Below are positions 1 through 64,000 of a stretch of DNA of 64,000 bases, piece by piece. Numbering within the stretch: the stretch's first letter is position 1; each line of letters begins with the position of its first letter. The stretch lies in UHGV virus genome UHGV-1375844; one strand, 5' to 3'. Origin of the DNA: a virus. Position numbers and translations under genes: made by a program. The notes under the pieces are model-generated. The model had not been told where the DNA came from, made no database searches, and saw only the letters and a program-made list of their open reading frames with translations.

Positions 1-125
1 TTTTTACTGGCAAACTTTATCAGCAACCATTTCACAATAAATTGGCCTGCAGCGAATGCGCACGCAACGCCAGCTGCCGTAAAGTAGGCGACCAGCCACC
101 AGTCGAGTGAGGTCAGTTCCGTCAT
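1..125 (-). CDS. small hydrophobic protein, truncated by window edge
   Basis: ATG at 125-123 overlaps stop of upstream ORF (ATGA); translation MTELTSLDWWLVAYFTAAGVACAFAAGQFIVKWLL is one predicted TM helix; ORF runs off the window. Confidence 0.3.
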   Translation of the reverse strand, partial: MTELTSLDWWLVAYFTAAGVACAFAAGQFIVKWLLIKFASK

Positions 126-274
126 TTTGGCGCCCCTGTTTCATGAACTACACGATATACACGCTTGCCTATGCGCATAGATTTTGTTTTAAGCTGCTGC
201 TTAACCAGATGTCGATGTGCGATGAAGCCGAGGCTCGCGCCAACAATCAAAGCTAATGTGATGTATGGAATCAT
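122..274 (-). CDS. small membrane protein (50 aa)
   Basis: Hand-translated MIPYITLALIVGASLGFIAHRHLVKQQLKTKSMRIGKRVYRVVHETGAPK; start and stop both overlap neighbours by ATGA; below ORF-track size cutoff. Confidence 0.3.
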   Translation of the reverse strand: MIPYITLALIVGASLGFIAHRHLVKQQLKTKSMRIGKRVYRVVHETGAPK

Positions 275-480
275 GAGTAAGCACCTGTTTCCGTCAGTTG
301 TTTCAGTAATTCTCGGCCTTTTTTGGTCAACTGATAGTTCTCTGTTTTGCCCTCTGGCTCGACGTTGGCGACAAGGTTCATCCTCTCAAGTTTGGCACGC
401 GTTTTTGGCTGCCAGTGTGCGTAGAAACACGACCATTTGCTGATTTCTCGAAGGGTGTCTCGTTCCCGCTTACTAAGCAT
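271..480 (-). CDS. hypothetical protein (69 aa)
   Basis: ORF 271..519 trimmed to internal ATG at 480 that overlaps stop of upstream small ORF; charged hydrophilic sequence. Confidence 0.45.
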   Translation of the reverse strand: MLSKRERDTLREISKWSCFYAHWQPKTRAKLERMNLVANVEPEGKTENYQLTKKGRELLKQLTETGAYS

Positions 481-649
481 GATCATCATTAACCCCCTGC
501 AACTTATCAGTAATATCAATGATGCGATAAATGCGCCCTCTTCTCTGCATGATGCCCTCTTTCACGTAATCATTGAGACAACTACTCATCACCATGCTGC
601 CGATAACAATCCCCAACCCCAAAAAAGCAATCATCCAGCCAAGCATCAT
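473..649 (-). CDS. small membrane protein (58 aa)
   Basis: Hand-translated MMLGWMIAFLGLGIVIGSMVMSSCLNDYVKEG...; GGAGACAAGGA upstream; ATG overlaps ligase stop (ATGA). Confidence 0.35.
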   Translation of the reverse strand: MMLGWMIAFLGLGIVIGSMVMSSCLNDYVKEGIMQRRGRIYRIIDITDKLQGVNDDHA

Positions 650-1968
650 TCCTTGTCTCCTATGCGATCTTCCGTATCACGTAAGCAGCGCGGCCACTTC
701 AATCGAGGGTGACGCAAACTACCGTCTGGCGTTTTCTCGTGACAGTGAACCTCTACAATGCGCCCGCGATACTTCTCCTGATTGTTCCAAATTTCATCCA
801 GGTAACGGTGCTTTATGCCACTGGCTCGAACGACAACTCCATTCTCCAGCCGGATAACGATTTTCCCCAATGTATGTGCAAAACCAGAGTCCGGATCGCC
901 TGGCTCGAAGTCGATAATTTCCCCGTCTTCAGAGTCTTCGTCTTTTAGCTTCCACCAGCTGCGGGAGCGCTTAAACTCATAAACAGAATCCGGATCTTTG
1001 CCCATCTCCCCTTCTTCATTGTCATCGAGGCGTTTCATAAAGCGCTCAATGAAGTCTTCATGGCTATGGATTATGTAGAACGGGTGCAAATGGATGTCCG
1101 GTGCATAGTCTTCACCGCGGGTGTTTCTGAACCATGCCACCAGCGAGGACAGGCGTTCTTTCAGCTTCATGCCCGTCTTCGCATATTCTTTTGACTTAGC
1201 CAGAGAGCGCCATTCCGGCAAGAAGAAGTCAAAAATGTGATAGACCGCGCCGATCGCTTTTACGTTTTTCTTCCGCAGCGCGGAAACAGACTGATTGAAC
1301 GAACCTGCAGTTCCCTCTCCATCAAAGAAAATGTGTTTGTGGCCAGTGAGTCTCCCCAGCTCTAACATGGCCGGCTTTAAGTGATCGAGCGAAGTGATCG
1401 GGTTGCCTGTACGTGAAAGGAAATTAACCTCTTCCTCATCGACAATGACCTCACAAATGACGCGCAGCCCATCCAGCTTGAGGCTGCCGATCATTGGCCA
1501 TTTTGCCTTCGGATTTGGCTTGAACGGATATTTGTCGCCTTTCTCCTTATATGCTGTTGCCAGCTGCACCTCGAACTTGGGAATTGGGGTTTCAAATACC
1601 TTGTTGCATAAACTTATGCCAACGCCGGCTTTCGGATCTTTGAGCAGAAAGCGGCGAAAAACATCCTGCCCATCAGCGCACATCGAGGCCACAATAGACT
1701 CAACGGCAGTGATGGCCGCATTACCGGTTAGTTCGCGTGCTGCGAGTTTCTCCAGTAACTCAACTGCCTTTTCATCGCTTGGAACCGACTGTTCCAGCGG
1801 CATGGCCACTTTATATTTCTTTACCCCGAATCGAATAAACGGGTTGAGCATCAGCGAAACCATGCTCTGTTCGAAAGCATCCATGCTGGCCAATGCCTCT
1901 TTTTTGGCATTGGTTCCCATCGTTTTAATGGCATCCAGCTTATGCTTCAAGGCGATCAATTTTTCCAT
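646..1968 (-). CDS. ATP-dependent DNA ligase
   Basis: 440 aa; adenylation motif KLDG in SLKLDGLRV; GGAGG RBS upstream of ATG at 1968. Confidence 0.8.
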   Translation of the reverse strand: MEKLIALKHKLDAIKTMGTNAKKEALASMDAFEQSMVSLMLNPFIRFGVKKYKVAMPLEQSVPSDEKAVELLEKLAARELTGNAAITAVESIVASMCADGQDVFRRFLLKDPKAGVGISLCNKVFETPIPKFEVQLATAYKEKGDKYPFKPNPKAKWPMIGSLKLDGLRVICEVIVDEEEVNFLSRTGNPITSLDHLKPAMLELGRLTGHKHIFFDGEGTAGSFNQSVSALRKKNVKAIGAVYHIFDFFLPEWRSLAKSKEYAKTGMKLKERLSSLVAWFRNTRGEDYAPDIHLHPFYIIHSHEDFIERFMKRLDDNEEGEMGKDPDSVYEFKRSRSWWKLKDEDSEDGEIIDFEPGDPDSGFAHTLGKIVIRLENGVVVRASGIKHRYLDEIWNNQEKYRGRIVEVHCHEKTPDGSLRHPRLKWPRCLRDTEDRIGDKE

Positions 1969-2002
1969 AGCTATTCAACCTCCATCGGTCGCTCGGGAGT
2001 TC

Positions 2003-2470
2003 TCATGTGTTTTCTTTTGTTGCTTCTTCAACAAGTGCCGCGTACACGTCAGTGACGGGCGCCAGTGATTCTTTAGATGTGGTATCTGGGTTCGCTTTCT
2101 TAGTACGCTTGACCAGACTGTTTATGTTTGTGGAATTGCGTTTGCGGTGGTTGGTTGTGGCGTTCCTGTTGCGCTCTTCAACTTCCTTAATGAGAGCTGC
2201 CATATCGACGAAGTAGATGGGTTCCCCTTTGCGGATCTCCTCAACCATCATCTTTACCGCTTTGCATTTGCCAGCGGCAATAGCCGTGGCGCAGGATGTA
2301 AAGGACGTTGCCGGCAAACGCTTCTCTTTGTAAGCGAGTATGGTGTGCTGGCAGACGGTGTAGCTGCAATGCGCATCATCACCGCCTATCTTCACTTCGG
2401 GACAGCGAAGCGAATAGCCGTTGTTTCCGGAGATGGACGGGATTTTAGAAAAATCTGTTCTTGTGGACAT
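2003..2470 (-). CDS. hypothetical Cys/His-rich protein with basic C-terminus
   Basis: ORF 2003..2518 trimmed to MSTRTDFSK start; C..C..HC..C pattern suggests metal binding; motif A just upstream. Confidence 0.5.
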   Translation of the reverse strand: MSTRTDFSKIPSISGNNGYSLRCPEVKIGGDDAHCSYTVCQHTILAYKEKRLPATSFTSCATAIAAGKCKAVKMMVEEIRKGEPIYFVDMAALIKEVEERNRNATTNHRKRNSTNINSLVKRTKKANPDTTSKESLAPVTDVYAALVEEATKENT

Positions 2471-2490
2471 ATAACAAACCGTAGTCTTGT

Positions 2491-2506
2491 ACTTACTTAA
2501 TAAGTG
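2491..2506. promoter_or_regulatory. motif A palindrome copy (variant)
   Basis: ACTTACTTAATAAGTG between primase-side gene and 2003..2470. Confidence 0.4.
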
Positions 2507-2551
2507 GATTCTAAACAAGCCCCATCAGGGGGCTAAGTGTTTAAGTAAGGC

Positions 2552-3346
2552 TTACCAGGTCGCCCAGCCGGTCATCTTGCCTTGTGCGGCCTCGAATCTA
2601 AACGGCTCAAGTAGTTCATTGGCGTGGTGGACGGCATATGATTTGGCCTCCTGCTTAACCATTGGGAGATCATTAGCCAGACGGACAACCTGCCCCGCAA
2701 AGCTCGCGAGGACGCCATCGCAAGCCTGTCCTGCATCGACAATGATGCGCACCAGGTCAAGGTCGCTATGACACATATCGCAGATGGTGCCGTATTCAAC
2801 CTCACGAACACGCTCCACAGCCTTCTTGGTGTCAGCATTTACAACTAAATCCAGCAGACCAGGCGGGGTCTTCAGCTCAGAAGAACGTTCCATTACTTCA
2901 GGCAATTCGATGATGCTTAAGAATGCGGCGCAGGCTGTGTCCTCTTCCGTTTCCGCTCTGTTTTTGATCGCTCTTAGGGTGATGTCTACGACACTAAGAA
3001 GATCTTCACCATGCAGGCATTGGGCGTAATTTGTGAAGACGATACGGCCGTCGTACCAGGCACCGGTACGTATCTCCATCGCTCCATTCTCAGCCTTCTT
3101 CATGAAAGCCACCAACGCGGCACGCTTCGGTTTAATGCCCGGTAATTCAGGGGACTCTCCAAAGCGAACCCACACCCGCATGTAAGAAGAACCTTCAGCA
3201 AGCGATACGGTCTTTAGCACCTGTGCAATATGCTTCAACGCCGCATCGATGGCTTCACCAACAATTTTCTGGCGTTCGTCAGCGTCGATTTCCACGCCCG
3301 ATTTATCAATCATCTCTGTCACGGATTTTTGAATGTCTTCTTTCAT
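2552..3346 (-). CDS. hypothetical protein (264 aa)
   Basis: Long ORF in replication block; no recognisable motif. Confidence 0.55.
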   Translation of the reverse strand: MKEDIQKSVTEMIDKSGVEIDADERQKIVGEAIDAALKHIAQVLKTVSLAEGSSYMRVWVRFGESPELPGIKPKRAALVAFMKKAENGAMEIRTGAWYDGRIVFTNYAQCLHGEDLLSVVDITLRAIKNRAETEEDTACAAFLSIIELPEVMERSSELKTPPGLLDLVVNADTKKAVERVREVEYGTICDMCHSDLDLVRIIVDAGQACDGVLASFAGQVVRLANDLPMVKQEAKSYAVHHANELLEPFRFEAAQGKMTGWATW

Positions 3347-3387
3347 CGGTATTCCTCACTCAACAATGCGCTTATTCTTACAGAAAT

Positions 3388-3407
3388 ATAAGTAAGCATC
3401 TACTTAT
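3388..3407. promoter_or_regulatory. motif A palindrome copy
   Basis: ATAAGTAAGCATCTACTTAT in the primase / 2552..3346 intergenic gap. Confidence 0.45.
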
Positions 3408-3424
3408 CATAAAGGCTATAAAAC

Positions 3425-4540
3425 CTACACGAGAGCTTTGATGCCAAGCACCTTGCTTTGCAGTTCAAGCTGTCTTGTGTAGGGTTTCGCACGATAATAG
3501 GCTTTGAGGATTTGCTCTGGCGTCGCGTCGCCCGGGTCAAGTCCTTCCTCTCCTAAGCAGGCGACTTTAACGTTGATGCCCAGACTGGCGAGTCGTCTGG
3601 CCGCCGACATCGTGTTGCGGATCGCTTGCTTCTCGCTATCCCACATCATAATGACGTTTCGCAGACCACGGGCCTTCAGTGTCAGGAACGCGCCCAGCTG
3701 GTCTTCTGCATCTTCCGTTGTATTTCCGGATAAGTGCATCCCGAACGTACCTATTGGCTCGACGTACTCTCGCAACGTCTCTTCTTCGAATATGGCGCGC
3801 TTAACCCCCATGACATCAAACGCACCTTCACACACGACGACCGTCTGCTTTCCGACCGCGTTATGGCCGTTGTAGAGAAACTTTCCGGAGGCTGGCAGCT
3901 GCATGGGGAAAAGGTAGCGACGTTCTGCTGTGCCGGTGACATCACGCCCCTGGAATGTCTTCATGACACCATCCAGATCGTAAACCGGTATGAGAATGCG
4001 CATGTCAAACACCTGCCCCTTCACCTGGTCGGTGTAGGGATCGACATACGCGTGCTTGCCTTCCACGCAATAACGAAGGTCAAAGTATCTGGCCATTTCC
4101 GGCGTTATGAGACGCTTAACGAGATAATCAGGAAGTCGCCCATCGATAGGCAGTTCATAGTGGCGCGGAAGAGCAACTGGCCCCTCAAGCTCAACACCAC
4201 TGGATAACACCACTTCTTCTTTCTTCGGCGCCCACCCCTGCGAGATTAAGGCATTCTGAACGTATGCCTCGAAATCCCGGCGTGATTTGCCACTGTAGTG
4301 CTTGAGAAAAACCAGCTTGTTAAACTGAATCTCTTCGGGGTGATCGCCCGCAAAACATTTACCTACGCCATGAGAGAGGTTGAAATACACTTTCCAGTTT
4401 GAGCTGCCGCATACCGGACACTCTTTGATGTTAATTTCTCGTCCGCGCGTACTCACTCCGCCGCGACGATAGATAACGCCTTCAGTATCGAGCCATTGTT
4501 CAAAATCCAGCTCGGTCAGTAACTCTTTCAGGTCGCTCAC
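3425..4540 (-). CDS. DNA primase (zinc-ribbon + TOPRIM)
   Basis: CPVCGSSNW...GKCFAGDH zinc ribbon; TOPRIM-like VVVCEGAFDVMG and MMWDSEKQ. Confidence 0.75.
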   Translation of the reverse strand: MSDLKELLTELDFEQWLDTEGVIYRRGGVSTRGREINIKECPVCGSSNWKVYFNLSHGVGKCFAGDHPEEIQFNKLVFLKHYSGKSRRDFEAYVQNALISQGWAPKKEEVVLSSGVELEGPVALPRHYELPIDGRLPDYLVKRLITPEMARYFDLRYCVEGKHAYVDPYTDQVKGQVFDMRILIPVYDLDGVMKTFQGRDVTGTAERRYLFPMQLPASGKFLYNGHNAVGKQTVVVCEGAFDVMGVKRAIFEEETLREYVEPIGTFGMHLSGNTTEDAEDQLGAFLTLKARGLRNVIMMWDSEKQAIRNTMSAARRLASLGINVKVACLGEEGLDPGDATPEQILKAYYRAKPYTRQLELQSKVLGIKALV

Positions 4541-4690
4541 GTTTAAACCTACTTTTTTCAGGCAATATTTTGATTACTCTCGGTTTTTAGTTACCATAGA
4601 GGCTCATGTGTTTTTCTTTTGTGGTTTTGGCAAAAGAAAACTTAAATCTCTGATGGATTAAGGCGTGGAGAGACTTTCCACGCCTGTTTT

Positions 4691-6031
4691 TTATAAAACA
4701 TCCATGATTCTTTCGATAAACCGCATTTGTTCCAGGTTCTGTTTGACACGGATGCTCACCCCGCCCTTCTGGTTACGTGAACCAGCAAAGTAGAGTCTTG
4801 CCTCGCCTTTTGCTTCTTCCTCTTCCGTTTTGTTGATAGTGATGACCAGGTCAGCGATACGCACCTTCTCGATGTTGTCTGCTGCGTGCATCATGGTCGC
4901 CACTTCCGATGCCCCACCTTCCCTGTTTGTTTGGGATGCGGTGATGCCGGCAACGTTGTGCTTGTCGTACAGCGCACGAAGATCGGTGTAAATGCTTCGT
5001 ATGTTTGCCCGGTCATCACGGAGGTCGTAGCTCGGCCGCATCAGATCGGCATAATCGACAACCACCATATCCGGGATCATGCCATTTGCCTTCATGCCAC
5101 CCAGCATACGGTCAAGATCTGCAGGCGATACGCTTCCGGATGGCCGCTCAACAATCCACAAGCTCCCAACCCCTTTCGTCGCCCCCAGCTCCGCCAGTTT
5201 GCGGTGGACGTCGTCGCGGCGCTCCACCAGCTTGGACATTTCCGTCTCGGACAGACGGGCGTCGAAACGGTCTGACAGAATAGAGGTGTGTACTTCCAGC
5301 GACAGATACAGGACGTTGTAACCGGCAAGCGTGGCGTTGACAGAGAACTCACCCATCGCCGTCGATTTACCAGACTTCGCGAAGCCCATGAACAGCACCA
5401 TTTCACGCTTGGCCCAGCCTTTCTGGTAAAGCAGTTTATCGAGCAGGGGGAGACCCGTTGTGATGCTGTTTGGCACGTAATCGTCAGATGCCTCGTACTC
5501 ACGCGTCTTGTAACGCTCTGCTGACTCAGAGAAGTAATCGTAGATGCCGGTCGCTTCGTTAGAGCCGATTTGCTGGACTTTGGCCATGATTGCCATCGCG
5601 CCCTGGAAATCGCCCTTCTCCTTCATCTCAGCCGCTTTGATTAGCGCGTCGTCGAACGCCACGCTTTTGGCGAACGTCGCGACCTGGTCGACCATGTACG
5701 CCGTGTCTGACAGCTTCTCAGCGAGAATCCGCTTAAACGCCTCAACAACATCGGGGAACAGCTCTTCGCGGATCGTCTTATCGCGTTTGGCGCGTTTGAG
5801 CATGTCGAGGATGGCCGACGACGAAGGTGCGCTTTTGTACATTCTGTAATAGCCAGACACCATATTCACCAGCAGGGCATTGGCCGCGTTGGAGAACTGG
5901 TTAGGTGCAACCAAATCGCCTGCACGAGTCAGAAACTCATGGTCGCGACAGAAATAGGCTGCGAGCCGGTTCTGGAAGTCGTCATCGAACTCTTCTGACA
6001 ACCCTCGTCCTGTGTGGCAAAGTTCGGTCAT
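4691..6031 (-). CDS. DnaB-like replicative DNA helicase
   Basis: Walker A GFAKSGKST, Walker B-like VVVDYADLM, RecA-type C-terminal domain, 446 aa. Confidence 0.75.
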   Translation of the reverse strand: MTELCHTGRGLSEEFDDDFQNRLAAYFCRDHEFLTRAGDLVAPNQFSNAANALLVNMVSGYYRMYKSAPSSSAILDMLKRAKRDKTIREELFPDVVEAFKRILAEKLSDTAYMVDQVATFAKSVAFDDALIKAAEMKEKGDFQGAMAIMAKVQQIGSNEATGIYDYFSESAERYKTREYEASDDYVPNSITTGLPLLDKLLYQKGWAKREMVLFMGFAKSGKSTAMGEFSVNATLAGYNVLYLSLEVHTSILSDRFDARLSETEMSKLVERRDDVHRKLAELGATKGVGSLWIVERPSGSVSPADLDRMLGGMKANGMIPDMVVVDYADLMRPSYDLRDDRANIRSIYTDLRALYDKHNVAGITASQTNREGGASEVATMMHAADNIEKVRIADLVITINKTEEEEAKGEARLYFAGSRNQKGGVSIRVKQNLEQMRFIERIMDVL

Positions 6032-6050
6032 GTGCTTTCCTTTAGTTCTT

Positions 6051-6066
6051 AAACAAATTGTTTTCT
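6051..6066. promoter_or_regulatory. motif B core copy
   Basis: AAACAAATTGTTTTCT about 20 nt upstream of helicase ATG. Confidence 0.45.
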
Positions 6067-6091
6067 AATGCTAAAAAAGCCAGATAGGGGA

Positions 6092-6817
6092 TCAACAGAA
6101 ACGCCGCGCTTCTTCCAGCTCTTCCGGAAAGTGGGCGTAGATAACTCGCTCAGGCACAACTTCCATGAGCCAGATGGCAGAAAAAATTATGCGTATGCGC
6201 TTATCCCGGGTGATGCCACGTAAACGCTCCAGAACCCACTCAAAATAGCTTTCCTGAATCGGGTCGTGCTGCATGTCTCCCATATGCTTAAAACTCACCA
6301 GAGAGTCATCCAGACGGGTTACAGCGCGTTTAGCTAACTTCTCTTCGAATATCTCGATTAGCTCTGGCTGCCAGAGATGTTGTGGGCGAGGTAATTTGTC
6401 CCACAACCGGCGTGCAGCTGCGGAGAGAACGGTGGAGATGAAGTAGTCATAAGAGCAGCAATAACGATCTGCGAACTGCCTGGCTTTCCAGAGAGAAGTC
6501 TTATTGGCTGTGGATAGCTCCTGATATGGCAAACGCTTCAGGCCAGTTGTAAACGGTGCTGTCTCGAAGTGTTCACGTCCATGCGACAGCATGATGTAGG
6601 AGTACTGCCGCTTGTATGCTTCGGTGAACAGACATGTCGCCATTAGCGGGTGCATATCGCGGTAGTCGAACCACTTGGAGTCATACAACTCGGCCTCATC
6701 CTTACAGCGCGAAAGACCGATGTTTTCGGCCACCCACTTGTCCATGACAGCGGTGTCCCACTCCTTCATGAAGGCGTACTGGTCGTTGTCGATAGTGTTG
6801 AAGAAAATCTGGCTCAT
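6092..6817 (-). CDS. hypothetical protein (241 aa)
   Basis: ORF adjacent to helicase; no recognisable motif. Confidence 0.55.
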   Translation of the reverse strand: MSQIFFNTIDNDQYAFMKEWDTAVMDKWVAENIGLSRCKDEAELYDSKWFDYRDMHPLMATCLFTEAYKRQYSYIMLSHGREHFETAPFTTGLKRLPYQELSTANKTSLWKARQFADRYCCSYDYFISTVLSAAARRLWDKLPRPQHLWQPELIEIFEEKLAKRAVTRLDDSLVSFKHMGDMQHDPIQESYFEWVLERLRGITRDKRIRIIFSAIWLMEVVPERVIYAHFPEELEEARRFC

Positions 6818-6831
6818 GTGATCCGCTATGG

Positions 6832-6850
6832 TAGGTAGTTACTTACTTAT
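6832..6850. promoter_or_regulatory. motif A palindrome copy
   Basis: TAGGTAGTTACTTACTTAT immediately upstream of ATG at 6817. Confidence 0.45.
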
Positions 6851-6936
6851 CAAAGTGAGCGAATCATAACGACTGGAGACAGCTTTTGGAAGTGGCAACT
6901 GAAGGGAATGTGTCTGGGAAGCTCGTTGTGAAAAGA

Positions 6937-6990
6937 CCTGCTTCCGTATAAATAATAATAAGTAACTTAGTATTTATATACAGAAGCAGG
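6937..6990. repeat. long inverted repeat H1 (18-20 bp arms)
   Basis: CCTGCTTCCGTATAAATA ... TATTTATATACAGAAGCAGG; loop carries a motif-A-like palindrome; near-identical copy at 40995..41049. Confidence 0.7.
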
Positions 6991-7006
6991 TTATAAAATC
7001 CTTTAT

Positions 7007-7417
7007 CTATTTTTCGATAACTCTTTGTTCAACTTCTTGCATCTGCTTTTCAGTGAGACTAGAAATGTGTTGATTCAGCAACAGATTGCGGTAGAAACTT
7101 TTTTGAGCCTCCGATAAATCCTGTCGCTTATCAATGTTTCTCAAAGCATTGCCGTAACTCTCGCTGATCGCATCACCATTGAATGCCTCAATAATGGTTT
7201 TCACATTCATAGCCAAGACGCCAAAGATAAAACAACCAGTGTTGTATACCCAGTCTACAACAAACCCTTTGGCGTACAAGAAAGGGGTTAAAATGTGAAG
7301 AATAACCCAAAGCAAAGCGCCAATTATTATTCCAAAAGCAGTTCTAAGCGGATAGCCCAAAAACAGAATATCTATTGCCCGATTTAAATTCCGACTAAAG
7401 AAATCATGATCTGGCAT
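7007..7417 (-). CDS. membrane protein (136 aa), AT-rich gene
   Basis: Hydrophobic helices (ILFLGYPLRTAFGIIIGALLWVILHILTPFLY); visibly AT-rich coding sequence. Confidence 0.5.
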   Translation of the reverse strand: MPDHDFFSRNLNRAIDILFLGYPLRTAFGIIIGALLWVILHILTPFLYAKGFVVDWVYNTGCFIFGVLAMNVKTIIEAFNGDAISESYGNALRNIDKRQDLSEAQKSFYRNLLLNQHISSLTEKQMQEVEQRVIEK

Positions 7418-8048
7418 CTAAAACCCCCTTTCCCAATTCTTCCCCTGGAATTTCTTCCGAGGCAGGGGTATTAAATATTTTACGCCTTCTGCCGCTTCCA
7501 CCATCATCGATCTTGTCGATATTATTTTCGATGAACTTTAAAAGCTGTATAGCCTCTGTACTATTGTTGCCGTAAAACCCTTTGGAAATACGATATGTCA
7601 GAACGCGCTCTTTCAGCTCAAGTAAAACAAAGACAACAATCCCGATAATAGTTACAATGGGGCTAAAGCCCCAAAAGTAACCCATTGAAGCACCAAGAAA
7701 AATCATCAGCACCGATAAAAACTTAACCTTAAGGAAGGTTTTTTTCTCATATAAAAGATAAAGCTCGGAAATAGTTTTCCTTTTCAAAAACTCTTGCTCT
7801 TTCTTTAAATTGTCCTCATGTTTTGCTTTTATCTCTTGTAATTTTATTCTGTACTCTTCTGATTTTATATAACTCAATGTATTACGATACAAGAAACTAC
7901 ATACCATACCTATCATTGAGCCAATAACAGAAATGACACCTTGGTTTGAAATTCCCAACAACCCCATAACCTTTCCAAAGATCACGGCGGCTATAATGGC
8001 TAACATTAGACCTACGAACCATCCGAAATGTCTATTCAGGAATTTCAT
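7404..8048 (-). CDS. membrane protein (214 aa), AT-rich gene
   Basis: N-terminal TM helices, lysine-rich coiled middle, second TM block; AT-rich; overlaps next gene by 14 nt. Confidence 0.5.
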   Translation of the reverse strand: MKFLNRHFGWFVGLMLAIIAAVIFGKVMGLLGISNQGVISVIGSMIGMVCSFLYRNTLSYIKSEEYRIKLQEIKAKHEDNLKKEQEFLKRKTISELYLLYEKKTFLKVKFLSVLMIFLGASMGYFWGFSPIVTIIGIVVFVLLELKERVLTYRISKGFYGNNSTEAIQLLKFIENNIDKIDDGGSGRRRKIFNTPASEEIPGEELGKGVLDARS

Positions 8049-8052
8049 TATA

Positions 8053-8412
8053 TTAGCCTTTCTTCATCAGCTCGCGCTTGATCTCGTCTGTGCGCATCGT
8101 GACGTCAGCAGCGGTGATCGCCTCGTTCAGTTTCACAATGTCCTCGATTTCCTGCGGCGACTTCTCTGCCAGATGGTAAATGGCTGCACGAATCACGTCA
8201 GAACGGGTGAACTTCTCAAAGCGAGGGATGAATTTCATCATCTCCAGCAGATCGAAGTATTCGTCCTCCAGCGACATGGTACGGCTCTTTATTTTCTCTT
8301 TCCCACGAGTCGGGCGGCCCTGTGGTCTGACTGGCTGGCGCAACGGCGTGCTGTTTTTGGCCGGAGCATCCGGTTCTTTGCGCTTGGCAAGGTCTCCCAT
8401 CTTCATGGACAT
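8053..8412 (-). CDS. ParG-like ribbon-helix-helix partition protein (putative centromere-binding)
   Basis: Basic disordered N-terminus then RHH-like segment (KSRTMSL / EDEYFDLLEMM / RSDVIRAAIYHLAE); immediately downstream of ParA-like gene. Confidence 0.5.
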   Translation of the reverse strand: MSMKMGDLAKRKEPDAPAKNSTPLRQPVRPQGRPTRGKEKIKSRTMSLEDEYFDLLEMMKFIPRFEKFTRSDVIRAAIYHLAEKSPQEIEDIVKLNEAITAADVTMRTDEIKRELMKKG

Positions 8413-9077
8413 TACTCTTCCTCCAGACTCAAGATATAATCAACAAACTGTTCAAACTCGGCTTCTGCCTTCTTGTCGCGTTCGGCGCCAGTCATTTCAA
8501 AGATAGAGCGACCAGCCTCTTCTGCATCATCGTAAACGTTACGGTTGTACAAATTGACCGGTGCAGCTTCGATACCAAACGTCTCAACGATTTCTTTGGC
8601 GGCCAGAATACGCGACACCTGGGAAGGTAGTGACGGGCACTGGTTGATAACGGCACGTATTTTCACCTTCTCGTTCACATTGCGTACATTGTCGATAATC
8701 GGGTCGATGTCGCGCAGCGATTTCAGGTCACGACGTTTAGGGCGCAGCGGTATGACGATAACATCAGCCATCAGCATAGCTTGTCGCTGGATTTCGGAGT
8801 CGAAGCCCCCTGCGTCTACAACCACGTAATCGAAGCGCCCCTGAAGCGATTTGAGATGCTTAACGACGTCTTCCTGAACGTAAGCGAAAGGAATGAGATC
8901 GAGATCTTCATTCTGTCGACGGTCTTCGCACCAGCTGGTAGTGGTGCGCTGGATGTCGATGTCGGTAACTTGGATTTTCTTTTTCTTTTTGACTTTCAGG
9001 CAAACCGCTATTTGCTGGGCAACGGTCGATTTACCCGGGCCACCCTTCGTGCCGCCAACCACAATGATCCTAGTCAT
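8412..9077 (-). CDS. ParA/ParF-family partition ATPase
   Basis: Deviant Walker A GGTKGGPGKST, 221 aa. Confidence 0.8.
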   Translation of the reverse strand: MTRIIVVGGTKGGPGKSTVAQQIAVCLKVKKKKKIQVTDIDIQRTTTSWCEDRRQNEDLDLIPFAYVQEDVVKHLKSLQGRFDYVVVDAGGFDSEIQRQAMLMADVIVIPLRPKRRDLKSLRDIDPIIDNVRNVNEKVKIRAVINQCPSLPSQVSRILAAKEIVETFGIEAAPVNLYNRNVYDDAEEAGRSIFEMTGAERDKKAEAEFEQFVDYILSLEEE

Positions 9078-9111
9078 TGAATAGTTCCCTTTGCGTGAAT
9101 TATTGTCGTAT

Positions 9112-9130
9112 GAAACAACTTGTTTTCTTA
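9112..9130. promoter_or_regulatory. motif B copy upstream of ParA-like gene
   Basis: GAAACAACTTGTTTTCTTA followed by TATGCGATAT. Confidence 0.45.
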
Positions 9131-9272
9131 TATGCGATATAGCCTAAATGCCTACGGCTGCGGTGTAAAGGTGAAATGGTAGGTATTATCGAGATAGAGA
9201 GGGTCTTGAGATTAAGAATGAGAAGAGGTAAACAACTTTTGGCGAGAAGGCGGCACATAGCCGCCAGACTGT

Positions 9273-10022
9273 TTATTTAGTGTATAGGCCGACAGGTGCT
9301 CTTGAGCAACGAGAGATGATTAGAACAATGAACTTCTGTACATTGACCTGAACTTTGTTAGGCAGCCATGAACTGAGTTCGGGATCGAGCAGTAACCCAC
9401 GATTCCAAGGTAAAAAACCCGTGTTCTTGCCCATGCCGTATTCACCCAGCACGTCCTCGAACGTTTCTGTTTTGGCATTGTATATACGCACATCGCCGGT
9501 ACGCATGAGAGGGCCAGCCCAGATCTTAGCGCCAGGAATGGTTTGTTTATCGTCGCAGACTAAATGCTCGTACCAATGAAGAAGGAAAAGATAGGTACGG
9601 TGACACAATCCTCGCTGACGAAGCGCTCTGACGGTTTCGACCCCTGCTACCTGGTAACAGTCAATCTCGTTGCCGTCTTCAATAAAACTATATCCACGCA
9701 GAGCTATCCTGCCGGCGATCGTGTTTTTGCTTTCGTCCAGCAGTCCGGACTGGAGCGCCTCTTTGATGATCTCTTCTTCAGGGGCATCTTCATCAGCTCG
9801 ATCTAAGATAAATTCACTCAGGTCGCCCTGGTCGTGCGCGCCGACTCGCTCCATAGAGACATACAGGCAAATGTCATCTTCTGGCTCGATGATTTCAATT
9901 TCTGAGATTTTATAGAGGGAGGCTTCGTTGATGAGAAAGCCAAAACGAGCAACACGAGTCTCCCCTTGATGAGGAAACTCGCTTAGATCTTTTGAATATG
10001 CGGTATCTAGTGTAGGAGCCAT
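9273..10022 (-). CDS. hypothetical protein (249 aa)
   Basis: Long ORF; no recognisable motif. Confidence 0.5.
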   Translation of the reverse strand: MAPTLDTAYSKDLSEFPHQGETRVARFGFLINEASLYKISEIEIIEPEDDICLYVSMERVGAHDQGDLSEFILDRADEDAPEEEIIKEALQSGLLDESKNTIAGRIALRGYSFIEDGNEIDCYQVAGVETVRALRQRGLCHRTYLFLLHWYEHLVCDDKQTIPGAKIWAGPLMRTGDVRIYNAKTETFEDVLGEYGMGKNTGFLPWNRGLLLDPELSSWLPNKVQVNVQKFIVLIISRCSRAPVGLYTK

Positions 10023-10390
10023 CTTGTAGCAGAGTCATCAGCCTTAACCGTACTGACAATGCTACCATGATTACGTAAGAAGCGGCGAATAGAATGTTCA
10101 ATAACCTCCGAAAAAGCCTCGATAAAACGAGACAGCTCAGGGTACTGTTTGGCTGGCTTCACTACAAAACGAACACGACCATTCAGGTAAATTGCTTCAG
10201 CCAACGGTTTCACGCTTGCACCGGCGCGCTCGACATCGTCTTTAAAGGTAACGATGAAGCGTGAGTCTTCAGGTTCAATAGCGTCGTTATTGAGCTTACG
10301 TACTTCGAGCTTGTGCTGATGCAGCACATGAGTCTCGATAATACTCGTGCAATCGCGAATAGTTTGTATAGAACGTTTCTCGTTCAGCAT
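10007..10390 (-). CDS. hypothetical protein (127 aa)
   Basis: ORF overlapping downstream gene by 16 nt. Confidence 0.45.
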   Translation of the reverse strand: MLNEKRSIQTIRDCTSIIETHVLHQHKLEVRKLNNDAIEPEDSRFIVTFKDDVERAGASVKPLAEAIYLNGRVRFVVKPAKQYPELSRFIEAFSEVIEHSIRRFLRNHGSIVSTVKADDSATRWLLH

Positions 10391-10576
10391 GTGTCCACCT
10401 TAGCCGTTAACACAAGTGTCATTGCGGCACCCCTTCCGGGGTTAAAGGCTACGAGTATGCGTAGCTTGTATGTGTCCCACTTACGTGGATGCCTAATAAA
10501 TCTACATCAAATTGCTAAATGGTTCAACATGAGGTTGCGTGAACAGGCGTGTATACGGGTGAAGATGCCATCTTTA

Positions 10577-10618
10577 GGATAAAAGGTAAATTGGAGGCGC
10601 CACATAATTTCTGGCGCC
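10577..10618 (-). terminator. intrinsic terminator after lysis cassette
   Basis: GGCGCC-loop-GGCGCC stem followed on the minus strand by CCTTTTAT. Confidence 0.45.
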
Positions 10619-10632
10619 CATAAATCACCAAC

Positions 10633-10860
10633 TCAGCTCCGGTGCTCCCACTTACACAACCTTTCACCTATCGTATTGTGGATAAGCAGCTGTCGCTCTG
10701 TTTCCTCGGTCATAAAATCCTCTCTACTCACATAGATAGGATTTGCGGCATCGCAGAATTGTACGCCCAAGGTCTGGGGTTTAATCACGCATCCACTTAT
10801 CGCGAAGCTCGCGATGAATGGCAGAAGCATCCTTAGCCCTGACTTCATTAATCGTTTCAT
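10633..10860 (-). CDS. outer-membrane lipoprotein, o-spanin-like
   Basis: Signal peptide with lipobox (FAISGC); 5' end embedded out of frame in the i-spanin gene. Confidence 0.55.
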   Translation of the reverse strand: MKRLMKSGLRMLLPFIASFAISGCVIKPQTLGVQFCDAANPIYVSREDFMTEETERQLLIHNTIGERLCKWEHRS

Positions 10861-11032
10861 TTTTCACATCCACTGTGTTCTGAAGCCGTTTCCTGTCGTC
10901 TTGCCGCGCCTTTTCTTCCATTGCTTGCCGCGCCGCACGACCACCCATCGTATAGGCGCCTGCAAGCACTAAAAGAACGGCAGCCGCGGTAATCAGAGCA
11001 ATCTTTAGCTTCGAAAATAGGCTGCCGAACAT
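10781..11032 (-). CDS. i-spanin-like protein
   Basis: ORF trimmed to MFGSLFSKLKIALITAAAVLLVLAGAY (N-terminal TM) then charged coiled region. Confidence 0.5.
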   Translation of the reverse strand: MFGSLFSKLKIALITAAAVLLVLAGAYTMGGRAARQAMEEKARQDDRKRLQNTVDVKNETINEVRAKDASAIHRELRDKWMRD

Positions 11033-11033
11033 A

Positions 11034-11726
11034 TCAGACGATTCCTTTCTGATGCTTTCTGACCTGCGACCAGGCAATGAAGCCGGCCACGACGATAGTT
11101 GCGATCCCGAAGACGATGCGGATCGTGTCACCGCTGGTAATGTGGCCCTGTGCCTTGTCCATTGCCACCGATACCTGTGGCATGACATCGGCCAGCTGCG
11201 CCAGGCCAATACCTGCCGTAACGGTCGCACCGGCAGTCTCTTTGGTAACGGGAACAGCTTTTACAGTCTTTACCGGTTTGACAATGCCGGCACGTCGCAG
11301 ACCTTCTTCGATAAGCTCGGATGCATACCAGGTATTTGGTGTTTTCAGCGGACCTCGACCATTTTCGTGTCTGATGATCGCCTCTACCAGCGGTCTTAGG
11401 GTCTCGTAGTCATGTAAATCGATCACCATGTCCGGCGTGACACCAACAGCTTTGGCCACCTCATTCACGTAAGCCACAGTGTTGTTCTCATGTGGAGGCG
11501 CCCAGCGCTCAATAACTTCGCGGATCGTGTCGATGCTTGAGCCGTCTTTGGCTCGACGTTTGTCATGGTAGGTGATGAGCGTAACTGCCAATGCGCGAAT
11601 CCCCCATACGGGATCTTTGAAAGTGCAGAAGCGCGGTTCTGAAGGGTTGTCGACTAAGCCCTGCCACGGCGAACCTTTATCAAGATTGCCAGGGTTGTTG
11701 TTGCGAATACCTCTTGGAGTTTTCAT
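11034..11726 (-). CDS. putative cell-wall hydrolase / endolysin (by position), C-terminal TM helix
   Basis: 230 aa between holin-like gene and spanins; RNNNPGN motif near N-terminus; catalytic family not identified. Confidence 0.4.
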   Translation of the reverse strand: MKTPRGIRNNNPGNLDKGSPWQGLVDNPSEPRFCTFKDPVWGIRALAVTLITYHDKRRAKDGSSIDTIREVIERWAPPHENNTVAYVNEVAKAVGVTPDMVIDLHDYETLRPLVEAIIRHENGRGPLKTPNTWYASELIEEGLRRAGIVKPVKTVKAVPVTKETAGATVTAGIGLAQLADVMPQVSVAMDKAQGHITSGDTIRIVFGIATIVVAGFIAWSQVRKHQKGIV

Positions 11727-11737
11727 CCTTGATCTCC

Positions 11738-12073
11738 TTATTGCAGTCCATTTTTAACGCCGTAAGCGGCCAGCCCCAACAGCAGTACGGTAATCAGGAA
11801 CGACGTAATCTTTGAGACAATGCCGCCAAAAAACCCGCTGGAGATGGAGTCGAGCCGATTAAGAAGTTTGTCCAGATTTGAATGCTGGATGCTGTGTTGT
11901 GCCGGGGTCATATCGCCAAAGTAGGTCTTGAGCTGATCGTTAACTTCCTGACCAATCTCCTCGCGCAGTTCTTTGCCCAATTTGCCGACTACCTCGCGGG
12001 CAACAATCGCGGCAATGCGCTCTACCTGCTCTGGCGTTACGCCTGCCATCTCGTTCGACATTATTTCCTCCAT
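11738..12073 (-). CDS. putative holin / membrane protein
   Basis: 111 aa with C-terminal TM helix (ITSFLITVLLLGLAAYGV); first gene of presumed lysis cassette. Confidence 0.4.
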   Translation of the reverse strand: MEEIMSNEMAGVTPEQVERIAAIVAREVVGKLGKELREEIGQEVNDQLKTYFGDMTPAQHSIQHSNLDKLLNRLDSISSGFFGGIVSKITSFLITVLLLGLAAYGVKNGLQ

Positions 12074-12124
12074 GAAAAGTCAAATCGGGATGGCAGGGTT
12101 ATAACACATTAGCAAACAATTTTG

Positions 12125-12143
12125 TAGGTAAGCACTTACTTAT
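12125..12143. promoter_or_regulatory. motif A palindrome copy
   Basis: TAGGTAAGCACTTACTTAT between Gly-rich gene stop and holin-like gene. Confidence 0.45.
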
Positions 12144-12151
12144 TAATGCAT

Positions 12152-12976
12152 TTAAACACGGGTGCCATGAATTGTGCCAACCGTCACCCACGTTGGGGCA
12201 TTACCATTAACAGCAGCGCCACCAGCCCCACCTGCATACGGGGTGATATTCTTCCCCCCTCCAGACTGCGAAGCAGCTGCACCAGCGGAACCCAAGTCAC
12301 CACCTTTCCCGCCAACAGATGTTCCAAGGCTTGTGGAGGTATTCCCTGCACCTGGAGCCGTAAGCGAAGCATTGCTGCCGTTGCCACCGCCGCCGCTGGG
12401 GTAGGTTTTTGTACCACCGACGCCAAATGGTCGCCCGCCGCCGCCGCCTGAATAAGTTGGTTTATTATTACCAGCCCCAACAGCGCCGCCGCCTCCACCA
12501 CCGCCTCCAATAATGCCGTTATTTTGGATGCGCAGTTTGCTTCCGATGGCATTGGTGATCGCAGGACCGCCCGGCTTACCTTTGTTGGCATCGCCGTTTC
12601 CTCCACCGCCGCCATTTCCCCCACGGCCAAGCACCATTTGTCCCGAGTTAATCACAAGCAAGATATAAGCGCAGCTGGCAAGCTCGCTTGTAAAATTGAG
12701 ACAGGGCGCACTGGCAGAACTCGACACAATGGTACCGGTGATGTTGACTCTGATGGCGTTGTCCTTCACGCCTAAAGACTTAATCTGATTGACTAGAGTA
12801 GACCAGGAATAGTTGTTGTTCGCTGAAACATTGATGACCTGCTCTCTGGACTTGCCTACCAGGGTTTTCATCCAGAAAGGGGCGCCAACCCGTACAGATC
12901 TGCCGGCAGCTGACATCCATCGTTGCCCAGTCTCACTTACTGCGGAGGAGCCAACCCATCCGGAGTTGATGGTCAT
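12152..12976 (-). CDS. glycine-rich putative tail fibre / receptor-binding protein
   Basis: Start trimmed to MTINSGWVGSSAVS; N-terminal ~45 aa paralogous to 14410..14967; C-terminus is poly-Gly rich. Confidence 0.5.
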   Translation of the reverse strand: MTINSGWVGSSAVSETGQRWMSAAGRSVRVGAPFWMKTLVGKSREQVINVSANNNYSWSTLVNQIKSLGVKDNAIRVNITGTIVSSSASAPCLNFTSELASCAYILLVINSGQMVLGRGGNGGGGGNGDANKGKPGGPAITNAIGSKLRIQNNGIIGGGGGGGGAVGAGNNKPTYSGGGGGRPFGVGGTKTYPSGGGGNGSNASLTAPGAGNTSTSLGTSVGGKGGDLGSAGAAASQSGGGKNITPYAGGAGGAAVNGNAPTWVTVGTIHGTRV

Positions 12977-13227
12977 TTTCTCATCTCCTTGAGTTCCATA
13001 ACCTCTTTTTCGACGCTTTAACAGCTTCGACCATAATCCCAATGATACCGTTACATTTCAGACGAAGGCGTTCTTCTCCTGAATGGTCGTTTTTATCGGC
13101 TGTAACCAGCTCTGGTTGCAACTTTTACATCTCGGGCGGTCAAGCTACCCGCCATCTTGCCCGACATCATTTCCTTAATGAAAGTCAGTTCAGATGGCAG
13201 GTAATACTATACTTTTTTTACCGGTCT

Positions 13228-13247
13228 ATAGGTAAGCACTTACCTAT
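13228..13247. promoter_or_regulatory. motif A palindrome copy
   Basis: ATAGGTAAGCACTTACCTAT just downstream of lipoprotein gene stop. Confidence 0.45.
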
Positions 13248-13261
13248 ATAACAAGCTAATT

Positions 13262-13507
13262 TTAGGATTTTGGGCAGTTGATGGAGGTGAACGCCCCTTG
13301 CCCCACCCAACGCCAGTTAAAAATACTCCCGGCCCGATAAAGCGTATACTTACCTTCTTTCTTGATCGCATAAATTGGCACACTCGTTGACGAACCGCCA
13401 ACCATTGCCTTCCCATAGCAAACAGGCTCTGGTAATTTTTGACAGGCGCTCAATGTAAGTGTTACGCCTAGTAATAAAACTAATTTCTTCATTTTATATT
13501 CCATCAT
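13262..13507 (-). CDS. lipoprotein (candidate superinfection-exclusion / receptor-masking protein)
   Basis: Signal peptide plus lipobox LSAC; located inside the RBP-like cluster; AT-rich; start overlaps upstream stop. Confidence 0.5.
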   Translation of the reverse strand: MMEYKMKKLVLLLGVTLTLSACQKLPEPVCYGKAMVGGSSTSVPIYAIKKEGKYTLYRAGSIFNWRWVGQGAFTSINCPKS

Positions 13508-14112
13508 CCGTAGAGATTTCTGTTTAAGACTGGAACTCGGTTGTTGATAGCAAGGCTCGCCCCTCCATTAATTTCATTAACAAGGATAGAACTCACGGTA
13601 TTTCCGTAGCATGTGTAGCCGTAAACCAGCGTCTTAGCGCCACCCGGCATTGGAATAGCAAAGGCGTTAGCGTAAGTTGGCACAACCGCTACCGGATAAT
13701 TGAATACGTGCTTATCATTACTGTTCCAGCTATTATTATCAAGAAATGTGAAAGACAGTGGGATATTTGCCGTGTTATAGATCTCAACCCCTGAAGAATT
13801 GAAAAAACTCATTCCCCATTTTTCTTTTCTGGTTATGCCCGTAGCGAAAACATACACAGTTACGTTTGAATCACTCCCACGTCCACCGAAGCTGTAAATA
13901 ACCTGGTTATTGCGAACTATACGATTCGCAAGCAGTGAAACAGCTTTTGTATACGCCACGAAGACCATAGGGGACCGATCAGGAGATAGTCCCGTATTGA
14001 ACTCGCTCCCCCCTTTCAGTGAGACAACATGTTTGCTCTGGAAAACCAGAGGCGTAAGGCTTGGAGACATCCAGACCTTTCCATCAGATCGAACGATTTT
14101 GCTTCCGTACAT
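13504..14112 (-). CDS. hypothetical tail-fibre-associated protein (202 aa)
   Basis: AT-rich ORF coupled to neighbours by overlapping stop/start. Confidence 0.45.
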   Translation of the reverse strand: MYGSKIVRSDGKVWMSPSLTPLVFQSKHVVSLKGGSEFNTGLSPDRSPMVFVAYTKAVSLLANRIVRNNQVIYSFGGRGSDSNVTVYVFATGITRKEKWGMSFFNSSGVEIYNTANIPLSFTFLDNNSWNSNDKHVFNYPVAVVPTYANAFAIPMPGGAKTLVYGYTCYGNTVSSILVNEINGGASLAINNRVPVLNRNLYG

Positions 14113-14366
14113 TATTTCTGAAACACCATTAGGTAGATGGTTCCGTATGCATTTGTCCAGTTAATCTGGTTTCCTGAAATGGTTACACTGCCAATGTTGC
14201 CATTCAGTGTTTCCATAATGTAGTAATCAAGAGACATCCCCGACTCGACAGCATACCTTCTGCTGCCGCTACCGGTTGGCTGAAAATAATCCAGATAATA
14301 AATTGGCGCTAAGGCGTCGACCATTTCCTGTCTGCTCGGCGACCAAATTTTTGCTCCATAACTCAT
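14112..14366 (-). CDS. hypothetical protein (84 aa)
   Basis: Small ORF, TAATG overlap with next gene. Confidence 0.4.
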   Translation of the reverse strand: MSYGAKIWSPSRQEMVDALAPIYYLDYFQPTGSGSRRYAVESGMSLDYYIMETLNGNIGSVTISGNQINWTNAYGTIYLMVFQK

Positions 14367-14409
14367 ATATCATCCTTGATTATGTAAGGCGCTTGTGGGC
14401 GCCTTCTAA

Positions 14410-14967
14410 TTAAATTTTAGTTACGGCAATCGTTTTGCCATTTTGATTGTAAAGCCAGCCTCCTGCTGTACTCGCTCTATAATGCCTGGTGTTATATGCA
14501 AAGTGGCTCGGAGTGAAGGTAAAATTAGTTCCACCAAAAGAAAGCGTGAAATTTTGGTTCGGCCCATTAGTTAAACCTATATACATGGTTGTCGCATTTT
14601 GAACCTGGGAAACATGCGTAATAGCACACCCCAATAATGTTCCACTAACAGAGCCTGTTGCGTTAATCGAGAGCGGTTGTTGCGCACCGCTTACGACTGT
14701 TGCAGCAATGGCTCCTGTTTGAACGGAGTTATTTGAAAAACCACCATACGAGGATGTCCCTTGAATGAATTGACCGTTCGAAATCTGCGCTCTGAAAGCG
14801 TATGTGTTCCGGCCAACCACCACCGTGAAGTCCTGCATCGCTTTTCCAACCAGAGAACTCATCCAAAACGGAGTGCCAACCTTAACTTTGGAGCCAGCGG
14901 CAGACATCCACCGCTGGCCAGTAGTTGATACGGCTGACGACCCGACCCATCCTGAGCCAATCGCCAT
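14410..14967 (-). CDS. putative receptor-binding / tail fibre protein sharing N-terminal domain with 12152..12976
   Basis: MAIGSGWVGSSAVSTTGQRWMSAAG...VGTPFWM closely matches N-terminus of the Gly-rich protein. Confidence 0.5.
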   Translation of the reverse strand: MAIGSGWVGSSAVSTTGQRWMSAAGSKVKVGTPFWMSSLVGKAMQDFTVVVGRNTYAFRAQISNGQFIQGTSSYGGFSNNSVQTGAIAATVVSGAQQPLSINATGSVSGTLLGCAITHVSQVQNATTMYIGLTNGPNQNFTLSFGGTNFTFTPSHFAYNTRHYRASTAGGWLYNQNGKTIAVTKI

Positions 14968-17900
14968 TATCTGTTCTCCTTGATTTCACGGATTTCGTCA
15001 CGCAGCTCTTTCACCGCTTCGACCAGCAGTCCAATGACGCCGTTATAGTTCAGACGCAGACGCTCTTCCCCGGATTGGTCATTTTTATCAACCGTTACCA
15101 GTTCTGGCTGTACCTTCTGAACATCCTGAGCGATCAGGCCACCAGACTGCTCGTATCGATCATGTACCTGAATCTCATACAGAACCCCTTCAATCTGCCC
15201 CAGCTTGTCGAGTGCGCTCTCGATTTTGCGGATATTCCGCTTACTTCTACGGTCAGAACGGATATATACGTCGTTGAAGCTACCATTACCGCCACATACC
15301 CAAGTGCCATCGTTTTGCAGATATGCCTGGGCATCCGTACCGTTGGCCGTCCGTGAGTTGTTGATCATGTAAAAACCAAACTGGCTGTTACCCAGACCGC
15401 CGACGAAAAACTTACGATCGGCATGATCTTGTCTCAACAACGCTTGGGCCGAGCTGGTTGACACGGCATTCCGTCCAAAAATAACGTTCTGATCACGCAT
15501 GTTAATCCACGAGCCAGAGCCGCTATTGATGGCGAAGCGACCTGCGTAGACCCACGCACTTGAAGTAATGTCTCCTGACACAGAAAGGGGCTTATTGCTT
15601 TGCAACGTCCCGTTGACGAATCGGAACACATGAGCGCTATTGGCGTAGACATCCAGTACGCCATCCCCATTTTGCTTAAACCCGGTATCGTTATCTCCCA
15701 GAACAATAGAGTTCCCACCTAATCCATTCGTTACGCCTAAACCGAGGCTGCCGGCAATAGTTGCGCCACCAGCGATATCAAGGCCGTTAGCCATCGACGC
15801 ACGACCAGAAGTGTTGTTAATGGTCAGCGGTCGAAGGCCGTTCCATCCACCAAACTTGTCGCCTGATGCCGTTAAAAGGAAATAGGTGCTGCTGCCATCG
15901 TTTCGGATGAAGAAGCCAAAGTTACCGTAAGCAGCTCGCAGAGCATTGGCGCTTAATGAGGTGATCTCATTTCTTGCACGAACACCATATCCAGTGTTGA
16001 TAATGAGTTCCTCTTGCGCGTCAGTATTCCCTGTCGCCCAACGGATAGTTCCACCCTGAACCGTCTCGTGCCAGATTGTGTCGCTACTTCCCCCGCGGTA
16101 TTTGCGGAGATATTTCTTACCCCCTGTCGTGCCTCCACATAAAGCGGTGGCCATGTACGTGCCCTGGGCGCCGCCATCCTGATTAATGGTTCCGGTAACT
16201 GCTCCACCGCCTGTAGGGAGTGCCCCAACCTCAGCGGCGCTCGGTTTGTTAGCCGTGGTGTAGATCTGCGCCCAACCAGACCAATTGGCGTCAGTGGTAT
16301 CACGACGAGAGCGGATGTAAGCTGGGGCATGGCCACCGCTGGTGCCACTCCAGCCGAGTAACAACTCGCCTTCGCCTGCAGCAGACCCTCCTTTAAAATG
16401 AAGAACGTTGCCGTAAGTTGTTGGATAGCCGTTGTTGTAGGCTTCATACATCTGGATACCCGGCATGGCCCCCTGCGTACTTCCGGCCAGCGCGGTAACG
16501 CGACCGCGAGATACCAGAGTAGGGATGCTGATATTCGCGGTACCATCAAAAGCGACATTGTTGATCGATCTTGCCGTCTGCAATTTGCTCGCTGAGACCG
16601 CATTAGCACCTGAAGCAAGAGCGCCAATATCGGCAGGCGTTGGCTTATTACGGGTGTTATATAAGCGACGCCAGCCTGGTCCATAGCCGTCACCATTATT
16701 TACGTAAATAAACTCGGCGTTAGTTACCCCACCATGACCTGTCGTCGTTGGTGTGGTAATGCGGATCGTGTAGTTACCTGAGTTTCCATTGCTGAAAACT
16801 TCAATAACTGAACCAGAGAGATCAATCCTGCCGCATCCAGTGTCGTCAATGTAGTTATTGCTGGCGTAAGACCATGAGCAACGCGCGATCCAACATTTAT
16901 ACCCAAAAGCACCTTGTTCATTAAGCCAGGTAACAAACTGAGCTGTGGTAAAGGCCGCACCACTGCCACTATTCAGCCAACCACTAACTGCTGCCGCAGC
17001 ATTGATGTTTGCCGGGCTAATGTTAATGTCAGAAGAACCGTCGAAGTTTACACCTGCGATTTTACGTGCGGTTTGTAGCTTAGTTGCAGTCGCTGCGTTG
17101 CCTGTCGTGCTTTGATTTCCCTGGGTGTTAACACCAGGCAAGTTGATATCGGCGGAACCGTCAAAATTCACCCCACCAATTTTTCGGGGCGTCCTGAGCT
17201 TGCTGGCCGTACCCGCATTCCCTGATGTTGACTGGTTCCCCTCGGCATTCACACCCGGAAGATTGATGTCCTGGCTGCCATCGAACAGCACCCCACCAAT
17301 ACGACGTCCCGTCTGGAGTACCGTCGCAGTACTCGCATTGCCCACCAGTGAGCCTGTAATAGCACCATTGATGTCTGAAAGTACTCGATGATATACCGTT
17401 CCCTCTACGGCGCCTTCAGGCAACGAGTCAACCGATTCGATCACTTCCAGCGATTCAACCGCGGCGCCGGAGAATTGCAGGTTCACAATTAACTTTTGAG
17501 CGCCCGCGCCCACGCGAAGGTAGATGTCGTAATTTTCTTCGTCGGTATTAACGGTGGCCACGCTATTTACAGCGGAGTCCTGCGTTAAATAGGCAACAGC
17601 ATTGAGACCTTTGGGATCGCCCCCCGCTGTGCGAAGAACAATGTCAGCCATCGCAGCCTGGCCTGGGCTATCGGTATCATAGCCAGCGCCACCGATCACT
17701 TCGATGTAGACAGTGCTGGTCGCTTGCGGCATACGCGCACGCGAGACTTTTACCCACTTGGGCGTATCAGAGGTCAAGTCCAGTTCGGCGGACGTACCTT
17801 TCCATTTCACGCTGGCGATACTGGACTGCGCATTCTGCGCATATTCGTATGCCTTGTCCTCAGACGCTTTCGCTTTCGTCTGGGATGCTTTGGCCTCAGC

Positions 17901-19166
17901 TGCCGAAGTCGAGGCCTCGGACGCTTTTGCTGTCGCGAGTGTGGCCGACTCAGCGGCTTCTGTTGCCTTTGCTTCAATACCTGCCAGCGCGTCAGTTGCG
18001 GTGGTCGCAGATGCGGCTGCGCTTGCCTCAGACTTCTTCGCTTCGCCAGCACTTGATGCAGCTGCATCTTTGCTGGCCTCTGCCGCATCAGCATATTCGC
18101 CAGCTGTAGTGGCGCTCCCCGCCGCCGCGTCAGCGCTTAAACCGGCAGCCACTTTACTCGCGGCGGCGGCTGTTTCCGAGGCGGCAGCGTTGGTTTCAGA
18201 CACTTTAGCCGCGGCAGCGCTGGCGGCCGACCCGTCGGCGCTCTGCGCCGCGTTTGTTTCAGATGTTTTGGCTGCGTTCTGAGATGCAAGTGCGGCAGCT
18301 GCACTACCCGCTGCTGCGTTTTCCGATGCGGCGGCATTGCTCTCAGAAACTTCAGCAGCCGCAGCGGAATTAGATGCTGCGGTCGCAGAATCCGCAGCAG
18401 AGACAGCGCTGCCAGCAGCGTTAGTTTCTGAGGCTTTCGCGGCATTTTTGGACGCTGCGGCACTCGAAGCAGATGCCCCTGCTTCGGCGGCTTTCTCCGT
18501 TGCGGTGGCAGCTGAAGCTACAGCAGTCTCTTTATAGCTTTCTGCATTCGTTTCGGAGGTCTTTGCACCCTTAGCGGCTTCGCTGGCAACGCTTTCGGAT
18601 GCAGCAGCTGCGGCAGCACTTTTACTGGCCTCAGTCGCCTTTGTTCCGGCAGTGCTTGCGCTATTGGCAGCTGCTGCTGCGCTGGCGGCTGCCTGTTTAG
18701 CTTTGTCACCCGCGGCATCGATTGCATCCGTATTGTCTCTGTACCATTGCTGGTTGGCATTGTGCTCATTGACGATTTGGGTGAGCGATTTGACTGTCAC
18801 CTCAGTGCCGTCCTCGCGTTCGAGTGTCACTTCATCAATGGCAGTTAACCAGCTTCGCATTGTCTTCGAGTCGGCTGACATTCGAGTCATCAATGCCGTG
18901 AAGCGAGCACTGAACTGTGTCAGATCGCCTTCATAGGTAGTGATGATGCGGCATGGGACATCATTCTGGGTCTCACCCGAGTACTGCTCCATAAGTGTCA
19001 GGCGGGTGTCATTTAGCACACGCTTAATTTCGTACAGCTTGTTATCGGGGCCGATGACAATCATGCCCGGCAACACGCCATTGGCAGTGACGTTCCAAAA
19101 CGTGCCAGTGCCCTCAAGCGTGTCACTTCCCTGTGTAAATGTGATAGTACCTTCCCTGTACCACAT
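14967..19166 (-). CDS. lateral (L-shaped-type) tail fibre with C-terminal intramolecular chaperone domain
   Basis: 1399 aa; C-terminal DVYIRSDRRSKRNIRKIE matches the self-cleaving chaperone signature of tail fibres/endosialidases; Ala-rich region; repeated FDGS.DIN units. Confidence 0.75.
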   Translation of the reverse strand: MWYREGTITFTQGSDTLEGTGTFWNVTANGVLPGMIVIGPDNKLYEIKRVLNDTRLTLMEQYSGETQNDVPCRIITTYEGDLTQFSARFTALMTRMSADSKTMRSWLTAIDEVTLEREDGTEVTVKSLTQIVNEHNANQQWYRDNTDAIDAAGDKAKQAAASAAAAANSASTAGTKATEASKSAAAAAASESVASEAAKGAKTSETNAESYKETAVASAATATEKAAEAGASASSAAASKNAAKASETNAAGSAVSAADSATAASNSAAAAEVSESNAAASENAAAGSAAAALASQNAAKTSETNAAQSADGSAASAAAAKVSETNAAASETAAAASKVAAGLSADAAAGSATTAGEYADAAEASKDAAASSAGEAKKSEASAAASATTATDALAGIEAKATEAAESATLATAKASEASTSAAEAKASQTKAKASEDKAYEYAQNAQSSIASVKWKGTSAELDLTSDTPKWVKVSRARMPQATSTVYIEVIGGAGYDTDSPGQAAMADIVLRTAGGDPKGLNAVAYLTQDSAVNSVATVNTDEENYDIYLRVGAGAQKLIVNLQFSGAAVESLEVIESVDSLPEGAVEGTVYHRVLSDINGAITGSLVGNASTATVLQTGRRIGGVLFDGSQDINLPGVNAEGNQSTSGNAGTASKLRTPRKIGGVNFDGSADINLPGVNTQGNQSTTGNAATATKLQTARKIAGVNFDGSSDINISPANINAAAAVSGWLNSGSGAAFTTAQFVTWLNEQGAFGYKCWIARCSWSYASNNYIDDTGCGRIDLSGSVIEVFSNGNSGNYTIRITTPTTTGHGGVTNAEFIYVNNGDGYGPGWRRLYNTRNKPTPADIGALASGANAVSASKLQTARSINNVAFDGTANISIPTLVSRGRVTALAGSTQGAMPGIQMYEAYNNGYPTTYGNVLHFKGGSAAGEGELLLGWSGTSGGHAPAYIRSRRDTTDANWSGWAQIYTTANKPSAAEVGALPTGGGAVTGTINQDGGAQGTYMATALCGGTTGGKKYLRKYRGGSSDTIWHETVQGGTIRWATGNTDAQEELIINTGYGVRARNEITSLSANALRAAYGNFGFFIRNDGSSTYFLLTASGDKFGGWNGLRPLTINNTSGRASMANGLDIAGGATIAGSLGLGVTNGLGGNSIVLGDNDTGFKQNGDGVLDVYANSAHVFRFVNGTLQSNKPLSVSGDITSSAWVYAGRFAINSGSGSWINMRDQNVIFGRNAVSTSSAQALLRQDHADRKFFVGGLGNSQFGFYMINNSRTANGTDAQAYLQNDGTWVCGGNGSFNDVYIRSDRRSKRNIRKIESALDKLGQIEGVLYEIQVHDRYEQSGGLIAQDVQKVQPELVTVDKNDQSGEERLRLNYNGVIGLLVEAVKELRDEIREIKENR

Positions 19167-19203
19167 ATTCGCTCCTTGAAAGGACGGGCATCCTTGCCCG
19201 TCA

Positions 19204-19223
19204 TTAAGTAAGTACCTACTTAT
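19204..19223. promoter_or_regulatory. motif A palindrome copy
   Basis: TTAAGTAAGTACCTACTTAT between J-like stop and fibre start. Confidence 0.45.
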
Positions 19224-19253
19224 TTTTACCGATATAAAGAAATATTTCTACTA

Positions 19254-22200
19254 TCAAAGCAAGCCAATGCGCACCCGGAGAACATTGTTGTCATCATAAA
19301 CATCAATGCGCTGACCATTAATGACCAAACGACCGTTGCCACCGCTGTTGCCGTTAATCTCCAGAACTCCGTTTTTGCCAAACCGCCACCCAGAGCGCCC
19401 GGAAACAAAATTCGTAGACTGGAGATCGCCCACTTTGGCATTGGTAATCGTGCCATCCTTGATATAGGCGCCATTCATGTAAGCAATGCTGTTTTCAACC
19501 ACGAACGGCGTTGTAACCTTCCCGTTCACTGAGTTCACCAATCCAAAACGGTCGGCTTGAACAAGGAATTGAGACAGGCCAGTGCTGTCGATCCCCAGCG
19601 CGATGCCGGCAACATACTTCTGCCCGCCGCTGGTGGATGTCTCCATCTTAAGTGTCCAAGCTGTAGAGACCTTTTTATTGGTATCTGCAATAGCTGTCGC
19701 CTGTTGCCTAATCGTTGCAGAGTTACCGTCAACAGAGGCTTTTAGCGTGTCGATACGTGACCCCAACGCCCCATCAGCATTAGCCCTGGCGTTCGCCTCG
19801 GACGTAATCGCTGCATTAATGTCCTTGCCAGTCTGGGCTTTCAGGCTTGTGATCTGCCCGGCCAGCGCCGAATCGGCATCAGTACGAGCTTTAGTCTCAG
19901 TAGCAACCGCTGCTTTGATGTCCTGTGCAGTCTGGGCCTTTAACGTGCTGATCTGGGTTGCCAGTGCGCTATCCGCGTCAGTACGCGCTTTCGTTTCACT
20001 GGCAACTGCCGCCTTAATATCCTCCCCCGTCTGAGCCTTGAGGCTGGTAATTTGTTTGGATAATGCCTCATCCCCTGAAGCTCGTGCGGTCTGCTCTTCC
20101 GTAAGAGCCGCACTAATGTCACCTTCTACCTTCGCCTGCAGTGACGTAATCTGCCTGGAAAGCGATTCATCCGCAGTCGCTCGGGCCTCCTGCTCAGAAA
20201 CAATGGCCGCAGAAATATCATCATTGATCTGGGCTTCCAGCTTGGTGATTTGTGTTGCGATCGCCTTATCAGCTTCAACACGAGCTGTCGTCTCTTCGGT
20301 AATAGATGCCCGGATGTCCTCACCAATCTCTGCGCGGATCTCTTCCACTTTGGAGGCCATCGCAGACATATCGTCAGCAAAGGTCTTTTGAGTGGTGGCG
20401 ATCTTCGCATTATTGACCATCTGCTTATGCTGGTCTTCGTCCTGTCGCAGTGCGAGGTCGATGTTGGTTTTGGCCAATGCCTCGATATTAGTCGTCACTT
20501 CCGCGCTGGCACGTTCGACTTCGGCAACGGTCTTTTTCATCTCTTCGACAGCGGCTACGCTATCATCGACAGAAGACTTAATCGCCTCGATCTGTTTGGC
20601 GTTCGCCTTGTCACCCTCTACTCTGGCCTCTCGCTCTTCAGCAATTAAGGCAGATGAATTGTCCAGGGCCGCTTGAGCCGCTTCAACCGCGCCGGCCACT
20701 GCTTTGCCCTGTTCAGACACAGTCTCCTGCAATTCAACCAGGGCGGCGTTTGAGTCTTCGACTTGACTCAGCGCCTCGTTAACCTTATCGAGCGTGCCAG
20801 ACACCTCTGTTTTCAGGTCATTCTGGGCCTGCTCAAGTCTGTCGCTGGTCTCTGACAGCTTCCCGTCCAGATCGGAAACAGACTGGTCGAGTTCTTTGAG
20901 GCTTTCCTCCATCTGCTTATTGATAGCGTCAACGGCTTCTTGAGAGGCTTTGGTGTCAATTTCCTCCAACAGTTCCTGCCCCAGCTCAGAAGACGTGATC
21001 TTACCTGTCAGGAAAGAAAGCACGTCTTTCGTCATAGCCTCTGTACCCAGATTAGAGTTAGGCGGACTTAACATGCCTCGTTTATTGGCTGCACGTACCC
21101 AATAGAACCAGGTCTCGCTATCCCCTAAACCCGCATGGGTAAAGGTCGTGCTGGCCGACTCAGCGATCAGCTTGGCTGTGTCCAGATTGTTAGTCTGGGA
21201 TGCATATACGTTGATATGGTCGAGGTCGATTGAGTCTGGGTTTACCCAATTCAAAATCACATTTCGGTAGTCGCCAACGGCCGTCAAAGCAGTCGGGGCG
21301 TCAGGCGGAGTCATCGTTCCCTGCACTTTGTATACGGTGCTGATAATCTCCGTCTTCTTACCGCTAAACGACACTGCGTACAGCTGGATGTCGTACTGCC
21401 CGTTTTCAGCAATATTGATGATCTCATATTGCTCTTCCGTTACGCGTGCCGACTGCCAGTTAGAAACGTTGTTAGCATCAGAACGTCGCCAGCTGATCCA
21501 GTATTCAGCAGATTTACCTTCCCACGTAGCAATGAGCTTGATTGAAAGGTTGCCCGGGCTGGAAATATACGTCCCTTCCGTAACCTGCAAATTTGTCGGC
21601 TTCGAGAAAGTCGGGTCAAGAACAGTATTGTTTTCCGGAATCAACGTCGCCCCGTTGTCGATGGCTTCGTATTTCGATGGGTTGTTCTGGACAACCGTAA
21701 CATCGAAAGATCCCTGGGCATCACCTTGCGCAACGTTAATAACACGCACACGCATTGGCTCCAGATCTGGCTCGGTGATAGTCCAGACGCCGTTCAACAC
21801 AGGCATATCGCCTGACGACAGCGATTTTGAGAAGGTAACTTTGGTAAGGTTCTCACCGGTCTCAAGAATGTCTCTCTCGACGATTTTACCTTCCTGATTC
21901 ATGACACGGATGTAGCTGCCGCCTTTCTTCAGCGTTACCGGCGCATCGAGCGTGATGCTGTTCTTGTTGAACGCCATAATGCGCCCGGAATTGCGTTTGC
22001 CGGCGCGATATTTGTTCTGAATCAGAACAGTCTCGCCAGGCATTAAGAAAGAGGCATCCAGACCTGCAGTAAAGGTGATTACGTCAGATTCCATGCGAGC
22101 GGTATACAGGAGCCACAGCCCGACTCGATGCGCCTGGCCACGACTGGTGCAGCCAAACGCCACGACTTCAGTTTTGCGCTCGCCATAGCGACGCATCGCC

Positions 22201-23537
22201 TCCTGGTCTTCAACGTATTCGATGTTCTGCTTATAGCCATCTTCCTTGTTGTTGTAGGTTACAAGTGCAACGGAAGGACGGTCTTTGCGAGCAGATCCTT
22301 TGTAGCTGAATAAACCATCTTTGACGTTGGCATTAGTGAACATCATTACCGGATCAGATGGGCTATCCTGCATGACATTAACCATACCACCAGCCCAGAA
22401 AACCATACCGCGGAACGCTCCAGCGATGTCCTGAATCAGTCGGTAAGCGTCCTGTCGGCTCGTGATCTGAGTGTTGATAGCGAAGCGTTTTTCTTTACCG
22501 CCGAAACCATCGTCGATCTCTTCATCGCAATAGCGGCCAATTTGGTAGAGCTGCCCCAGGTCGATCATGGATTCGGAAACGAACTGCCCGAGGCCGTAAC
22601 GTGCGTTTGTCAGTACGTCGAAAAGAATCCACGCCGGGTTCGAAGATGACAACAGCTTAAAGGTGCCATCCCAGATGCCTTCATAGGTGTTAGTTTTTTC
22701 GTTGTAGTTTGACGGCACACGAATTTTTAAACCGCGAACCAGATACGAACGAGAAGGCATAGAACTACCAAACTGCTCGGAGTTAACCTTAAGCCCCACC
22801 AGAGCGGAGTTCGGGTAGTTCATTGGCGTATCAACGATCTCACCGATCGAGTCAACCCAGGTGTCGTTATACAGATACTGAGTTTTACTGTCGTCAGTAA
22901 GCCGGATGACGCGAACCTTATATGCCCGGCCAGGTTTCGGCAGCTTCAGCTCATAGCTGCGGTAGTAAACGCCTGTTTTCTTCGCTGTCAGCGCGATCTC
23001 AACGTTTTTCTCTCCTTCGGCAACCACGTCAGAGAATGTTCCGTCGCCGTTGGCGATCTGAAACTTGTACTGGACGGTCGTACCATTGGTATCCCCGGAT
23101 TTTTTATCCACGCTACGCAATGAAGGAAACTTGAGGATGACGCGAACGCGATCGGCTTCGTCGTTGTCGATGGAGACCGTAACGTCATGCGTTTTTTTCA
23201 ACTGAATGTTGATGGACTTCGGCGTCTCGACGAAATCAAAACCGGCCATAGGCGTCTGGTCTTGCGAGCCATCGCGAAAATCCCATGTAATGCCGCTGTA
23301 GTTTGCAGAGCCGTCTTCGTTGAGGATCGGCAGATCGTCGATAAAAATCGACTTCGCGCCATCTACCAAGCCACCAATAACACCTTCCCCGAGCAGATCG
23401 AGGATGGATGCCATAGCACGCGAGTTAACGGTATCATCCGCTTCAACCGGTGTGCGGCTTGAGCCACTGCTTTTCTTACCGCCTGCACCTGCGATCAGGA
23501 GAGGAAGTCTTTTCTTCTTGAACTGTTCCATGTTCAA
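19254..23537 (-). CDS. J: tail tip / host-specificity protein, lambda J-like
   Basis: 1427 aa; N-terminus aligns by eye with lambda gpJ (LLGEGVIGGLVDGAKSIFIDD vs gpJ ISEGPIEGPVDG); follows I/K/L/M-like genes. Confidence 0.85.
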   Translation of the reverse strand: MNMEQFKKKRLPLLIAGAGGKKSSGSSRTPVEADDTVNSRAMASILDLLGEGVIGGLVDGAKSIFIDDLPILNEDGSANYSGITWDFRDGSQDQTPMAGFDFVETPKSINIQLKKTHDVTVSIDNDEADRVRVILKFPSLRSVDKKSGDTNGTTVQYKFQIANGDGTFSDVVAEGEKNVEIALTAKKTGVYYRSYELKLPKPGRAYKVRVIRLTDDSKTQYLYNDTWVDSIGEIVDTPMNYPNSALVGLKVNSEQFGSSMPSRSYLVRGLKIRVPSNYNEKTNTYEGIWDGTFKLLSSSNPAWILFDVLTNARYGLGQFVSESMIDLGQLYQIGRYCDEEIDDGFGGKEKRFAINTQITSRQDAYRLIQDIAGAFRGMVFWAGGMVNVMQDSPSDPVMMFTNANVKDGLFSYKGSARKDRPSVALVTYNNKEDGYKQNIEYVEDQEAMRRYGERKTEVVAFGCTSRGQAHRVGLWLLYTARMESDVITFTAGLDASFLMPGETVLIQNKYRAGKRNSGRIMAFNKNSITLDAPVTLKKGGSYIRVMNQEGKIVERDILETGENLTKVTFSKSLSSGDMPVLNGVWTITEPDLEPMRVRVINVAQGDAQGSFDVTVVQNNPSKYEAIDNGATLIPENNTVLDPTFSKPTNLQVTEGTYISSPGNLSIKLIATWEGKSAEYWISWRRSDANNVSNWQSARVTEEQYEIINIAENGQYDIQLYAVSFSGKKTEIISTVYKVQGTMTPPDAPTALTAVGDYRNVILNWVNPDSIDLDHINVYASQTNNLDTAKLIAESASTTFTHAGLGDSETWFYWVRAANKRGMLSPPNSNLGTEAMTKDVLSFLTGKITSSELGQELLEEIDTKASQEAVDAINKQMEESLKELDQSVSDLDGKLSETSDRLEQAQNDLKTEVSGTLDKVNEALSQVEDSNAALVELQETVSEQGKAVAGAVEAAQAALDNSSALIAEEREARVEGDKANAKQIEAIKSSVDDSVAAVEEMKKTVAEVERASAEVTTNIEALAKTNIDLALRQDEDQHKQMVNNAKIATTQKTFADDMSAMASKVEEIRAEIGEDIRASITEETTARVEADKAIATQITKLEAQINDDISAAIVSEQEARATADESLSRQITSLQAKVEGDISAALTEEQTARASGDEALSKQITSLKAQTGEDIKAAVASETKARTDADSALATQISTLKAQTAQDIKAAVATETKARTDADSALAGQITSLKAQTGKDINAAITSEANARANADGALGSRIDTLKASVDGNSATIRQQATAIADTNKKVSTAWTLKMETSTSGGQKYVAGIALGIDSTGLSQFLVQADRFGLVNSVNGKVTTPFVVENSIAYMNGAYIKDGTITNAKVGDLQSTNFVSGRSGWRFGKNGVLEINGNSGGNGRLVINGQRIDVYDDNNVLRVRIGLL
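19700..20350 (-). repeat. tandem ~81-bp (27-aa) coding repeats inside J-like gene
   Basis: About 7 units of E.ARTDADSAL..QITSLKAQTG.DIKAAV; boundaries approximate. Confidence 0.6.
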
Positions 23538-23547
23538 AAATCCCTTA

Positions 23548-24138
23548 TTACATAAGCTGGTCGATAGTGATTGAAGAACTCACAACCTGCGAACCAACCA
23601 AAATTTCTTCTCCGTAGATGAGCTGCACCGGATTGCCCTGATTGGTGGTGTTTTGCGGCCCATCGAAATAAAACGAGTTGGAATTGTCTGCCTGCCGAAC
23701 GCTATCGTTCGTAGCCTGTGGGGAGATCAGCTGCGCCACCCCCCCCATCATCAGAGACAATCCCAACGGTGCTAGGGCGGGAACCCAGATTGAGGCAACT
23801 AGCAGGACTGCGCCGACAACGGTCTGAAACCACCCAAATGCAGAGCCGCCGCTACCGCGAGGAACTGGCGTGATGCGGATCTTCGCGATGTTTTCAGACT
23901 GCCCCATCATCTGGTACTCACCTTCGTCGACAGACCATTTGTGGCCTTGTTTGTTGGTGATCTGGATGTGGTAACTGTCATATCGTTTAATGTTGCGCTT
24001 CATCCAGGCTTTAAATCCCGGTCGGTTTGCGTCGATTAAATCCAGCGCCTGCTTGGTATTACGCACCTTCAAATGCCAGTGGCGGCCAAAGTGTTTGGCC
24101 ATCGGGCCGCCAAGTTGAACATGAACTAACTCAGACAC
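23548..24138 (-). CDS. I: tail assembly protein, lambda I-like
   Basis: 196 aa, position between K-like and J-like genes. Confidence 0.65.
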   Translation of the reverse strand: MSELVHVQLGGPMAKHFGRHWHLKVRNTKQALDLIDANRPGFKAWMKRNIKRYDSYHIQITNKQGHKWSVDEGEYQMMGQSENIAKIRITPVPRGSGGSAFGWFQTVVGAVLLVASIWVPALAPLGLSLMMGGVAQLISPQATNDSVRQADNSNSFYFDGPQNTTNQGNPVQLIYGEEILVGSQVVSSSITIDQLM

Positions 24139-24923
24139 GTCTCATCTCCCTTGAGTAAGTCTCTATGACGCAGGTGATGCGTCGTATGTTTCTGGTACAT
24201 TCCTCCGTAATAAGCCCGGCAGCTAAGACGGTCGATTTGGTGATGGAGAATCATTCCCTCTCCGATATAGACCGCGCAGTGATCAGGCATCTTCCCGTAC
24301 TGGATGAAGAAGATGTCTCCTGGCTGTGGTTCCGTCCCTGGTGCCAGGCGCACTAACCCTTCTTTGCGATAGTTCTGATCAAGAATGTCGTTGTCGCCCG
24401 TGTACCACGATGGAATGTGCAAATGAGCATTGGGGTTAAGGTCGACGCCGAACTCGCGCTTAAGGTAGTCGCGGCACAACATCCAGCAATCGAAAACGCC
24501 AAACACATACGGCCGGCCTACATAGGGCATTTCGAAGCCATCCGGGGTGATCACGTTCATCTCGCTAAAGTGGAAAGAAGCATCCCCCTCAACATTCTTG
24601 CGAACAGCCAGAATCATCCACGGTACCTCCGTGGCTTCGCAGCCTGCACGATCGGCATCTGACGCTTCCGCAGACTCATCAGTATGTGAATGCCAGATAG
24701 CAATCACCTCGCCTGCATCTTCTGCGGCCATGATGTCGTCGACGTGCATAACGAAAGTGTTTTGCGGGTTTTCCGACACGTTCCGAGCTTCCATAAAGCG
24801 ATATTTATCGCCATGAGTACGCACCAGAAAGCCACACGCTTCGTTAGGGTAGCGATTGATGGCGCAGAGATAGATTTGCTGCATAACGTCCGAACCAAGT
24901 TCAGGGAGCGCTTTATTACCCAT
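24126..24923 (-). CDS. K: tail protein, lambda K-like (MPN/JAMM + NlpC/P60)
   Basis: JAMM motif HSH-x7-S-x2-D (HSHTDESAEASDAD); C-terminal Cys/His hydrolase-like region. Confidence 0.75.
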   Translation of the reverse strand: MGNKALPELGSDVMQQIYLCAINRYPNEACGFLVRTHGDKYRFMEARNVSENPQNTFVMHVDDIMAAEDAGEVIAIWHSHTDESAEASDADRAGCEATEVPWMILAVRKNVEGDASFHFSEMNVITPDGFEMPYVGRPYVFGVFDCWMLCRDYLKREFGVDLNPNAHLHIPSWYTGDNDILDQNYRKEGLVRLAPGTEPQPGDIFFIQYGKMPDHCAVYIGEGMILHHQIDRLSCRAYYGGMYQKHTTHHLRHRDLLKGDETCLS

Positions 24924-25647
24924 AACGCGTTGCTCCTATAAACCCGCCAAAATGGATAACGCCATTGGCGAAGAAATTTCGACGAGCGTTGCATGAGTCG
25001 TAGCGTTTCGTGCAGTAATCCGCGCCTGACATCGTGGTTTGCTGGTTGTTCTTGTCGAAGTACGGACCGGTGTAGCCGCATTCGGGGCCACGGTACTTCC
25101 ACGGACAGGTATTTTTGATAATCTGGCGATACGGCAGCTGCACGCCCATTAGATCGAACACACTGGACAACTCGAACTCGACAACCTCATGTGTTTCGAG
25201 AGTTTTTTGTTCGATAAACCACATTTCATCCGGGAAATGCTGGTTTGGATCGGCGGTGGGATTGCCGTCTTTGAAGTTGGCCGCATCGAGGAAACGGGCC
25301 AGCGTCATCTTGCGAATTACACGACACCCAACCAGATCATCATTGGCCTGGACTTCAGCCGAGACGGTTCCTGCAAAGTTGGAAACCTGAATTTTTGGAC
25401 GCGGCAAAGTACCCTGACCAGTCTTATCAAAGCCTGATGCTTTGATTGGCCACGGTTCATAGGTCACCCCCTGCCAAACGACTGGCTCCATCAGTTCGTT
25501 CGTGCCGGCGTGAAAATACAGCTTGCCCCCAGAAGTGGTGTTCGACATATCCAGCTCGAACAGCTCAATGAGCGCGGAGGGTGACAAGCTTTGAATATCA
25601 GCTTTAATACCCATTGTTTCATCCTTGAAATTAACAGGCGCCAACAT
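24916..25647 (-). CDS. L: tail tip protein, lambda L-like
   Basis: 243 aa with C-terminal conserved Cys cluster; synteny. Confidence 0.7.
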   Translation of the reverse strand: MLAPVNFKDETMGIKADIQSLSPSALIELFELDMSNTTSGGKLYFHAGTNELMEPVVWQGVTYEPWPIKASGFDKTGQGTLPRPKIQVSNFAGTVSAEVQANDDLVGCRVIRKMTLARFLDAANFKDGNPTADPNQHFPDEMWFIEQKTLETHEVVEFELSSVFDLMGVQLPYRQIIKNTCPWKYRGPECGYTGPYFDKNNQQTTMSGADYCTKRYDSCNARRNFFANGVIHFGGFIGATRYG

Positions 25648-25671
25648 CCTGTCAGCGCCTACAAATAATAG

Positions 25672-25690
25672 TAAATAAGCACTTACTTAT
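25672..25690. promoter_or_regulatory. motif A palindrome copy
   Basis: TAAATAAGCACTTACTTAT between M-like and L-like genes. Confidence 0.45.
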
Positions 25691-25703
25691 CCAGTAGGAT
25701 AAA

Positions 25704-26075
25704 TCAACCCTCAAACACTTGTCTGAACGTAGCTGTGAGTAAGAGATGCCCCTGATAGCGTTTCACCGTGTGGCTGTCGCACACCACAATGATTTTCTTG
25801 CCTCTCGGGTTCGTCCAATAAAATGACTCGACCGCGGCCCGCTCTGTCAGGAAATCGTCAATGGCGTTAATCACATCATGTGTTCTTGTGAAGGTTAGAG
25901 ACCACTCTTCTTTAATGCGATTAAGCCCTTTGCTCTGGCGCTGCTCATAATCGTCGCCAAAATTTAAAACTGTCACATTCGGTTTGACGGTTTTTTCAGA
26001 CTCGTAATCCGGGTACCAAGTGAAGGTTTTTCTTTCCATTTCACGTCCTTGTGATGCTGCCCGCCAGGGCAGCAA
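25704..26075 (-). CDS. M: minor tail protein, lambda M-like
   Basis: 123 aa; immediately downstream of tape measure. Confidence 0.6.
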   Translation of the reverse strand: MLPWRAASQGREMERKTFTWYPDYESEKTVKPNVTVLNFGDDYEQRQSKGLNRIKEEWSLTFTRTHDVINAIDDFLTERAAVESFYWTNPRGKKIIVVCDSHTVKRYQGHLLLTATFRQVFEG

Positions 26076-26079
26076 TTGG

Positions 26080-29000
26080 TTAGTTACGTTTCGAGTTCGG
26101 GTTAAGTGATCCGCCAGGTCTCTTTTCCTGAGCGATGGTTTCGAGTGCGATCGCTTTCATTCGCTGTGCGGCATTGTTCCATGCACTCTCTGTGTTAGCG
26201 CTCTCTGTTGTGCTTCCATCGCTGTTGACGTTGATCGCAATGGAAACCGGGGACACAACGCTTCCACCACCTTTAAACCCATCGGTGTTAAGCGTAACCG
26301 GAATGGTTCGTCCATCAGGCAGAGGTACGTATGCTTCGTTCATATCCCCTTCGCCAAACAGCGCAAGCTGCGGTGAATTGGCAATCCCGCCGTTCCGATA
26401 TGCGCGAAGCGGAACAACGCCGTCCTTGCCGAAAATGCCACCGTTAGCGAACTTAGGAATATCAGGAATACCACTCGTTCCATCCGCGGCTGAACCGGTC
26501 AGGTTGTTAAAACCTGATGTTGAGCTGGATGAGCCAGAAGATGTGCTGTCAAACCCACCTCCTGCCCAGGCAGACGCCAGCCCAGAGGCGATGGTCATAC
26601 CAAAGCCCAACCACTTGTTACCTGAACCCGATGCATTCGCGCCCAGCATGGCAAATGCGGCAGAAAGAGCGCCGGTTACAGAACTGAGGTTTTGCATAGA
26701 GAAGATGGAAGTCTTCACCGCTTTGGTTTCGGCATCTTTGGCCTCAGTACTGGTGAACAATCCATTTACCCAGCTGCCGATCGCGTTCGTTGCCGAGCCG
26801 ATCGCATTTGCTGTCTCCTGGGTCGTCTGCCCCAGACCGGACACAGAGCTGGAGGTCTCCTTCGTTGCTTCACCTACAGATTTGTCACCATTGACAGCGT
26901 TCATACGGACGCCCTGGTTCGCGACGGCTGAAGATACGCCTGTCAGCAGGTTTCCGCTTTGAGAGCTGCCGGGCGCCGTCGTCCCCATGCCCAGCATGTT
27001 CATAAGCGGCAGAGTGATCTGCGTCTTAATAACCATGTTGGTGATGTCACGGAGAATGGATTCGGCCAGGCTGGAGAAATCCATTTTCCCCTTCATGACA
27101 AAGTCGGTGAGCGTGTCTGTCAGGCTACTGAAGAGATTGCTCCAGCTGCTTTCCAGCTGCTCGGCCAGGTTCTCATATTCAAGCGCCAGCTTTTGTGTAG
27201 CAGTCCCGGTCTCTTTAATGAGCGCGGTATTACCAGCGGCAACAAGCTGGTTGATCTGCTTCGTATACAGGGCCACGATTTTCGGGTCGGAAGCCTGTTC
27301 GCGCAGATCCATCAGAGCTTTCAGATTACGATTGTAGGTGTCGTTGAAATCAGCCACCTTCTCTTCACGAGACTTCGTATACCCTGCGCTAATGATGGAG
27401 TCGGACTCCGGCGCCCAGGTAGAGATCATCTGCTCGACGTTGCGGCGATTGAACATCTCACGATAGTCGTCGCTCGCATTCGCCAGATCAGCCAGGCGAG
27501 ATTTTGCCTTGTCGATCATCTCCTGAGTGATGAACTCGTTCGGAACAGCGTTAGCAAGGTCAGTCAGTGATTTTGTGGTATTTCGAAGAGACTGATCAAA
27601 CGACACGGTCGCTTTAGAGCTTTCACCCATTTGCCCCATCAGCTGATCGGCTTTATCCAATGCTTTCTGGTAGCCGGCCGCCAGTTTACGCTGCGCACTC
27701 TCTTCTTTCTTCGCTGCACGCTGGGCAGCGTTTGCTGTACGCTGGCCCGCTTTTTCTGCTGCTGCTGCGTCCTGCTCACGCGCTTTGGTAAGAGCGGCAA
27801 TAGCTGCGGTTCGCTCCTCATCGCTCATTTTCTCCAGAGAACTGGCACTTGAGGCTTTTTGCAGGTTCAGCTGAGTCTTGAGCTGCTTAGGCCCAATAAT
27901 CGGCTTACCCTCAAAGTCCATCATCGGTGTGCCGTCTGGCAAGGTTCGCTGGTACGTTCCAGAATCCATCTGGTTGCGCATAAACTGAGCCACAGCTTTC
28001 TGAGCAGCTTTATCGGTCGTCCCCAGGCCCAGAACCGTCCCCTGGTTGGAAAGGACGCCCTTACCAGTTTTGGCCGCATTATCACGCTCAAACTCTGCCT
28101 GAGTCAGTTCCTGAGCAACCGCCTCCAGATGCTCCTGATAGCCGCGAATACTCCCTTGCAGCTTCTGTACCTGCTCGGTATTACCCTCCTTTTTGGCTTT
28201 CTCCAGCAGGTCGCTAAAATGTGCAATCTGCTTTTCGGTAGCAGTCTTACGTGATGACAAAGAGTCGACCAGCTTTTGTGCTGGTTCCAGATAGGACTTG
28301 TTTACCGTTTCGCGAAGCGGTTTGAGCAGGTTGTTCTTCTCTTCGTCAGAGAGAGATTTGTCGTCATTGATTTTCTGGATCTGTTCCAGTGCATCCTGAC
28401 GCGCCTTCACGAATGTCGCGGAAAATACCTGGTTATCCGCACGGATTTTTTCAATCTGGGATTCGGCAGCCTCTTTTGCCAGACGCTTCGCTACAGCGCC
28501 ATCCCCAAGCGCGATCGTGCCGGTGAGCGTTTTGTACTCTTCCTGATTCTTTTTCAGGCGAGCCTCAATATCAGCCTTCGACTCAGTAACGGTCACAGCA
28601 CCGACAGTGCGAGAGACATAGTTCAGCCCTTGCCCTGTTTTCAGGGCTTGCTGGTCTGCCTGAATTTCTTTTTCAAGTTTGCCTGCACGTTCTGCCATCT
28701 GCGCACGTTTGGCCGCCGTCATCGCTTCCGGGATCTTGCGAATCTCGTCCACAACTTTTGACGTTTCGCTGCGGAGCATGGTCATATACGTGATCAGCCC
28801 GGCAACAGCTACGGTAGCAACGGTAAAAGCTGCACCAATGGGGTTGGCTGCGATGAACGCAGTCAGTCCGGCGAAAGCTCCCTGCAGACCCGTAATCGCA
28901 CCACGAATGGCAAAAATGAGTGATGGGATCGGGGCCAGGCCCAACCGAGCTGCGCGGTTGAATCGGGTAATGGCCGTCGCGCCAAGATTGAACGGCGCCT

Positions 29001-30681
29001 GGAGAACAGTCGACATCGTCGCGAACGTATTCACCATCTGTCCGGCTGTGCCGATCACGCCCATGATGCCGGCTCGCATCAGTTTGAAAGCCACCATCGC
29101 GGCCACAACCTTACCGAGATTGATGATCAGTTCCTGATTCTTCGCCAACCACTGAGCCAGCTCTCTCAGGGCGTCAATAGCAGTGGAAAGACCAGCTCCC
29201 AGAGAATTAGCAAAGGAAATGCCTTCTGCGCTGTTCATGATGGAAGCCAGCTCTTTCATCCCCTTGGAAAGAGAATCCAGATAGCCCGCCTGACCGATGC
29301 GATCAGCAAACAACGTGAAGGAGGTTTGCAGCTGCGCCAGCGCACCGGTGTAGGTTTGCATCATGTCTTTGGCCGCGTTTTCGTTTTCAGCACGCAGCCC
29401 AACAAACATCAGCGATAGCGCCTGTTTCGCTTCCACTGTACCGGTGGAAACTGCTTTGGTCAGTTCCCCCATAGTGATACCGGCAGCGTCTGCCATCGCT
29501 TTCATCGCGTTAGGAACGGCTTCACCCAATTGCTGACGCAGTTCTTCCATCGACACGACGCCCTTACCGGACATCTGCTGGACAGCTACGGCTGCACGTT
29601 TAAGTAGTTCACTGTCCCCGCCAAAACGTGCGACCGAGTCCACCAGCGCTTTCAAAGAGCCGTCAGTAGGATCAAGACCAGCCGAACGGAATTTGACGAA
29701 GGAGTCGGTCAGCGCCTGCATAGCGAACGGGGCATTTTGTGCCATATTGACGATGTACTGCATATCGTCAGCGGCCGCCTGGCCAGGGTTGGCCTTGTCC
29801 TTATTCAGACCGCGCAGCATGACGCGCATACGCTCCATCTCGGCAGCGGCTTCAATAATCGGCTTCTGCCAACCGAAAAGAATGTCGGTTACTGTTCGGG
29901 CCGCATCACCGATCTCACCCAACAGAAAAATGTTACCGCGCAGCCCGGAGAACATGCCTCCTTCATAGCTTCTGCCGCCATGACCGGAAGACCAGCCGCG
30001 GCGACCATTTCCGCCATAACCAGAGCCATTCCCATCGCCCGTCGCCCGGACACGTACCGGTTTGCTAATGAGCTGCTGGCGACTGATAACCGCATCCATC
30101 TGATCGCGGACCTTTTTAAGCCCTTCGGCAGCCTGGTTGGTCGTGACGCCCCAATTACTTAATCGCTTAGTTGTGGTGTTAAGGCGTGTATTCATGCCGC
30201 TGACGGATGCAGAGGCTTCCTTTACCTCCGTACCAAAGCGGCCAGCGCTTTTGCTCGCAAACGTTGCCCAATCTGAAAACTCATTGAGTTCAGACTGAAC
30301 CTTTCGCAGCGAGGAAGTCAGTTTGTTGACGGATGAGATTGTGTGGTCGACTCTTTCAACCAGGGTTTTTAAGCCTGAGTTGAGACTGGTGATGTTGCTA
30401 CGCGTTTTACGAGAAGCATCAGAAACAAGCTCGAAGCCGGCAGCTACGTCCTGTAGTTTGTCTGCCGTGGCATCGAGCTTAGATTCAAGAACGCCGATGA
30501 TGCGGGAGACCGAACCCAGCGAGCGTTCCAGACTATTAATTTTTTGAGCTGGCTTAGTGGCCTGCTCTCCGAATCTGGTAAGTAGCTTACCCGCCCGGTC
30601 AATTGACGCTGTAAACTGTTTGTCTTCCAGCGACAGGATAAACTCTACGTTTTGTGACATTCCCTTGTCATCCTCTGCCAA
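26080..30681 (-). CDS. H: tail tape measure protein
   Basis: 1533 aa, coiled-coil rich with hydrophobic segment and Gly-rich C-terminal region; follows G/GT chaperone. Confidence 0.85.
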   Translation of the reverse strand: MAEDDKGMSQNVEFILSLEDKQFTASIDRAGKLLTRFGEQATKPAQKINSLERSLGSVSRIIGVLESKLDATADKLQDVAAGFELVSDASRKTRSNITSLNSGLKTLVERVDHTISSVNKLTSSLRKVQSELNEFSDWATFASKSAGRFGTEVKEASASVSGMNTRLNTTTKRLSNWGVTTNQAAEGLKKVRDQMDAVISRQQLISKPVRVRATGDGNGSGYGGNGRRGWSSGHGGRSYEGGMFSGLRGNIFLLGEIGDAARTVTDILFGWQKPIIEAAAEMERMRVMLRGLNKDKANPGQAAADDMQYIVNMAQNAPFAMQALTDSFVKFRSAGLDPTDGSLKALVDSVARFGGDSELLKRAAVAVQQMSGKGVVSMEELRQQLGEAVPNAMKAMADAAGITMGELTKAVSTGTVEAKQALSLMFVGLRAENENAAKDMMQTYTGALAQLQTSFTLFADRIGQAGYLDSLSKGMKELASIMNSAEGISFANSLGAGLSTAIDALRELAQWLAKNQELIINLGKVVAAMVAFKLMRAGIMGVIGTAGQMVNTFATMSTVLQAPFNLGATAITRFNRAARLGLAPIPSLIFAIRGAITGLQGAFAGLTAFIAANPIGAAFTVATVAVAGLITYMTMLRSETSKVVDEIRKIPEAMTAAKRAQMAERAGKLEKEIQADQQALKTGQGLNYVSRTVGAVTVTESKADIEARLKKNQEEYKTLTGTIALGDGAVAKRLAKEAAESQIEKIRADNQVFSATFVKARQDALEQIQKINDDKSLSDEEKNNLLKPLRETVNKSYLEPAQKLVDSLSSRKTATEKQIAHFSDLLEKAKKEGNTEQVQKLQGSIRGYQEHLEAVAQELTQAEFERDNAAKTGKGVLSNQGTVLGLGTTDKAAQKAVAQFMRNQMDSGTYQRTLPDGTPMMDFEGKPIIGPKQLKTQLNLQKASSASSLEKMSDEERTAAIAALTKAREQDAAAAEKAGQRTANAAQRAAKKEESAQRKLAAGYQKALDKADQLMGQMGESSKATVSFDQSLRNTTKSLTDLANAVPNEFITQEMIDKAKSRLADLANASDDYREMFNRRNVEQMISTWAPESDSIISAGYTKSREEKVADFNDTYNRNLKALMDLREQASDPKIVALYTKQINQLVAAGNTALIKETGTATQKLALEYENLAEQLESSWSNLFSSLTDTLTDFVMKGKMDFSSLAESILRDITNMVIKTQITLPLMNMLGMGTTAPGSSQSGNLLTGVSSAVANQGVRMNAVNGDKSVGEATKETSSSVSGLGQTTQETANAIGSATNAIGSWVNGLFTSTEAKDAETKAVKTSIFSMQNLSSVTGALSAAFAMLGANASGSGNKWLGFGMTIASGLASAWAGGGFDSTSSGSSSSTSGFNNLTGSAADGTSGIPDIPKFANGGIFGKDGVVPLRAYRNGGIANSPQLALFGEGDMNEAYVPLPDGRTIPVTLNTDGFKGGGSVVSPVSIAINVNSDGSTTESANTESAWNNAAQRMKAIALETIAQEKRPGGSLNPNSKRN

Positions 30682-31030
30682 AAATTTGCATCAGTTGCTC
30701 TTTGGCGTCAGGGTCTGCCTTATCCTTACGTGGATCGTAGACTTTATCGGTAACGACTGGTCTTCCAATCCTGAGTTGCAAACCCTCCATGAACGCCTTC
30801 ACGCCCTCGCCATCTGCCTGGGCAGCGCGAGCGACTTGTAGGTTGCGGACATCCTCTTCCGCACGTAGACGGTCGATGTTGCGACTGAGCATCCAGAACA
30901 TCGTGAGAGGGACGCCCAGCAGCTCTATTGGCGACACGGCGTAGTGAGCAACTACACGACTGAAATAGAACCCGAGATCTATCGAGACGGTCTTTATCCC
31001 GGATTCATCGCGGGAAACTACTTTGCCCCT
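30668..31030 (-). CDS. T-frame extension of tail assembly chaperone (putative -1 frameshift product G-T)
   Basis: -1 frame relative to G-like ORF opens right after a TGA at 31033..31031 and runs to 30668; overlaps the last codons GGG GCA AAG TAG of G. Confidence 0.4.
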   Translation of the reverse strand, partial: RGKVVSRDESGIKTVSIDLGFYFSRVVAHYAVSPIELLGVPLTMFWMLSRNIDRLRAEEDVRNLQVARAAQADGEGVKAFMEGLQLRIGRPVVTDKVYDPRKDKADPDAKEQLMQIFGRG

Positions 31031-31335
31031 TCACCAGCCGCTTTTTCGTTCTCTTCATCAATCACTTCCATAGCGAAGGTGAAGATCTGCTGAAGCTGCG
31101 GAACAGTTAGTTTTTCCAGCACTGCATCAGGTACGGATGGGATGACCTTGCGCACAAGATCGGCATAGGCAGTAACCTGCTCTACCGGGGACATGTTCTG
31201 AAGGTCTTTCCCTTCCATTTGTTTGATGGAAACGAACAGGCCAACAGTCATTTCAACGATGGGGTATTCCTGACCGCCGAATTTGATGCTTTTCTTCGGA
31301 GGCAGAATGGAGTCGAGATCGAGTAATTTGGTCAT
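31018..31335 (-). CDS. tail assembly chaperone, lambda G-like
   Basis: 105 aa acidic protein between major tail and tape measure genes. Confidence 0.6.
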   Translation of the reverse strand: MTKLLDLDSILPPKKSIKFGGQEYPIVEMTVGLFVSIKQMEGKDLQNMSPVEQVTAYADLVRKVIPSVPDAVLEKLTVPQLQQIFTFAMEVIDEENEKAAGEGAK

Positions 31336-31395
31336 TGGTTAAAATCCTTTTTGAAGAGAGGCTCTTCCTGAGCCTCTGCTTAATTAACACCACGA

Positions 31396-32181
31396 TTAAC
31401 TGGCAGCAGTCACCGTTACAGATTTGGTGGCCTTCTTGCCGCCGCTATTAGCAGTAAACGAAATGTTGACTGCGCCTTCTGCAACACCGCGAACCAGTCC
31501 GGACTGGTCTACGGTTGCTTTTTGTGGATCTTCTGATGCCCAGACACCGGTTTTGTCTGCAACATCATCTGGTTGAACTTGCGCCGAAAGTTGAACCGTA
31601 GCCCCTACTTTGCAGGTCGGTGAACCCGGAGAGATGGTTACGGTTTTAACCGGCTTTGGGCCGCTCATTTTCCCCAGAACGCCGTTGTCATCCGGATATG
31701 CGGTGAACTGAACGGAGAAAACGCGAACATCATCAGACTGGTAGGTCATGGTGAAGTTGCCTGCGGTTGCGGCTTTCGGGATTGTCAGAACGTAGTCGGT
31801 CGTATCCTGCGGGGTCAGAATCAACTCTTTAGCAACGTCGATCAGGTTGACGCCCTGGGCAGAGGTAATGGTCACAGAATTGTCTTCTTCGCTCATGGTT
31901 GAACCAGGCATAAGATCGACCATGTTCTGCAACACGGACTCGGCCAGCGGCGCAGTGATGGTAATGTTACGACCCTGTACCAATTCTGAGATGGTGGTCT
32001 GCCCCAACTGGTCGACGGTCACTTTGAGGGTCTCTGTCGCAACTTCGACCTGAACGCCGCCTTTGGTGTAACCCAGATCCACGCCACCAAACGACACTTT
32101 ACAAGCGCCAAGTTTGATGTTTTTTACATGGGTATTGGACATTGTTGGAAAACTCCTTTTTCCGTTAATCGGCACCGTCAT
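31396..32181 (-). CDS. V: major tail protein with C-terminal Ig-like domain, lambda V-like
   Basis: 261 aa; C-terminal Big_2-like segment (TVTISPGSPTCKVGATVQLSAQVQP...). Confidence 0.75.
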   Translation of the reverse strand: MTVPINGKRSFPTMSNTHVKNIKLGACKVSFGGVDLGYTKGGVQVEVATETLKVTVDQLGQTTISELVQGRNITITAPLAESVLQNMVDLMPGSTMSEEDNSVTITSAQGVNLIDVAKELILTPQDTTDYVLTIPKAATAGNFTMTYQSDDVRVFSVQFTAYPDDNGVLGKMSGPKPVKTVTISPGSPTCKVGATVQLSAQVQPDDVADKTGVWASEDPQKATVDQSGLVRGVAEGAVNISFTANSGGKKATKSVTVTAAS

Positions 32182-32191
32182 CGTGCCAATG

Positions 32192-32211
32192 ATAAGTATA
32201 TACTTACTTAT
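32192..32211. promoter_or_regulatory. motif A palindrome copy
   Basis: ATAAGTATATACTTACTTAT immediately upstream of major tail gene. Confidence 0.45.
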
Positions 32212-32215
32212 TTTA

Positions 32216-32665
32216 TTAATTCAACAAATAGCCAGCAAATTCAACGGGGATGCCGGCTTCAATTAGCGCCCCATCGTTTTTGGGATAGGTTATTGGCATC
32301 GTCATTGGGCGCACCAACCGAAAATGAACGCCTTCCGACTCAGTTTCCTCTACGGGCAGCATGGCCATAATTTTATTGGCCTTTTCCATAGTCTTTGTGA
32401 TCGTCGCGTTTCTCACAATGATGGTAAAAGACTCATAGAAGAAACCCTGTAACTCGTGGTCAATACCAATGCCGCTGTTGGGGTTGATCAGCAGAACGCC
32501 TGACTTCACATTGGCCGGCATAAAATGACAAAAAATGTCTGTTCCTACTTTCCCGATCTTCGCCTTTTGCATCAGGCTCGCAAATGCTTCAATAAACACA
32601 TTAACCTCTCGTAAAACCGGCTTTCCTTGCCGCGTCTGCAATTGTCTGCGAGAAACGCTTCTCAC
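32216..32665 (-). CDS. putative tail terminator protein (U-like by position)
   Basis: 149-aa ORF preceding major tail gene; true start may be an internal ATG. Confidence 0.4.
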   Translation of the reverse strand: MRSVSRRQLQTRQGKPVLREVNVFIEAFASLMQKAKIGKVGTDIFCHFMPANVKSGVLLINPNSGIGIDHELQGFFYESFTIIVRNATITKTMEKANKIMAMLPVEETESEGVHFRLVRPMTMPITYPKNDGALIEAGIPVEFAGYLLN

Positions 32666-33074
32666 TAATCAACGCTGCCCTTTCGAGGAAGAAAGGCCCA
32701 ACACGAGGCTGCACGCCAGCTACGGGCGGGTTGGTAACACTTTTCATGCGGGAAAGGTACCCGAGACGATATTTACCCAGCTCCATATATTCTGCGTAGT
32801 CGCCCACTTCCACGCCCGGGTGCCCCTCACGCGACTTTGCCCCTGAAACAGACAGCTCGATCCGCAACCCTGAATATCCCTCTTTAACAACGCGAGCAAA
32901 TATGGCGCTTTCCAACGAACCGGTCTCGATCGGTGCCATAGCACGCGCCAGACGCTCGACAAGCCTGGCCAGTTTCTCCATATCGCGGATCAAATAGCGT
33001 TTGAAGGCTTTTTGACTGTTGTTAAGTCGCTCACCAGCGCGTTTAAACTGGTGTGCGTCATAGCTTAAACCCAT
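32601..33074 (-). CDS. putative tail completion protein (Z-like by position)
   Basis: 157 aa; synteny only. Confidence 0.4.
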   Translation of the reverse strand: MGLSYDAHQFKRAGERLNNSQKAFKRYLIRDMEKLARLVERLARAMAPIETGSLESAIFARVVKEGYSGLRIELSVSGAKSREGHPGVEVGDYAEYMELGKYRLGYLSRMKSVTNPPVAGVQPRVGPFFLERAALISEKRFSQTIADAARKAGFTRG

Positions 33075-33523
33075 ACGTTTGCCCCCACTTCAAAATGCCC
33101 TGGGCGCTCACGGAGTCCCCAGCGGCGATGCACGCTTGATACTTTCAACTTTTGCCCTTCAAGTATCAGTACATCATCCAGCTGAACAGTGGCTTCAAGA
33201 GGTAGTACCAAGACCGCATCGAACAATTCCAGATTCGCTTTGCCGCGGCTGCCTGAGCTATCGGCACGCACTGATGACTTCTCGTTGCTCTGCTCAAACT
33301 TAACAATACCGGCGCTCGTCTTTCTGACGAACTGCAACTGTGCCTCGCCGTAGACGTTTTTTGCACCGAAACGGTAGATTGCTAATTCAGCTTGCCATGA
33401 AATATTCATCCACTCTCCCTCGTGATGATCGCCACACTCAAAACCAGGCGAAGGCGCGATTCCTCGTCTTAAGCCTTTCGACCAGAAGTAGATCATGCGG
33501 CGAGCGTTACGCACGGCGTACAA
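33065..33523 (-). CDS. putative head-tail joining protein
   Basis: 152 aa; synteny only. Confidence 0.35.
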   Translation of the reverse strand: MYAVRNARRMIYFWSKGLRRGIAPSPGFECGDHHEGEWMNISWQAELAIYRFGAKNVYGEAQLQFVRKTSAGIVKFEQSNEKSSVRADSSGSRGKANLELFDAVLVLPLEATVQLDDVLILEGQKLKVSSVHRRWGLRERPGHFEVGANVWV

Positions 33524-34340
33524 TCATTCGATTGTTAATGTAACTGGTCAGCAGCCGCCAGGTACTGCGTGCCACTCGTACATTTGCCGCTTTACCGGTT
33601 CGATACATATTGGTGGTTTCACCAATAGACTCAGACAAGATGCCGTCCTCGCGGGCTGCCGCCACGTCATTACCGTTAGCGATCTCGCAGGCTTCATTTA
33701 CCACGGCCAGCATCAGTGCCTCTTTGAAGTAGTCCGGTAACTCATCAAATTTTTCCTGTGTCATTCGCTCCCAATCGACAATATCGTGACGGTATACACC
33801 GTCAGCGCCCCACGGAATGTCATAGACGTTCAGCATATTCTGGGGTCGATCGTAACGGTCAAAGTCGATGCGCAGAATCTTGCGAATGGAGAACGGGAGC
33901 GTTTTGACTCGCCTGGTGGCCTCGATGAGCCGTTTGCGCATTAGTCCTTCGCCATCGGCCAGCAAAGTGTCGCCATTCAGCATATCAATGGCTTGCATCT
34001 GAGCATCAGCCACTGTTGCGAATGACTGATCGGGAATAGCCAGCTCGAAACTGTTCAGGAGAACGTACATCTGTCGCTCTTCATGCGTCAGCCCTGCAGC
34101 AGTAGCTTTGACGATGACATAGCGCAAATCTCGCTCTTTATCGATCAGCTGGTTGTGCTCGGCCGACACGACAACCGGAATGGACATCTGGCCTTCACTA
34201 ATTTCGATTGGCTCGCCATCAACGAGGGTAGTCCCAGAGCTGTCTTTGACGGTGAAAGTGGCCGACTGAATATCGAGCACATTAAACGCAAACGACAGTG
34301 AAACAGGTTCACCACTACGGTACGTGTCGATCTGAGCCAT
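33507..34340 (-). CDS. hypothetical head/connector protein (277 aa)
   Basis: ORF in head-to-tail junction block. Confidence 0.4.
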   Translation of the reverse strand: MAQIDTYRSGEPVSLSFAFNVLDIQSATFTVKDSSGTTLVDGEPIEISEGQMSIPVVVSAEHNQLIDKERDLRYVIVKATAAGLTHEERQMYVLLNSFELAIPDQSFATVADAQMQAIDMLNGDTLLADGEGLMRKRLIEATRRVKTLPFSIRKILRIDFDRYDRPQNMLNVYDIPWGADGVYRHDIVDWERMTQEKFDELPDYFKEALMLAVVNEACEIANGNDVAAAREDGILSESIGETTNMYRTGKAANVRVARSTWRLLTSYINNRMIVRRA

Positions 34341-34771
34341 TATTCACCGCCTTGCGCTTTAAGAATGCCTTCGATCATTTCGACAATGCCTTTGGCTTTC
34401 ACACCAATGGAGTTCCCAATCTGGCGAAGACCGGCGATACCTTCGCAGTCTGCAATGGACTCCAGCTCTTCCCGGGTAAACCGTTGCATTGGCTTGGCAA
34501 CCTCTTCAGAGCCGCGTTTCAACGGGACAATATCAGGGGCAGTCTGCTCGACAATCTGATCGGCCACCAATTCATTACGGCGACTGTATGCGGCAGAGGG
34601 GGAAACGTTCGTCCCTTCTACGGTAGAGGCGCGCATAGACGCACAAATTCGTTGCTGATCTACGAATGGCAGTTCAGACACCGATACGCCCTCCACGAAC
34701 TGAACGCCGCATAAAATGCCCGTATAGCCTACGAATTGGGGTTCTAATAAACGAATTTTTGCTGGTTTCAT
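34340..34771 (-). CDS. hypothetical head protein (143 aa)
   Basis: ORF coupled to downstream gene. Confidence 0.4.
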   Translation of the reverse strand: MKPAKIRLLEPQFVGYTGILCGVQFVEGVSVSELPFVDQQRICASMRASTVEGTNVSPSAAYSRRNELVADQIVEQTAPDIVPLKRGSEEVAKPMQRFTREELESIADCEGIAGLRQIGNSIGVKAKGIVEMIEGILKAQGGE

Positions 34772-34810
34772 AATTTCTCACTTATGGGCGGCCTGGCCGC
34801 CCATGTGTTG

Positions 34811-35473
34811 TTACGCGTCTGGAGATTCGGTCACTTGCAAAGATGCAGTGGCCTTATGGCTTCCGTCTTCTGAGACGATTTCAATGGTTGCAACACCAGC
34901 TGCGACACCCGTTGCCAAGCCTGACTGATCGATGGTTGCGAACTCTGGATTCTTCGAAGCCCAGGTCACTTTTTTATTCGATGCATTGGCTGGCAGGACA
35001 TTAGCGGCCAGTCTTACGGTCGCGCCTTTCTCCACTGTGGCGGAATCCGGTTTAATGGATACCGACTCAACGGAAACAGGTTTCACGGTTAACTCAACTG
35101 TCGCTGATAGATTCGTTTCCGAATCCGTCGCGGTGATCTGCACTTTCCCTGCCGCTACGCCTGTCACCAAGCCAGCGGTATTAACGGTAGCAATCGCGTT
35201 GTCGGCGCTTTTCCATGTAAATGAACCCGCACCTTCGCTCATAGTGATAGCTGCACGTAGCTGTACAGTTTTCCCTACCAAAACAGAGGGCGAAGCCGGT
35301 GTGATTGACACGGTCTGACTGAATGGAACGGCCTGGAGACAAGCGGCAAGATGGCCCTGCTGACGCTCACTTAAAGGCTCGTTGGAAATGGAGTTAGTGA
35401 ATCCGGCTCGGCACATATGGCCAGTAAAATCCGAAAACGCCTCTTCCATAATTTTCATCTTTTGCTCTGGCAT
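34811..35473 (-). CDS. Ig-like (Big_2-type) domain protein, candidate capsid decoration
   Basis: Two tandem Ig-like segments (VSITPASPSVLVGKTVQL..., VSIKPDSATVEKGATVRL...); directly after major capsid gene. Confidence 0.5.
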   Translation of the reverse strand: MPEQKMKIMEEAFSDFTGHMCRAGFTNSISNEPLSERQQGHLAACLQAVPFSQTVSITPASPSVLVGKTVQLRAAITMSEGAGSFTWKSADNAIATVNTAGLVTGVAAGKVQITATDSETNLSATVELTVKPVSVESVSIKPDSATVEKGATVRLAANVLPANASNKKVTWASKNPEFATIDQSGLATGVAAGVATIEIVSEDGSHKATASLQVTESPDA

Positions 35474-35483
35474 TCTTCTGCTC

Positions 35484-35515
35484 CTACAAAAAGGGTGGGC
35501 GTATAGCCCACCCTT
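35484..35515 (-). terminator. intrinsic terminator downstream of major capsid gene
   Basis: AAGGGTGGGC-loop-GCCCACCCTT stem followed on minus strand by TTTTTG. Confidence 0.6.
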
Positions 35516-35520
35516 AACAG

Positions 35521-35539
35521 TAGATAACTACTTACCTAC
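35521..35539. promoter_or_regulatory. motif A palindrome copy (variant)
   Basis: TAGATAACTACTTACCTAC adjacent to the capsid terminator. Confidence 0.4.
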
Positions 35540-35547
35540 TACACTGA

Positions 35548-36429
35548 TCAAATTTTGACGTTTTTCAGTGCCGCGATAGCTTTATCGTGCTTATTCGCCA
35601 GCGAGCAGTACCATTTAACACGGGTACGAACTGCGTCTTTGTTCTGAACAGTGCCGATATTTTCCACAACGATACCGGCATTCTCGCCACCGTACAGGCC
35701 AGTCACACCGTTTTCTTCAGACAGATGCAGACAGTAAATGTCAGCCGCATCATTCTCTTCAGTTTTAGGAATGAAGTCGTTGATGATGAACGGAATACCG
35801 TTGTGGCACAGCATCGGGCGACCGAAGTTTTCCAGCATAATTTCGGACGGACCGACATTTACGGTACGCAGCAGTGCTCGGTATGCACGCAGGTGCTCAG
35901 AACGCATCATGATGCAGTCAGCGCCCAGATCCTTCACTGCGTCGACCAGCTCATCGAACATAGAGAAGGTCATGGAAGCCTTCGCAATGTCAATTTTCTG
36001 ATCGTCGTGCATCAGCTTAGGAATGCCGTCGAACGCTTTGGTGTTCTCGGTAGAGTTACCAAGAATCAGGTTACGACGGAAAGCACGCGCCAGGCCTTTT
36101 ACCTTCTGACGAACCTGAATTGCGAGCTGGCTGTTGGTGTCAGACATAGTGGTCGCCAGGAATTTGTCGACGTCTACGTCGCCTGCCAGAATACGCAGCT
36201 TCGCCACATGCTCGGTGAAGGTTGCCGCGCCTTCGGAGATGGTGTCGTTCACATCAATGAAGGTCGCTTCGCTCAGGGTAGCTTCACGGTTGTAAAGGTA
36301 CGCTTTGGAGTCGATCTTCATGAACGGCAGAATGGCGAACAGATCATCGCGGTCAATAATAGTTTCGATCACGCCCTGTTCGAGTTCGTTGTTAGACAGC
36401 TTTTCAGCTTCTTCACGCAGTAATGGCAT
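35548..36429 (-). CDS. major capsid protein
   Basis: 293 aa; position after scaffold and before strong terminator. Confidence 0.65.
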   Translation of the reverse strand: MPLLREEAEKLSNNELEQGVIETIIDRDDLFAILPFMKIDSKAYLYNREATLSEATFIDVNDTISEGAATFTEHVAKLRILAGDVDVDKFLATTMSDTNSQLAIQVRQKVKGLARAFRRNLILGNSTENTKAFDGIPKLMHDDQKIDIAKASMTFSMFDELVDAVKDLGADCIMMRSEHLRAYRALLRTVNVGPSEIMLENFGRPMLCHNGIPFIINDFIPKTEENDAADIYCLHLSEENGVTGLYGGENAGIVVENIGTVQNKDAVRTRVKWYCSLANKHDKAIAALKNVKI

Positions 36430-36454
36430 CTTTCATTTCCCTATGATTAAGATG

Positions 36455-37351
36455 TTACTTGAGTCCGATTTTCCCCAGACCGGAAGTCAACTTATCCATT
36501 GTCGACCTGTTCTTCGGCTGGTTAACTTTATGGGTCGGTTTGCTGTTTGAACCGGCACCCTGCTTGGCTTCGCTGCGCATCAATGCGTCAGCCTCCGGAT
36601 CAGCACGCAGAATGCGCTCAATCGCGGATTCGAACGGTAACGGCTTACCTTCGCCGTCAACCAGAACTGCACGTTCCTTCTGACCGGCCGGCTTGTCATA
36701 GCCAACAACGCTACCGTCTTCACCCACTTCAAAATGAGAGCCGTAGATAACGCGTGCTTTTGCCGGTGTCATCAGAACCTTTTCACGCAGGAAGGTAGAG
36801 CCGCTGAATGACGCGCCGACAGTCATTTCGACCAGCTGGGCTTTTAAGGCGGCGTTTTCACTCTCCAAAGCGGAGAATCGTTCGTCACGCTGTGCCAGCT
36901 CATGCTGATGCGCTTCGATCATCTGCTTTTTGACAGCGTCGAACTCGCCTCGGCGTTCCAGTTCAGCTTGCTCCGCCTCACGGCGTGCATTTTCTGCGGC
37001 TTGTTCAGCTTCCAGAAGCTGACGAGCACGCGCCGGGTCAATGTCACCGTACTGAGCAAGCTGATCGGATAAAGAGCGCTCTTTTTCCTTGCGCTTCATA
37101 TTCTCTTTCAGCAGGTCAGCGCCAGCTTTCTTAGACTTACGCAGTTCGGCCAGCAACTCTTCAGGAGTCAAACCAGCTAAATCGTCGTCTTCACCCTTCG
37201 GCTGCTCTTTTTGCTCACCCTGTTTGCCTGGGTCTTGAGTACCCTGCTCGTTATCACCAGCAGGAGCACCAGCACCTGCGCCGCCACGCTCATGCGATTC
37301 GGCTACATCCATCAGGCCACGACGGGCCATAAGCATTTGCCACAGATTCAT
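36455..37351 (-). CDS. scaffolding protein
   Basis: 298 aa, highly charged coiled-coil-like, between portal and capsid genes. Confidence 0.55.
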   Translation of the reverse strand: MNLWQMLMARRGLMDVAESHERGGAGAGAPAGDNEQGTQDPGKQGEQKEQPKGEDDDLAGLTPEELLAELRKSKKAGADLLKENMKRKEKERSLSDQLAQYGDIDPARARQLLEAEQAAENARREAEQAELERRGEFDAVKKQMIEAHQHELAQRDERFSALESENAALKAQLVEMTVGASFSGSTFLREKVLMTPAKARVIYGSHFEVGEDGSVVGYDKPAGQKERAVLVDGEGKPLPFESAIERILRADPEADALMRSEAKQGAGSNSKPTHKVNQPKNRSTMDKLTSGLGKIGLK

Positions 37352-37372
37352 AGAAATTCCTTTTGTTACTTA

Positions 37373-38947
37373 TCACTCGGTCTCTTGAGTAGATGAGTCC
37401 CCATTCCCTCGGGGTTGATCTTGCCCGCTCTCTTGGGCTGCATCTCGATCATAAGTAAGTACTGACTTATTTTCAAGGGTGTTTAGATCATTTTTTAGAG
37501 GAAATTTCAAGAGGTCTTTATCAAATTCCTTTTTCATCGCTTCGGAAATGTTAGGGAAGACTTTCTCGATAAGCATTTCCATCTGGTGCCGACGAACAGA
37601 ATCTGGCGCCTGCAGCAATGCGAGTTTCTCAGCAACAGCAAATTCGTCAGTCAGCCCGCGAATATCGAAACTCTCCGGGTAAGCAATTAAAGAGTGGTCT
37701 TCGTCCAGTTCGACACCCATCCACTTCGCGGCCAGCATCATCATTTGGCGCTCGGCTCTTTCGAGACGTTCAGCCTTTGTCACCAGCAGACTGTTAACTC
37801 TCTGGAAGTCGTACATTTTGGCTGCGCCTGATGAGTTATCGATACCCTGCGCGTTATCCTGCTTGGTTCGCTCTCCTGCAACACCAACGGAGTGGTAGAT
37901 CTCATTAATCACGGTCTTAATCGTGGTAATGATCATCTGCGCTTGTTTTGGGTCAGGCGAAAGGTAAAACGGCTGGTTCCCGCCCTCGGAATCGTAGGTG
38001 AAAACACGCTTCGTCCCCATCTCCAGCACCTTGTCGTGATTTTCATCGCCCGGCAGTAGAGACTGAACAGGGATAGCAAGCTGGCTAAATGTCTGATCCT
38101 GAATGATGGCGTCCAGGTTCGAGAGATAGTTAGCGACGGCCCGATCGAGATAGGCAATATCATCAATGAGTGACGGGCTGAAATAAGGTGATTCACTTTC
38201 CCCGATGCAATCTACCGGGAATACCGGTACCGCGCCCAACTTGTGCTCACCGTAGTCCTCCAGCACGACTTTTGCCTGCCTGCGACCTGCGCCACCGGAA
38301 CTCTTTTTCACCTCTTCACGGAAGAGATACCATTCATTTTGTGTCCATAGACGATAACGCTGGTATTCCTGACCAGTTGAGGTGAAAGGGTCCGTATCGT
38401 CACGCGCAATTTCTACGATCAGCGCCCACAGCATATTGCCATCTTCGTCCCAGGCCACATCAAGCAGCTGCTGCGGCGAAATCCAGTAGGCATAGGCTCG
38501 CGCCCCCTTCTGTTTCTCGTCAGCAACGGACTCAACGTCACCGTTCATTGTGCTATCGACCACAACCCAGATGCGGCCGTAAATAGACGACTGAAGATCG
38601 ATTGCCGCCATGAACGCATCAATGGAAGCATTCTGCCGTGTGGCTCGTTTCCAGAAATTGCGGATCTGCTCGGGCGCCTCTTCGATATTGCGATGAATAT
38701 CCTCTTTGAAGAGATATTTGTTGATCAGGTTTACCACTTCGCGAGTGTGGTTAAAGCGATACGCTCGCTCAAGGCGCTCCTTGAACTCCTGATCACCCTC
38801 TTTGAAGTAACGAAAGATATTTTCGCTGAACCAGGCTCGCCCGCCAGCGTAAGTGCTGGCGAGAAAATCCCAATGTTCTTTTTTCTTCTCATATTCGGGG
38901 TGGCGCCGGGCCACCAGATCTTTGATTTGCTTATCAGTCAATTCCAT
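37373..38947 (-). CDS. portal protein
   Basis: 524 aa directly downstream of terminase large subunit. Confidence 0.7.
   Translation of the reverse strand: MELTDKQIKDLVARRHPEYEKKKEHWDFLASTYAGGRAWFSENIFRYFKEGDQEFKERLERAYRFNHTREVVNLINKYLFKEDIHRNIEEAPEQIRNFWKRATRQNASIDAFMAAIDLQSSIYGRIWVVVDSTMNGDVESVADEKQKGARAYAYWISPQQLLDVAWDEDGNMLWALIVEIARDDTDPFTSTGQEYQRYRLWTQNEWYLFREEVKKSSGGAGRRQAKVVLEDYGEHKLGAVPVFPVDCIGESESPYFSPSLIDDIAYLDRAVANYLSNLDAIIQDQTFSQLAIPVQSLLPGDENHDKVLEMGTKRVFTYDSEGGNQPFYLSPDPKQAQMIITTIKTVINEIYHSVGVAGERTKQDNAQGIDNSSGAAKMYDFQRVNSLLVTKAERLERAERQMMMLAAKWMGVELDEDHSLIAYPESFDIRGLTDEFAVAEKLALLQAPDSVRRHQMEMLIEKVFPNISEAMKKEFDKDLLKFPLKNDLNTLENKSVLTYDRDAAQESGQDQPRGNGDSSTQETE
37451..37470. promoter_or_regulatory. 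motif A palindrome copy inside portal 3' coding region
   Basis: ATAAGTAAGTACTGACTTAT about 100 nt upstream of scaffold start. Confidence 0.4.
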
Positions 38948-38963
38948 TTGCTTTACTCTCCTG

Positions 38964-38983
38964 ATAGGTAAGCACTTACTTAT
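38964..38983. promoter_or_regulatory. motif A palindrome copy
   Basis: ATAGGTAAGCACTTACTTAT spans terminase large subunit stop; AGGAGA RBS and portal ATG follow. Confidence 0.5.
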
Positions 38984-40242
38984 CTTGATCCGCCAAGAAT
39001 AACACGATTTTTAACCGGATACCTACGATGAACTGGATAACCTAATGCATCCGCGCTGTGCTCAATGCCACCACTCTTATCCATATCCCGTGAGCCAGGT
39101 TTATAAATTACTTTTTCAAGCGAATCGATAAGGTGTTTGCATTTCGGGTCGATATAAAGCCGCGTTTCGCCAGATGCGCTTAACAGCATACGGTTTACGG
39201 CATTCACACGATCCGCTATTGGCGGGTGCTTCTTCGGAAAATCAACCCGTAGAAAACCCTTTTCCTTAAAAATGTCTACGTCTGACTCACCACGAGCGTG
39301 CTGACGATACGCGCCGGCAGGGTCGGGGAAAATGGTCACATGTGATTTCCATCGCCAGTAACGGCGCTCCAGCTCATCACACACTTCTGCCGTGTTGGAT
39401 GAGAAAAGCACCAACTCGTCAACCGCCCACAACTCGCCATTTGGCTGTGGCTGGAGAATGACAGAAGACATCGGATCGATGTTGAAGTCCTGACCAACCC
39501 AGATCGGCAGCTTTGGATTGAACTGCAACGGCTTCACATGCACGCTTCGGTCGAAAGGATAGTAAACACGACCGGACATGTTTTCGAAGCTGGCCAGGTA
39601 CTCCTGAGCGAACGACTTAGGGTCCATATCATTCTTCGCGGCTTCGATTTCAGCGGTCGGAACAAACGGAGAGTCAGCAGTAACAAACTGCCAGCTCTTC
39701 CACTGGCCTTTACGCTGTAGCTCTTTGTTCTGGCCGATCGTCCACAGCTTATGGAACTCAGAGAAGCCTTTCGGCGTACCGATGATCAGCGCCCCGCCCC
39801 GGGTGGATGACAACGTCGGTCGAAGAACCTTATACCAGGTGTCCGGCTTCATATCCTGAAACTCGTCGAGTACCACGAAGTGAAGCGCAACACCACGGAG
39901 CGTATCGGGCTTATCGGCGCCTTTGAGCGCGATCTCAGAGCCGTTCTTCAGCACGATTGTCATCGTGGTATCGTTTTTCTTACGAATCCATTTCCGGGGT
40001 AAAACTTCCTGCAGGTCATCCCACAAAATCTGGCGTGCCATCTGATAAGTCGGCGCGACATACCAGACACGTTGTTTTTTCTCTTTGGCCGCGGCTCGGA
40101 TAATGGTGGAAATCGACAACCGGGATTTACCCCAGCGTCGACCCGCACATACCACCTTGAATCGATGTGGCGACTGGAAGACTTTCATCTGTCCAGAATG
40201 CAGCTGTACGAGACTCAGAGACGACGGGATGCTCATAATCAA
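38980..40242 (-). CDS. terminase large subunit
   Basis: Walker A CAGRRWGKS, Walker B VVLDEFQ, 420 aa. Confidence 0.85.
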   Translation of the reverse strand: MIMSIPSSLSLVQLHSGQMKVFQSPHRFKVVCAGRRWGKSRLSISTIIRAAAKEKKQRVWYVAPTYQMARQILWDDLQEVLPRKWIRKKNDTTMTIVLKNGSEIALKGADKPDTLRGVALHFVVLDEFQDMKPDTWYKVLRPTLSSTRGGALIIGTPKGFSEFHKLWTIGQNKELQRKGQWKSWQFVTADSPFVPTAEIEAAKNDMDPKSFAQEYLASFENMSGRVYYPFDRSVHVKPLQFNPKLPIWVGQDFNIDPMSSVILQPQPNGELWAVDELVLFSSNTAEVCDELERRYWRWKSHVTIFPDPAGAYRQHARGESDVDIFKEKGFLRVDFPKKHPPIADRVNAVNRMLLSASGETRLYIDPKCKHLIDSLEKVIYKPGSRDMDKSGGIEHSADALGYPVHRRYPVKNRVILGGSR

Positions 40243-40880
40243 ACACTCCCATCACTTTCATCGTCCGACGCGTCAGAATCGATTTCAGCTTCGCTCAGCG
40301 CTTCCTCTTCCAGCGACTCAAGCAGTTCATCATCGATCAACTCAGGCTCATCGTCTTCCTTACGCAGCTGCGCAACCTGTGAAGGTGTAAGTTCGCCAAA
40401 CACCAGGTTCGGAATTTCATCTTCCTCATTTTCGGCGCGATCCATGCCGAGCGCTTTCGAAGAGATTTCGAAGCACTTGGCCAGTGTGCCGCTGGCTCGC
40501 TGGAGACTTTTAAGGTCATCTTCTATAGCTGCGAGAGGTCTGCCATCCTTTTTGGCAGTGGCAACTTCGTGCATGACCATGCGCCCGAGTGCAAACGCCC
40601 AATCGTCGTAGCGAGTACGCCGCTCTTCAATTTTGTCTGCTCTCGCTTTGGCACGAAGCTCCGCATCGGATTTGAGCGATTCGCGAACCATCTTTCCAAC
40701 AGAGTCAGCGCCCTTCTCTAATCCACGCTTTTTGAAATGTCTGGAGAGCGTTTCACGACGAATGCCGTACTCTTCCTCCAGTTTTGAGAGCGTATACTCG
40801 CCTGAAGTCCACTTCGCTTCGGCTTCTGCCCACTCAGCTGGCGTCAGGCGAGTTTTGGTCTCGTCTTTTTCTACCGTCAT
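40239..40880 (-). CDS. terminase small subunit
   Basis: 213 aa with N-terminal HTH-like segment and acidic C-terminus; overlaps large-subunit start by 4 nt. Confidence 0.6.
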   Translation of the reverse strand: MTVEKDETKTRLTPAEWAEAEAKWTSGEYTLSKLEEEYGIRRETLSRHFKKRGLEKGADSVGKMVRESLKSDAELRAKARADKIEERRTRYDDWAFALGRMVMHEVATAKKDGRPLAAIEDDLKSLQRASGTLAKCFEISSKALGMDRAENEEDEIPNLVFGELTPSQVAQLRKEDDEPELIDDELLESLEEEALSEAEIDSDASDDESDGSV

Positions 40881-40920
40881 AGATCCCTCTAAAACACGCA
40901 GAGCGCATCCTTGCGCCCTC

Positions 40921-40965
40921 TAAACAATTTGTTTAAATCTCTGTCTAACCAATTTGTTTTCTGGG
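40921..40965. promoter_or_regulatory. motif B copies (two half-elements) upstream of terminase small subunit
   Basis: TAAACAATTTGTTTAAA and AACCAATTTGTTTTCTGG. Confidence 0.45.
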
Positions 40966-40994
40966 TGGTTTATCAAAACTTGAGAGTTGCAGAA

Positions 40995-41049
40995 CCTGCT
41001 TCCGTATATAATTAATAAGTGACTTAATATTTATTTATACGGAAGCAGG
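40995..41049. repeat. long inverted repeat H2 (about 20 bp arms)
   Basis: CCTGCTTCCGTATATAA ... TTATACGGAAGCAGG; arms nearly identical to H1 at 6937..6990. Confidence 0.7.
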
Positions 41050-41074
41050 CTCCACATCTGACTCCCAGACCTGC

Positions 41075-41341
41075 TTACATCACCAGTAACTTGGCCCTTG
41101 CTCGACCCAATGCAGTCAGCCCCAGCGTGCGGCGGTGATAGCCTGAATCCCCGCGCTGCCGACACATTCCCTTCTCCACCAGCCCCTTTTTCACCAGTGC
41201 GCGGATAGAGAACTGCATACTCTGCTTGGTCGTTTTGTACGGCAGGACTTCAAGCAGCTCGTCCAGATCAAGCAGATTCCCTCGCTCGTGCCCTAAATTG
41301 ATGGTTTTAATGATGTCTTTCTGTTTGTCGGTCAAAGTCAT
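41075..41341 (-). CDS. small winged-helix-like DNA-binding protein
   Basis: 88 aa basic protein; last gene of the coupled operon. Confidence 0.4.
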   Translation of the reverse strand: MTLTDKQKDIIKTINLGHERGNLLDLDELLEVLPYKTTKQSMQFSIRALVKKGLVEKGMCRQRGDSGYHRRTLGLTALGRARAKLLVM

Positions 41342-41350
41342 GGCAAATCC

Positions 41351-42250
41351 TTATGCCGGTAAAGCAATTTCAAGTGGTTTATCCAAAGGCTGTTTGTCGA
41401 ACGCCAGCAGCGGCAGAGTTTCTGGCAACGAGCGACCAAAATCCGGGTTGCGGTACACCCCATATAACGGTGAGGTGAAGCTCAGGTTATGAATATCTTT
41501 GAGTAGCTTCACGATGCTGGCTTCATCCACCAGGCTGTCGGCAATATCCTGAATGGTAGTGCCTCGGTTACGCCCGGCTTTGGCCAGTGAACTGTTCTTG
41601 TGGTAGTCGGCAACCAGATCACGCAGCGCACGACGACGGCGAGATTCGCTCATGGCGAACAGCTCTTTGACGATCGCTTCGTTGTCGCCAGGGTCGGAAC
41701 GAAAATGACGCTGGAAGACGCGCAGCGCACTCTCATAGCTCTTCGGACGCTCCGGACGGATGAACTGGAACCCTGCTTTCATGGCGAACGGGTTGTATTT
41801 GCTCATCGATGACTGGATCTCGATGATTGGCCGGTCATGCATCCTGCTAACCAGGTTAATCATTCGATAGGAGACGCCGACACCGCGATACTGCGTATCC
41901 ACTACAGAACGGCTGATCACTGCAAAGTTATTGTTCACGTACCGGCCCCAATACTGGTTGGCCACAGTGGTATTGGTCGTTGGCTTCAGCTTAGGAAACA
42001 TGCGATGGCGAGGTGCCAGTAGAAGTTTCGGATAGGCCATGACCACGACGCCCACCAGCCGGCCGTCCAGCTCGCAGCGATAATACGTGGGCGCGAACGG
42101 TTTACCGTCCGTCTTGTAGTGCAGCGACTTCAGCGCGTGCCAGTCTTCAACAGTGCCTTTGGATACGGTCATTCGTTCCAGAAAGTCCAGATGCCGCGGG
42201 AACTCTTCCGGACGGTAGCGTTTGATGATGATGTCTGCCATGTCGATCAC
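41351..42250 (-). CDS. GNAT-like fold protein (tentative)
   Basis: 299 aa; segment AVISRSVVDTQYRGVGVSYRMINLV resembles GNAT motif A. Confidence 0.35.
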   Translation of the reverse strand: MIDMADIIIKRYRPEEFPRHLDFLERMTVSKGTVEDWHALKSLHYKTDGKPFAPTYYRCELDGRLVGVVVMAYPKLLLAPRHRMFPKLKPTTNTTVANQYWGRYVNNNFAVISRSVVDTQYRGVGVSYRMINLVSRMHDRPIIEIQSSMSKYNPFAMKAGFQFIRPERPKSYESALRVFQRHFRSDPGDNEAIVKELFAMSESRRRRALRDLVADYHKNSSLAKAGRNRGTTIQDIADSLVDEASIVKLLKDIHNLSFTSPLYGVYRNPDFGRSLPETLPLLAFDKQPLDKPLEIALPA

Positions 42251-42501
42251 CTGCGCTCGATATTGGCATTAATGAAATCCAGGCGAAGAGATTCCATCGC
42301 TCCCACCATGACATACGGGCGCCCGCCGTTATGCCAGCAATCAAGAACACTGCCGTCATTGTTGATCATCAGCAGCGCCAGGCTCTGGCTTTTGCCTTCT
42401 CTGGCGTACTGAAGTGCTTCTTCCAGCAGGCGGATGACTTCAACGTTATTGTTGTCAGCCTCTTTCGATGGCTTCAGCTCTACGATCTTCAAATCAGGCA
42501 T
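42247..42501 (-). CDS. hypothetical protein (84 aa)
   Basis: Coupled by overlaps to both neighbours. Confidence 0.4.
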   Translation of the reverse strand: MPDLKIVELKPSKEADNNNVEVIRLLEEALQYAREGKSQSLALLMINNDGSVLDCWHNGGRPYVMVGAMESLRLDFINANIERR

Positions 42502-43132
42502 ATTCCACCTTCACGCGTTCTTTGTAGTGCTTGGTGATCTGCATATCCGGCCGCAGGGCGTTCTTCAGATCTTCGTGTGTCGTCGCCACCATTACCGTCG
42601 CGCCAACCTTACGAGCGGCACGCTGGAGGTTCGACGCAACAACCTGAGCGGTTACACGGTCGAGTACGGCACCAAATTCGTCGGCCGCCCACACTTTCGC
42701 GCCGGACTCGATTAGCTTGGCGATTTTGAGACGGTATTTCTGGCCGTCAGACATTTCGGATGGCTTGCGCACAAAGAGATAGGCGTCATTCAATCCGGCC
42801 ATAGACAACAGCCCCAGCGCTTCGCTGGTGGTTTTGCCCAGCTGGTCGATGACGTTAACCTCATTGTCGAAAGCAAAATCATCGATTGAGGCCACAGAAA
42901 GACCTTCATCCTTCATCTGGCGTTGCAGCTCGCGCAGCACAACGGATTTGCCTGAACCGGATTGTCCGGTGATGTACACAACATCACCCTGCTTCACTTC
43001 CAGCTCCAGATTGTCGTAAAGCGTCCACTCTTTTTCGTCCAGACCAAGACCGAACGATTCGGCAATTTCCAGCGTTCGCGTGGTTTTGTTCACGCGGGTC
43101 TGGAACGACACGTTGATGGTGTACTTACTCAT
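42494..43132 (-). CDS. ABC-type ATPase, nucleotide-binding domain only
   Basis: Walker A GQSGSGKS, signature-like MSDGQKYRL, Walker B VWAADEFG, H-loop ATTHED; 212 aa, no membrane domain. Confidence 0.65.
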   Translation of the reverse strand: MSKYTINVSFQTRVNKTTRTLEIAESFGLGLDEKEWTLYDNLELEVKQGDVVYITGQSGSGKSVVLRELQRQMKDEGLSVASIDDFAFDNEVNVIDQLGKTTSEALGLLSMAGLNDAYLFVRKPSEMSDGQKYRLKIAKLIESGAKVWAADEFGAVLDRVTAQVVASNLQRAARKVGATVMVATTHEDLKNALRPDMQITKHYKERVKVEYA

Positions 43133-43830
43133 GCAGCCAGCTCCCCGGAGGACACTTTCTCCGCATACGCCACGAAAGCGTTCACCCCGCGCTCTCCCGT
43201 GATTTCTTCCATGTGGGCGAGCAAATCCCCAACCACAATGGCAGAGCCAGCAGGAAGCGTTTTAAAGCCCAATACGTCGATGACACGGACTTCTTCAGCG
43301 GCCACTTCGCGACTGATCTCGGTGTGCTCTTCTTTCTGGCGTTCCGTCTCTTCGCCCAGATCGAGCACCAGAGAGCCGGTTTCCATCTCTTCGGTCATGC
43401 TGCCGACAAGCACATTCAGTTCACGCTCTTCAAAACCGAAGACCTCGACGTCGCCCAGCACCAGGGATTCCAGTTCCTGCTGCAATTTGATGGCGTCGTA
43501 ATCGATACTGGCAAGGCGGTTGTCTTCCAGACGCTTCGCCTTCACCTCTTCTTCATTCAGATCGTCGCGAACAATGACCGGCACACGCTCCAGACCAGCC
43601 AGAAGCGCCGCCTCGCGACGACCATGACCAGTAATGATGACGCCGTTCTTGTCGATCGTGATCGGCTGGTCAAAACCGCGCTTTTTGATGGCGGCAGCCA
43701 GATCGCGGATCTGCTGTTCATCATGTTTTTTGGCGTTCATCTCATACGGGATGAGTTCAGCCGGGTTTCGATAGACGATTTCAAAGTTCTTGGTCATTAC
43801 ATACGCTCCTTGTAGTAGTCGACCAGCCAC
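43129..43830 (-). CDS. ParB-like nuclease-domain protein
   Basis: ParB/Srx-like N-terminal region (ITGHGRREAALLAGLERVPVIV), acidic C-terminus. Confidence 0.55.
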   Translation of the reverse strand: MAGRLLQGAYVMTKNFEIVYRNPAELIPYEMNAKKHDEQQIRDLAAAIKKRGFDQPITIDKNGVIITGHGRREAALLAGLERVPVIVRDDLNEEEVKAKRLEDNRLASIDYDAIKLQQELESLVLGDVEVFGFEERELNVLVGSMTEEMETGSLVLDLGEETERQKEEHTEISREVAAEEVRVIDVLGFKTLPAGSAIVVGDLLAHMEEITGERGVNAFVAYAEKVSSGELAA

Positions 43831-44495
43831 ACCAGGGCTTCCCCGGCGTTCTCCATTTCGTTACCGGTGTTGATCCCCTGCTCTTTGATGATGGTTTTGA
43901 TGGTGTCGGCGACGCGATCTGACGCATCAAACGTCACTTTGAAGCGCATCGTCTGGTGTTCTGCGCCAACACGCTCCGTTTTCTCGCGGCGATCGTCGTC
44001 AGCTGGCTCATCATCGCCGCGGGAAAGCGCTTCCAGCGCTTCGAGATCAATGGCAGAGGCTTTGGCAAGGGTGGCCGCCATTTCATCGTCATAGGGGGCA
44101 ATATCGGAAAGCCGGTAGTCGATTTCAGACTGGATTTCTTCGATCAGTCGCTGCAAAGCGATCTGATCGTCTTCGCCGTAACGTTCGTTATCGACAAGTG
44201 ACATCTGCTTGGCCACCAGGTCGTTGATTTTGCCAACCGAGATGACAGGAACAGTCGAAATTCCCTGCTCTATCGCAGCCCGCCAGCGATGTTCGCCGCC
44301 GAGGATCTGGAAAGTGCCACCGTCCAGCTCACGGGCCAAAATTGGCTTAAAAAAGCCCAGCTTCTCGATAGAACCTTTCAGTTTTTCGAAGTTTTGCGCC
44401 CCCACCGAGTTGGTGTTCCAGGGATTCGGACACAGTTTCGCAACTTCAACCTGCAAAATCGTAATTTTCACATCCATTTTCTTGATACAATCCAT
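43797..44495 (-). CDS. ParB-like nuclease-domain protein
   Basis: Classic ParB box GGEHRWRAA; first gene of operon. Confidence 0.65.
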   Translation of the reverse strand: MDCIKKMDVKITILQVEVAKLCPNPWNTNSVGAQNFEKLKGSIEKLGFFKPILARELDGGTFQILGGEHRWRAAIEQGISTVPVISVGKINDLVAKQMSLVDNERYGEDDQIALQRLIEEIQSEIDYRLSDIAPYDDEMAATLAKASAIDLEALEALSRGDDEPADDDRREKTERVGAEHQTMRFKVTFDASDRVADTIKTIIKEQGINTGNEMENAGEALVWLVDYYKERM

Positions 44496-44497
44496 TG

Positions 44498-44514
44498 TAT
44501 AAGTACTTACTTAT
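44498..44514. promoter_or_regulatory. motif A palindrome copy in divergent control region
   Basis: TATAAGTACTTACTTAT between minus-strand operon start (44495) and plus-strand helicase (44560). Confidence 0.45.
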
Positions 44515-44559
44515 TATAATAGCCAATTAACACACAAAAGGCACGAAGGAAAGAGGTTT

Positions 44560-46119
44560 ATGACAGTTCGTATTGTATCGAATGCCGTCAATGCACTTAT
44601 TTCGGGTGCAGATGACAATGTAAAAAGGCTCGTTCAGGAAATGTTGAGCTACGAAGTAGAGGCTGGTGACTGGAAAGGCACCAGCACGATGTTCAACTGG
44701 AGCAAAAATGCGTTCCCGGCCGGCTTCGCCAAGCCAGTGGCAGCCAACCTTCTCAAAGCGGGCATCAAATGCGTCCACGTTCGTAAGGATAAAGCGACGC
44801 CGCTTGGCAAGCCTAATCCAGTCGTTAATCCGTTTCCGTACAACCCAGACTATGCCTATCAAGATCAGACTGTCGAAACGCTCGTTCGCGAGGGGATGAT
44901 GATCGCGCAAATTGCGACAGGGGGCGGGAAGTCTAACGTAGCGTGTAAAGCAGCAGCACGTATTGGGCGAATGACGTTGTTTTTAACCACGCGTTCTGTT
45001 TTGATGTTCCAGATGGCTGAAAATTTCCAAAAATCTATCGATTATCGAGCTGAAAACGGAGAACCGTGGCTTAAAGGCCAGAAGGTGGGCGTAATAGGAT
45101 CTGGTCAGTGTCAGGTTTCACGCCATATCAACGTCGCAACGGTGCAAACCCTGGCCAGCTTCCTTGAAGAACCGCCACGCGATGCTTCACCGGAAAAGAG
45201 GAATCACCACCTTAGACGTCAGGGGCTTGTTAAGCGGTTCCTTTCCAGCGTTTCCCTCCTGATTCTGGAAGAAGCCCACGAATCATCAGGCTCCAATTTC
45301 TACGATATAGCGCGGTTATGCATTAATGCTGATTATCGACTGGCTCTGACAGCTACACCGTTCATGAAGGATTCGACGGAAGCGAACATGCGTCTCATGG
45401 CAGTGGCCGGGCGAATTGAGATCAAAGTCACCGAAAAATACTTGATCGACCGAGGTATTTTAGCAAAGCCCTACTTTCTTTATCATAAGATCTCGTACAC
45501 TCCGGATGAGGTACGAATCCGGGCCGAACTAGCTTCAAAACATCTCAATTTCAGGGTCGGAATGAGCACTGCGTATCAGAAAGCCTATCAATTAGGTATT
45601 GTCTACAATCTGGCTCGCAACGAAGCCATTGTGCGTGAGGCGCTCATGTACAAAAGCCACGGCCTGAACTGTATGACACTGGTGCGTCTGAAAAGGCATG
45701 GACAGATCCTGATGGAAATGATGAGAGAGAGCGGCCTTAACGTCGACTTTATCTATGGGGAGTCAAATCAGTCTACCCGGCAAGCCAAACTGAGCAGCTT
45801 AGCGGCAGGCAAGATAGACGTTTTGATTGGCTCAACCATACTGGATGTAGGCGTCGACGTTCCTAGCGTCGGGGCGGTAATTCTGGGTGGTGGAGGAAAG
45901 GCCGAAGTTGAAATGCGTCAGCGCGTAGGACGTGGCCTTCGAGCCAAAAAAAATCAGGCGAATGTGTGTTTTGTTACCGACTTCATCGATGTGAGCAACA
46001 AATATCTCATGTCGCACTCATATGAACGGAAAAACATCATCGACACTACGCCTGGGTTTGCCGAGGGCGTATTGCCAGTGGGTAGCACCTTCGATTTTAC
46101 TGTTTTAAATAGAGAGTAA
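44560..46119 (+). CDS. superfamily 2 DNA/RNA helicase (DEAH-box)
   Basis: Walker A ATGGGKS, motif II LEEAHE, motif VI QRVGRGLR. Confidence 0.75.
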   Translation: MTVRIVSNAVNALISGADDNVKRLVQEMLSYEVEAGDWKGTSTMFNWSKNAFPAGFAKPVAANLLKAGIKCVHVRKDKATPLGKPNPVVNPFPYNPDYAYQDQTVETLVREGMMIAQIATGGGKSNVACKAAARIGRMTLFLTTRSVLMFQMAENFQKSIDYRAENGEPWLKGQKVGVIGSGQCQVSRHINVATVQTLASFLEEPPRDASPEKRNHHLRRQGLVKRFLSSVSLLILEEAHESSGSNFYDIARLCINADYRLALTATPFMKDSTEANMRLMAVAGRIEIKVTEKYLIDRGILAKPYFLYHKISYTPDEVRIRAELASKHLNFRVGMSTAYQKAYQLGIVYNLARNEAIVREALMYKSHGLNCMTLVRLKRHGQILMEMMRESGLNVDFIYGESNQSTRQAKLSSLAAGKIDVLIGSTILDVGVDVPSVGAVILGGGGKAEVEMRQRVGRGLRAKKNQANVCFVTDFIDVSNKYLMSHSYERKNIIDTTPGFAEGVLPVGSTFDFTVLNRE

Positions 46120-46121
46120 TA

Positions 46122-46400
46122 ATGAGCGATAAACGCGCTATACATTGCCAGGTGCAACTGACCGAGAAGGCCAACGACAAGCTGGAAAACTTTCAAAATC
46201 GTCTTCGTGAACGCAACATTAAGTTGTCAAAGGCAGACATCATCAATCTGGTGCTGGCCAACATGACAGTTGCCGATTTTGATAAGGCAGCGACATCTCT
46301 GGAGGCGTCAGCGAAAGCTCGTGAAAAAGTCATGAAAATTTACGAGAACTCGGGGATGACCAAAGAAGATTTGGCCGATATTCTAAAACGTCTCGACTGA
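46122..46400 (+). CDS. hypothetical protein (92 aa)
   Basis: ORF coupled to helicase stop. Confidence 0.5.
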   Translation: MSDKRAIHCQVQLTEKANDKLENFQNRLRERNIKLSKADIINLVLANMTVADFDKAATSLEASAKAREKVMKIYENSGMTKEDLADILKRLD

Positions 46401-46406
46401 ATCAAG

Positions 46407-46432
46407 ATGGCGCCTTTAGGCGCCATGTTTTA
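46407..46432 (+). terminator. intrinsic terminator
   Basis: ATGGCGCC-loop-GGCGCCAT followed by GTTTTA. Confidence 0.55.
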
Positions 46433-46462
46433 ATGAACTGATAAGGACTTTGTTCAGGTACG

Positions 46463-46885
46463 ATGAAATACGTAATAATTCCACTAATCACCACCTCTGC
46501 TTTACTTCTTTCCGCATGTCAGTCCCGTCCTGTTTCTGTTTCTGATGCAAAACCCGCGCCGCAGGCCAGAGTATTCAAATATCAGACTCCAGAAGCCTCC
46601 ACCCTGGTGGTCTTACGTGATAAAGGCATGGTCGGCTCTGGATGTGACGCTTCCATCTTCATCAATGGGGAAACCGTCGCAAAACTGGAGACAGGTGAAA
46701 AAGCCACTTTCCATCTTGCAGCTGGAGAATGGATCGTCGGAGCCTCGCTTGAAGGTTCCGGACTGTGCGCACTTAACCCGGCACGACAGGAGCGTGAAAC
46801 AATTACCAAAGCCGGTGACACGAAAGTGTTCAGGGTGTTTACCAGCAATGCTGGTGACATAGATATTCTTCCAACGACGCTGTAA
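46463..46885 (+). CDS. lipoprotein (140 aa)
   Basis: Signal peptide with lipobox LSAC. Confidence 0.55.
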   Translation: MKYVIIPLITTSALLLSACQSRPVSVSDAKPAPQARVFKYQTPEASTLVVLRDKGMVGSGCDASIFINGETVAKLETGEKATFHLAAGEWIVGASLEGSGLCALNPARQERETITKAGDTKVFRVFTSNAGDIDILPTTL

Positions 46886-46889
46886 TGAC

Positions 46890-47417
46890 ATGACGAACAT
46901 AACTGACATCACCTACGGTATACCTGCAGAAGTCTGGCCGCGGGATTATTCTAACGTCGAGAAGGCACTCATGTTCTGGCGTAAATCCCTCATTCCTGTA
47001 AGGGTCACGATGGAGGATGGTCAGGTGTTCTGCATGTATGTGCAGGGTCTCATGTCATCCCGCAATAAGGTTGATCTTTGCTCTGCCCCGTTCGACAAAG
47101 AAAATCGTATAAGGCTCCCACTTGAGCGGATCAGCACGATTGAGTCGGGTGTGACAGAAAGTATTGGACACGACTTCAAGGGGCGAATCACGATTAACCC
47201 CGAATATGTTGATAATCGGCCATCTCGCCGGGACTTCTTCAAAATCTGTCGGCAGGCTCATGCGTCTCAGAAGTCTATAAGGGTGTACATGGCGGATGGC
47301 CGTGAAATTGAAGGTGTGTCATTAGGCGTTGACGCTTGCCAGGTCACGATCGGCATTGGTGAAGGTCGCAAGATGGTGGTCTTGTTCGATTGGGTCGAAA
47401 GGATTATACCGTTTTAA
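46890..47417 (+). CDS. hypothetical protein (175 aa)
   Basis: ORF directly after lipoprotein gene. Confidence 0.5.
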   Translation: MTNITDITYGIPAEVWPRDYSNVEKALMFWRKSLIPVRVTMEDGQVFCMYVQGLMSSRNKVDLCSAPFDKENRIRLPLERISTIESGVTESIGHDFKGRITINPEYVDNRPSRRDFFKICRQAHASQKSIRVYMADGREIEGVSLGVDACQVTIGIGEGRKMVVLFDWVERIIPF

Positions 47418-47430
47418 ATCTATAAGGGTA

Positions 47431-47460
47431 ATAACCGGCTAAGTCCGGTTATTATTTTAT
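47431..47460 (+). terminator. intrinsic terminator
   Basis: AATAACCGG-loop-CCGGTTATT followed by ATTTTATGG. Confidence 0.55.
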
Positions 47461-47632
47461 GGGTCACTTCTTCACTATATATTCCTTACAGCCAATTCCC
47501 GCCAATAATATATAAGGGCAATCTCACAATTGCGTTATTTATTTAGGGAACACCTTCAAGAAAAACGGATTTATTTCTAAGACTTTGATTTTTATTGAAT
47601 AAAATTTTTTCCTGCTACCTTACAAAAAATAC

Positions 47633-47660
47633 TTGCTTTTAAAATTCATATAGCGATAAT
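47633..47660 (+). promoter_or_regulatory. sigma70-like promoter
   Basis: TTGCTT, 16-nt spacer, GATAAT; in AT-rich UP-like region about 80 nt upstream of ATG 47739. Confidence 0.5.
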
Positions 47661-47738
47661 TACACACATCGAAAGCGAACACGCTAACGATAAATAAAAA
47701 ACAAATTAATTTTCAATATTACATAAGGATTAAATATT

Positions 47739-48386
47739 ATGTCTAACGTTATCTCTAAAAAAGCTATCATCGACGCTGCTGTAGTTATCACTGAAGAGCT
47801 TCAGATCAAAGCAAATGAAGCAAGCCAGACACGCGAACAACGCGCTAAAAATGGAACTGCTACCAAAGCAGATAAAGCTAACGAGCTTGCAGCCACTACT
47901 AAACTTGCATACTTCACTAACAACGTATTAAACGCGCTTAAAGATGAAAAATTAGCTGGTGTCTTTTACTACGCGATTAAAGCCAGCAAGCAAGATCCAG
48001 AAGTATTTTTCCGTGAAGCGATGACTAATAGCTACTCTCTCGAAAAGCTGGTTTATCTGGTGAAGTCTATTAAGTCTGGCAAATGTGTTTATTCAGTCGC
48101 TGATATGTCAGGATCTCGCGTATTCGCATTAATCGAAATGATTAATGATGAAATGGAAACTTTTACTAATGGCGCTGTATTCGATTTAATGAATGAAGCT
48201 AAAAAAGCATGTGAGATTAAATTAGACGCTGGCTACACTCAAGCCAATCAGCTTATCAATTTGTGTGAACGTCTGGGACTGGTCGAGAAGATCAAAGGAA
48301 TGGGCGCTGCTAAAAACGGATCTCAGCAATATCGCTTTATCAAGAATGATTTTTATAACTATCTGGCTGAAGCGTTCAAAGCGTAA
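47739..48386 (+). CDS. hypothetical protein (215 aa), AT-rich cassette gene
   Basis: Own promoter and terminator; AT-rich codon usage. Confidence 0.55.
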   Translation: MSNVISKKAIIDAAVVITEELQIKANEASQTREQRAKNGTATKADKANELAATTKLAYFTNNVLNALKDEKLAGVFYYAIKASKQDPEVFFREAMTNSYSLEKLVYLVKSIKSGKCVYSVADMSGSRVFALIEMINDEMETFTNGAVFDLMNEAKKACEIKLDAGYTQANQLINLCERLGLVEKIKGMGAAKNGSQQYRFIKNDFYNYLAEAFKA

Positions 48387-48397
48387 TTAGATGGATA

Positions 48398-48424
48398 TAG
48401 CGCCCACTATGGGCGCTAGTTTTA
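48398..48424 (+). terminator. intrinsic terminator
   Basis: AGCGCCCACTATGGGCGCT hairpin plus GTTTTA. Confidence 0.5.
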
Positions 48425-48436
48425 AGGATAAAAATC

Positions 48437-48640
48437 ATGACAAGCTATGACCAGATCCTCGCGGAGTATCGCGCAAAATATCGCGCTTATAAACTTGAAT
48501 TAATCGACGATCTAAAAGCGCAACGCGATAAACTAAATTTTACTTTTGCTGATTTGCTTAACAGTAAAAGAGACTGTAAACGCAAGCGTGAATATTTGCG
48601 CTTGTCTGAAATGATCGGAAAACTGCAAAACAGCATTTAA
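48437..48640 (+). CDS. hypothetical small protein (67 aa)
   Basis: ORF between two copies of the same terminator hairpin. Confidence 0.45.
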   Translation: MTSYDQILAEYRAKYRAYKLELIDDLKAQRDKLNFTFADLLNSKRDCKRKREYLRLSEMIGKLQNSI

Positions 48641-48643
48641 ACA

Positions 48644-48670
48644 AAAGCGCCCACTATGGGCGCTTTTTTC
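48644..48670 (+). terminator. intrinsic terminator (second copy of GCGCCCACTATGGGCGC hairpin)
   Basis: Hairpin followed by TTTTTTCG. Confidence 0.65.
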
Positions 48671-49149
48671 GTTTCAGGATCTCCACCATAACGCGCCAAC
48701 AATGGCGCGTTTTCTTTTGTCTGGCGTTCACTCATTCACAACAAAAATAAGCTCCATAAAAACGCCACTGCGACGCGTTTTAACGTGTGGCAATACGTAC
48801 CCATAGCTAAAACAAAAAAGCGCTCAGAATGCGAGGTGTGGCGTTTTAGTGTATGGCTTATTTTATGCTGTCGTGGGCGTGATCGTCTGGCGTTATCTGG
48901 CGACGTGATCCGCGCCATCCTTCGGGACGTGTCGGCAATAATGGCGTGATCCGTGGGCGCTCGCGTATAGTCTCCACGTTGGCGCAACGTGTACGCGCTT
49001 ACAGTCTCGTTTATTCAGTGATTCATAATCACATAGCGAAAGCTATCCGGATGGCTCAGGGGCTGAAAAGCCCACCAGCACCACCCCAGCGCCTCTGTGC
49101 ATTTTCTGGTGTGATTCTGAGCGTCTCCCGCTCGGTTTCTACATAGAGG

Positions 49150-49262
49150 CAAACCCAGCCGTTTCCCGAAAATTCCCTGGCCGTTTCCCTACGGCTGCCC
49201 GAATCGCTCTCTGGCCGTTCCTGAAGTTTTCCCCTGCGGCAGCGGGCGTCCAAAAAGAAAGG
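49150..49262. repeat. iteron-like direct repeats (GCCGTTTCCC family), 4 copies
   Basis: CCAGCCGTTTCCC, CTGGCCGTTTCCC, CTGGCCGTTCC, GGGCCGTTTCC at roughly 25-35 bp spacing. Confidence 0.6.
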
Positions 49263-49284
49263 GCCGTTTCCAGCCCCTCCCCTC

Positions 49285-49767
49285 TCACACGCCAGGCAGG
49301 ATATGAATGCGGTTGCTGACATACATCTCTTTCACGAAGTCCCCGCATGTGACTTTCCATTCACTGACACCGGCTTCATAAACCACGTTTTTGCATTTAA
49401 GTGCATTGTCAGCGATACGCACACCCTGCGCTGTTGCTTCCTGGTCGGTGAAGTCGAACCCGGATTCAGTTTTGACCCACACGGCAATTTGTGTTGCCAG
49501 CTCGATGAGTTTTGACTGGCAGAAGCGACCGCGTCGTACCGGGAAGATAAATACCCCGAACCCCGCGGTGGTAACGTAGGCTTTTTCGAATACGCGTTTA
49601 TGTCGACGGTTACAGATAATGTTGCTGGCGATCTGCTGCTTCTCTTTCCCTGACAACTCAATGGTCTCATTGCCACGCCAGGCGCCCAGCACGCTTTTTT
49701 CAATGTCAGAGTAAGTCACGGAGATCGTGCCATGCTCGGGAGTGTTCACAGTAGCGATATAGTTCAT
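49285..49767 (-). CDS. hypothetical protein (160 aa)
   Basis: ORF with motif B immediately upstream. Confidence 0.5.
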   Translation of the reverse strand: MNYIATVNTPEHGTISVTYSDIEKSVLGAWRGNETIELSGKEKQQIASNIICNRRHKRVFEKAYVTTAGFGVFIFPVRRGRFCQSKLIELATQIAVWVKTESGFDFTDQEATAQGVRIADNALKCKNVVYEAGVSEWKVTCGDFVKEMYVSNRIHILPGV

Positions 49768-49780
49768 CGAGATAATCCTT

Positions 49781-49816
49781 TAAACAATTTGTTTTCTTGA
49801 TGGTTTAATTATCGCT
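49781..49816 (-). promoter_or_regulatory. motif B promoter/operator copy
   Basis: Minus strand reads GCGATAATTAAACCATCAAGAAAACAAATTGTTTAAAGGA then ATG. Confidence 0.5.
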
Positions 49817-49990
49817 ACGCGTATCAGGCGTCCAAGCGCTCTATTCCGGCATCTGTTTGCCTGAAGGGAGTCAGAGGGTCGTTCGGTAGCCTGGCGGTAA
49901 GAGGTGGGTGTTTTGCCTGATGTGATGAGGTTGGTATATCTGGCGGGCAAGCGGTGCTATCTTGGCCGCAGGTAACTCAGGAGACTCAAG

Positions 49991-50179
49991 ATGTTAGATA
50001 AACTGGATAATCTGCAATTAAGCGAAGAAGAGGCAACGGCTCTGGCCCAGCTCGTCAAACGACTCACCTGGACTGATATGCGAGGCTGTGCCGTTGACGA
50101 TGATGAGGCGTATACCATCAGTGATGCGGTCGCCAAATTGCAGAAGAGTCTCGCTGAAGCAGGCTTCGCTCCGCGATAG
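49991..50179 (+). CDS. hypothetical small protein (62 aa)
   Basis: AGGAG RBS 6 nt before ATG. Confidence 0.4.
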   Translation: MLDKLDNLQLSEEEATALAQLVKRLTWTDMRGCAVDDDEAYTISDAVAKLQKSLAEAGFAPR

Positions 50180-50206
50180 GCCACCAGCAAGGGTGGCCCC
50201 GTTCTC

Positions 50207-50488
50207 TTAGTGGAGCAGACCGACGTCGATGGTGTCGCCGGAGTCTGTGATGCGGATCATCAGCATGGCGAAGGCATTTAACGGATAGCCTGCGTGCCAC
50301 TCCGGGAAACGATCGTCTCGCATGAAATCGGCAATGTCATACACGCTGTCCTGAAAACGGAAGAAGCGGGTGGCGCTCTGCTCGTCGTATTCAACATGAT
50401 CCATCTCCTGCTGTTCTGCCGGCGACAGGTCCAGCCAGGACTCCAGGTAAACATTTTCAGCTTTAGGGGTAATTGTAAAATCGGTCAT
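50207..50488 (-). CDS. hypothetical acidic protein (93 aa)
   Basis: ORF with motif B upstream and GAGGA RBS. Confidence 0.5.
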   Translation of the reverse strand: MTDFTITPKAENVYLESWLDLSPAEQQEMDHVEYDEQSATRFFRFQDSVYDIADFMRDDRFPEWHAGYPLNAFAMLMIRITDSGDTIDVGLLH

Positions 50489-50506
50489 GTGCTTAATCCT
50501 CAGTGC

Positions 50507-50542
50507 GTAAACAATTTGTTTTCTTGTTGGTGTAATTATCGC
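50507..50542 (-). promoter_or_regulatory. motif B promoter/operator copy
   Basis: Minus strand TGCGATAATTACACCAACAAGAAAACAAATTGTTTAC. Confidence 0.5.
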
Positions 50543-50615
50543 AGTGTGAATAAGGCAGAAAACATTTTGTTATCGGGGGCAAGTAAGTGGCGCGGGATTC
50601 GCGCCACTGGCGGGA

Positions 50616-51008
50616 TTAGGCGAACACGCTTTCAGGGATGTAATCATCAATGAGTGCGCCGGAGTTAATGCGCAAACCGTACTGACCCATCCAGGTGCTG
50701 TTAGGGTTAAGATCTGAGGTGAACAGCGCGTTCACTTTCGTCATAAGCGATTCGAACATCGTACTATCGACGGTGCGGAAGTAGGCTTCCAGTTTGAGCA
50801 GTAGCGGATCTGATGCGTCGCTAATGTTCTGGTAGCCAATGGCGTATGTGCTCTTATCAGTACCCTTACGCACTAAGGTGCTGGTATGTACCTCAGTTCC
50901 GGTGGTGTTATCACGCACAACAACGGTCAGTTTGGCAGTGGCTTCGCCGGAGGTGGTCTCAGATGCATAATGCAGATCGAGTACCAGATTTTCACGTAAA
51001 ACAGTCAT
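50616..51008 (-). CDS. hypothetical protein (130 aa)
   Basis: ORF preceded by motif A copy. Confidence 0.5.
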   Translation of the reverse strand: MTVLRENLVLDLHYASETTSGEATAKLTVVVRDNTTGTEVHTSTLVRKGTDKSTYAIGYQNISDASDPLLLKLEAYFRTVDSTMFESLMTKVNALFTSDLNPNSTWMGQYGLRINSGALIDDYIPESVFA

Positions 51009-51047
51009 TATCTTCTCCCTGTGTTAGACCCCTTTTATATTATTGTC

Positions 51048-51063
51048 ATAAGTAACTACTTAC
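51048..51063. promoter_or_regulatory. motif A palindrome copy (variant)
   Basis: ATAAGTAACTACTTAC upstream of 50616..51008. Confidence 0.4.
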
Positions 51064-51138
51064 AATACAGAGTAGCCAAAAAAGCCCCGAAGGATGGACG
51101 GGGCTGTCGTAAATTCGACTAAACGCTTTTGCACATGG

Positions 51139-51450
51139 TCAGGCTGTGGCTTGAAGAGAGACGCGCTGTATTTCCTGCTGGGCTGCTTTATTGGCTTCAA
51201 GTAATGCCAGCTCAAGCTCCCCTTCTGGCCATATCATTTGTTTGGACACCCATCCTGTTTTCCCCTGGCGTCTGACACTCATCACATAGCGCGAGCGGGC
51301 GCCATTTTCGAACGTGACAAGTGTCTCCTTGAAGAGCCTGATGGATGTACCGTTTGCGATAACATCAAGGAGAGTCAGTTGCTTCAGTATTGTTGGCTTG
51401 GCCTTTTTTGGCTGCCCAACACTCAGTCTGGAAATCATCCCGATATTCAT
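51139..51450 (-). CDS. hypothetical protein (104 aa)
   Basis: ORF 51139..51516 trimmed to MNIGMISRL; the upstream 22 codons are the motif B element read in frame. Confidence 0.45.
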   Translation of the reverse strand: MNIGMISRLSVGQPKKAKPTILKQLTLLDVIANGTSIRLFKETLVTFENGARSRYVMSVRRQGKTGWVSKQMIWPEGELELALLEANKAAQQEIQRVSLQATA

Positions 51451-51460
51451 ACACAACTCC

Positions 51461-51497
51461 GTAAACAATTTGTTTTCTTGATGGCGTAAATAATACC
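51461..51497 (-). promoter_or_regulatory. motif B promoter/operator copy
   Basis: GTAAACAATTTGTTTTCTTGATGGCGTAAATAATACC on plus strand. Confidence 0.5.
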
Positions 51498-51590
51498 AGT
51501 GTGAAAACGGTGACAAAGCGTGTCGTTACGGCGCTGCGCTGCCCCGGAGGTGGCAAACAACAAAAAGCCACCGTGCTGGTGGCCTCACTC

Positions 51591-51809
51591 TTAATCTTCT
51601 TCGTCCGGGAACTCGCTGTGTACCGCGTCCACCAGCTGCCGCTTTTCATCTTCACTCAGCAGGTGCCAGATATCCTTCCCTTTGGGCGATTCCCCTTCTG
51701 CCGGGACGAACGACCATAGCTTGCGGTGCAGTTCCGGCCCTACAGCATCCAGACATTCGGCCAGCGAATCCACACTCCACACCTCAACCAGCACAGGCAT
51801 CTTAATCAT
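51591..51809 (-). CDS. hypothetical acidic protein (72 aa)
   Basis: ORF trimmed to MIKMPVLVEV start to avoid overlap with the next gene. Confidence 0.4.
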   Translation of the reverse strand: MIKMPVLVEVWSVDSLAECLDAVGPELHRKLWSFVPAEGESPKGKDIWHLLSEDEKRQLVDAVHSEFPDEED

Positions 51810-51819
51810 CTCTTCGCCC

Positions 51820-52038
51820 TCACTTCGTTTCTGACGTTGTGCAGTTCCACGCGACGGACATTGGGCTGTCCTCGATATGGAAATCAAACGTCCCTTCTCT
51901 GTACCCTTCAGAGATAAGCGTCGCTACGCGAGTAGTGACATCCTGGGAACGGATAACGTCATCGAGGGAGATCTGGAGTTCGTCAGTGCATGTCTCTTCT
52001 CCGCAAAGGGTGATGCTGATATTAAGATGCTTGTACAT
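51820..52038 (-). CDS. hypothetical protein (72 aa)
   Basis: ORF with motif B upstream. Confidence 0.45.
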   Translation of the reverse strand: MYKHLNISITLCGEETCTDELQISLDDVIRSQDVTTRVATLISEGYREGTFDFHIEDSPMSVAWNCTTSETK

Positions 52039-52053
52039 GTGTTTCTCCTTTGT

Positions 52054-52089
52054 CTAAACACGTTGTTTTCTTATTGGTGTTATTATCGC
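52054..52089 (-). promoter_or_regulatory. motif B copy in divergent region
   Basis: CTAAACACGTTGTTTTCTTATTGGTGTTATTATCGC between minus gene start 52038 and plus gene start 52181. Confidence 0.5.
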
Positions 52090-52180
52090 AATAAGAAAAC
52101 GGGGAAAAAGCATTCATTAAAGGCTGATGTGTTTGTGTCGATTTATTGCTATGTATGTATCTGGCTAACTCAGAGGGAAT

Positions 52181-52426
52181 GTGATGAGCACTAACAACTA
52201 CACAGACGGCTACTTCAGCATCGATGTCGAGAGAGGCGAACTGCTACATGGCGGCGCCTCTGTTGGACGCATTATTCTGGTCAACGGCCAGATTTACACA
52301 GAGCTGGACGATAGCAGTGCAGACACACCTGTCGTCTCCGGTCCCTTCGGGACAAGAGAGGAGGCGTTAGATGATTTGTGGGACAACAGGGATGATGCAA
52401 ATCAGGGCAGCGAGATTTTCGAATAA
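52181..52426 (+). CDS. hypothetical acidic protein (81 aa)
   Basis: GAGGGA RBS before ATG. Confidence 0.45.
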   Translation: MMSTNNYTDGYFSIDVERGELLHGGASVGRIILVNGQIYTELDDSSADTPVVSGPFGTREEALDDLWDNRDDANQGSEIFE

Positions 52427-52604
52427 ACGTCCTCGGCAATTTCGCCACCAAAACCCTTAACCCTTTACACTAGCTCTGGCTTCCCGACATGAGCGTGCGA
52501 AGCTAGTCTGGTCTCAACACTCAATTGCGGGACTCACAAGTTCCCGCAATATTCAGGTTAACGAGAAGCAAGACACACTCCCGCAGCGCTCCCTCGCTCT
52601 TTAC

Positions 52605-52750
52605 CGGGATGCATCCGTTTCCTGACCTGAAGCCAGCCTTTTCCCGGTTCGCATGACGGGATTCTCCCCGTTTCCCTGAAAAACCCAGCCGTTTCCCTGC
52701 GGCGATGCTCCCGTTTTCCAGTAGGGATGCAGCCTTTTCTCTGGATGGCC
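52605..52750. repeat. iteron-like direct repeats (GCCGTTTCCC family), about 6 copies
   Basis: CATCCGTTTCC, CAGCCTTTTCCC, CCCCGTTTCCC, CAGCCGTTTCCC, CCCGTTTTCC, CAGCCTTTTCTC at about 22-28 bp spacing. Confidence 0.6.
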
Positions 52751-52979
52751 CGCAGGTTGACCGTAGGGGTGGGGAGGGACGTTACGGGAGATAAAATCAT
52801 GGCTTGAATAAATACGGGAAAAGTAGCGATCCCCCTCTTCCCCTTCCCACTTATACCTCCAGTTAAATCTCTGCGTTCCTCTCTCCTTTAATCGAATCTG
52901 TCTTCCCTCCGATAAGGCTCAATACGATGACTACCTCTGTACGTGAAATGGGTGGTTCGTACTCTCTGCCGGCATATGT

Positions 52980-53470
52980 CTTTTTGCGCTTCTTGAGGCT
53001 GTTCTTCTATGCGTTTTCTTCTGGGTTGTTTTCGTCTCTTTGGGTGTTCTTCTTCTCTGGGTATTGAGTAATGGCAGGTGTGCTTTCCTCTTCGTTTACT
53101 TGCTGAGAAGGAAGTGTGGGGAATGGCAGTAGGGCGCTTTAGTTGTTCTCTGCATATCAAGTAATAGCGTTCCCTGCTTTTCAGGACTTTGCGCTCTCTT
53201 CAGGGGTAATGGTGGGTAAGTAAGATTGCAACGGCTCCTGTTCTGGTCTGGGTTTGCCCGGGGTTGCATTCTGAGCGCTGTTCTCTGTGTTTTGGGTAAT
53301 GGCATGTAGAGGATTGCGTGCGCGAGCTGCGTCTCGGTTGCCTGGTGGCATTAGGTGGGTGGTCGGTAGCCTGGGGTCAAGAGGTGGGTCTATTCCATAG
53401 CCTGGTGGTAAGAGGTGGGTAGTTTCCGGGGGTTGTGGGCAATGGCGCCTCTGGGTTTCCCGCGGGTGGG
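52980..53470. repeat. degenerate tandem direct repeats in ORF-free region
   Basis: Recurring TTCTCTGGGT...GGTAATGGC units (period roughly 75-80 bp) and 3 copies of TAGCCTGG.GGT.AAGAGGTGGGT; a fourth copy of the latter lies at about 49871. Confidence 0.55.
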
Positions 53471-53510
53471 ATTAATTTGTTTTCTTGCTGTAGAAAACAA
53501 CTTGTTTAAA
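53471..53510. promoter_or_regulatory. motif B copies in both orientations
   Basis: ATTAATTTGTTTTCTTGC and GAAAACAACTTGTTTAAA. Confidence 0.4.
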
Positions 53511-53706
53511 TGGGCAATTTAACGCAATCAGAGCGCTTTTGAGCGTGTCTGTTTTTGGGTGGTGTGTTGAGTCGTTAGAGATGCTTTCGTCGCGAGGTGA
53601 TTGATTCTGGTGGGCAGGATAGCGGGTATAAGAGATGGCATGTGAAAACGTCAACTTTTTAGACTAAATCGGGAGAATGCATTGACATTTCTTTGATGTG
53701 TTATTT

Positions 53707-53731
53707 ATTTGTTTTCTCATATGCGTAATTA
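53707..53731. promoter_or_regulatory. motif B-like copy
   Basis: ATTTGTTTTCTCATATGCGTAATTA (compare 9112..9130). Confidence 0.35.
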
Positions 53732-54075
53732 ACTGAAAGCCCTTGTCACGCCTGGTCTGGTGTAGGTTGGGAGAGTGGAGAAAGTGGCGATCAACGGACT
53801 CTTATAGAAATCCTCATTTTGTGACCGCCAATGTCAACGATTTGACTAAATCAGATGGTCGAGTTCATCGTTGATTTGCTCTCTCAGGGAGGAATCGTTT
53901 ACACCCCACGCGTCAATCCTTTGCCTCAACTCTGGACTGAATTGCATATAGATGCTGTGGATGATTTGTGGGGTAGGGGTTAAACCTCTCATCGCAATGC
54001 ACTGGTACAGGTATGACTTTTCACTGAACACTGTTAAATGCCCTCATTTGATTGAAAAGTGCATTTTAACCTTAG

Positions 54076-54393
54076 TCACCAGTCCCATGAGGTAAGTCCG
54101 TCCACCAGCTCGGCATCACGGTCGAAATGTACCGAATCGAAGCCAGCATCGAGTACTGCCTGAATATTCGTTATCGTCTCTTCGGAGATATTGTAGGCAC
54201 GCAGTTCTTCCTTCCAGTCATTCCCCCGTAATCCGGCCCGGACAATCCATCCGTACTTGCTACCGTGTACCCAATTCAGCCCGCGGTCTGTGATTGGGTC
54301 GAAACTTACGACAGGCAGACGTTCAGAGTCTTCGCCCGTTACGTGAGCGGTGCTGATCACCGCCGTCTTATAGGACTCGGTGATTTTCAGCAT
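54076..54393 (-). CDS. hypothetical protein (105 aa)
   Basis: ORF coupled to the upstream gene. Confidence 0.5.
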   Translation of the reverse strand: MLKITESYKTAVISTAHVTGEDSERLPVVSFDPITDRGLNWVHGSKYGWIVRAGLRGNDWKEELRAYNISEETITNIQAVLDAGFDSVHFDRDAELVDGLTSWDW

Positions 54394-54629
54394 GATGACT
54401 TCTCCTTCGGAAAGAGGGTTTCAGCCGTGTCAGAGATAACATCCCAATTCACGCCCACATTAGCATCATGGCAATCCTTGATTTTACGCATCACCTGTAC
54501 GCACTGCTCGTCTGTCAGATCCGGTCGAACCTGGCTTACGTCTTCCTTGTGCCACATGACCATCAGCAGCGGCTCATCTTCCGGGTAGTTCTCCAGTTTT
54601 TCGGTTATCTCTTTAGCGGTTCCGAACAT
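54387..54629 (-). CDS. hypothetical protein (80 aa)
   Basis: ORF trimmed to second ATG, which has AAGGAG RBS lying within motif B. Confidence 0.45.
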   Translation of the reverse strand: MFGTAKEITEKLENYPEDEPLLMVMWHKEDVSQVRPDLTDEQCVQVMRKIKDCHDANVGVNWDVISDTAETLFPKEKSSC

Positions 54630-54639
54630 TATTAACTCC

Positions 54640-54675
54640 TTAAACATCTTGTTTTCTTGTTGGTGTTATTATCTC
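54640..54675 (-). promoter_or_regulatory. motif B promoter/operator copy
   Basis: TTAAACATCTTGTTTTCTTGTTGGTGTTATTATCTC. Confidence 0.5.
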
Positions 54676-54713
54676 AATTTACAAGAGGCAGAAAACAAAA
54701 TGTTTAAGGGGAG

Positions 54714-54980
54714 TCAGGTCAGACTGAAGTCGTCCATATCATCCACAAACTCCATGAACCTTGCTTCAACATCAGCCAGTATAAGGAGATAGGCCAGACC
54801 TTCGCTCAGCGAAACAGGCTTTTCTATAACAAACTCAAAGCCGTCGATATGGGTTTTGCCCAACCAATACCCCCCGCCATATTTCTTTAGCCGTTGAAAG
54901 AAAACGTATCCTCCCGGAACGAAATTGTTTAGCGTCTCGCCTCTGTATACGATCTGGTAATTTGAATCTTTGCCGCCCAT
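54714..54980 (-). CDS. hypothetical protein (88 aa)
   Basis: GGGAGG RBS before ATG. Confidence 0.45.
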   Translation of the reverse strand: MGGKDSNYQIVYRGETLNNFVPGGYVFFQRLKKYGGGYWLGKTHIDGFEFVIEKPVSLSEGLAYLLILADVEARFMEFVDDMDDFSLT

Positions 54981-55050
54981 TTTTACCTCCCAAACAACTG
55001 TATATATTTACAGTAGTATTAAGGCAAAAATCAGTCAATTTAGAAGGGTG

Positions 55051-55087
55051 TGATAATAACTTATGTGTGAAAACAAATTGTTTAAGG
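55051..55087 (+). promoter_or_regulatory. motif B copy in plus orientation
   Basis: TGATAATAACTTATGTGTGAAAACAAATTGTTTAAGG, orientation opposite to flanking genes. Confidence 0.4.
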
Positions 55088-55103
55088 CCACAACAGTGGC
55101 CTT
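55068..55103 (-). terminator. intrinsic terminator
   Basis: AAGGCCAC-loop-GTGGCCTT; on minus strand followed by AAACAATTTGTTTTC, so the motif B core doubles as U-tract. Confidence 0.45.
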
Positions 55104-55110
55104 AATATGA

Positions 55111-55296
55111 TCATTCGCCGTGGTTGTTTTCGGTTTGTCTCAACTCTTCGTTAATCATGCGCTTACTCTGCTGTCGCGCTCGATGCTTACAGGCCCGAAG
55201 TTCCGAGTCGTAACCGTTCCCCTTTCTGTAACCACGAGAACGACATAACGAGCAGGTACACCCATCGGCTGAATAGAATTTACCAAAGGGCTGCAT
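55111..55296 (-). CDS. small Cys-rich basic protein (61 aa)
   Basis: C.C..C...C..H pattern suggests zinc binding. Confidence 0.4.
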   Translation of the reverse strand: MQPFGKFYSADGCTCSLCRSRGYRKGNGYDSELRACKHRARQQSKRMINEELRQTENNHGE

Positions 55297-55514
55297 TATT
55301 CTCCCCCTGTAAGCTGTTTTGTCTGCTTAGCCTCAAGAGCTGCCAAACGCTTCTCTAAGTCGTCCACCTCATCAAGCAAAGCGAGGACGATGACTGGAGT
55401 GGCCAGGGCATCGAACTTTAATCTCGCAGCCCGGCCCCGGAGATGATTTTCTACACCGCCGAGTTCATCTGCTCTTTCAGCTGCCTTACGCAGCGCCTTT
55501 TTGTCAACTTTCAT
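55296..55514 (-). CDS. hypothetical coiled-coil protein (72 aa)
   Basis: Small ORF in early-gene run; start overlaps stop of the upstream gene, stop abuts start of the next. Confidence 0.4.
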   Translation of the reverse strand: MKVDKKALRKAAERADELGGVENHLRGRAARLKFDALATPVIVLALLDEVDDLEKRLAALEAKQTKQLTGGE

Positions 55515-56068
55515 GCAGCTCGCTCCATCTCAACCAGCCCGGTGCGGACAACGTTTAAGATCCGCTCCAGGTATTCGTATTCGGGGTTTGGTACAGAAGG
55601 CCAGTTTGCATACCACGGCTCATCTCCGAACAGATCCATCAGCTCATTTCCAATACCGAAACCGCAACAGTTTTCTTTCACATCATCGGCGTTTTCAGGC
55701 TCGTCCCACATGTCCCGAGCCTTTGATGAGTCAATCTCACGTTCTCTGCGGAGCTTCAAAATCTCCGATTTAACAAAGCGAAGGTTGGCCTCATTGTCGT
55801 CGTCGACCGTTTTACGAAGATGTGCGTCCAGACAACCGATAAGATAGTCATTACTTACCCGCTTAATGAACTCCTGCACCGTATCGCCTCCCATTGCAGA
55901 CCACGCGCCAGTCCATACTTTCCCGAAACAAGTAATAGTGATGCGACCTTTGCCCGGCTCGTAGTTTTCAATCATGACGCGTACCGGGTCGAGACGTTCC
56001 AGGTCTGTCAGAACGAATGACAGAACATCTATCTTTTCGACTTTCACATGGCCTCCCATGCATTCCAT
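55511..56068 (-). CDS. hypothetical protein (185 aa)
   Basis: ORF overlapping the upstream gene by 25 nt. Confidence 0.5.
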   Translation of the reverse strand: MECMGGHVKVEKIDVLSFVLTDLERLDPVRVMIENYEPGKGRITITCFGKVWTGAWSAMGGDTVQEFIKRVSNDYLIGCLDAHLRKTVDDDNEANLRFVKSEILKLRREREIDSSKARDMWDEPENADDVKENCCGFGIGNELMDLFGDEPWYANWPSVPNPEYEYLERILNVVRTGLVEMERAA

Positions 56069-56697
56069 ATCAGCGCTTTATGCTTCTCGTAACGTTTAGC
56101 GTGTACCGGTTGCAGACTGGCAATGCCGGCCGTCACCATCGTCCGCGCATTTGTCAGCAGAGTGTGTTCCATGCCTTTCTTCTCCAGGTACTCGACAACA
56201 CCTGCATCTGCGCCGATCTCTTTACCCATAAAGAGTACGGCCAGCATTAATTCTTTCTCAGCGAGGTAGATAGCGGAAAACTCAGGATCGCGGCTAACAA
56301 TGGATGAGGTATTGTCCAGCAAATCCGCGAGCTTAATCACACGCGTCTGCATATCGAGGCTTTGCTCCAGCTCCCGAACGTTGATAATGAATCGCTGGAT
56401 GCGATTACCGTCTTCTGGCCTGGCGACGTTGGTCAGTGCCAGCACCATTTCAGCGACACGCTCACCGAAGTGTTCCCGTACCATTTCGATAGTGACTTTG
56501 GTGTCTTCAACTACGTCATGCAGTAACGCGGCGATCTGCATATCAATACTTCCACCATGCCACGCAACAATTTCGCGAACCGCGACTGGATGATTAATGT
56601 AATCCTCGCCGGTGTATTTGCGCTTCTGGCCTATACCTCCATGAGCACCAGCGGCAAACATATGAGCTTTGGTAATACTGGACATACTTAACTCCAT
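56044..56697 (-). CDS. HD-domain (p)ppGpp-hydrolase-like protein (small alarmone hydrolase candidate)
   Basis: SpoT/RelA-type HD signature: YINHPVAV, AALLHDVVEDT, KLADLLDN; true start may be ATG at 56685 which has a GGAG RBS. Confidence 0.65.
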   Translation of the reverse strand: MELSMSSITKAHMFAAGAHGGIGQKRKYTGEDYINHPVAVREIVAWHGGSIDMQIAALLHDVVEDTKVTIEMVREHFGERVAEMVLALTNVARPEDGNRIQRFIINVRELEQSLDMQTRVIKLADLLDNTSSIVSRDPEFSAIYLAEKELMLAVLFMGKEIGADAGVVEYLEKKGMEHTLLTNARTMVTAGIASLQPVHAKRYEKHKALIWNAWEAM

Positions 56698-56714
56698 TGT
56701 TTTCTCGATGTGGT

Positions 56715-56758
56715 TATTTTCACATACAAGAAAATGCAGAAAACAAATTGTTAAAGGC
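56715..56758. promoter_or_regulatory. motif B copy
   Basis: TTATTTTCACATACAAGAAAATGCAGAAAACAAATTGTTAAAGG; element readable in both orientations. Confidence 0.45.
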
Positions 56759-56772
56759 CACTACTGTGGCCC
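56738..56772 (-). terminator. intrinsic terminator
   Basis: GGCCAC-loop-GTGGCC hairpin then AACAATTTGTTTTCT on the minus strand. Confidence 0.4.
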
Positions 56773-56777
56773 TAAAT

Positions 56778-57149
56778 TTATTCAGCAAGCAGCGTCTTCA
56801 TCATTACTTGCATCTCGCTTTCCCGCTCTTTGGCGATACGTGCATTCTCTTCTTCCACAAGACGCTTCAATCTTTCCATCGTGGCAAAAGACGCTCGACG
56901 CCTGGCGCTCTCATCAATAGCGTGAGCATCCATTGAGATAAGGAAACCAAAGTGCTGGAAGCCCATGCCGACGAAAATCTCATAGAGCCTTGAGTCACAC
57001 TCGAACAAAGCGATGCCGTTCCGAACCTCAAGCAGCACTCCCTCTTCCATCAGCTTCGCCAACCCTCTGTCCCAGACAGGGCAGTAGCGATAATGGAAAC
57101 CGTCAAACAGTGCGGTACAAAACAGTGAAATGGCGTTTCCAAACTTCAT
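56778..57149 (-). CDS. hypothetical protein (123 aa)
   Basis: ORF, no recognisable motif. Confidence 0.45.
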   Translation of the reverse strand: MKFGNAISLFCTALFDGFHYRYCPVWDRGLAKLMEEGVLLEVRNGIALFECDSRLYEIFVGMGFQHFGFLISMDAHAIDESARRRASFATMERLKRLVEEENARIAKERESEMQVMMKTLLAE

Positions 57150-57151
57150 GA

Positions 57152-57433
57152 TTACTCTCCCTTACTACTTGCTCTGTTCGCCTGAACTTCCTTAGCCAGA
57201 TCGTAAGTAATTTTGCATGGCACAATCATCGCCCAGCCTTTTTCGTGGCTGTTAATCACCTGCTGGATATGACCATCTGTAATAGGGATATCCGGCAGTG
57301 CTTTGAACGTGGCGATCTGCTCCTGTATCTCCAAAAAGAACTGCGCCAGCTCCATCTGTTCGCCGCGGGTTAAGGGGTGTTCCAGTGGACATCGGACAAA
57401 ATCCGCGACACGTTTGATGCTGAGATCACTCAT
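57152..57433 (-). CDS. hypothetical protein (93 aa)
   Basis: ORF, coupled to the upstream gene. Confidence 0.45.
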   Translation of the reverse strand: MSDLSIKRVADFVRCPLEHPLTRGEQMELAQFFLEIQEQIATFKALPDIPITDGHIQQVINSHEKGWAMIVPCKITYDLAKEVQANRASSKGE

Positions 57434-58119
57434 GCCGAGGCCTCTTTAGCCTTTGCTTCCAAATCGCGAACATATTGCACAAGCGAGCCACCTGGTGGGA
57501 TCTGGCACTCTTCTACCAGCTGGAAGTAGATATCGGCTGCGGCTCGGGTGTTTGAACCTTTTGTCAGCTTTTCTTCGCGCAGTGCGGCGCATTCGTTAAT
57601 AAGACGATCACACTCGCCATTGCGCTGATCAATCACGGCTTCCAGTTCTGCAATTCGCTCGCCTGGCGTTTTGCCTTCCTTACGTTGAGTCGTCACGGTA
57701 AAGTCACCCAGCTCCGGCACGCTGTAAGTTAGCTCCAGGTAGTTACTGGCGCCGTGACGAACAAACTCGCCGGCGAACATGGTGCCGAACATTGCAGAGG
57801 CCAGCTCGCCATTAAAAAGCGACTCCAGATCTAACGGAGTACCGGCAGCCAGCGCCTCTTTAGCTGTTTCCATTGCGTCCATGAACCGATCGAACTCATT
57901 AGCGCGTTTTTCCAGGTTTCTCCATTGCTGACTCCAACGTTTTGCAACGTGTTCCACGAACACCTGGGCAGCGGAATCAAACTCGCCGGTGAACGTCACT
58001 TTGTCTTTGTCGATGGTAATCTTGCCGACCTGTTTGTTCGAGTTGCCCTGAAGCACCAAGTTGAATGGCGTGTCAGCTACACTCGCAGAGGCTATAAATG
58101 GCGCTACTGTATTTTTCAT
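57430..58119 (-). CDS. hypothetical protein (229 aa)
   Basis: ORF with motif A upstream. Confidence 0.5.
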   Translation of the reverse strand: MKNTVAPFIASASVADTPFNLVLQGNSNKQVGKITIDKDKVTFTGEFDSAAQVFVEHVAKRWSQQWRNLEKRANEFDRFMDAMETAKEALAAGTPLDLESLFNGELASAMFGTMFAGEFVRHGASNYLELTYSVPELGDFTVTTQRKEGKTPGERIAELEAVIDQRNGECDRLINECAALREEKLTKGSNTRAAADIYFQLVEECQIPPGGSLVQYVRDLEAKAKEASA

Positions 58120-58157
58120 TTTTCTCCCTCAGTCATCTGTTCCAATTCTTACACAAA

Positions 58158-58177
58158 ATAAGTAAGTATTTACCTAT
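58158..58177. promoter_or_regulatory. motif A palindrome copy
   Basis: ATAAGTAAGTATTTACCTAT abutting the methyltransferase stop codon. Confidence 0.45.
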
Positions 58178-59880
58178 CATTTAATGCGTTTGAAAACGTA
58201 CACGCTTACAGTGATCCCCGTGTCCTCAAACTCATCAGTGAATGACTTGCCTTTGGCGTAGACGTAATTGTCCAGCGTCATCCAGTTTAGAATTGATGAG
58301 TCTCCCGGTAATACTGCTACCAGGCGCCCACCGACTTTCAGATGCCCCAGCCCGGCCAGCGTGTGCTCTTTGTGGCGGCCGAGAGAGTAGGGTGGGTTCA
58401 TGACAATCTTGTCGAATTGATAACCTGCATTATCGGCAGACCATTTCATGAAGTCACAGCAGACCGTGTTTACGTAGCCTTTGCCAACAAGGATGTCAGC
58501 GAAGAGCGGGGCAATCTCAATACAGGTGACGTCTTCAGGATTGGTCTCGATATAAGCAAGCAGATCTCCGCGACCAGCTTCCGGCTCCAGCAATGTTTCA
58601 CCGGATTTCAAATCAACGGCTTTGGCTACGTACTCAGCGATTACGCGTGGGGTAGGGTAAAATTGATGTGATTTTGCATCTGGGATCAGACCCGTGGCCA
58701 CAATCGTATTGAGCGTATGACCGATCTCATACGGGAACTGCCAGTGCCCCTTCTCCTGCACGCCGCCAATGAAGCTCAGTGTGCGCACCAGCTCTTCCAC
58801 CTGCGACTTCTGAAGGCTCGAATCTGAGAAGTACCAGACACCTTTGTCTTTGCTGAATCGCCCGTCACGCAACGTGGTGCGAACAGGTTCAGAGATGGTC
58901 TTTTGGATGAGGCCAAACTCTTTAGGCGCTCGGGCTTTTGGCGCTGTTCTGCAAGGGGCAGGGATAGCAGCAGGCATACTGTACGCCAGCACTTCATTTA
59001 GTTTCCAGGCCACATCCGGATGGATCTCAAAATGTACGTTGCCGTTCTTGAACATCTTCACACGCATCAGGTTTCCGTCGACATTCATCCAGTCACCGGT
59101 CTGGCAGTCGTTCGCCCGGTACGCAGCTGATAGCATCTCCGTTGTGCGGTTGATGGTGATGAACTCTTTGTGCGCAAAAAAATGAAGCATAACGCGCAGG
59201 TCGTCGATGTAGTCTTCCTTCCGATAGTTCACGCTGACGCTGTCCCTCCAGAACTCGGAAATGCAGCTGGCGATGATCAGACGCTCGCTGAAGCCGTTCG
59301 TCTTATTGGTCTTGTGCGCAGGACTCAGCGCCTTAAACAAGCCATACACGCGCTCGGAAAGATATTTATGCCTGTCATTCAGCAAATTAAGCATCGTTGG
59401 GATGACCGTCTCTGCCTTGAACTCCGGCACACCAACGAACTCCTTAACCTTCATCTGGTAACCGGTTCTGTCTGTCTTGATAGTTTCCTGTTTGCCTTCT
59501 ATGAACTGTTCGCGCCACTCGTCACGGCGTGAAGCTGGCATGATCAGCAGAACGTTGGTCATATCCGTAACCTTCTTCCAGTACTCGGCCCAGATATTCT
59601 GTTTCACCCATTCCAGGTCGACTTTATCCAGCCAGGCTCTGTTAAAACGCGTGCGCTCATCATCCGGCCGGTGGTTGAGTCGCAGCAGACGGTTGATCAT
59701 GTTGTGGCGTTCGTCGCCATAAACGAAGTCGTGAACCTGATACATGAAGGCGATCTCTTTCTCGCACTCGGCCACAATTTCGTGGATGACGTTCATTTCC
59801 TGGCGATAGTCGATTTCAGTATTGGGCGTTACGGAGTCAATGATAGAAAGGGCTGTACTCATAATTGCACCATTAAACAA
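58177..59880 (-). CDS. N6-adenine DNA methyltransferase with ~390-aa N-terminal domain of unknown function
   Basis: C-terminal FYPTP, motif I-like EPEAGRGDL, catalytic NPPY (IVMNPPYS). Confidence 0.75.
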   Translation of the reverse strand: MFNGAIMSTALSIIDSVTPNTEIDYRQEMNVIHEIVAECEKEIAFMYQVHDFVYGDERHNMINRLLRLNHRPDDERTRFNRAWLDKVDLEWVKQNIWAEYWKKVTDMTNVLLIMPASRRDEWREQFIEGKQETIKTDRTGYQMKVKEFVGVPEFKAETVIPTMLNLLNDRHKYLSERVYGLFKALSPAHKTNKTNGFSERLIIASCISEFWRDSVSVNYRKEDYIDDLRVMLHFFAHKEFITINRTTEMLSAAYRANDCQTGDWMNVDGNLMRVKMFKNGNVHFEIHPDVAWKLNEVLAYSMPAAIPAPCRTAPKARAPKEFGLIQKTISEPVRTTLRDGRFSKDKGVWYFSDSSLQKSQVEELVRTLSFIGGVQEKGHWQFPYEIGHTLNTIVATGLIPDAKSHQFYPTPRVIAEYVAKAVDLKSGETLLEPEAGRGDLLAYIETNPEDVTCIEIAPLFADILVGKGYVNTVCCDFMKWSADNAGYQFDKIVMNPPYSLGRHKEHTLAGLGHLKVGGRLVAVLPGDSSILNWMTLDNYVYAKGKSFTDEFEDTGITVSVYVFKRIK

Positions 59881-59908
59881 ATTGTTTTCTTATTGGTGTT
59901 ATTTTCGC
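59873..59908 (-). promoter_or_regulatory. motif B promoter/operator copy
   Basis: TTAAACAAATTGTTTTCTTATTGGTGTTATTTTCGC immediately upstream of methyltransferase ATG. Confidence 0.5.
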
Positions 59909-59961
59909 AAAGCTGAAAAGGCGTAAAAGCTGTATTTGCAGGCGTTGCAGCATAGTGAGGG

Positions 59962-59985
59962 CAAAAAAGGGGGCTTTCGCCCCCT
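59962..59985 (-). terminator. intrinsic terminator
   Basis: GGGGGC-loop-GCCCCC followed on the minus strand by TTTTTTG. Confidence 0.6.
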
Positions 59986-60001
59986 GAATGTTGATACTGA
60001 G

Positions 60002-60571
60002 TTAGTGGCTTGCACTTAAATCTTTCTGAGGCTGCTTATTCAGGTCATGGCGGTGGGTAAGCTCGCGCATCATGTCCTCAAGGCGACTTTTGGTGGAGTC
60101 TAACTGGTCGGCCATAGAGCCGAGCATTTGACGAACGGCCATTGGATCATCGCTCTGCAGATCAGGCATCTTGAAACCTGTCTGGGTGGTCATCAACTTA
60201 AAGGCAGAAATAAGTATGGCCATCGAGGATTTCAGGCCGGCAATTTCGCGGTCTTTACTGGCGACAGTTTCGTCAGCTTTGATGGCGCTCGGTGCGCATT
60301 TCTGCTCGCTGACCATATTCAGTGTGGATTGCATTTTATCAGCGCGATCTTTCTCTGCGAGATAGTGAACACCCAGGTGGTGCGCCAGGCCGATAATTTC
60401 CATTGGGTCATCAAAAATTGAAGCGAATTTAACGACAGTAATCAGTCTTTCAGGCGCTGAAGACTGTTCTGTGCCGCGCACTATACCAAGCATTTTTACC
60501 AGATCCGCGACTTCCATCTCTTCAAATTTTGCATTCATCTCTGCGGCTTTAGCTTTGCAATTCTGACACAT
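60002..60571 (-). CDS. hypothetical protein (189 aa)
   Basis: ORF with motif B upstream. Confidence 0.5.
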   Translation of the reverse strand: MCQNCKAKAAEMNAKFEEMEVADLVKMLGIVRGTEQSSAPERLITVVKFASIFDDPMEIIGLAHHLGVHYLAEKDRADKMQSTLNMVSEQKCAPSAIKADETVASKDREIAGLKSSMAILISAFKLMTTQTGFKMPDLQSDDPMAVRQMLGSMADQLDSTKSRLEDMMRELTHRHDLNKQPQKDLSASH

Positions 60572-60589
60572 GTGTTTTTCCTTATTGGT

Positions 60590-60626
60590 TTAAACAAATT
60601 GTTTTGTGGATGGCTGTATTGTTACG
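60590..60626 (-). promoter_or_regulatory. motif B promoter/operator copy
   Basis: TTAAACAAATTGTTTTGTGGATGGCTGTATTGTTACG; leader AATAAGGAAAAACAC-ATG shared with copy at 62141. Confidence 0.5.
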
Positions 60627-60678
60627 TGACAGAGAAGGTGAGCAAGCGCCATGACAAGGGAAATGTCTGCGCTCACGG

Positions 60679-61491
60679 TTAATGAAGACGTGTGGTCTCC
60701 TCCATCTCGCGCTCAACATGCACACGACACGGTTCGTATTCGATACCGCTTACGCTAATTTTCCCGGCAGCGATCAGCTTCACAGCAGCGAAGCAGAGTC
60801 CTTTGAAGGTGTACTTGGCCTGATTGTGGCCATTGCCGGATACAACGTTTTTGCCATATCCGCGGTCGATAAAGATCTTCAGAAATTGACGGTTAGTTGT
60901 TGTGTACTTACGTTTAACGTACACATCGCCCAACGAATCCATTAAAGCCCCCAGAACTGCACCCGAGGTTCCGAGTATGCGTCCGGCTTCATTTAGCCCG
61001 TAAAGCTCATCAGCAGCCCCGCAGATTGTGTCCATGAGAATGGCTTTTGGTTTAGCGTGAGAGAGCGCAACGCCCAGAGCTTCGTTCTCTTTTTCAAGTC
61101 GTTCATTTTCTTCGACCTGGCGGAGCAAGTGGACGAGCGCTTCTTTATAGGTATGCGGGATAGCGGGAGTTACCCGATCGGCATACAGGGTCTCCAGTTC
61201 CTTCCATCGATCGACAAGTCGTGCGGTAAACTCAGGGGATAGCTGCGCCACAACAATGATACTGTCACGTTTGCCCTGTTCGTTTTCAAACAGGTAGATC
61301 GTCACGGGGCGCCCGGCCGTGGGCTTTTCCACCGTTGGTGGAGAAGCTATAACGCCCGATTTCGCCAGTCTTTCAATGGTGCGCTTTACACTGTCGTGCC
61401 GACTACCAACCAACTCGGCGATCTCCAGGCTGGTCATGGATGGTTTCGCGTGTATGCCGGTGGTGGGGGTGAGGGAAGCTATTTCAAACAT
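60679..61491 (-). CDS. Rha-family regulatory protein / antirepressor
   Basis: Trimmed to MFEIASLTP start; N-terminal Rha-like HTH (MTSLEIAELVGSRHDSVKRTIERL). Confidence 0.6.
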   Translation of the reverse strand: MFEIASLTPTTGIHAKPSMTSLEIAELVGSRHDSVKRTIERLAKSGVIASPPTVEKPTAGRPVTIYLFENEQGKRDSIIVVAQLSPEFTARLVDRWKELETLYADRVTPAIPHTYKEALVHLLRQVEENERLEKENEALGVALSHAKPKAILMDTICGAADELYGLNEAGRILGTSGAVLGALMDSLGDVYVKRKYTTTNRQFLKIFIDRGYGKNVVSGNGHNQAKYTFKGLCFAAVKLIAAGKISVSGIEYEPCRVHVEREMEETTRLH

Positions 61492-61502
61492 ATTCGCTCC
61501 GT

Positions 61503-61529
61503 GAAAGAAAAGGGCCATCACTGGCCCTT
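61503..61529 (-). terminator. intrinsic terminator
   Basis: AAGGGCCA-loop-TGGCCCTT followed on minus strand by TTCTTTC. Confidence 0.45.
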
Positions 61530-61691
61530 GTTGTTGACTGATTTCTTCTTTAGCAATGGACTGGCGAAATAGAACGCCAGCCCAACCAACACGCCATCAG
61601 CCGCAACTGACATCAACTTGCCGGTGAAATCCACCAGAACGGTCAATACCAGCAGCGCGATAACTGCCGCAAATCTGAAGTTCTCTAACAT
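61518..61691 (-). CDS. small membrane protein (57 aa)
   Basis: Hand-translated MLENFRFAAVIALLVLTVLVDFTGKLMSVAADGVLVGLAFYFASPLLKKK...; ATG overlaps upstream stop (TAATG). Confidence 0.35.
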   Translation of the reverse strand: MLENFRFAAVIALLVLTVLVDFTGKLMSVAADGVLVGLAFYFASPLLKKKSVNNKGQ

Positions 61692-62116
61692 TACAGATAA
61701 GGGTCCAAAGACAGCTGAAGCGCCTGGGCAATTTTGCGAAGGGCTTTCTCTTCCTGCTCCCCGATGCCGTCCTGATCAGCAATATCGATGCAGAGGCACA
61801 GCACATCCACGGCATCACTGGTACCGGCAATGTCTTCCAGTTCACGAAGAGCCTGGGCAGCTGCTCGGCGTGCGCTGGCTTCAAACTGCTGGCGAACGTT
61901 GGTGCTCAGTTGAGCGATTTCGCTGGCGAAAGGTGTAAATGCAGGCGTGGCCTGAATAGCTTTTTCAAGAATGGAAACTTCTTCTGCGGTGCATTCACCA
62001 TCAAAGTAGGAAATGTAGTACCCGCCCCACACTGTTGCTTCAACGGCGTCACGGTTTTCCATTTTTTTCACTTCAACAACCGCTTTACGGGTCTTCTTTC
62101 TTAAAAAACCTAACAT
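61691..62116 (-). CDS. hypothetical protein (141 aa)
   Basis: ORF with motif B and AATAAGGAAAACAC leader upstream. Confidence 0.45.
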   Translation of the reverse strand: MLGFLRKKTRKAVVEVKKMENRDAVEATVWGGYYISYFDGECTAEEVSILEKAIQATPAFTPFASEIAQLSTNVRQQFEASARRAAAQALRELEDIAGTSDAVDVLCLCIDIADQDGIGEQEEKALRKIAQALQLSLDPYL

Positions 62117-62140
62117 GTGTTTTCCTTATTAGTTATTTGG

Positions 62141-62158
62141 CTTAACAAATTGTTTAAG
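62141..62158 (-). promoter_or_regulatory. motif B core copy
   Basis: CTTAACAAATTGTTTAAG. Confidence 0.45.
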
Positions 62159-62181
62159 TAGTGATGAAACCTAAATAAGCG

Positions 62182-62370
62182 TTAAAAAAATCCGAGTACG
62201 CTTCCGAGCGGTACGATGAAAATGCCCACCACTCGCGCCAGAGTCATGCCGGCGTTGAAATGGAGATCTCCGCTCGCAATGAGCTTCACCAGATTCATTA
62301 CCCACCCACCTAACAGAACGATGCACAGGCCGATCCAAATAGATGTGATTTTTTGGAAACTTAGCGTCAT
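62182..62370 (-). CDS. small membrane protein (62 aa)
   Basis: Two hydrophobic helices. Confidence 0.4.
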   Translation of the reverse strand: MTLSFQKITSIWIGLCIVLLGGWVMNLVKLIASGDLHFNAGMTLARVVGIFIVPLGSVLGFF

Positions 62371-62621
62371 GCCACTACCTCAATCACAGCAGGAGGAAGA
62401 TCCGGTATCGCAGGACGCGCCGGAATAGTGTCCAGAGACATCCCATCCAGAGAAACAGGTGCTCTTTCGGGCTGGGGTGTCGTCTGTGACGGTGTGATGG
62501 GAGAAATGGTTGATTCCGGCATCAGTATGCTCTGACCGGTGGGAATTGCTGCGGCTGCCAGAGAAGCCAATATCAGACCGTAGGCCATTGGTTTCAGTCG
62601 CGTTCTTTGAAAGTTTTCCAT
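62367..62621 (-). CDS. putative secreted Pro-rich protein (84 aa)
   Basis: ORF 62367..62678 trimmed to MENFQ start; signal-peptide-like MAYGLILASLAAAAIP. Confidence 0.3.
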   Translation of the reverse strand: MENFQRTRLKPMAYGLILASLAAAAIPTGQSILMPESTISPITPSQTTPQPERAPVSLDGMSLDTIPARPAIPDLPPAVIEVVA

Positions 62622-62889
62622 CCGAACTCTCCATGTGCTTCTGGGATTGACGCAGCACGCGAGAAACCGTGGATTCACTTTTCTTTTTAACGGCTACAGT
62701 CGCCCCCAGATGGGCAATGGCGTCAGCCTGGGCATTAGCTCGATGCTCCAGTTCAGCCACTCGCTCTTCAAGCTCCACGAGACGTGCAAAAATTCCGCCG
62801 CTTAACAAATTGGCGAAAGCCAGACGTAATGAACGAGGTCGTTTTTTGAAAGAGGTGAGGGGCGTATGACGTGCCATTGAGGATTCCAT
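62380..62889 (-). CDS. hypothetical protein; only N-terminal coiled-coil part looks coding
   Basis: First ~90 codons coiled-coil-like; remainder low-complexity and overlaps 62367..62621 in another frame. Confidence 0.3.
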   Translation of the reverse strand: MESSMARHTPLTSFKKRPRSLRLAFANLLSGGIFARLVELEERVAELEHRANAQADAIAHLGATVAVKKKSESTVSRVLRQSQKHMESSDGKLSKNATETNGLRSDIGFSGSRSNSHRSEHTDAGINHFSHHTVTDDTPARKSTCFSGWDVSGHYSGASCDTGSSSCCD

Positions 62890-63007
62890 TCATTGTCAGA
62901 AAGAGTTGCGGCTGGCATGGCCAGCCGCCGTTTGGCGTTCCATCCTGGAACAGTGCCTACCGGCACTTCGTCATCCTGACGAATGGTAAGATAACTGATT
63001 TAATATG

Positions 63008-63027
63008 ATAGGTAAATACTTACTTAT
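63008..63027. promoter_or_regulatory. motif A palindrome copy
   Basis: ATAGGTAAATACTTACTTAT spanning the RNase H stop codon. Confidence 0.45.
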
Positions 63028-63628
63028 CATTTTGTGACAAAAAACCAATGTCACGCTTGTGAGGCATATCCGCTGCGGTGTGAGCCGCGATCTTCGCCAG
63101 ACGGTCACACATTTCGTTTTCGCGATGACCCGCATGGCCTTTAACCCACTTCCAGCGAACGTTGTGGCGGCTGGCGGCCGCGTCGAGACGTTTCCAGAGA
63201 TCGACGTTTTTGACTGGCTTCTTCTCGGACGTGATCCATCCGTTACGCTTCCAGCCTTTCATCCAGAGCGTCATGCCGTTTTTGAGATACTGGCTGTCTG
63301 AATGCAGGATCACGTTGCAGGAGTACTTCAGACGCTCCAGCGCAATCAGGGCGCCCATCATCTCCATACGATTGTTGGTCGTACTGTGGAAGCCCTCAGA
63401 AAGTTCACGCTCTTCGCCTCGATACTGGAGAACGATGCCGTAACCGCCCGGCCCGCCCGGATTTTTGAGGCAAGAGCCATCACTGAACACTTTTACGGTT
63501 TTGAGCTGGGGATTGAACTCGACTACGGGGGTTTTGAAGCTGGTACGGGAATGGTGGTGGGTTTGCTGTCTGGCTTTGGACTTCGGCCGGCAGCCAGTTT
63601 GTTGTCGGGCTGGGGTTTTAGTTGTCAT
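63020..63628 (-). CDS. rnhA: ribonuclease HI with basic ~40-aa N-terminal extension
   Basis: Catalytic core closely matches E. coli RnhA by eye ([56 protein letters not shown]); ATG at 63628 has GGAG RBS; longer ORF to 63685 starts on GTG. Confidence 0.8.
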
Positions 63629-63670
63629 TTTGACTCCAGAATCGCGCGCCGCGACGATTTTTTTTTCCCT

Positions 63671-63692
63671 CGCGCGTGTGCGCACGCGTGTG
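63671..63692. other. alternating purine-pyrimidine (CG/TG) tract
   Basis: CGCGCGTGTGCGCACGCGTGTG followed by A/T-rich region and small inverted repeats. Confidence 0.5.
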
Positions 63693-64000
63693 TTTAAATT
63701 TTAAAAATTTTTATGAAAGAAAAACTTACTTCCCAGAACAGGTTTTAATAAAACCTGAACTGAACGAACGAAGTGAGTGAAGTTCACCTCGAACGAAGTG
63801 AGAGGTTGTCTTTTCAGGTAATATCTTCCCAGGGAGGTGAGTACAGATCCTCACCAGCCTGGTCGTTACATAACCTGAAAAGTTATGGCCTAAGTCTACT
63901 GCCAGCTTAGGCTTGGGAAGTTATGGATGACAGCACCCCAGAACCGAGATCTTCCCACATTCTATGAAGGGGAGCTGGGAACACAACCTCTCGAAATCCC

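Follow-up and report, generated by a model that had tools for sequence, protein, structure and literature searches.

Orphan anti-restriction methyltransferases are a well-known kind of enzyme. In the polyvalent proteins, the N6A methylase is a hub domain (Iyer et al. 2017, PMC5512222), and the DarB-type, helicase-linked methylases, of which P1 DarB is the archetype, are placed in the EcoKI/TaqI-like DNA adenine family and given a role in shielding injected DNA (PMC5512222). Orphan methyltransferases also stand out as a class in the leading regions of plasmids (PMC11541004), and plasmids are the source of M.EcoGIX and M.BceJIII, single-strand-specific orphan enzymes of the beta class with a DPPY motif (Fomenkov et al. 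2020, PMC7736820). Here, we compare these systems with a gene from a 64,000-nucleotide stretch of virus DNA (hereafter, the window), the product of which joins a DUF4942 module to a predicted minimal adenine methyltransferase.

Judging by sequence, the window belongs to an SSU5-type phage-plasmid, because the gene shares 85-88% nucleotide identity with Salmonella phage SSU5, Klebsiella phage-plasmids, and E. coli phage Cyrano, and its protein is 100% identical to a plasmid protein, WP_058662272.1 (named "DUF4942 domain-containing protein" in RefSeq), which is encoded on a 106.6-kb IncFIB non-mobilizable Salmonella plasmid. Existing annotations of the gene differ from one element to the next, being "DNA methyltransferase" (SSU5_095), "DUF4942 domain-containing protein" (CYRAN_90), and "YdiA" in S. 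Typhi (pHCM2).

The first-pass annotation took the gene to be the minus-strand ORF at 58177-59880, which opens at a TTG and would encode 567 aa. The reading frame is real, but the TTG at 59880 is almost certainly wrong as a start; the true one is almost certainly the ATG at 59862, which gives a CDS at 58177-59862 on the minus strand (561 aa plus stop). We prefer the ATG because the TTG falls within the upstream operator palindrome (59875-59887), a GGTG Shine–Dalgarno element lies 5 nt upstream of the ATG, the relatives are mostly 561 aa long, and the RefSeq entry for the identical gene (Salmonella plasmid pSA20094620.2) is likewise 561 aa plus stop. Residues are numbered here on the 561-aa form; the Pfam, PHROG, and PADLOC searches used the 567-aa ORF, in which coordinates are 6 higher. 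The gene had been called the largest early gene; among the mostly minus-strand genes of the 44-64 kb block, the methyltransferase ORF is indeed the biggest.

Recurrent palindromes stand at both ends of the gene, where the first-pass annotation had placed its motifs A and B, and they are probably the same elements. The palindrome AAACAAnTTGTTT occurs at 16 sites in the window against 0.29 expected by chance. Its copy at this gene, AAACAATTTGTTT on the gene strand (59875-59887), is operator-like, probably corresponds to motif A, and lies 13 nt upstream of the ATG. An alignment of eight upstream regions points to an extended -10-like element, TGCGAAAAT (consensus TGCGATAAT), at 59901-59909 on the minus strand. 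Eight of the AAACAAnTTGTTT copies lie in a conserved unit made up of TGCGATAAT, 13 nt, and AAACAAnTTGTTT, and these units are found 10-25 nt before minus-strand start codons. A simple sigma-70 scan returned no match to a canonical promoter upstream of the methyltransferase gene. We infer that the repeated TGCGATAAT-AAACAAnTTGTTT unit consists of an extended -10 promoter and an operator downstream of it, in which case the methyltransferase would be separately controlled, probably by a repressor, and might be expressed early or upon derepression. An intrinsic terminator-like hairpin (59968-59985, minus strand) after the upstream gene (60002-60571) separates the two, so the methyltransferase would form its own transcription unit.

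At the other end, a 20-bp palindrome, ATAgGTAAaT.ACTTACTTAT (58158-58177), which is probably motif B, touches the first base of the stop codon. The 15-mer core of this motif has 24 matches against 0.16 expected, and its consensus, ATAAGTAAGT.ACTTACTTAT, has ~13 good sites across the whole window, the structural-gene region included. A -10-like element such as TGTGTAAGAAT often comes next, as it does after the copy at 58158-58177. This copy probably belongs to the promoter of the downstream gene (57430-58119) and not to the methyltransferase gene.

The gene order around the methyltransferase is conserved, and is the same in SSU5 and Cyrano: RNase H, TerB-like, Rha/Ant-like, and a 189-aa protein without assigned function precede it, and Ead/Ea22-like, Eaa-like, and HD-domain proteins follow. 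Among these flanking genes (Rha/Ant-like, TerB-like, HD-domain, RNase H, and phage proteins without assigned function), there is no nuclease family that would serve as the restriction endonuclease of a type I, II, or III restriction-modification system, and no HsdS-like specificity-subunit gene adjoins the methyltransferase gene. The methyltransferase is, therefore, an orphan without a nuclease partner. It is also dispensable in relatives, since in Klebsiella plasmid p82_3 an inserted type I restriction-modification system cuts the gene to a 71-aa stub.

The three motifs that had been read in the C-terminal third are all present: FYPTP at aa 401-405 (407-411 in the 567-aa numbering; window 58648-58662), EPEAGRGDL at aa 426-434 (432-440; 58561-58587), and NPPY at aa 489-492 (495-498; 58387-58398). 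We regard as EcoKI/TaqI-like those enzymes in which motifs X (FxTP), I (ExxGxG), and IV (NPPY/F) follow in this order with their residues conserved. Here, FYPTP, EPEAGRGDL, and NPPY represent motifs X, I, and IV, respectively, in the gamma order of an adenine amino-methyltransferase. Fourteen of their residues and neighbours (F401, Y402, P403, P405, P427, A429, G430, G432, E449, D470, F471, N489, P490, and P491) do not vary across 29 homologues, the most distant of which has 32% identity.

The fold is that of a class I Rossmann methyltransferase. The canonical C-terminal target-recognition domain of the gamma class is absent from the methyltransferase, because the ~70 residues past NPPY only complete the Rossmann fold as its last strands. 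In the profile searches, the protein matched PADLOC type II MTase (8e-11) and mad2 (1e-13), as well as PHROG DNA methyltransferase families, and the match to Pfam N6_Mtase was sub-threshold. On its motifs, aa 393-561 (58180-58686, minus strand) is a predicted minimal EcoKI/TaqI-like adenine-N6 methyltransferase core without a target-recognition domain of its own.

The ~390 aa that precede the core were first described as a single domain. They consist of two parts instead, a DUF4942 module (aa 1-305; 58948-59862, minus strand) and a linker with a small alpha/beta domain (aa 306-392; 58687-58947, minus strand). The division is placed at ~305 because stand-alone homologues of the module end exactly there (hhalign 98.8%); the module is further defined by PF13708 and the AlphaFold2 model, and the second part by the model, the alignment, and the start of the match to PHROG 9133 at aa ~330. 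The AlphaFold2 models of the full-length protein (29-sequence alignment; pLDDT 84.4, pTM 0.72) and of aa 1-392 (18-sequence alignment; pLDDT 83.5, pTM 0.73) are both confident. In these, aa 20-120 are helical, 124-142 form a beta-hairpin, and 150-295 an alpha/beta core; the linker spans 296-324, the small alpha/beta domain 325-390, and the Rossmann methyltransferase domain 395-561. Residues 301-324 of the linker are rich in Pro, Lys, and Arg (pI 10.3), and a GG at 366-367 of the small domain is invariant within the fused family.

The statement that the N-terminal two-thirds carries no recognisable motif fails for aa 140-295, which match Pfam DUF4942 (PF13708; older Pfam name Methyltransf_27) with 76 bits against a gathering cut-off of 25 bits (E 4e-21), and holds for the rest. 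All 18 N-terminal homologues match PF13708, and a permissive scan of the same 18 sequences gave no recurrent second Pfam family. The module is laid out as a variable helical N-terminus (aa 20-120), the beta-hairpin, and the conserved alpha/beta core; no PDB neighbour, and hence no solved structural relative, was found for it. Neither by sequence nor by fold does the N-terminal part match a characterised target-recognition domain.

Joining such a domain to a methyltransferase had seemed worth singling out, but the fusion is not special: it is a fixed architecture, already catalogued as Pfam DUF4942, PHROG 6263, and under the RefSeq name. Among 1.84 billion representative proteins, a search with a profile built from aa 1-392 found 1,455 clusters at 50% identity, 408 of them at E < 1e-30. 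Nearly all of the best 150 of these clusters are 510-580 aa long with the DUF4942 module N-terminal, so we regard the layout as fixed and widespread. PHROG 6263 matches at full length (E 1e-293; aa 7-567 in the 567-aa numbering against 1-548 of the 548 profile positions). With tblastn, at least 5,000 plasmid records matched, at least 2,132 of them with ≥80% query coverage. IncHI2 conjugative plasmids carry the family at ~31% identity (e.g., WP_042634269.1), and the IncHI2 and lambdoid prophage members span 31-38%. In phage genomes, the methyltransferase core was found in 227 records against 41 for the DUF4942 module.

Column entropy and segment identity single out the DUF4942 core and the catalytic motifs as the conserved parts of the protein. 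In the small domain, residues 321-360 are hypervariable, as is a loop in the Rossmann fold (aa 521-545; 58228-58302, minus strand), both at ~2.5 bits of entropy, and the loop is only 8-28% identical in relatives whose catalytic core stands at 42-64% identity. In one relative (P0046), identity reaches 95-97% over aa 20-300 but falls to 48-54% over 325-520 and to 16% in the loop. Its sequence reads as a clear recombinational swap of a C-terminal cassette at the linker, which agrees with the PHROG 9133 match running from aa ~330 onward.

The variable part of a methyltransferase family is usually its classical target-recognition domain. The first-pass annotation suggested that the N-terminal two-thirds might supply target recognition or a second activity. 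A second enzymatic activity may exist; as to recognition, DUF4942 is among the most conserved segments and also occurs alone without a methyltransferase nearby, which argues against its being the variable specificity element. Since target-recognition domains are usually variable, whereas DUF4942 is conserved, we would look for specificity outside it: DUF4942 is more likely to be a constant platform, and any sequence preference more likely comes from the small domain and the 521-545 loop. The loop itself is a candidate substrate-contact or specificity element.

We lean towards reading the protein as an orphan DNA adenine-N6 methyltransferase that would shield the element from restriction. The gene would be transcribed from one of the eight repeated promoter-plus-operator units, and the enzyme would methylate adenines of the element's own DNA and, incidentally, of host DNA; this methylation would stop host restriction enzymes from cutting the element. 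DUF4942 would be the constant platform, binding DNA or a partner and bringing the minimal core to its substrate, and whatever preference the small domain and the loop impose may be relaxed.

A competing reading, possible though on the unlikely side, is that the protein is bifunctional, with DUF4942 an independent establishment effector (e.g., an anti-defence, recombination-associated, DNA-end-binding, or ssDNA-binding factor) merely fused to a broad-specificity methyltransferase, as in the polyvalent proteins. Stand-alone DUF4942 proteins speak for it: at about 268-278 aa, they are abundant in Xylella, Burkholderia, Ralstonia, and related genera, they end at the fusion boundary, and their genes sit in mobile-element regions or islands. 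In Xylella pXF51, the gene lies near DUF3560, ssb, and parAB, and in Ralstonia and Burkholderia it follows DUF932, YqaJ exonuclease, and a Gp3-like protein; at none of the Xylella, Ralstonia, and Burkholderia loci examined is a methyltransferase gene adjacent. (The 194-aa neighbour of the Xylella stand-alone gene was considered as the missing methyltransferase half and rejected, having no similarity and no Pfam match.) The methyltransferase core, too, is autonomous elsewhere.

Also in favour of a bifunctional protein, 21 residues are invariant across fused and stand-alone DUF4942: W95, M108, W116, Q119, P146, T156, L160, R164, V172, F176, L179, S180, T185, N186, F191, I196, D221, G274, H277, N289, and A293. 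Their polar members are chiefly Ser, Thr, Asn, Gln, Arg, and His and include one Asp, and they resemble a binding site more than a metal-dependent nuclease, although this comparison of residues is only an impression. Against this reading, almost all of the best 150 matches are fused proteins of ~510-580 aa, and the 41 phage records with DUF4942 are mostly annotated as methylases, both of which suggest functional coupling; in addition, we recognised no catalytic signature or known fold in DUF4942.

A bolder proposal, which we entertain with considerable doubt, is that DUF4942 is a structurally new, autonomous module from the establishment regions of mobile elements that would target the minimal methyltransferase to a particular DNA state or a host factor. 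DNA that is entering or replicating, or that is single-stranded or nicked, would be an example of such a state. If true, adenine methylation by a core targeted by DUF4942 would be broad and of low specificity and would overcome many restriction systems together, and stand-alone DUF4942 would perform the same recognition step for a different partner.

It is quite improbable, in our view, that the substrate is something other than DNA, such as host or phage RNA (m6A or m2G in rRNA or tRNA) or a protein glutamine, recognised by DUF4942. A FYPTP helix with LEPxAGxG after it is what typifies TaqI/EcoKI-like DNA enzymes, and the HMM searches gave their strongest matches to families of DNA methyltransferases from defence systems and phages. 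The core is also homologous to the methylase module of polyvalent virion proteins (N6A methylases, PMC5512222): aa 399-561 align end to end with aa 1246-1415 of p69 of Aeromonas phage phiARM81mr (hhalign 99.5%, E 3e-23), a 3,190-aa "virion structural protein" that also carries ddrB-ParB and LPD38 domains. The core is likewise found in a 3,421-aa protein of Pseudoalteromonas phage vB_Pun_Y3, and several giant PHROG families (1,259-3,925 aa) match it. Finally, genes of the family adjoin other DNA methyltransferases. In a lambdoid prophage, the family member has an N6_N4 methyltransferase on one side and a C5 methyltransferase on the other, and lies downstream of replication genes; IncHI2 plasmids and a related 116-kb contig carry Dam, then a ParB-HTH protein, then the DUF4942-methyltransferase. 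The motifs, the stronger matches to DNA methyltransferases, the polyvalent homology, and these neighbours are the four grounds on which we predict DNA rather than RNA as the substrate.

Nothing connects either motif A or motif B to the enzyme's target, and the first-pass speculation that the enzyme is an epigenetic regulator that methylates motif A (AAACAAnTTGTTT) and thereby modulates repressor binding at early promoters is very improbable: the palindrome is adenine-rich and one copy does lie 13 nt upstream of the start codon, but nothing positive supports the idea, at least eight transcription units have the palindrome in front of them as a promoter-operator unit, which makes its position here nothing special, IncHI2 plasmids and lambdoid prophages with different regulatory circuits carry members at 31-38% identity, and the methyltransferase gene is lost in a related phage-plasmid.

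As a sequence finding, the gene is ordinary, because RefSeq contains an identical protein, Pfam and PHROGs list the family, and orphan anti-restriction enzymes are familiar; both gene and family are already catalogued and very common. The family is nonetheless present in thousands of elements, and its target and the role of DUF4942 are a real gap in knowledge. Searches of the literature on DUF4942, on the SSU5 or pHCM2 methyltransferases, and on phage-plasmid methylomes found no publication on function, and no experimental report of m6A formation in DNA was found for any family member. SSU5-type phage-plasmids and IncHI2 and IncF plasmids are major vehicles of antibiotic resistance in the Enterobacterales, and their host range is partly limited by restriction. 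If the protection given by the proposed orphan methyltransferase is broad, it would help to explain how these elements move between species, and it would give DUF4942 a function.

Returning to the described systems, the gamma-class type II methyltransferases M.TaqI, M.BseCI, and CamA and the type I HsdM rely on a C-terminal target-recognition domain or on HsdS, whereas the DUF4942-methyltransferase has neither. M.EcoGIX and M.BceJIII exemplify the relaxed specificity (SAY) found among such orphan enzymes; membership of their family was considered and rejected, as they are of the beta class with DPPY and lack DUF4942, and the enzyme described here has the gamma-type motif order and NPPY.

Closer to it is WP_001298559.1, a 187-aa "class I SAM-dependent methyltransferase" of IncF and IncI plasmids, to which the core is 31% identical (E 5e-15). 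This protein, from the IncF leading region, shares the NPPF/NPPY motif and the lack of a target-recognition domain, and is encoded in an anti-defence or establishment region, between a DUF3560 gene and ssb; it differs in being a stand-alone core without DUF4942. The DUF3560 gene and the 187-aa methyltransferase were also considered as a split version of the DUF4942 architecture, which was rejected, given an hhalign probability of 0.1% for DUF3560 against the N-terminal profile.

The methylase of the polyvalent proteins shares the same ~165-aa core without a target-recognition domain (the homologue compared here being ParB-linked), and its presumed role is likewise to shield incoming mobile-element DNA from restriction. 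Polyvalent proteins are 1,000-4,000 aa long, in contrast to the 561 aa of the DUF4942-methyltransferase, the partner of which is DUF4942; no helicase, ParB, LPD, or protease domain was detected in it, so only the methylase module is shared with DarB-like proteins, and nothing suggests that it is packaged in the virion. Within the DUF4942-methyltransferase family, by comparison, the gene is a plain member without substantive difference: it is ~89% identical in protein and 87% in nucleotide sequence to the SSU5 gene, and the three-part architecture of the two is identical.

The window carries the gene for the DUF4942-methyltransferase at 58177-59862 (minus strand, 561 aa). In the related phage-plasmid p82_3 of Klebsiella pneumoniae (NZ_CP101549.1, locus 3501-7180), it is reduced to a 71-aa stub, and the remainder of the locus is filled by a type I restriction-modification system (HsdR, HsdS); the site is thus a hot-spot at which cargo is exchanged. 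This stub is probably what PHROG 25525 (71 aa) represents. Exchange can also be traced within the gene. The relative P0046 shares 95-97% identity with the window protein over aa 20-300, but identity falls to 48-54% in aa 325-520 and to 16% in the hypervariable loop at aa 521-545; this drop indicates a mosaic allele in which the cassette of small domain plus methyltransferase was exchanged by recombination at the linker, with Salmonella/E. coli-type and Klebsiella-type alleles as the partners.

Several database versions of the protein (e.g., P0010, P0013, and P0017) are 567 aa long, taking in window positions 59863-59880, and begin at the TTG within the operator palindrome. This start is probably a mis-annotation that has been propagated among Salmonella records.

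Elsewhere, the order Dam methyltransferase, ~360-390-aa protein, and DUF4942-methyltransferase is kept in an IncHI2 plasmid (L006, 3561-7845), where the trio lies near repHI2 and the middle protein is ParB-HTH-like, and in a Logan contig (L004, 5655-9638); the three may form a functional unit. Stand-alone DUF4942 genes are found in Ralstonia and Burkholderia islands (L010, L011, and L012; locus about 2800-8810), with no methyltransferase gene nearby in these loci. A conserved block encoding DUF932, a YqaJ-like exonuclease, a Gp3-like protein, and an uncharacterised protein precedes them, next to T6SS VgrG/PAAR genes.

A 33-nt repeat (TTCGGTAGCCTGGCGGTAAGAGGTGGGTGTTTT-like) is present four times in the window, at 49882-49914 and 53333-53425, and three of the copies stand in tandem at a spacing of 29-31 nt. 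They resemble iterons and might indicate where replication or partition takes place.

A repeated unit, consisting of TGCGATAAT, a 13-nt gap, and the palindrome AAACAAnTTGTTT, lies 5' of at least eight minus-strand transcription units between 49774 and 60621 (copies near 49782, 50509, 51463, 52056, 54642, 56689, 59875, and 60592). Isolated palindromes occur at 6051, 9113, 40922/40947, 53495, 54693, 55071, 56741, and 62143; the window holds 16 palindrome sites against 0.29 expected. At some promoters a second palindrome sits 51-52 bp upstream (54642/54693 and 56689/56741), suggesting cooperative repressor binding. Together, the repeats look like a network of operators for the main repressor of the element.

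A different, 20-bp palindrome, ATAAGTAAGT.ACTTACTTAT, is scattered across the entire window, including the structural-gene region (3388, 6831, 12124, 13228, 19204, 25671, 32192, 37451, 38964, 44495, 51048, 58158, and 63008), and its 15-mer core has 24 matches where 0.16 would be expected. A -10-like TAAGAAT or TATAGT comes after several of the sites, and the palindrome may be where a late-gene activator binds.

Phage P1 possesses both scattered C1 operators, which the layout of the AAACAAnTTGTTT network resembles, and Lpa-type late promoters, to which the 20-bp palindrome, as a candidate activator site, is comparable.

Follow-up and report, generated by a model that had tools for sequence, protein, structure and literature searches.

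SSU5-type phage-plasmids appear to harbor, on the minus strand upstream of rnhA, a discrete RNA gene of about 450 nt that belongs to no known RNA family; from sequence comparison we place this reading at roughly 55%. The 3′ portion (about 283 nt, 63%) occupies positions 63715-64000 of the window, the 64,000-nt stretch of viral DNA analyzed here, and the 5′ end falls near window-equivalent position 64166 (position 9266 of plasmid L001), so that the gene is cut by the window edge. The 5′ 37%, outside the window, was read from L001, which is 99.4% identical. The first-pass annotation had noted a structured, ORF-free non-coding region truncated by this edge, and conservation and covariation far beyond chance across the whole block bear it out. 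Together, these comparisons establish constraint at the RNA level, the strand and independence from rnhA.

The window derives from an SSU5-like phage-plasmid, with 99.4% identity to Salmonella plasmid pSA20094620.2 and 93.5% to phage SSU5. The locus was earlier suspected to lie at a genome end, and its rightward extension was proposed as a check; in L001 the remainder of the RNA gene is followed by an ordinary same-strand gene continuation, comprising a 76-aa gene, a Dam methylase and nucleotide-metabolism genes. Pfam and PHROGs give no function for the 76-aa protein, and PADLOC finds no defence-system match for RnhA and its neighbors.

The 588-bp intergenic block is 85-91% conserved in 687 PLSDB plasmids carried by Klebsiella, Escherichia, Enterobacter, Salmonella, Citrobacter and Cronobacter, and the RNA is unannotated throughout this set. 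Identity in the RNA core reaches 88-93%, vs. 47-63% at the third-codon positions of the adjacent rnhA. Variable columns of the RNA gene are spread evenly over the three phases (63/60/54, p = 0.70), with no codon periodicity, and ORFs within 63676-63910 are only 34-45 aa long and not conserved, which agrees with the earlier statement that no clear ORF lies upstream of rnhA. The RNA is present in 232 of 5,426 complete E. coli genomes (4.3%), and RefSeq annotation of it is absent from all 233 matching E. coli records. Neither the Salmonella nor the Cronobacter version matches a family among the 4,227 models of Rfam 15 (including ROOL, GOLLD, HEARO, RNase P, tmRNA, introns and riboswitches); a permissive search returns only spurious miRNA-hairpin matches (E 0.07-9.5, far under the gathering scores), the whole window yields nothing at Rfam gathering thresholds, and ARAGORN detects no tRNA or tmRNA. 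A literature search found no RNA described at this locus; a 2023 catalogue of phage-RNA candidates (PMC10690425) was not compared at sequence level. Motif scans of IMG/VR, GTDB genomes and metagenomes recover nothing beyond SSU5-like elements and a single Cronobacter-like sister lineage. The GTDB matches number about 80 and are nearly all non-homologous by nhmmer, presumably chance matches to a 16-base pattern; the real ones are two Kluyvera contigs and one Buttiauxella contig.

The consensus fold contains 96 pairs, and 99.1% of pair cells are paired (36-53% in controls) across lineages that are only about 58-67% identical. Changes on both sides affect 21 of the 96 pairs, vs. 1-3 when partners are slid, none of 500 shuffles reaches the observed values, and the fold z-score is -5.0. 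Independent covariation events are few, because most of the covariation reflects a single deep split between the main and the Cronobacter-like lineage; some compensatory changes do occur within the main lineage (pairs 86-146, 163-225 and 275-295). The many invariant G-U pairs assign the RNA to the minus strand: helices common to both strands contain 74 A-C cells, equivalent to G-U on the minus strand, vs. 17 G-T cells. The minimum free energy is -176.5 kcal/mol for the minus strand vs. -148.8 kcal/mol for the plus strand.

Transcribed from its own σ70 promoter, the RNA would form a stable 5′ hairpin, then a core of 15 or more helices that a long-range helix probably closes, and finally a 3′ stem-loop with a U-run. 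Within the window, all on the minus strand, helices 11 and 12 (63914-63957) consist of UGGGAAG ... CUUCCCA around GGGUG-CUGU-CAUCC; they are 100% paired, with 3 compensatory pairs of 7 in helix 11 and 1 of 5 in helix 12. Helix 13 (63888-63912) is a GCCUAAGCUG/AGACUUAGGC hairpin of 10 pairs, 4 of them with two-sided changes and 100% of cells paired. It is followed by helix 14 (63869-63887), a CAUAACU/GGUUAUG hairpin whose 7 pairs include one compensatory and one G-U change, and by helix 15 (63829-63862), a CCAGG-GGUGAGG ... CUCACC-CCUGG stem-loop in which 2 of 11 pairs have two-sided and 3 have one-sided changes, pairing being kept. Helix 16 (63779-63790) is the hairpin GAGG-UGAA-CUUC, which becomes GAGG-GAAA-CCUC in the Cronobacter lineage: a G-U pair is replaced by G-C and the loop UGAA by GAAA. 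RNAalifold places a 3′-terminal composite stem-loop, ACUU-CG-UUC-GU-UCAG ... CUGG-GAA-GU-AAGU, at 63724-63774, directly followed by a U-run (63715-63723) within a conserved U-rich tail.

A near-invariant segment of 23 nt, ACAACCUCUCACUNCGUUCGAGG (63788-63810, minus strand), is the predicted 3′ strand of long-range closing helix 1, with GAUGGGUGGGGG (L001 about 9233-9222, outside the window) as partner; 3 of the 12 pairs have one-sided changes with pairing kept. The global fold is not settled, because mutually exclusive pairings are possible for this segment, its alternative partners being GAGAGGUUG and GAGGUGA. A G-quadruplex in the G-rich tract was considered and dropped, the tracts not being conserved in the sister lineage. 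A 19-mer, CCTCTCACTNCGTTCGAGG, recurs in many unrelated metagenomic contexts, for which no link to the RNA and no Rfam match were found.

The first-pass annotation had drawn attention to an inverted repeat, two duplicated repeats and a 22-bp alternating tract, all of which are present in the sequence. The inverted repeat CAGGTTTTA/TAAAACCTG (63739-63757), with arms that extend to 14 nt, is the apical hairpin of the 3′ stem-loop, and this apical stem covaries between lineages. The direct repeat CGAACGAAGTGAG occurs in two exact copies: copy 1 (63790-63802) lies within the invariant 23-mer and copy 2 (63765-63777) is the 5′ strand of the 3′ composite stem-loop. The copies of AAGTTATGG belong to helix 14 (63880-63888, the first) and to helices 11 and 12 (63918-63926, the second). 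Taken alone, the short repeats are not significant (5 matches with at most 2 mismatches, 1.8 expected). The repeats and hairpins fit the helices of a single folded transcript better than they fit iterons or terminal repeats.

Sequence signals suggest where the transcript begins and ends. The 76-aa gene upstream ends in a terminator hairpin, and right behind this begins the predicted σ70 promoter (TTTAAA/TTTACC, spacer 16-17 nt, extended -10 TGnTAnnAT; L001 9298-9271). The position of the promoter is conserved while the spacer varies, and the scan also calls a promoter with a TG extension in SSU5. The 5′ hairpin begins 6-8 nt past the -10 hexamer and occurs with at least six different stem sequences. 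At the other end, the main lineage has a long, interrupted 3′ stem with an AU-rich base, for which the terminator scan made no call; at the homologous site of the Cronobacter lineage, a canonical minus-strand terminator is called (ACCCAUUCUGGGU and AUUAUUUCAU). This lineage keeps the RNA at 67% identity, and a Tad2-like gene with its own promoter replaces rnhA. The best explanation would treat the RNA as a component of the phage-plasmid in its own right rather than an appendage of rnhA.

The main competitor of a discrete RNA gene, in our judgment rather unlikely, is a giant cis-acting leader or attenuator, in which a core of about 345 nt senses a signal (a protein, a ligand, temperature or how fast transcription proceeds) and a choice between terminator and antiterminator at the 3′ end sets read-through to the downstream cargo gene; genes beyond rnhA or the Tad2-like gene would also be set. 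The RNA lies directly upstream of same-strand protein genes in both lineages, and no σ70-like promoter for rnhA is detected by the scan on the minus strand between the RNA gene and rnhA. Under the favored reading of a discrete RNA gene, too, rnhA probably depends on read-through, given the imperfect main-lineage terminator and the lack of a detectable promoter of its own. The transcript may be simply a long rnhA 5′ leader, because the main-lineage 3′ hairpin is AU-rich at its base and uncalled. The duplicated UCACUUC, GAGGUGA and GGGAAGUAAGU plus the U-run allow 1:2, 2:3 and 3:4 pairings resembling those of classical attenuators, helix 1 would sequester segment 1, and a degenerate second copy is retained in the Cronobacter lineage. 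The alternative pairings lack covariation support, because the sequence involved is invariant. Like trp-type leaders, HK022 put and EAR, the locus combines a promoter-proximal structured RNA, a terminator-like hairpin, downstream genes and possible exclusive pairings. However, it is several times larger than those elements and has no leader peptide. Moreover, the downstream gene differs by lineage; the Cronobacter version is preceded by a promoter of its own, and the RNA there has a canonical terminator. A sensor of about 345 nt would also be unusual: we know of no riboswitch aptamer as large. The earlier suggestion of a regulatory region holds only in part: the DNA is structured, functional and non-coding, and a regulatory role is possible only as such a cis-acting leader.

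The neighboring gene, rnhA (63020-63628, minus strand), encodes 202 aa. It starts at the ATG at 63628-63626, with a Shine-Dalgarno GGAG (63637-63634) located 5 nt upstream and conserved in the alignment, and stops at 63020; RefSeq annotates the same CDS in L001. A GTG at 63685 was rejected as the start, the frame upstream of the A-run differing among relatives. Variable columns by codon position (39/28/134, p = 1e-22) reveal the third-position bias of a coding sequence. The core (about residues 42-185) matches Pfam RNase_H (E 1.2e-45; 155.6 bits, cutoff 25.8; profile positions 3-140 of 141; residues about 44-182) and PHROG 531, "Rnase H" (2.6e-77), as well as PDB chains of RNase HI (E 1e-62 to 1e-64). 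The closeness to enterobacterial RnhA noted at first pass is confirmed: the solved enterobacterial enzyme 4ly7_A is 63% identical over 150 aligned residues, and the HMMER alignment to it shows identical residues at every equivalent of E. coli D10, E48, D70, H124 and D134, in catalytic motifs that include fsDgsc, nnrmEmm and hsDsqy. RnhA shares with E. coli RNase HI (PDB 2rn2/1rch and relatives) the RNase_H fold family, the five active-site residues and the basic handle region (WKRNGW...KKPVKN). It differs in a 41-aa basic N-terminal tail and a C-terminal extension of about 15 aa, both absent from host enzymes, and in being encoded on a plasmid or phage. By sequence, rnhA is thus a true RNase HI gene, otherwise ordinary, whose product would clear RNA from RNA-DNA hybrids (primers, R-loops) for the replication and nucleotide-metabolism gene set of the element.

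The tail, first described as about 40 aa rich in Lys, Arg and His, is indeed present, its 41 residues including 4 Lys, 4 Arg, 3 His and 1 Glu. Its low-complexity coding region (63506-63628, minus strand) is found in 58 of the 58 distinct rnhA sequences collected; both ends are conserved among relatives (start MTTKTP), the basic middle is variable, and the codon-position bias is relaxed (25/30/42). RNase H matches occur in 892 phage records, of which 27 reach at least 80% query coverage, all SSU5-like; in the non-SSU5 phage matches listed, the alignment begins only at about residue 29-48. Judged by these alignments, the tail is specific to SSU5-like elements among the phage records searched. 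No hybrid-binding domain (HBD, Pfam Cauli_VI) is matched in the tail, RNase_H being the sole Pfam domain at E ≤ 0.01, and the literature search found no description of it. This fast-evolving tail is most likely a disordered appendage with nucleic-acid affinity, and would be a minor lineage-specific curiosity.

The proximity of an RNase HI gene raises the possibility, quite improbable in our view, that the RNA is a primer of the ColE1 type for lytic or plasmid replication: it would form a persistent R-loop near its 3′ end, the adjacent RNase HI would cut it and the 3′ OH would prime synthesis, making the locus an origin. A structured RNA of about 450 nt immediately upstream of rnhA, within a replication and nucleotide-metabolism module, does recall the ColE1 RNA II/RNase H pair, which has a structured transcript of about 0.5 kb, and the likeness extends to a G-rich single-stranded tract in the transcript, GGGGUUGGGGAAGGGGG. 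The region between the RNA gene and rnhA adds an A-run followed by a GC hairpin, which we take to resemble the RNA-DNA switch region of ColE1. On the plus strand, this segment (63642-63666) reads as a GC hairpin, TCGCGCGCCGCGA, followed by a T-run, called as terminator-like in both L001 and SSU5; on the minus strand it places the A-run and hairpin in the rnhA 5′ UTR, with a run length that varies among relatives. Several observations argue against a primer. The Cronobacter lineage retains the RNA without rnhA and has GGGGAGAGGGAG in place of the G-tract, which is only partly conserved; conservation is lowest in the GC hairpin region, part of which pHCM2 has lost; and the terminator-like hairpin ends the RNA before the A-run is reached. 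The element encodes DnaE, a DnaB-like helicase and RepA, and no Pol I gene was found on it. Neither an antisense partner nor a promoter like that of antisense RNA I was detected. The idea of a replication origin, raised at first pass, also lacks support from composition: cumulative GC skew changes monotonically across the locus and reaches its extremes at repA, and no DnaA boxes occur within 86-92 kb of the plasmid.

The same interval contains the alternating pyrimidine/purine tract, CGCGCGTGTGCGCACGCGTGTG (22 nt, 63671-63692), upstream of the rnhA ribosome-binding site; an AT-rich spacer of variable sequence (63693-63714) separates it from the RNA 3′ end. The tract includes the palindrome GTGCGCAC and is the only one of its kind in the window (shuffles expect 0.01). 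It is conserved, with slight variation, in the main lineage; pHCM2, L069 and L082 have lost part of it, and it is reduced to CGCGCGAGG in the Cronobacter lineage.

Still less probable is an element acting as DNA, whether a single-stranded priming or packaging signal, an array of protein-binding repeats or a physical genome terminus. Covariation alone cannot separate RNA from single-stranded DNA, in which G-T pairs are tolerated, direct repeats are present and, by inspection, the plus-strand 19-mer forms a cGNAg-type hairpin with tandem G-A pairs. However, the -35, TG and -10 elements are conserved at a fixed distance from the first hairpin, the G-U bias marks the strand that is co-transcribed with the flanking genes, and there are only two short repeat pairs, both accounted for as helix strands. 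A genome end, as once proposed, is contradicted by the location of the locus: it sits at about 79 kb of the 103-kb linear SSU5 record, away from either end, circular plasmids run through it without a break, some 24 kb separate it from the terminase genes, and record ends give no sign of a terminus here. Finally, a decayed gene or neutral spacer with chance hairpins, conserved only by recent kinship, is hardly credible: most sequences do come from closely related plasmids and the short repeats are individually at chance level, but conservation far above that of neighboring synonymous sites, the lack of codon phase and the preserved pairing between lineages all speak against it.

If the discrete RNA gene is expressed, as its predicted promoter suggests, the product would act in trans. 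It most likely works through its fold, by protein binding or as a tertiary or catalytic structure, and not by antisense pairing: against the rest of the rebuilt 106.6-kb plasmid, blastn-short gives only complementary matches of at most 12 nt, which are at chance level. A match of 11 nt between the repeated loop motif and the ribosome-binding region of a 72-aa gene (window 51821-51831) was rejected as weak; it is kept in SSU5 and PhiR41 and lost in a Klebsiella relative whose RNA retains the motif. The immunity RNAs of P1 (c4), P4 (CI) and N15 (CB) are likewise non-coding and located on the same strand upstream of an operon with an antirepressor-type gene, here a Rha family gene 2.2 kb downstream. 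Those RNAs are about 70-100 nt long and act by short antisense pairing, whereas the SSU5-type RNA is about 450 nt long and its best complementarity, 11-12 nt, is not conserved in Klebsiella relatives.

Further parallels are ROOL, GOLLD and HEARO/ω RNA, which also measure several hundred nt, combine many covarying helices with highly conserved unpaired stretches, and occur in temperate phages and plasmids as stand-alone genes of unknown function. Unlike these, the SSU5-type RNA matches nothing in Rfam, is confined to Enterobacteriaceae phage-plasmids and has neither an adjacent tRNA cluster nor an IscB/TnpB-type nuclease; its neighbor RnhA is dispensable in one lineage. An OMEGA/IscB-like guide RNA was also considered and dropped, the neighboring protein being a true RnhA that is missing in one lineage. 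Bacterial RNAs of such size and complexity have mostly proved to be ribozymes or the cores of ribonucleoprotein machines.

We tentatively propose, short of an even chance, that the locus represents an undescribed class of large RNA in SSU5-type phage-plasmids of Enterobacteriaceae, which acts in trans via its fold and either influences the life cycle of the plasmid-prophage or counters host defence. Such a trans-acting RNA might, with the same reserve, serve as a scaffold or decoy for a protein, act as a ribozyme or function as a sensor. A role in the life cycle or in anti-defence is proposed given that the RNA adjoins a variable cargo slot, occupied by rnhA or by the Tad2-like anti-Thoeris gene. 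Phage-plasmids are reported, in at least part of the literature, as carriers of resistance genes. The SSU5 type, to which the S. Typhi plasmid pHCM2 belongs, is widespread among clinical Enterobacteriaceae. An RNA of about 450 nt that is better conserved than the surrounding proteins and named in no database is a rare kind of object, and it could reveal an unrecognized layer of control over plasmid-prophage maintenance, induction or anti-defence.

Over its final 1.1 kb, the window shares 99.4% identity with the Salmonella enterica plasmid pSA20094620.2 and with Enterobacter ludwigii plasmids, 93.5% with Salmonella phage SSU5, and 80-88% with phage-plasmids of Klebsiella and Escherichia; these matches place the window, by sequence, among the SSU5-type phage-plasmids. 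The near-identical plasmid locus L001 was chosen for reading past the window end (window coordinate = L001 coordinate + 54900, a conversion confirmed on the sequence). Here, a gap of 588 bp lies between rnhA, the RNase HI gene, and the gene upstream of it on the minus strand (PHROG 5343, 76 aa, no function assigned). The first-pass annotation had described a structured non-coding region cut by the window edge, and this description holds. Its inverted repeat (63739-63757) is the tip of the 3′ stem of a predicted RNA, and CGAACGAAGTGAG occurs in exact copies at 63790-63802 (copy 1, inside a 23-nt almost invariant stretch) and 63765-63777 (copy 2, the 5′ strand of the 3′ stem). The two exact copies of AAGTTATGG (63880-63888 and 63918-63926) are strands of helices 14 and 11. 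The alternating pyrimidine/purine tract at 63671-63692 is the sole such 22-mer in the 64 kb, with 0.01 expected, and 63676-63910 holds just 34-45-aa unconserved ORFs, as the absence of a clear reading frame had implied. About 560-630 bases past the window end (L001 9661-9727), between a Dam methylase gene and the 76-aa gene, lies an AT-rich, near-perfect palindrome of ~67 nt with an overlapping promoter-like site; it was the source of the only matches in the first Rfam search (spurious, miRNA-like).

The non-coding block is widespread. Used as a query, the 588-bp block matched 687 plasmids, mostly at 85-91% identity and in 682 cases with 80% or more of the block covered; the hosts are Klebsiella, Escherichia, Enterobacter, Salmonella, Citrobacter and Cronobacter. 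One copy is present in 232 of 5,426 complete E. coli genomes, on ~110-kb plasmids where the locus is unannotated. The RNA core is 88-93% identical to the window's version across the relatives compared, whereas their rnhA genes show 78-84% identity overall and 47-63% at third codon positions. By this measure the non-coding DNA is far more constrained than neighbouring silent sites, and its substitutions show no three-base periodicity (63/60/54 by phase, p=0.70). The roughly 85 RNA copies recovered by motif scans divide into two groups, the main lineage and a Cronobacter-like sister lineage, with ~58-67% identity between them; a metagenome scan added two further Cronobacter-like copies. A copy on a Buttiauxella gaviniae ATCC 51604 contig (L106 4793-5164) lacks the 5′ ~150 nt, which comprise the first domain as well as the 5′ hairpin and the promoter; this copy probably survives as a remnant of a decayed prophage-plasmid.

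Comparative folding predicts that the block forms a folded minus-strand transcript. The RNAalifold consensus of 20 representatives contains 96 pairs in 17 helices, with standard pairs in 99.1% of sequence-by-pair cells and 21 pairs in which both bases have changed yet still pair. When partners are shifted by 1-3 columns, pairing drops to 36-53% and two-sided changes to 1-3 pairs, and none of 500 column shuffles reached the observed values. Most double changes trace to one deep split, between the main and Cronobacter-like lineages; some occurred inside the main lineage, where U-A, C-G and U-G are all found at pair 86-146 and variation is also seen at pairs 163-225 and 275-295. Two hairpins lie outside the consensus: the 5′ one forms every time despite six or more different stem sequences, and the apical 3′ one changes in sequence with its stem kept. 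Helices predicted on both strands contain 74 A-C cells (G-U in a minus-strand RNA) vs. 17 G-T, and the minus-strand fold has many invariant G-U pairs. Folding energy is -176.5 kcal/mol for the minus strand and -148.8 for the plus strand (z about -5 each). Long-range complementarity of 18 nt (83%) links window 63800-63817 and 63975-63992 (GAGAGGUUG... with ...CAACCUCUC), both cores being invariant across all lineages; this pairing could represent a pseudoknot, or else offer the invariant 23-mer a different partner. The modelled global fold is provisional.

The boundaries of the unit can be predicted from conserved signals. A conserved hairpin and T-run just past the stop of the 76-aa gene is read as its terminator, and a -35-like TTTAAA, TTTACC or TTCATA overlaps the tail of this putative terminator. 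A spacer of 16-17 nt and variable sequence is followed by TGnTAnnAT, in which T, A, A and T are invariant. In SSU5 the promoter scan called TTTAAA-17-TAAAAT with TG, the sole minus-strand promoter-like site in that stretch; the L001 hexamer, TAATAT, scores one point below threshold. Because the 5′ hairpin begins 6-8 nt past the hexamer, the predicted RNA start falls near L001 9264-9266, equivalent to window ~64165. At the predicted 3′ boundary, a U-run at 63715-63723 directly follows a long stem with interruptions (ACUU-CG-UUC-GU-UCAG ... CUGG-GAA-GU-AAGU), and at the homologous position in the Cronobacter lineage the scan called a compact terminator. By these predicted ends the RNA measures ~450 nt; the 3′ ~283 nt lie inside the window and the remaining 37% was read from the 99.4%-identical plasmid.

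From the RNA towards rnhA, an AT-rich spacer leads into the alternating GC tract and an A-run, and then come a small GC hairpin and the rnhA ribosome-binding site. Conservation is lowest in this interval: pHCM2 and two other relatives have lost part of the tract, and in the Cronobacter lineage it is reduced to CGCGCGAGG plus A-rich sequence. Both GC hairpins resemble terminators on the plus strand, for which a target was looked for and none found. Since the scan detected no sigma-70-like promoter for rnhA between RNA and gene, rnhA is probably expressed by read-through. The RNA is not tied to this gene. In Cronobacter sp. JZ38 and its relatives the RNA, its promoter and the 76-aa gene upstream are all retained, and a 103-aa Tad2-like (anti-Thoeris) protein replaces rnhA (L003 1958-2269, equivalent to window 63020-63628; PF11195, E 2.5e-7, above the curated cutoff), with its own promoter-like site and hairpin just 5′. 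This retention argues that the RNA belongs to the phage-plasmid backbone and that the site following it is a slot for variable cargo, which looks swappable.

The minus-strand RNase H frame (stop at 63020) begins with an ATG at 63628, five bases past GGAG, giving 202 aa as in RefSeq. Public records are inconsistent (202, 215, 222 or 254 aa); the three longer annotations were rejected, as they extend into non-coding DNA in a frame that is not the same in all relatives, owing to an A/T-run of variable length (63658-63666, just 5′ of rnhA, ~5 to 10 bases across relatives). The RnhA-like core noticed at first pass is borne out: Pfam RNase_H matches residues ~44-182 (1e-45), matches to solved structures of enterobacterial RNase HI reach 1e-62 to 1e-64, and the best chain has 63% identity with all five active-site residues identical. 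Variable sites concentrate at third codon positions (39/28/134, p=1e-22), so rnhA is under normal protein-level selection. The basic N-terminal tail is equally real (41 residues: 4 K, 4 R, 3 H, 1 E) and is present in 58/58 distinct versions collected, with conserved ends (MTTKTP... and a 13-residue C-terminal end), a freely variable basic middle and relaxed codon bias (25/30/42). No Pfam domain was found in the tail, the hybrid-binding domain of RNase H1 included. Of 892 phage records with an RNase H match, 27 reach at least 80% query coverage, all SSU5-like; among the matches listed, the non-SSU5 alignments all begin at ~residue 29-48, and the tail is thus unmatched outside the SSU5-like group. 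Apart from its lineage-specific appendage, this new representative of a known enzyme family is ordinary. The enzyme fits the element's own replication set (DnaE, DnaB-like helicase, ligase, flap exonuclease, 3′-5′ exonuclease, NrdAB, ThyA and DHFR).

A stand-alone RNA gene is the favoured reading, because the unit has its own predicted promoter, a protective 5′ hairpin and a predicted terminator, and is retained with different downstream genes; the stable 5′ hairpin would protect the transcript. Among the rivals, a giant leader acting in cis is the strongest. In that model the two copies of UCACUUC, together with GAGGUGA and the 3′ strand of the terminator, could form mutually exclusive 1:2, 2:3 and 3:4 pairings, and helix 1, the predicted long-range closing helix, would shift the balance to read-through into rnhA. 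These alternative pairings are invariant, and covariation speaks neither for nor against them. A ColE1-like primer RNA is attractive with an RNase H gene as neighbour, but is weakened by the rnhA-less lineage that keeps the RNA, the lack of a Pol I gene on the element, the flat GC skew and an A-run/hairpin region that is poorly conserved. An antisense mechanism is unlikely on sequence grounds, since no complementarity above 12 nt was found elsewhere on the plasmid and an 11-nt match to a ribosome-binding region was rejected as not conserved. This match, complementary to the CUCACUUCGUU motif repeated in the RNA, lies in minus-strand mRNA at window 51821-51831, 13-23 nt 5′ of a 72-aa ORF, and overlaps the small gene's ribosome-binding region; it is kept in SSU5 and PhiR41 and absent in a Klebsiella relative. 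The genome end or origin proposed at first pass has no support: rightward extension in L001 gave the rest of the RNA and then the 76-aa gene, cumulative GC skew on the 106.6-kb plasmid, where one strand holds nearly all genes, falls monotonically with extremes at repA and no inflection at the RNA locus (88.7-89.2 kb), no DnaA boxes occur within 3 kb, and the locus sits in the interior of the linear SSU5 record, well away from the terminase genes. Elsewhere, a 1.65-kb stretch without annotated genes in the near-identical plasmid (window ~52428-54079, plasmid record 77432-79083) has reversed local composition relative to the rest of the element (GC skew +0.26, AT skew -0.29 at 78-79 kb). For the stand-alone RNA, action by way of a three-dimensional fold is indicated by its size, by many conserved unpaired stretches and by the long-range helix or pseudoknots that may form around the invariant 23-mer.

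The RNA matches no described family. Against Rfam 15, the Salmonella and Cronobacter versions gave just sub-threshold, miRNA-like hairpin matches on the minus strand, nothing in the whole window reached gathering thresholds, and no tRNA or tmRNA genes were found. RefSeq and GenBank records annotate nothing at the locus except over-extended rnhA calls, and no mention was found in the literature searched; it might be among the more than ten thousand phage RNA candidates catalogued in 2023 (PMC10690425). The 19-mer CCTCTCACTNCGTTCGAGG, part of the RNA stretch at window 63788-63810, recurs in many unrelated metagenomic contexts at no fewer than 120 loci (L180-L299; also L026, L053 and L017), including a soil intergenic family adjoining a GGGCGTACGCCC hairpin, a gut-phage family ~30 nt 5′ of a start codon and, in L258, three tandem units of 78 nt. 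Its flanks often lengthen the stem, the opposite strand would give a cGNAg hairpin with tandem G-A pairs, and these contexts have no Rfam match; the recurrence may be chance or may reflect a shared module. The object of interest at this locus is not RNase HI. It is an unannotated, family-less structured RNA gene, favoured as a stand-alone unit and widespread in clinically common phage-plasmids.
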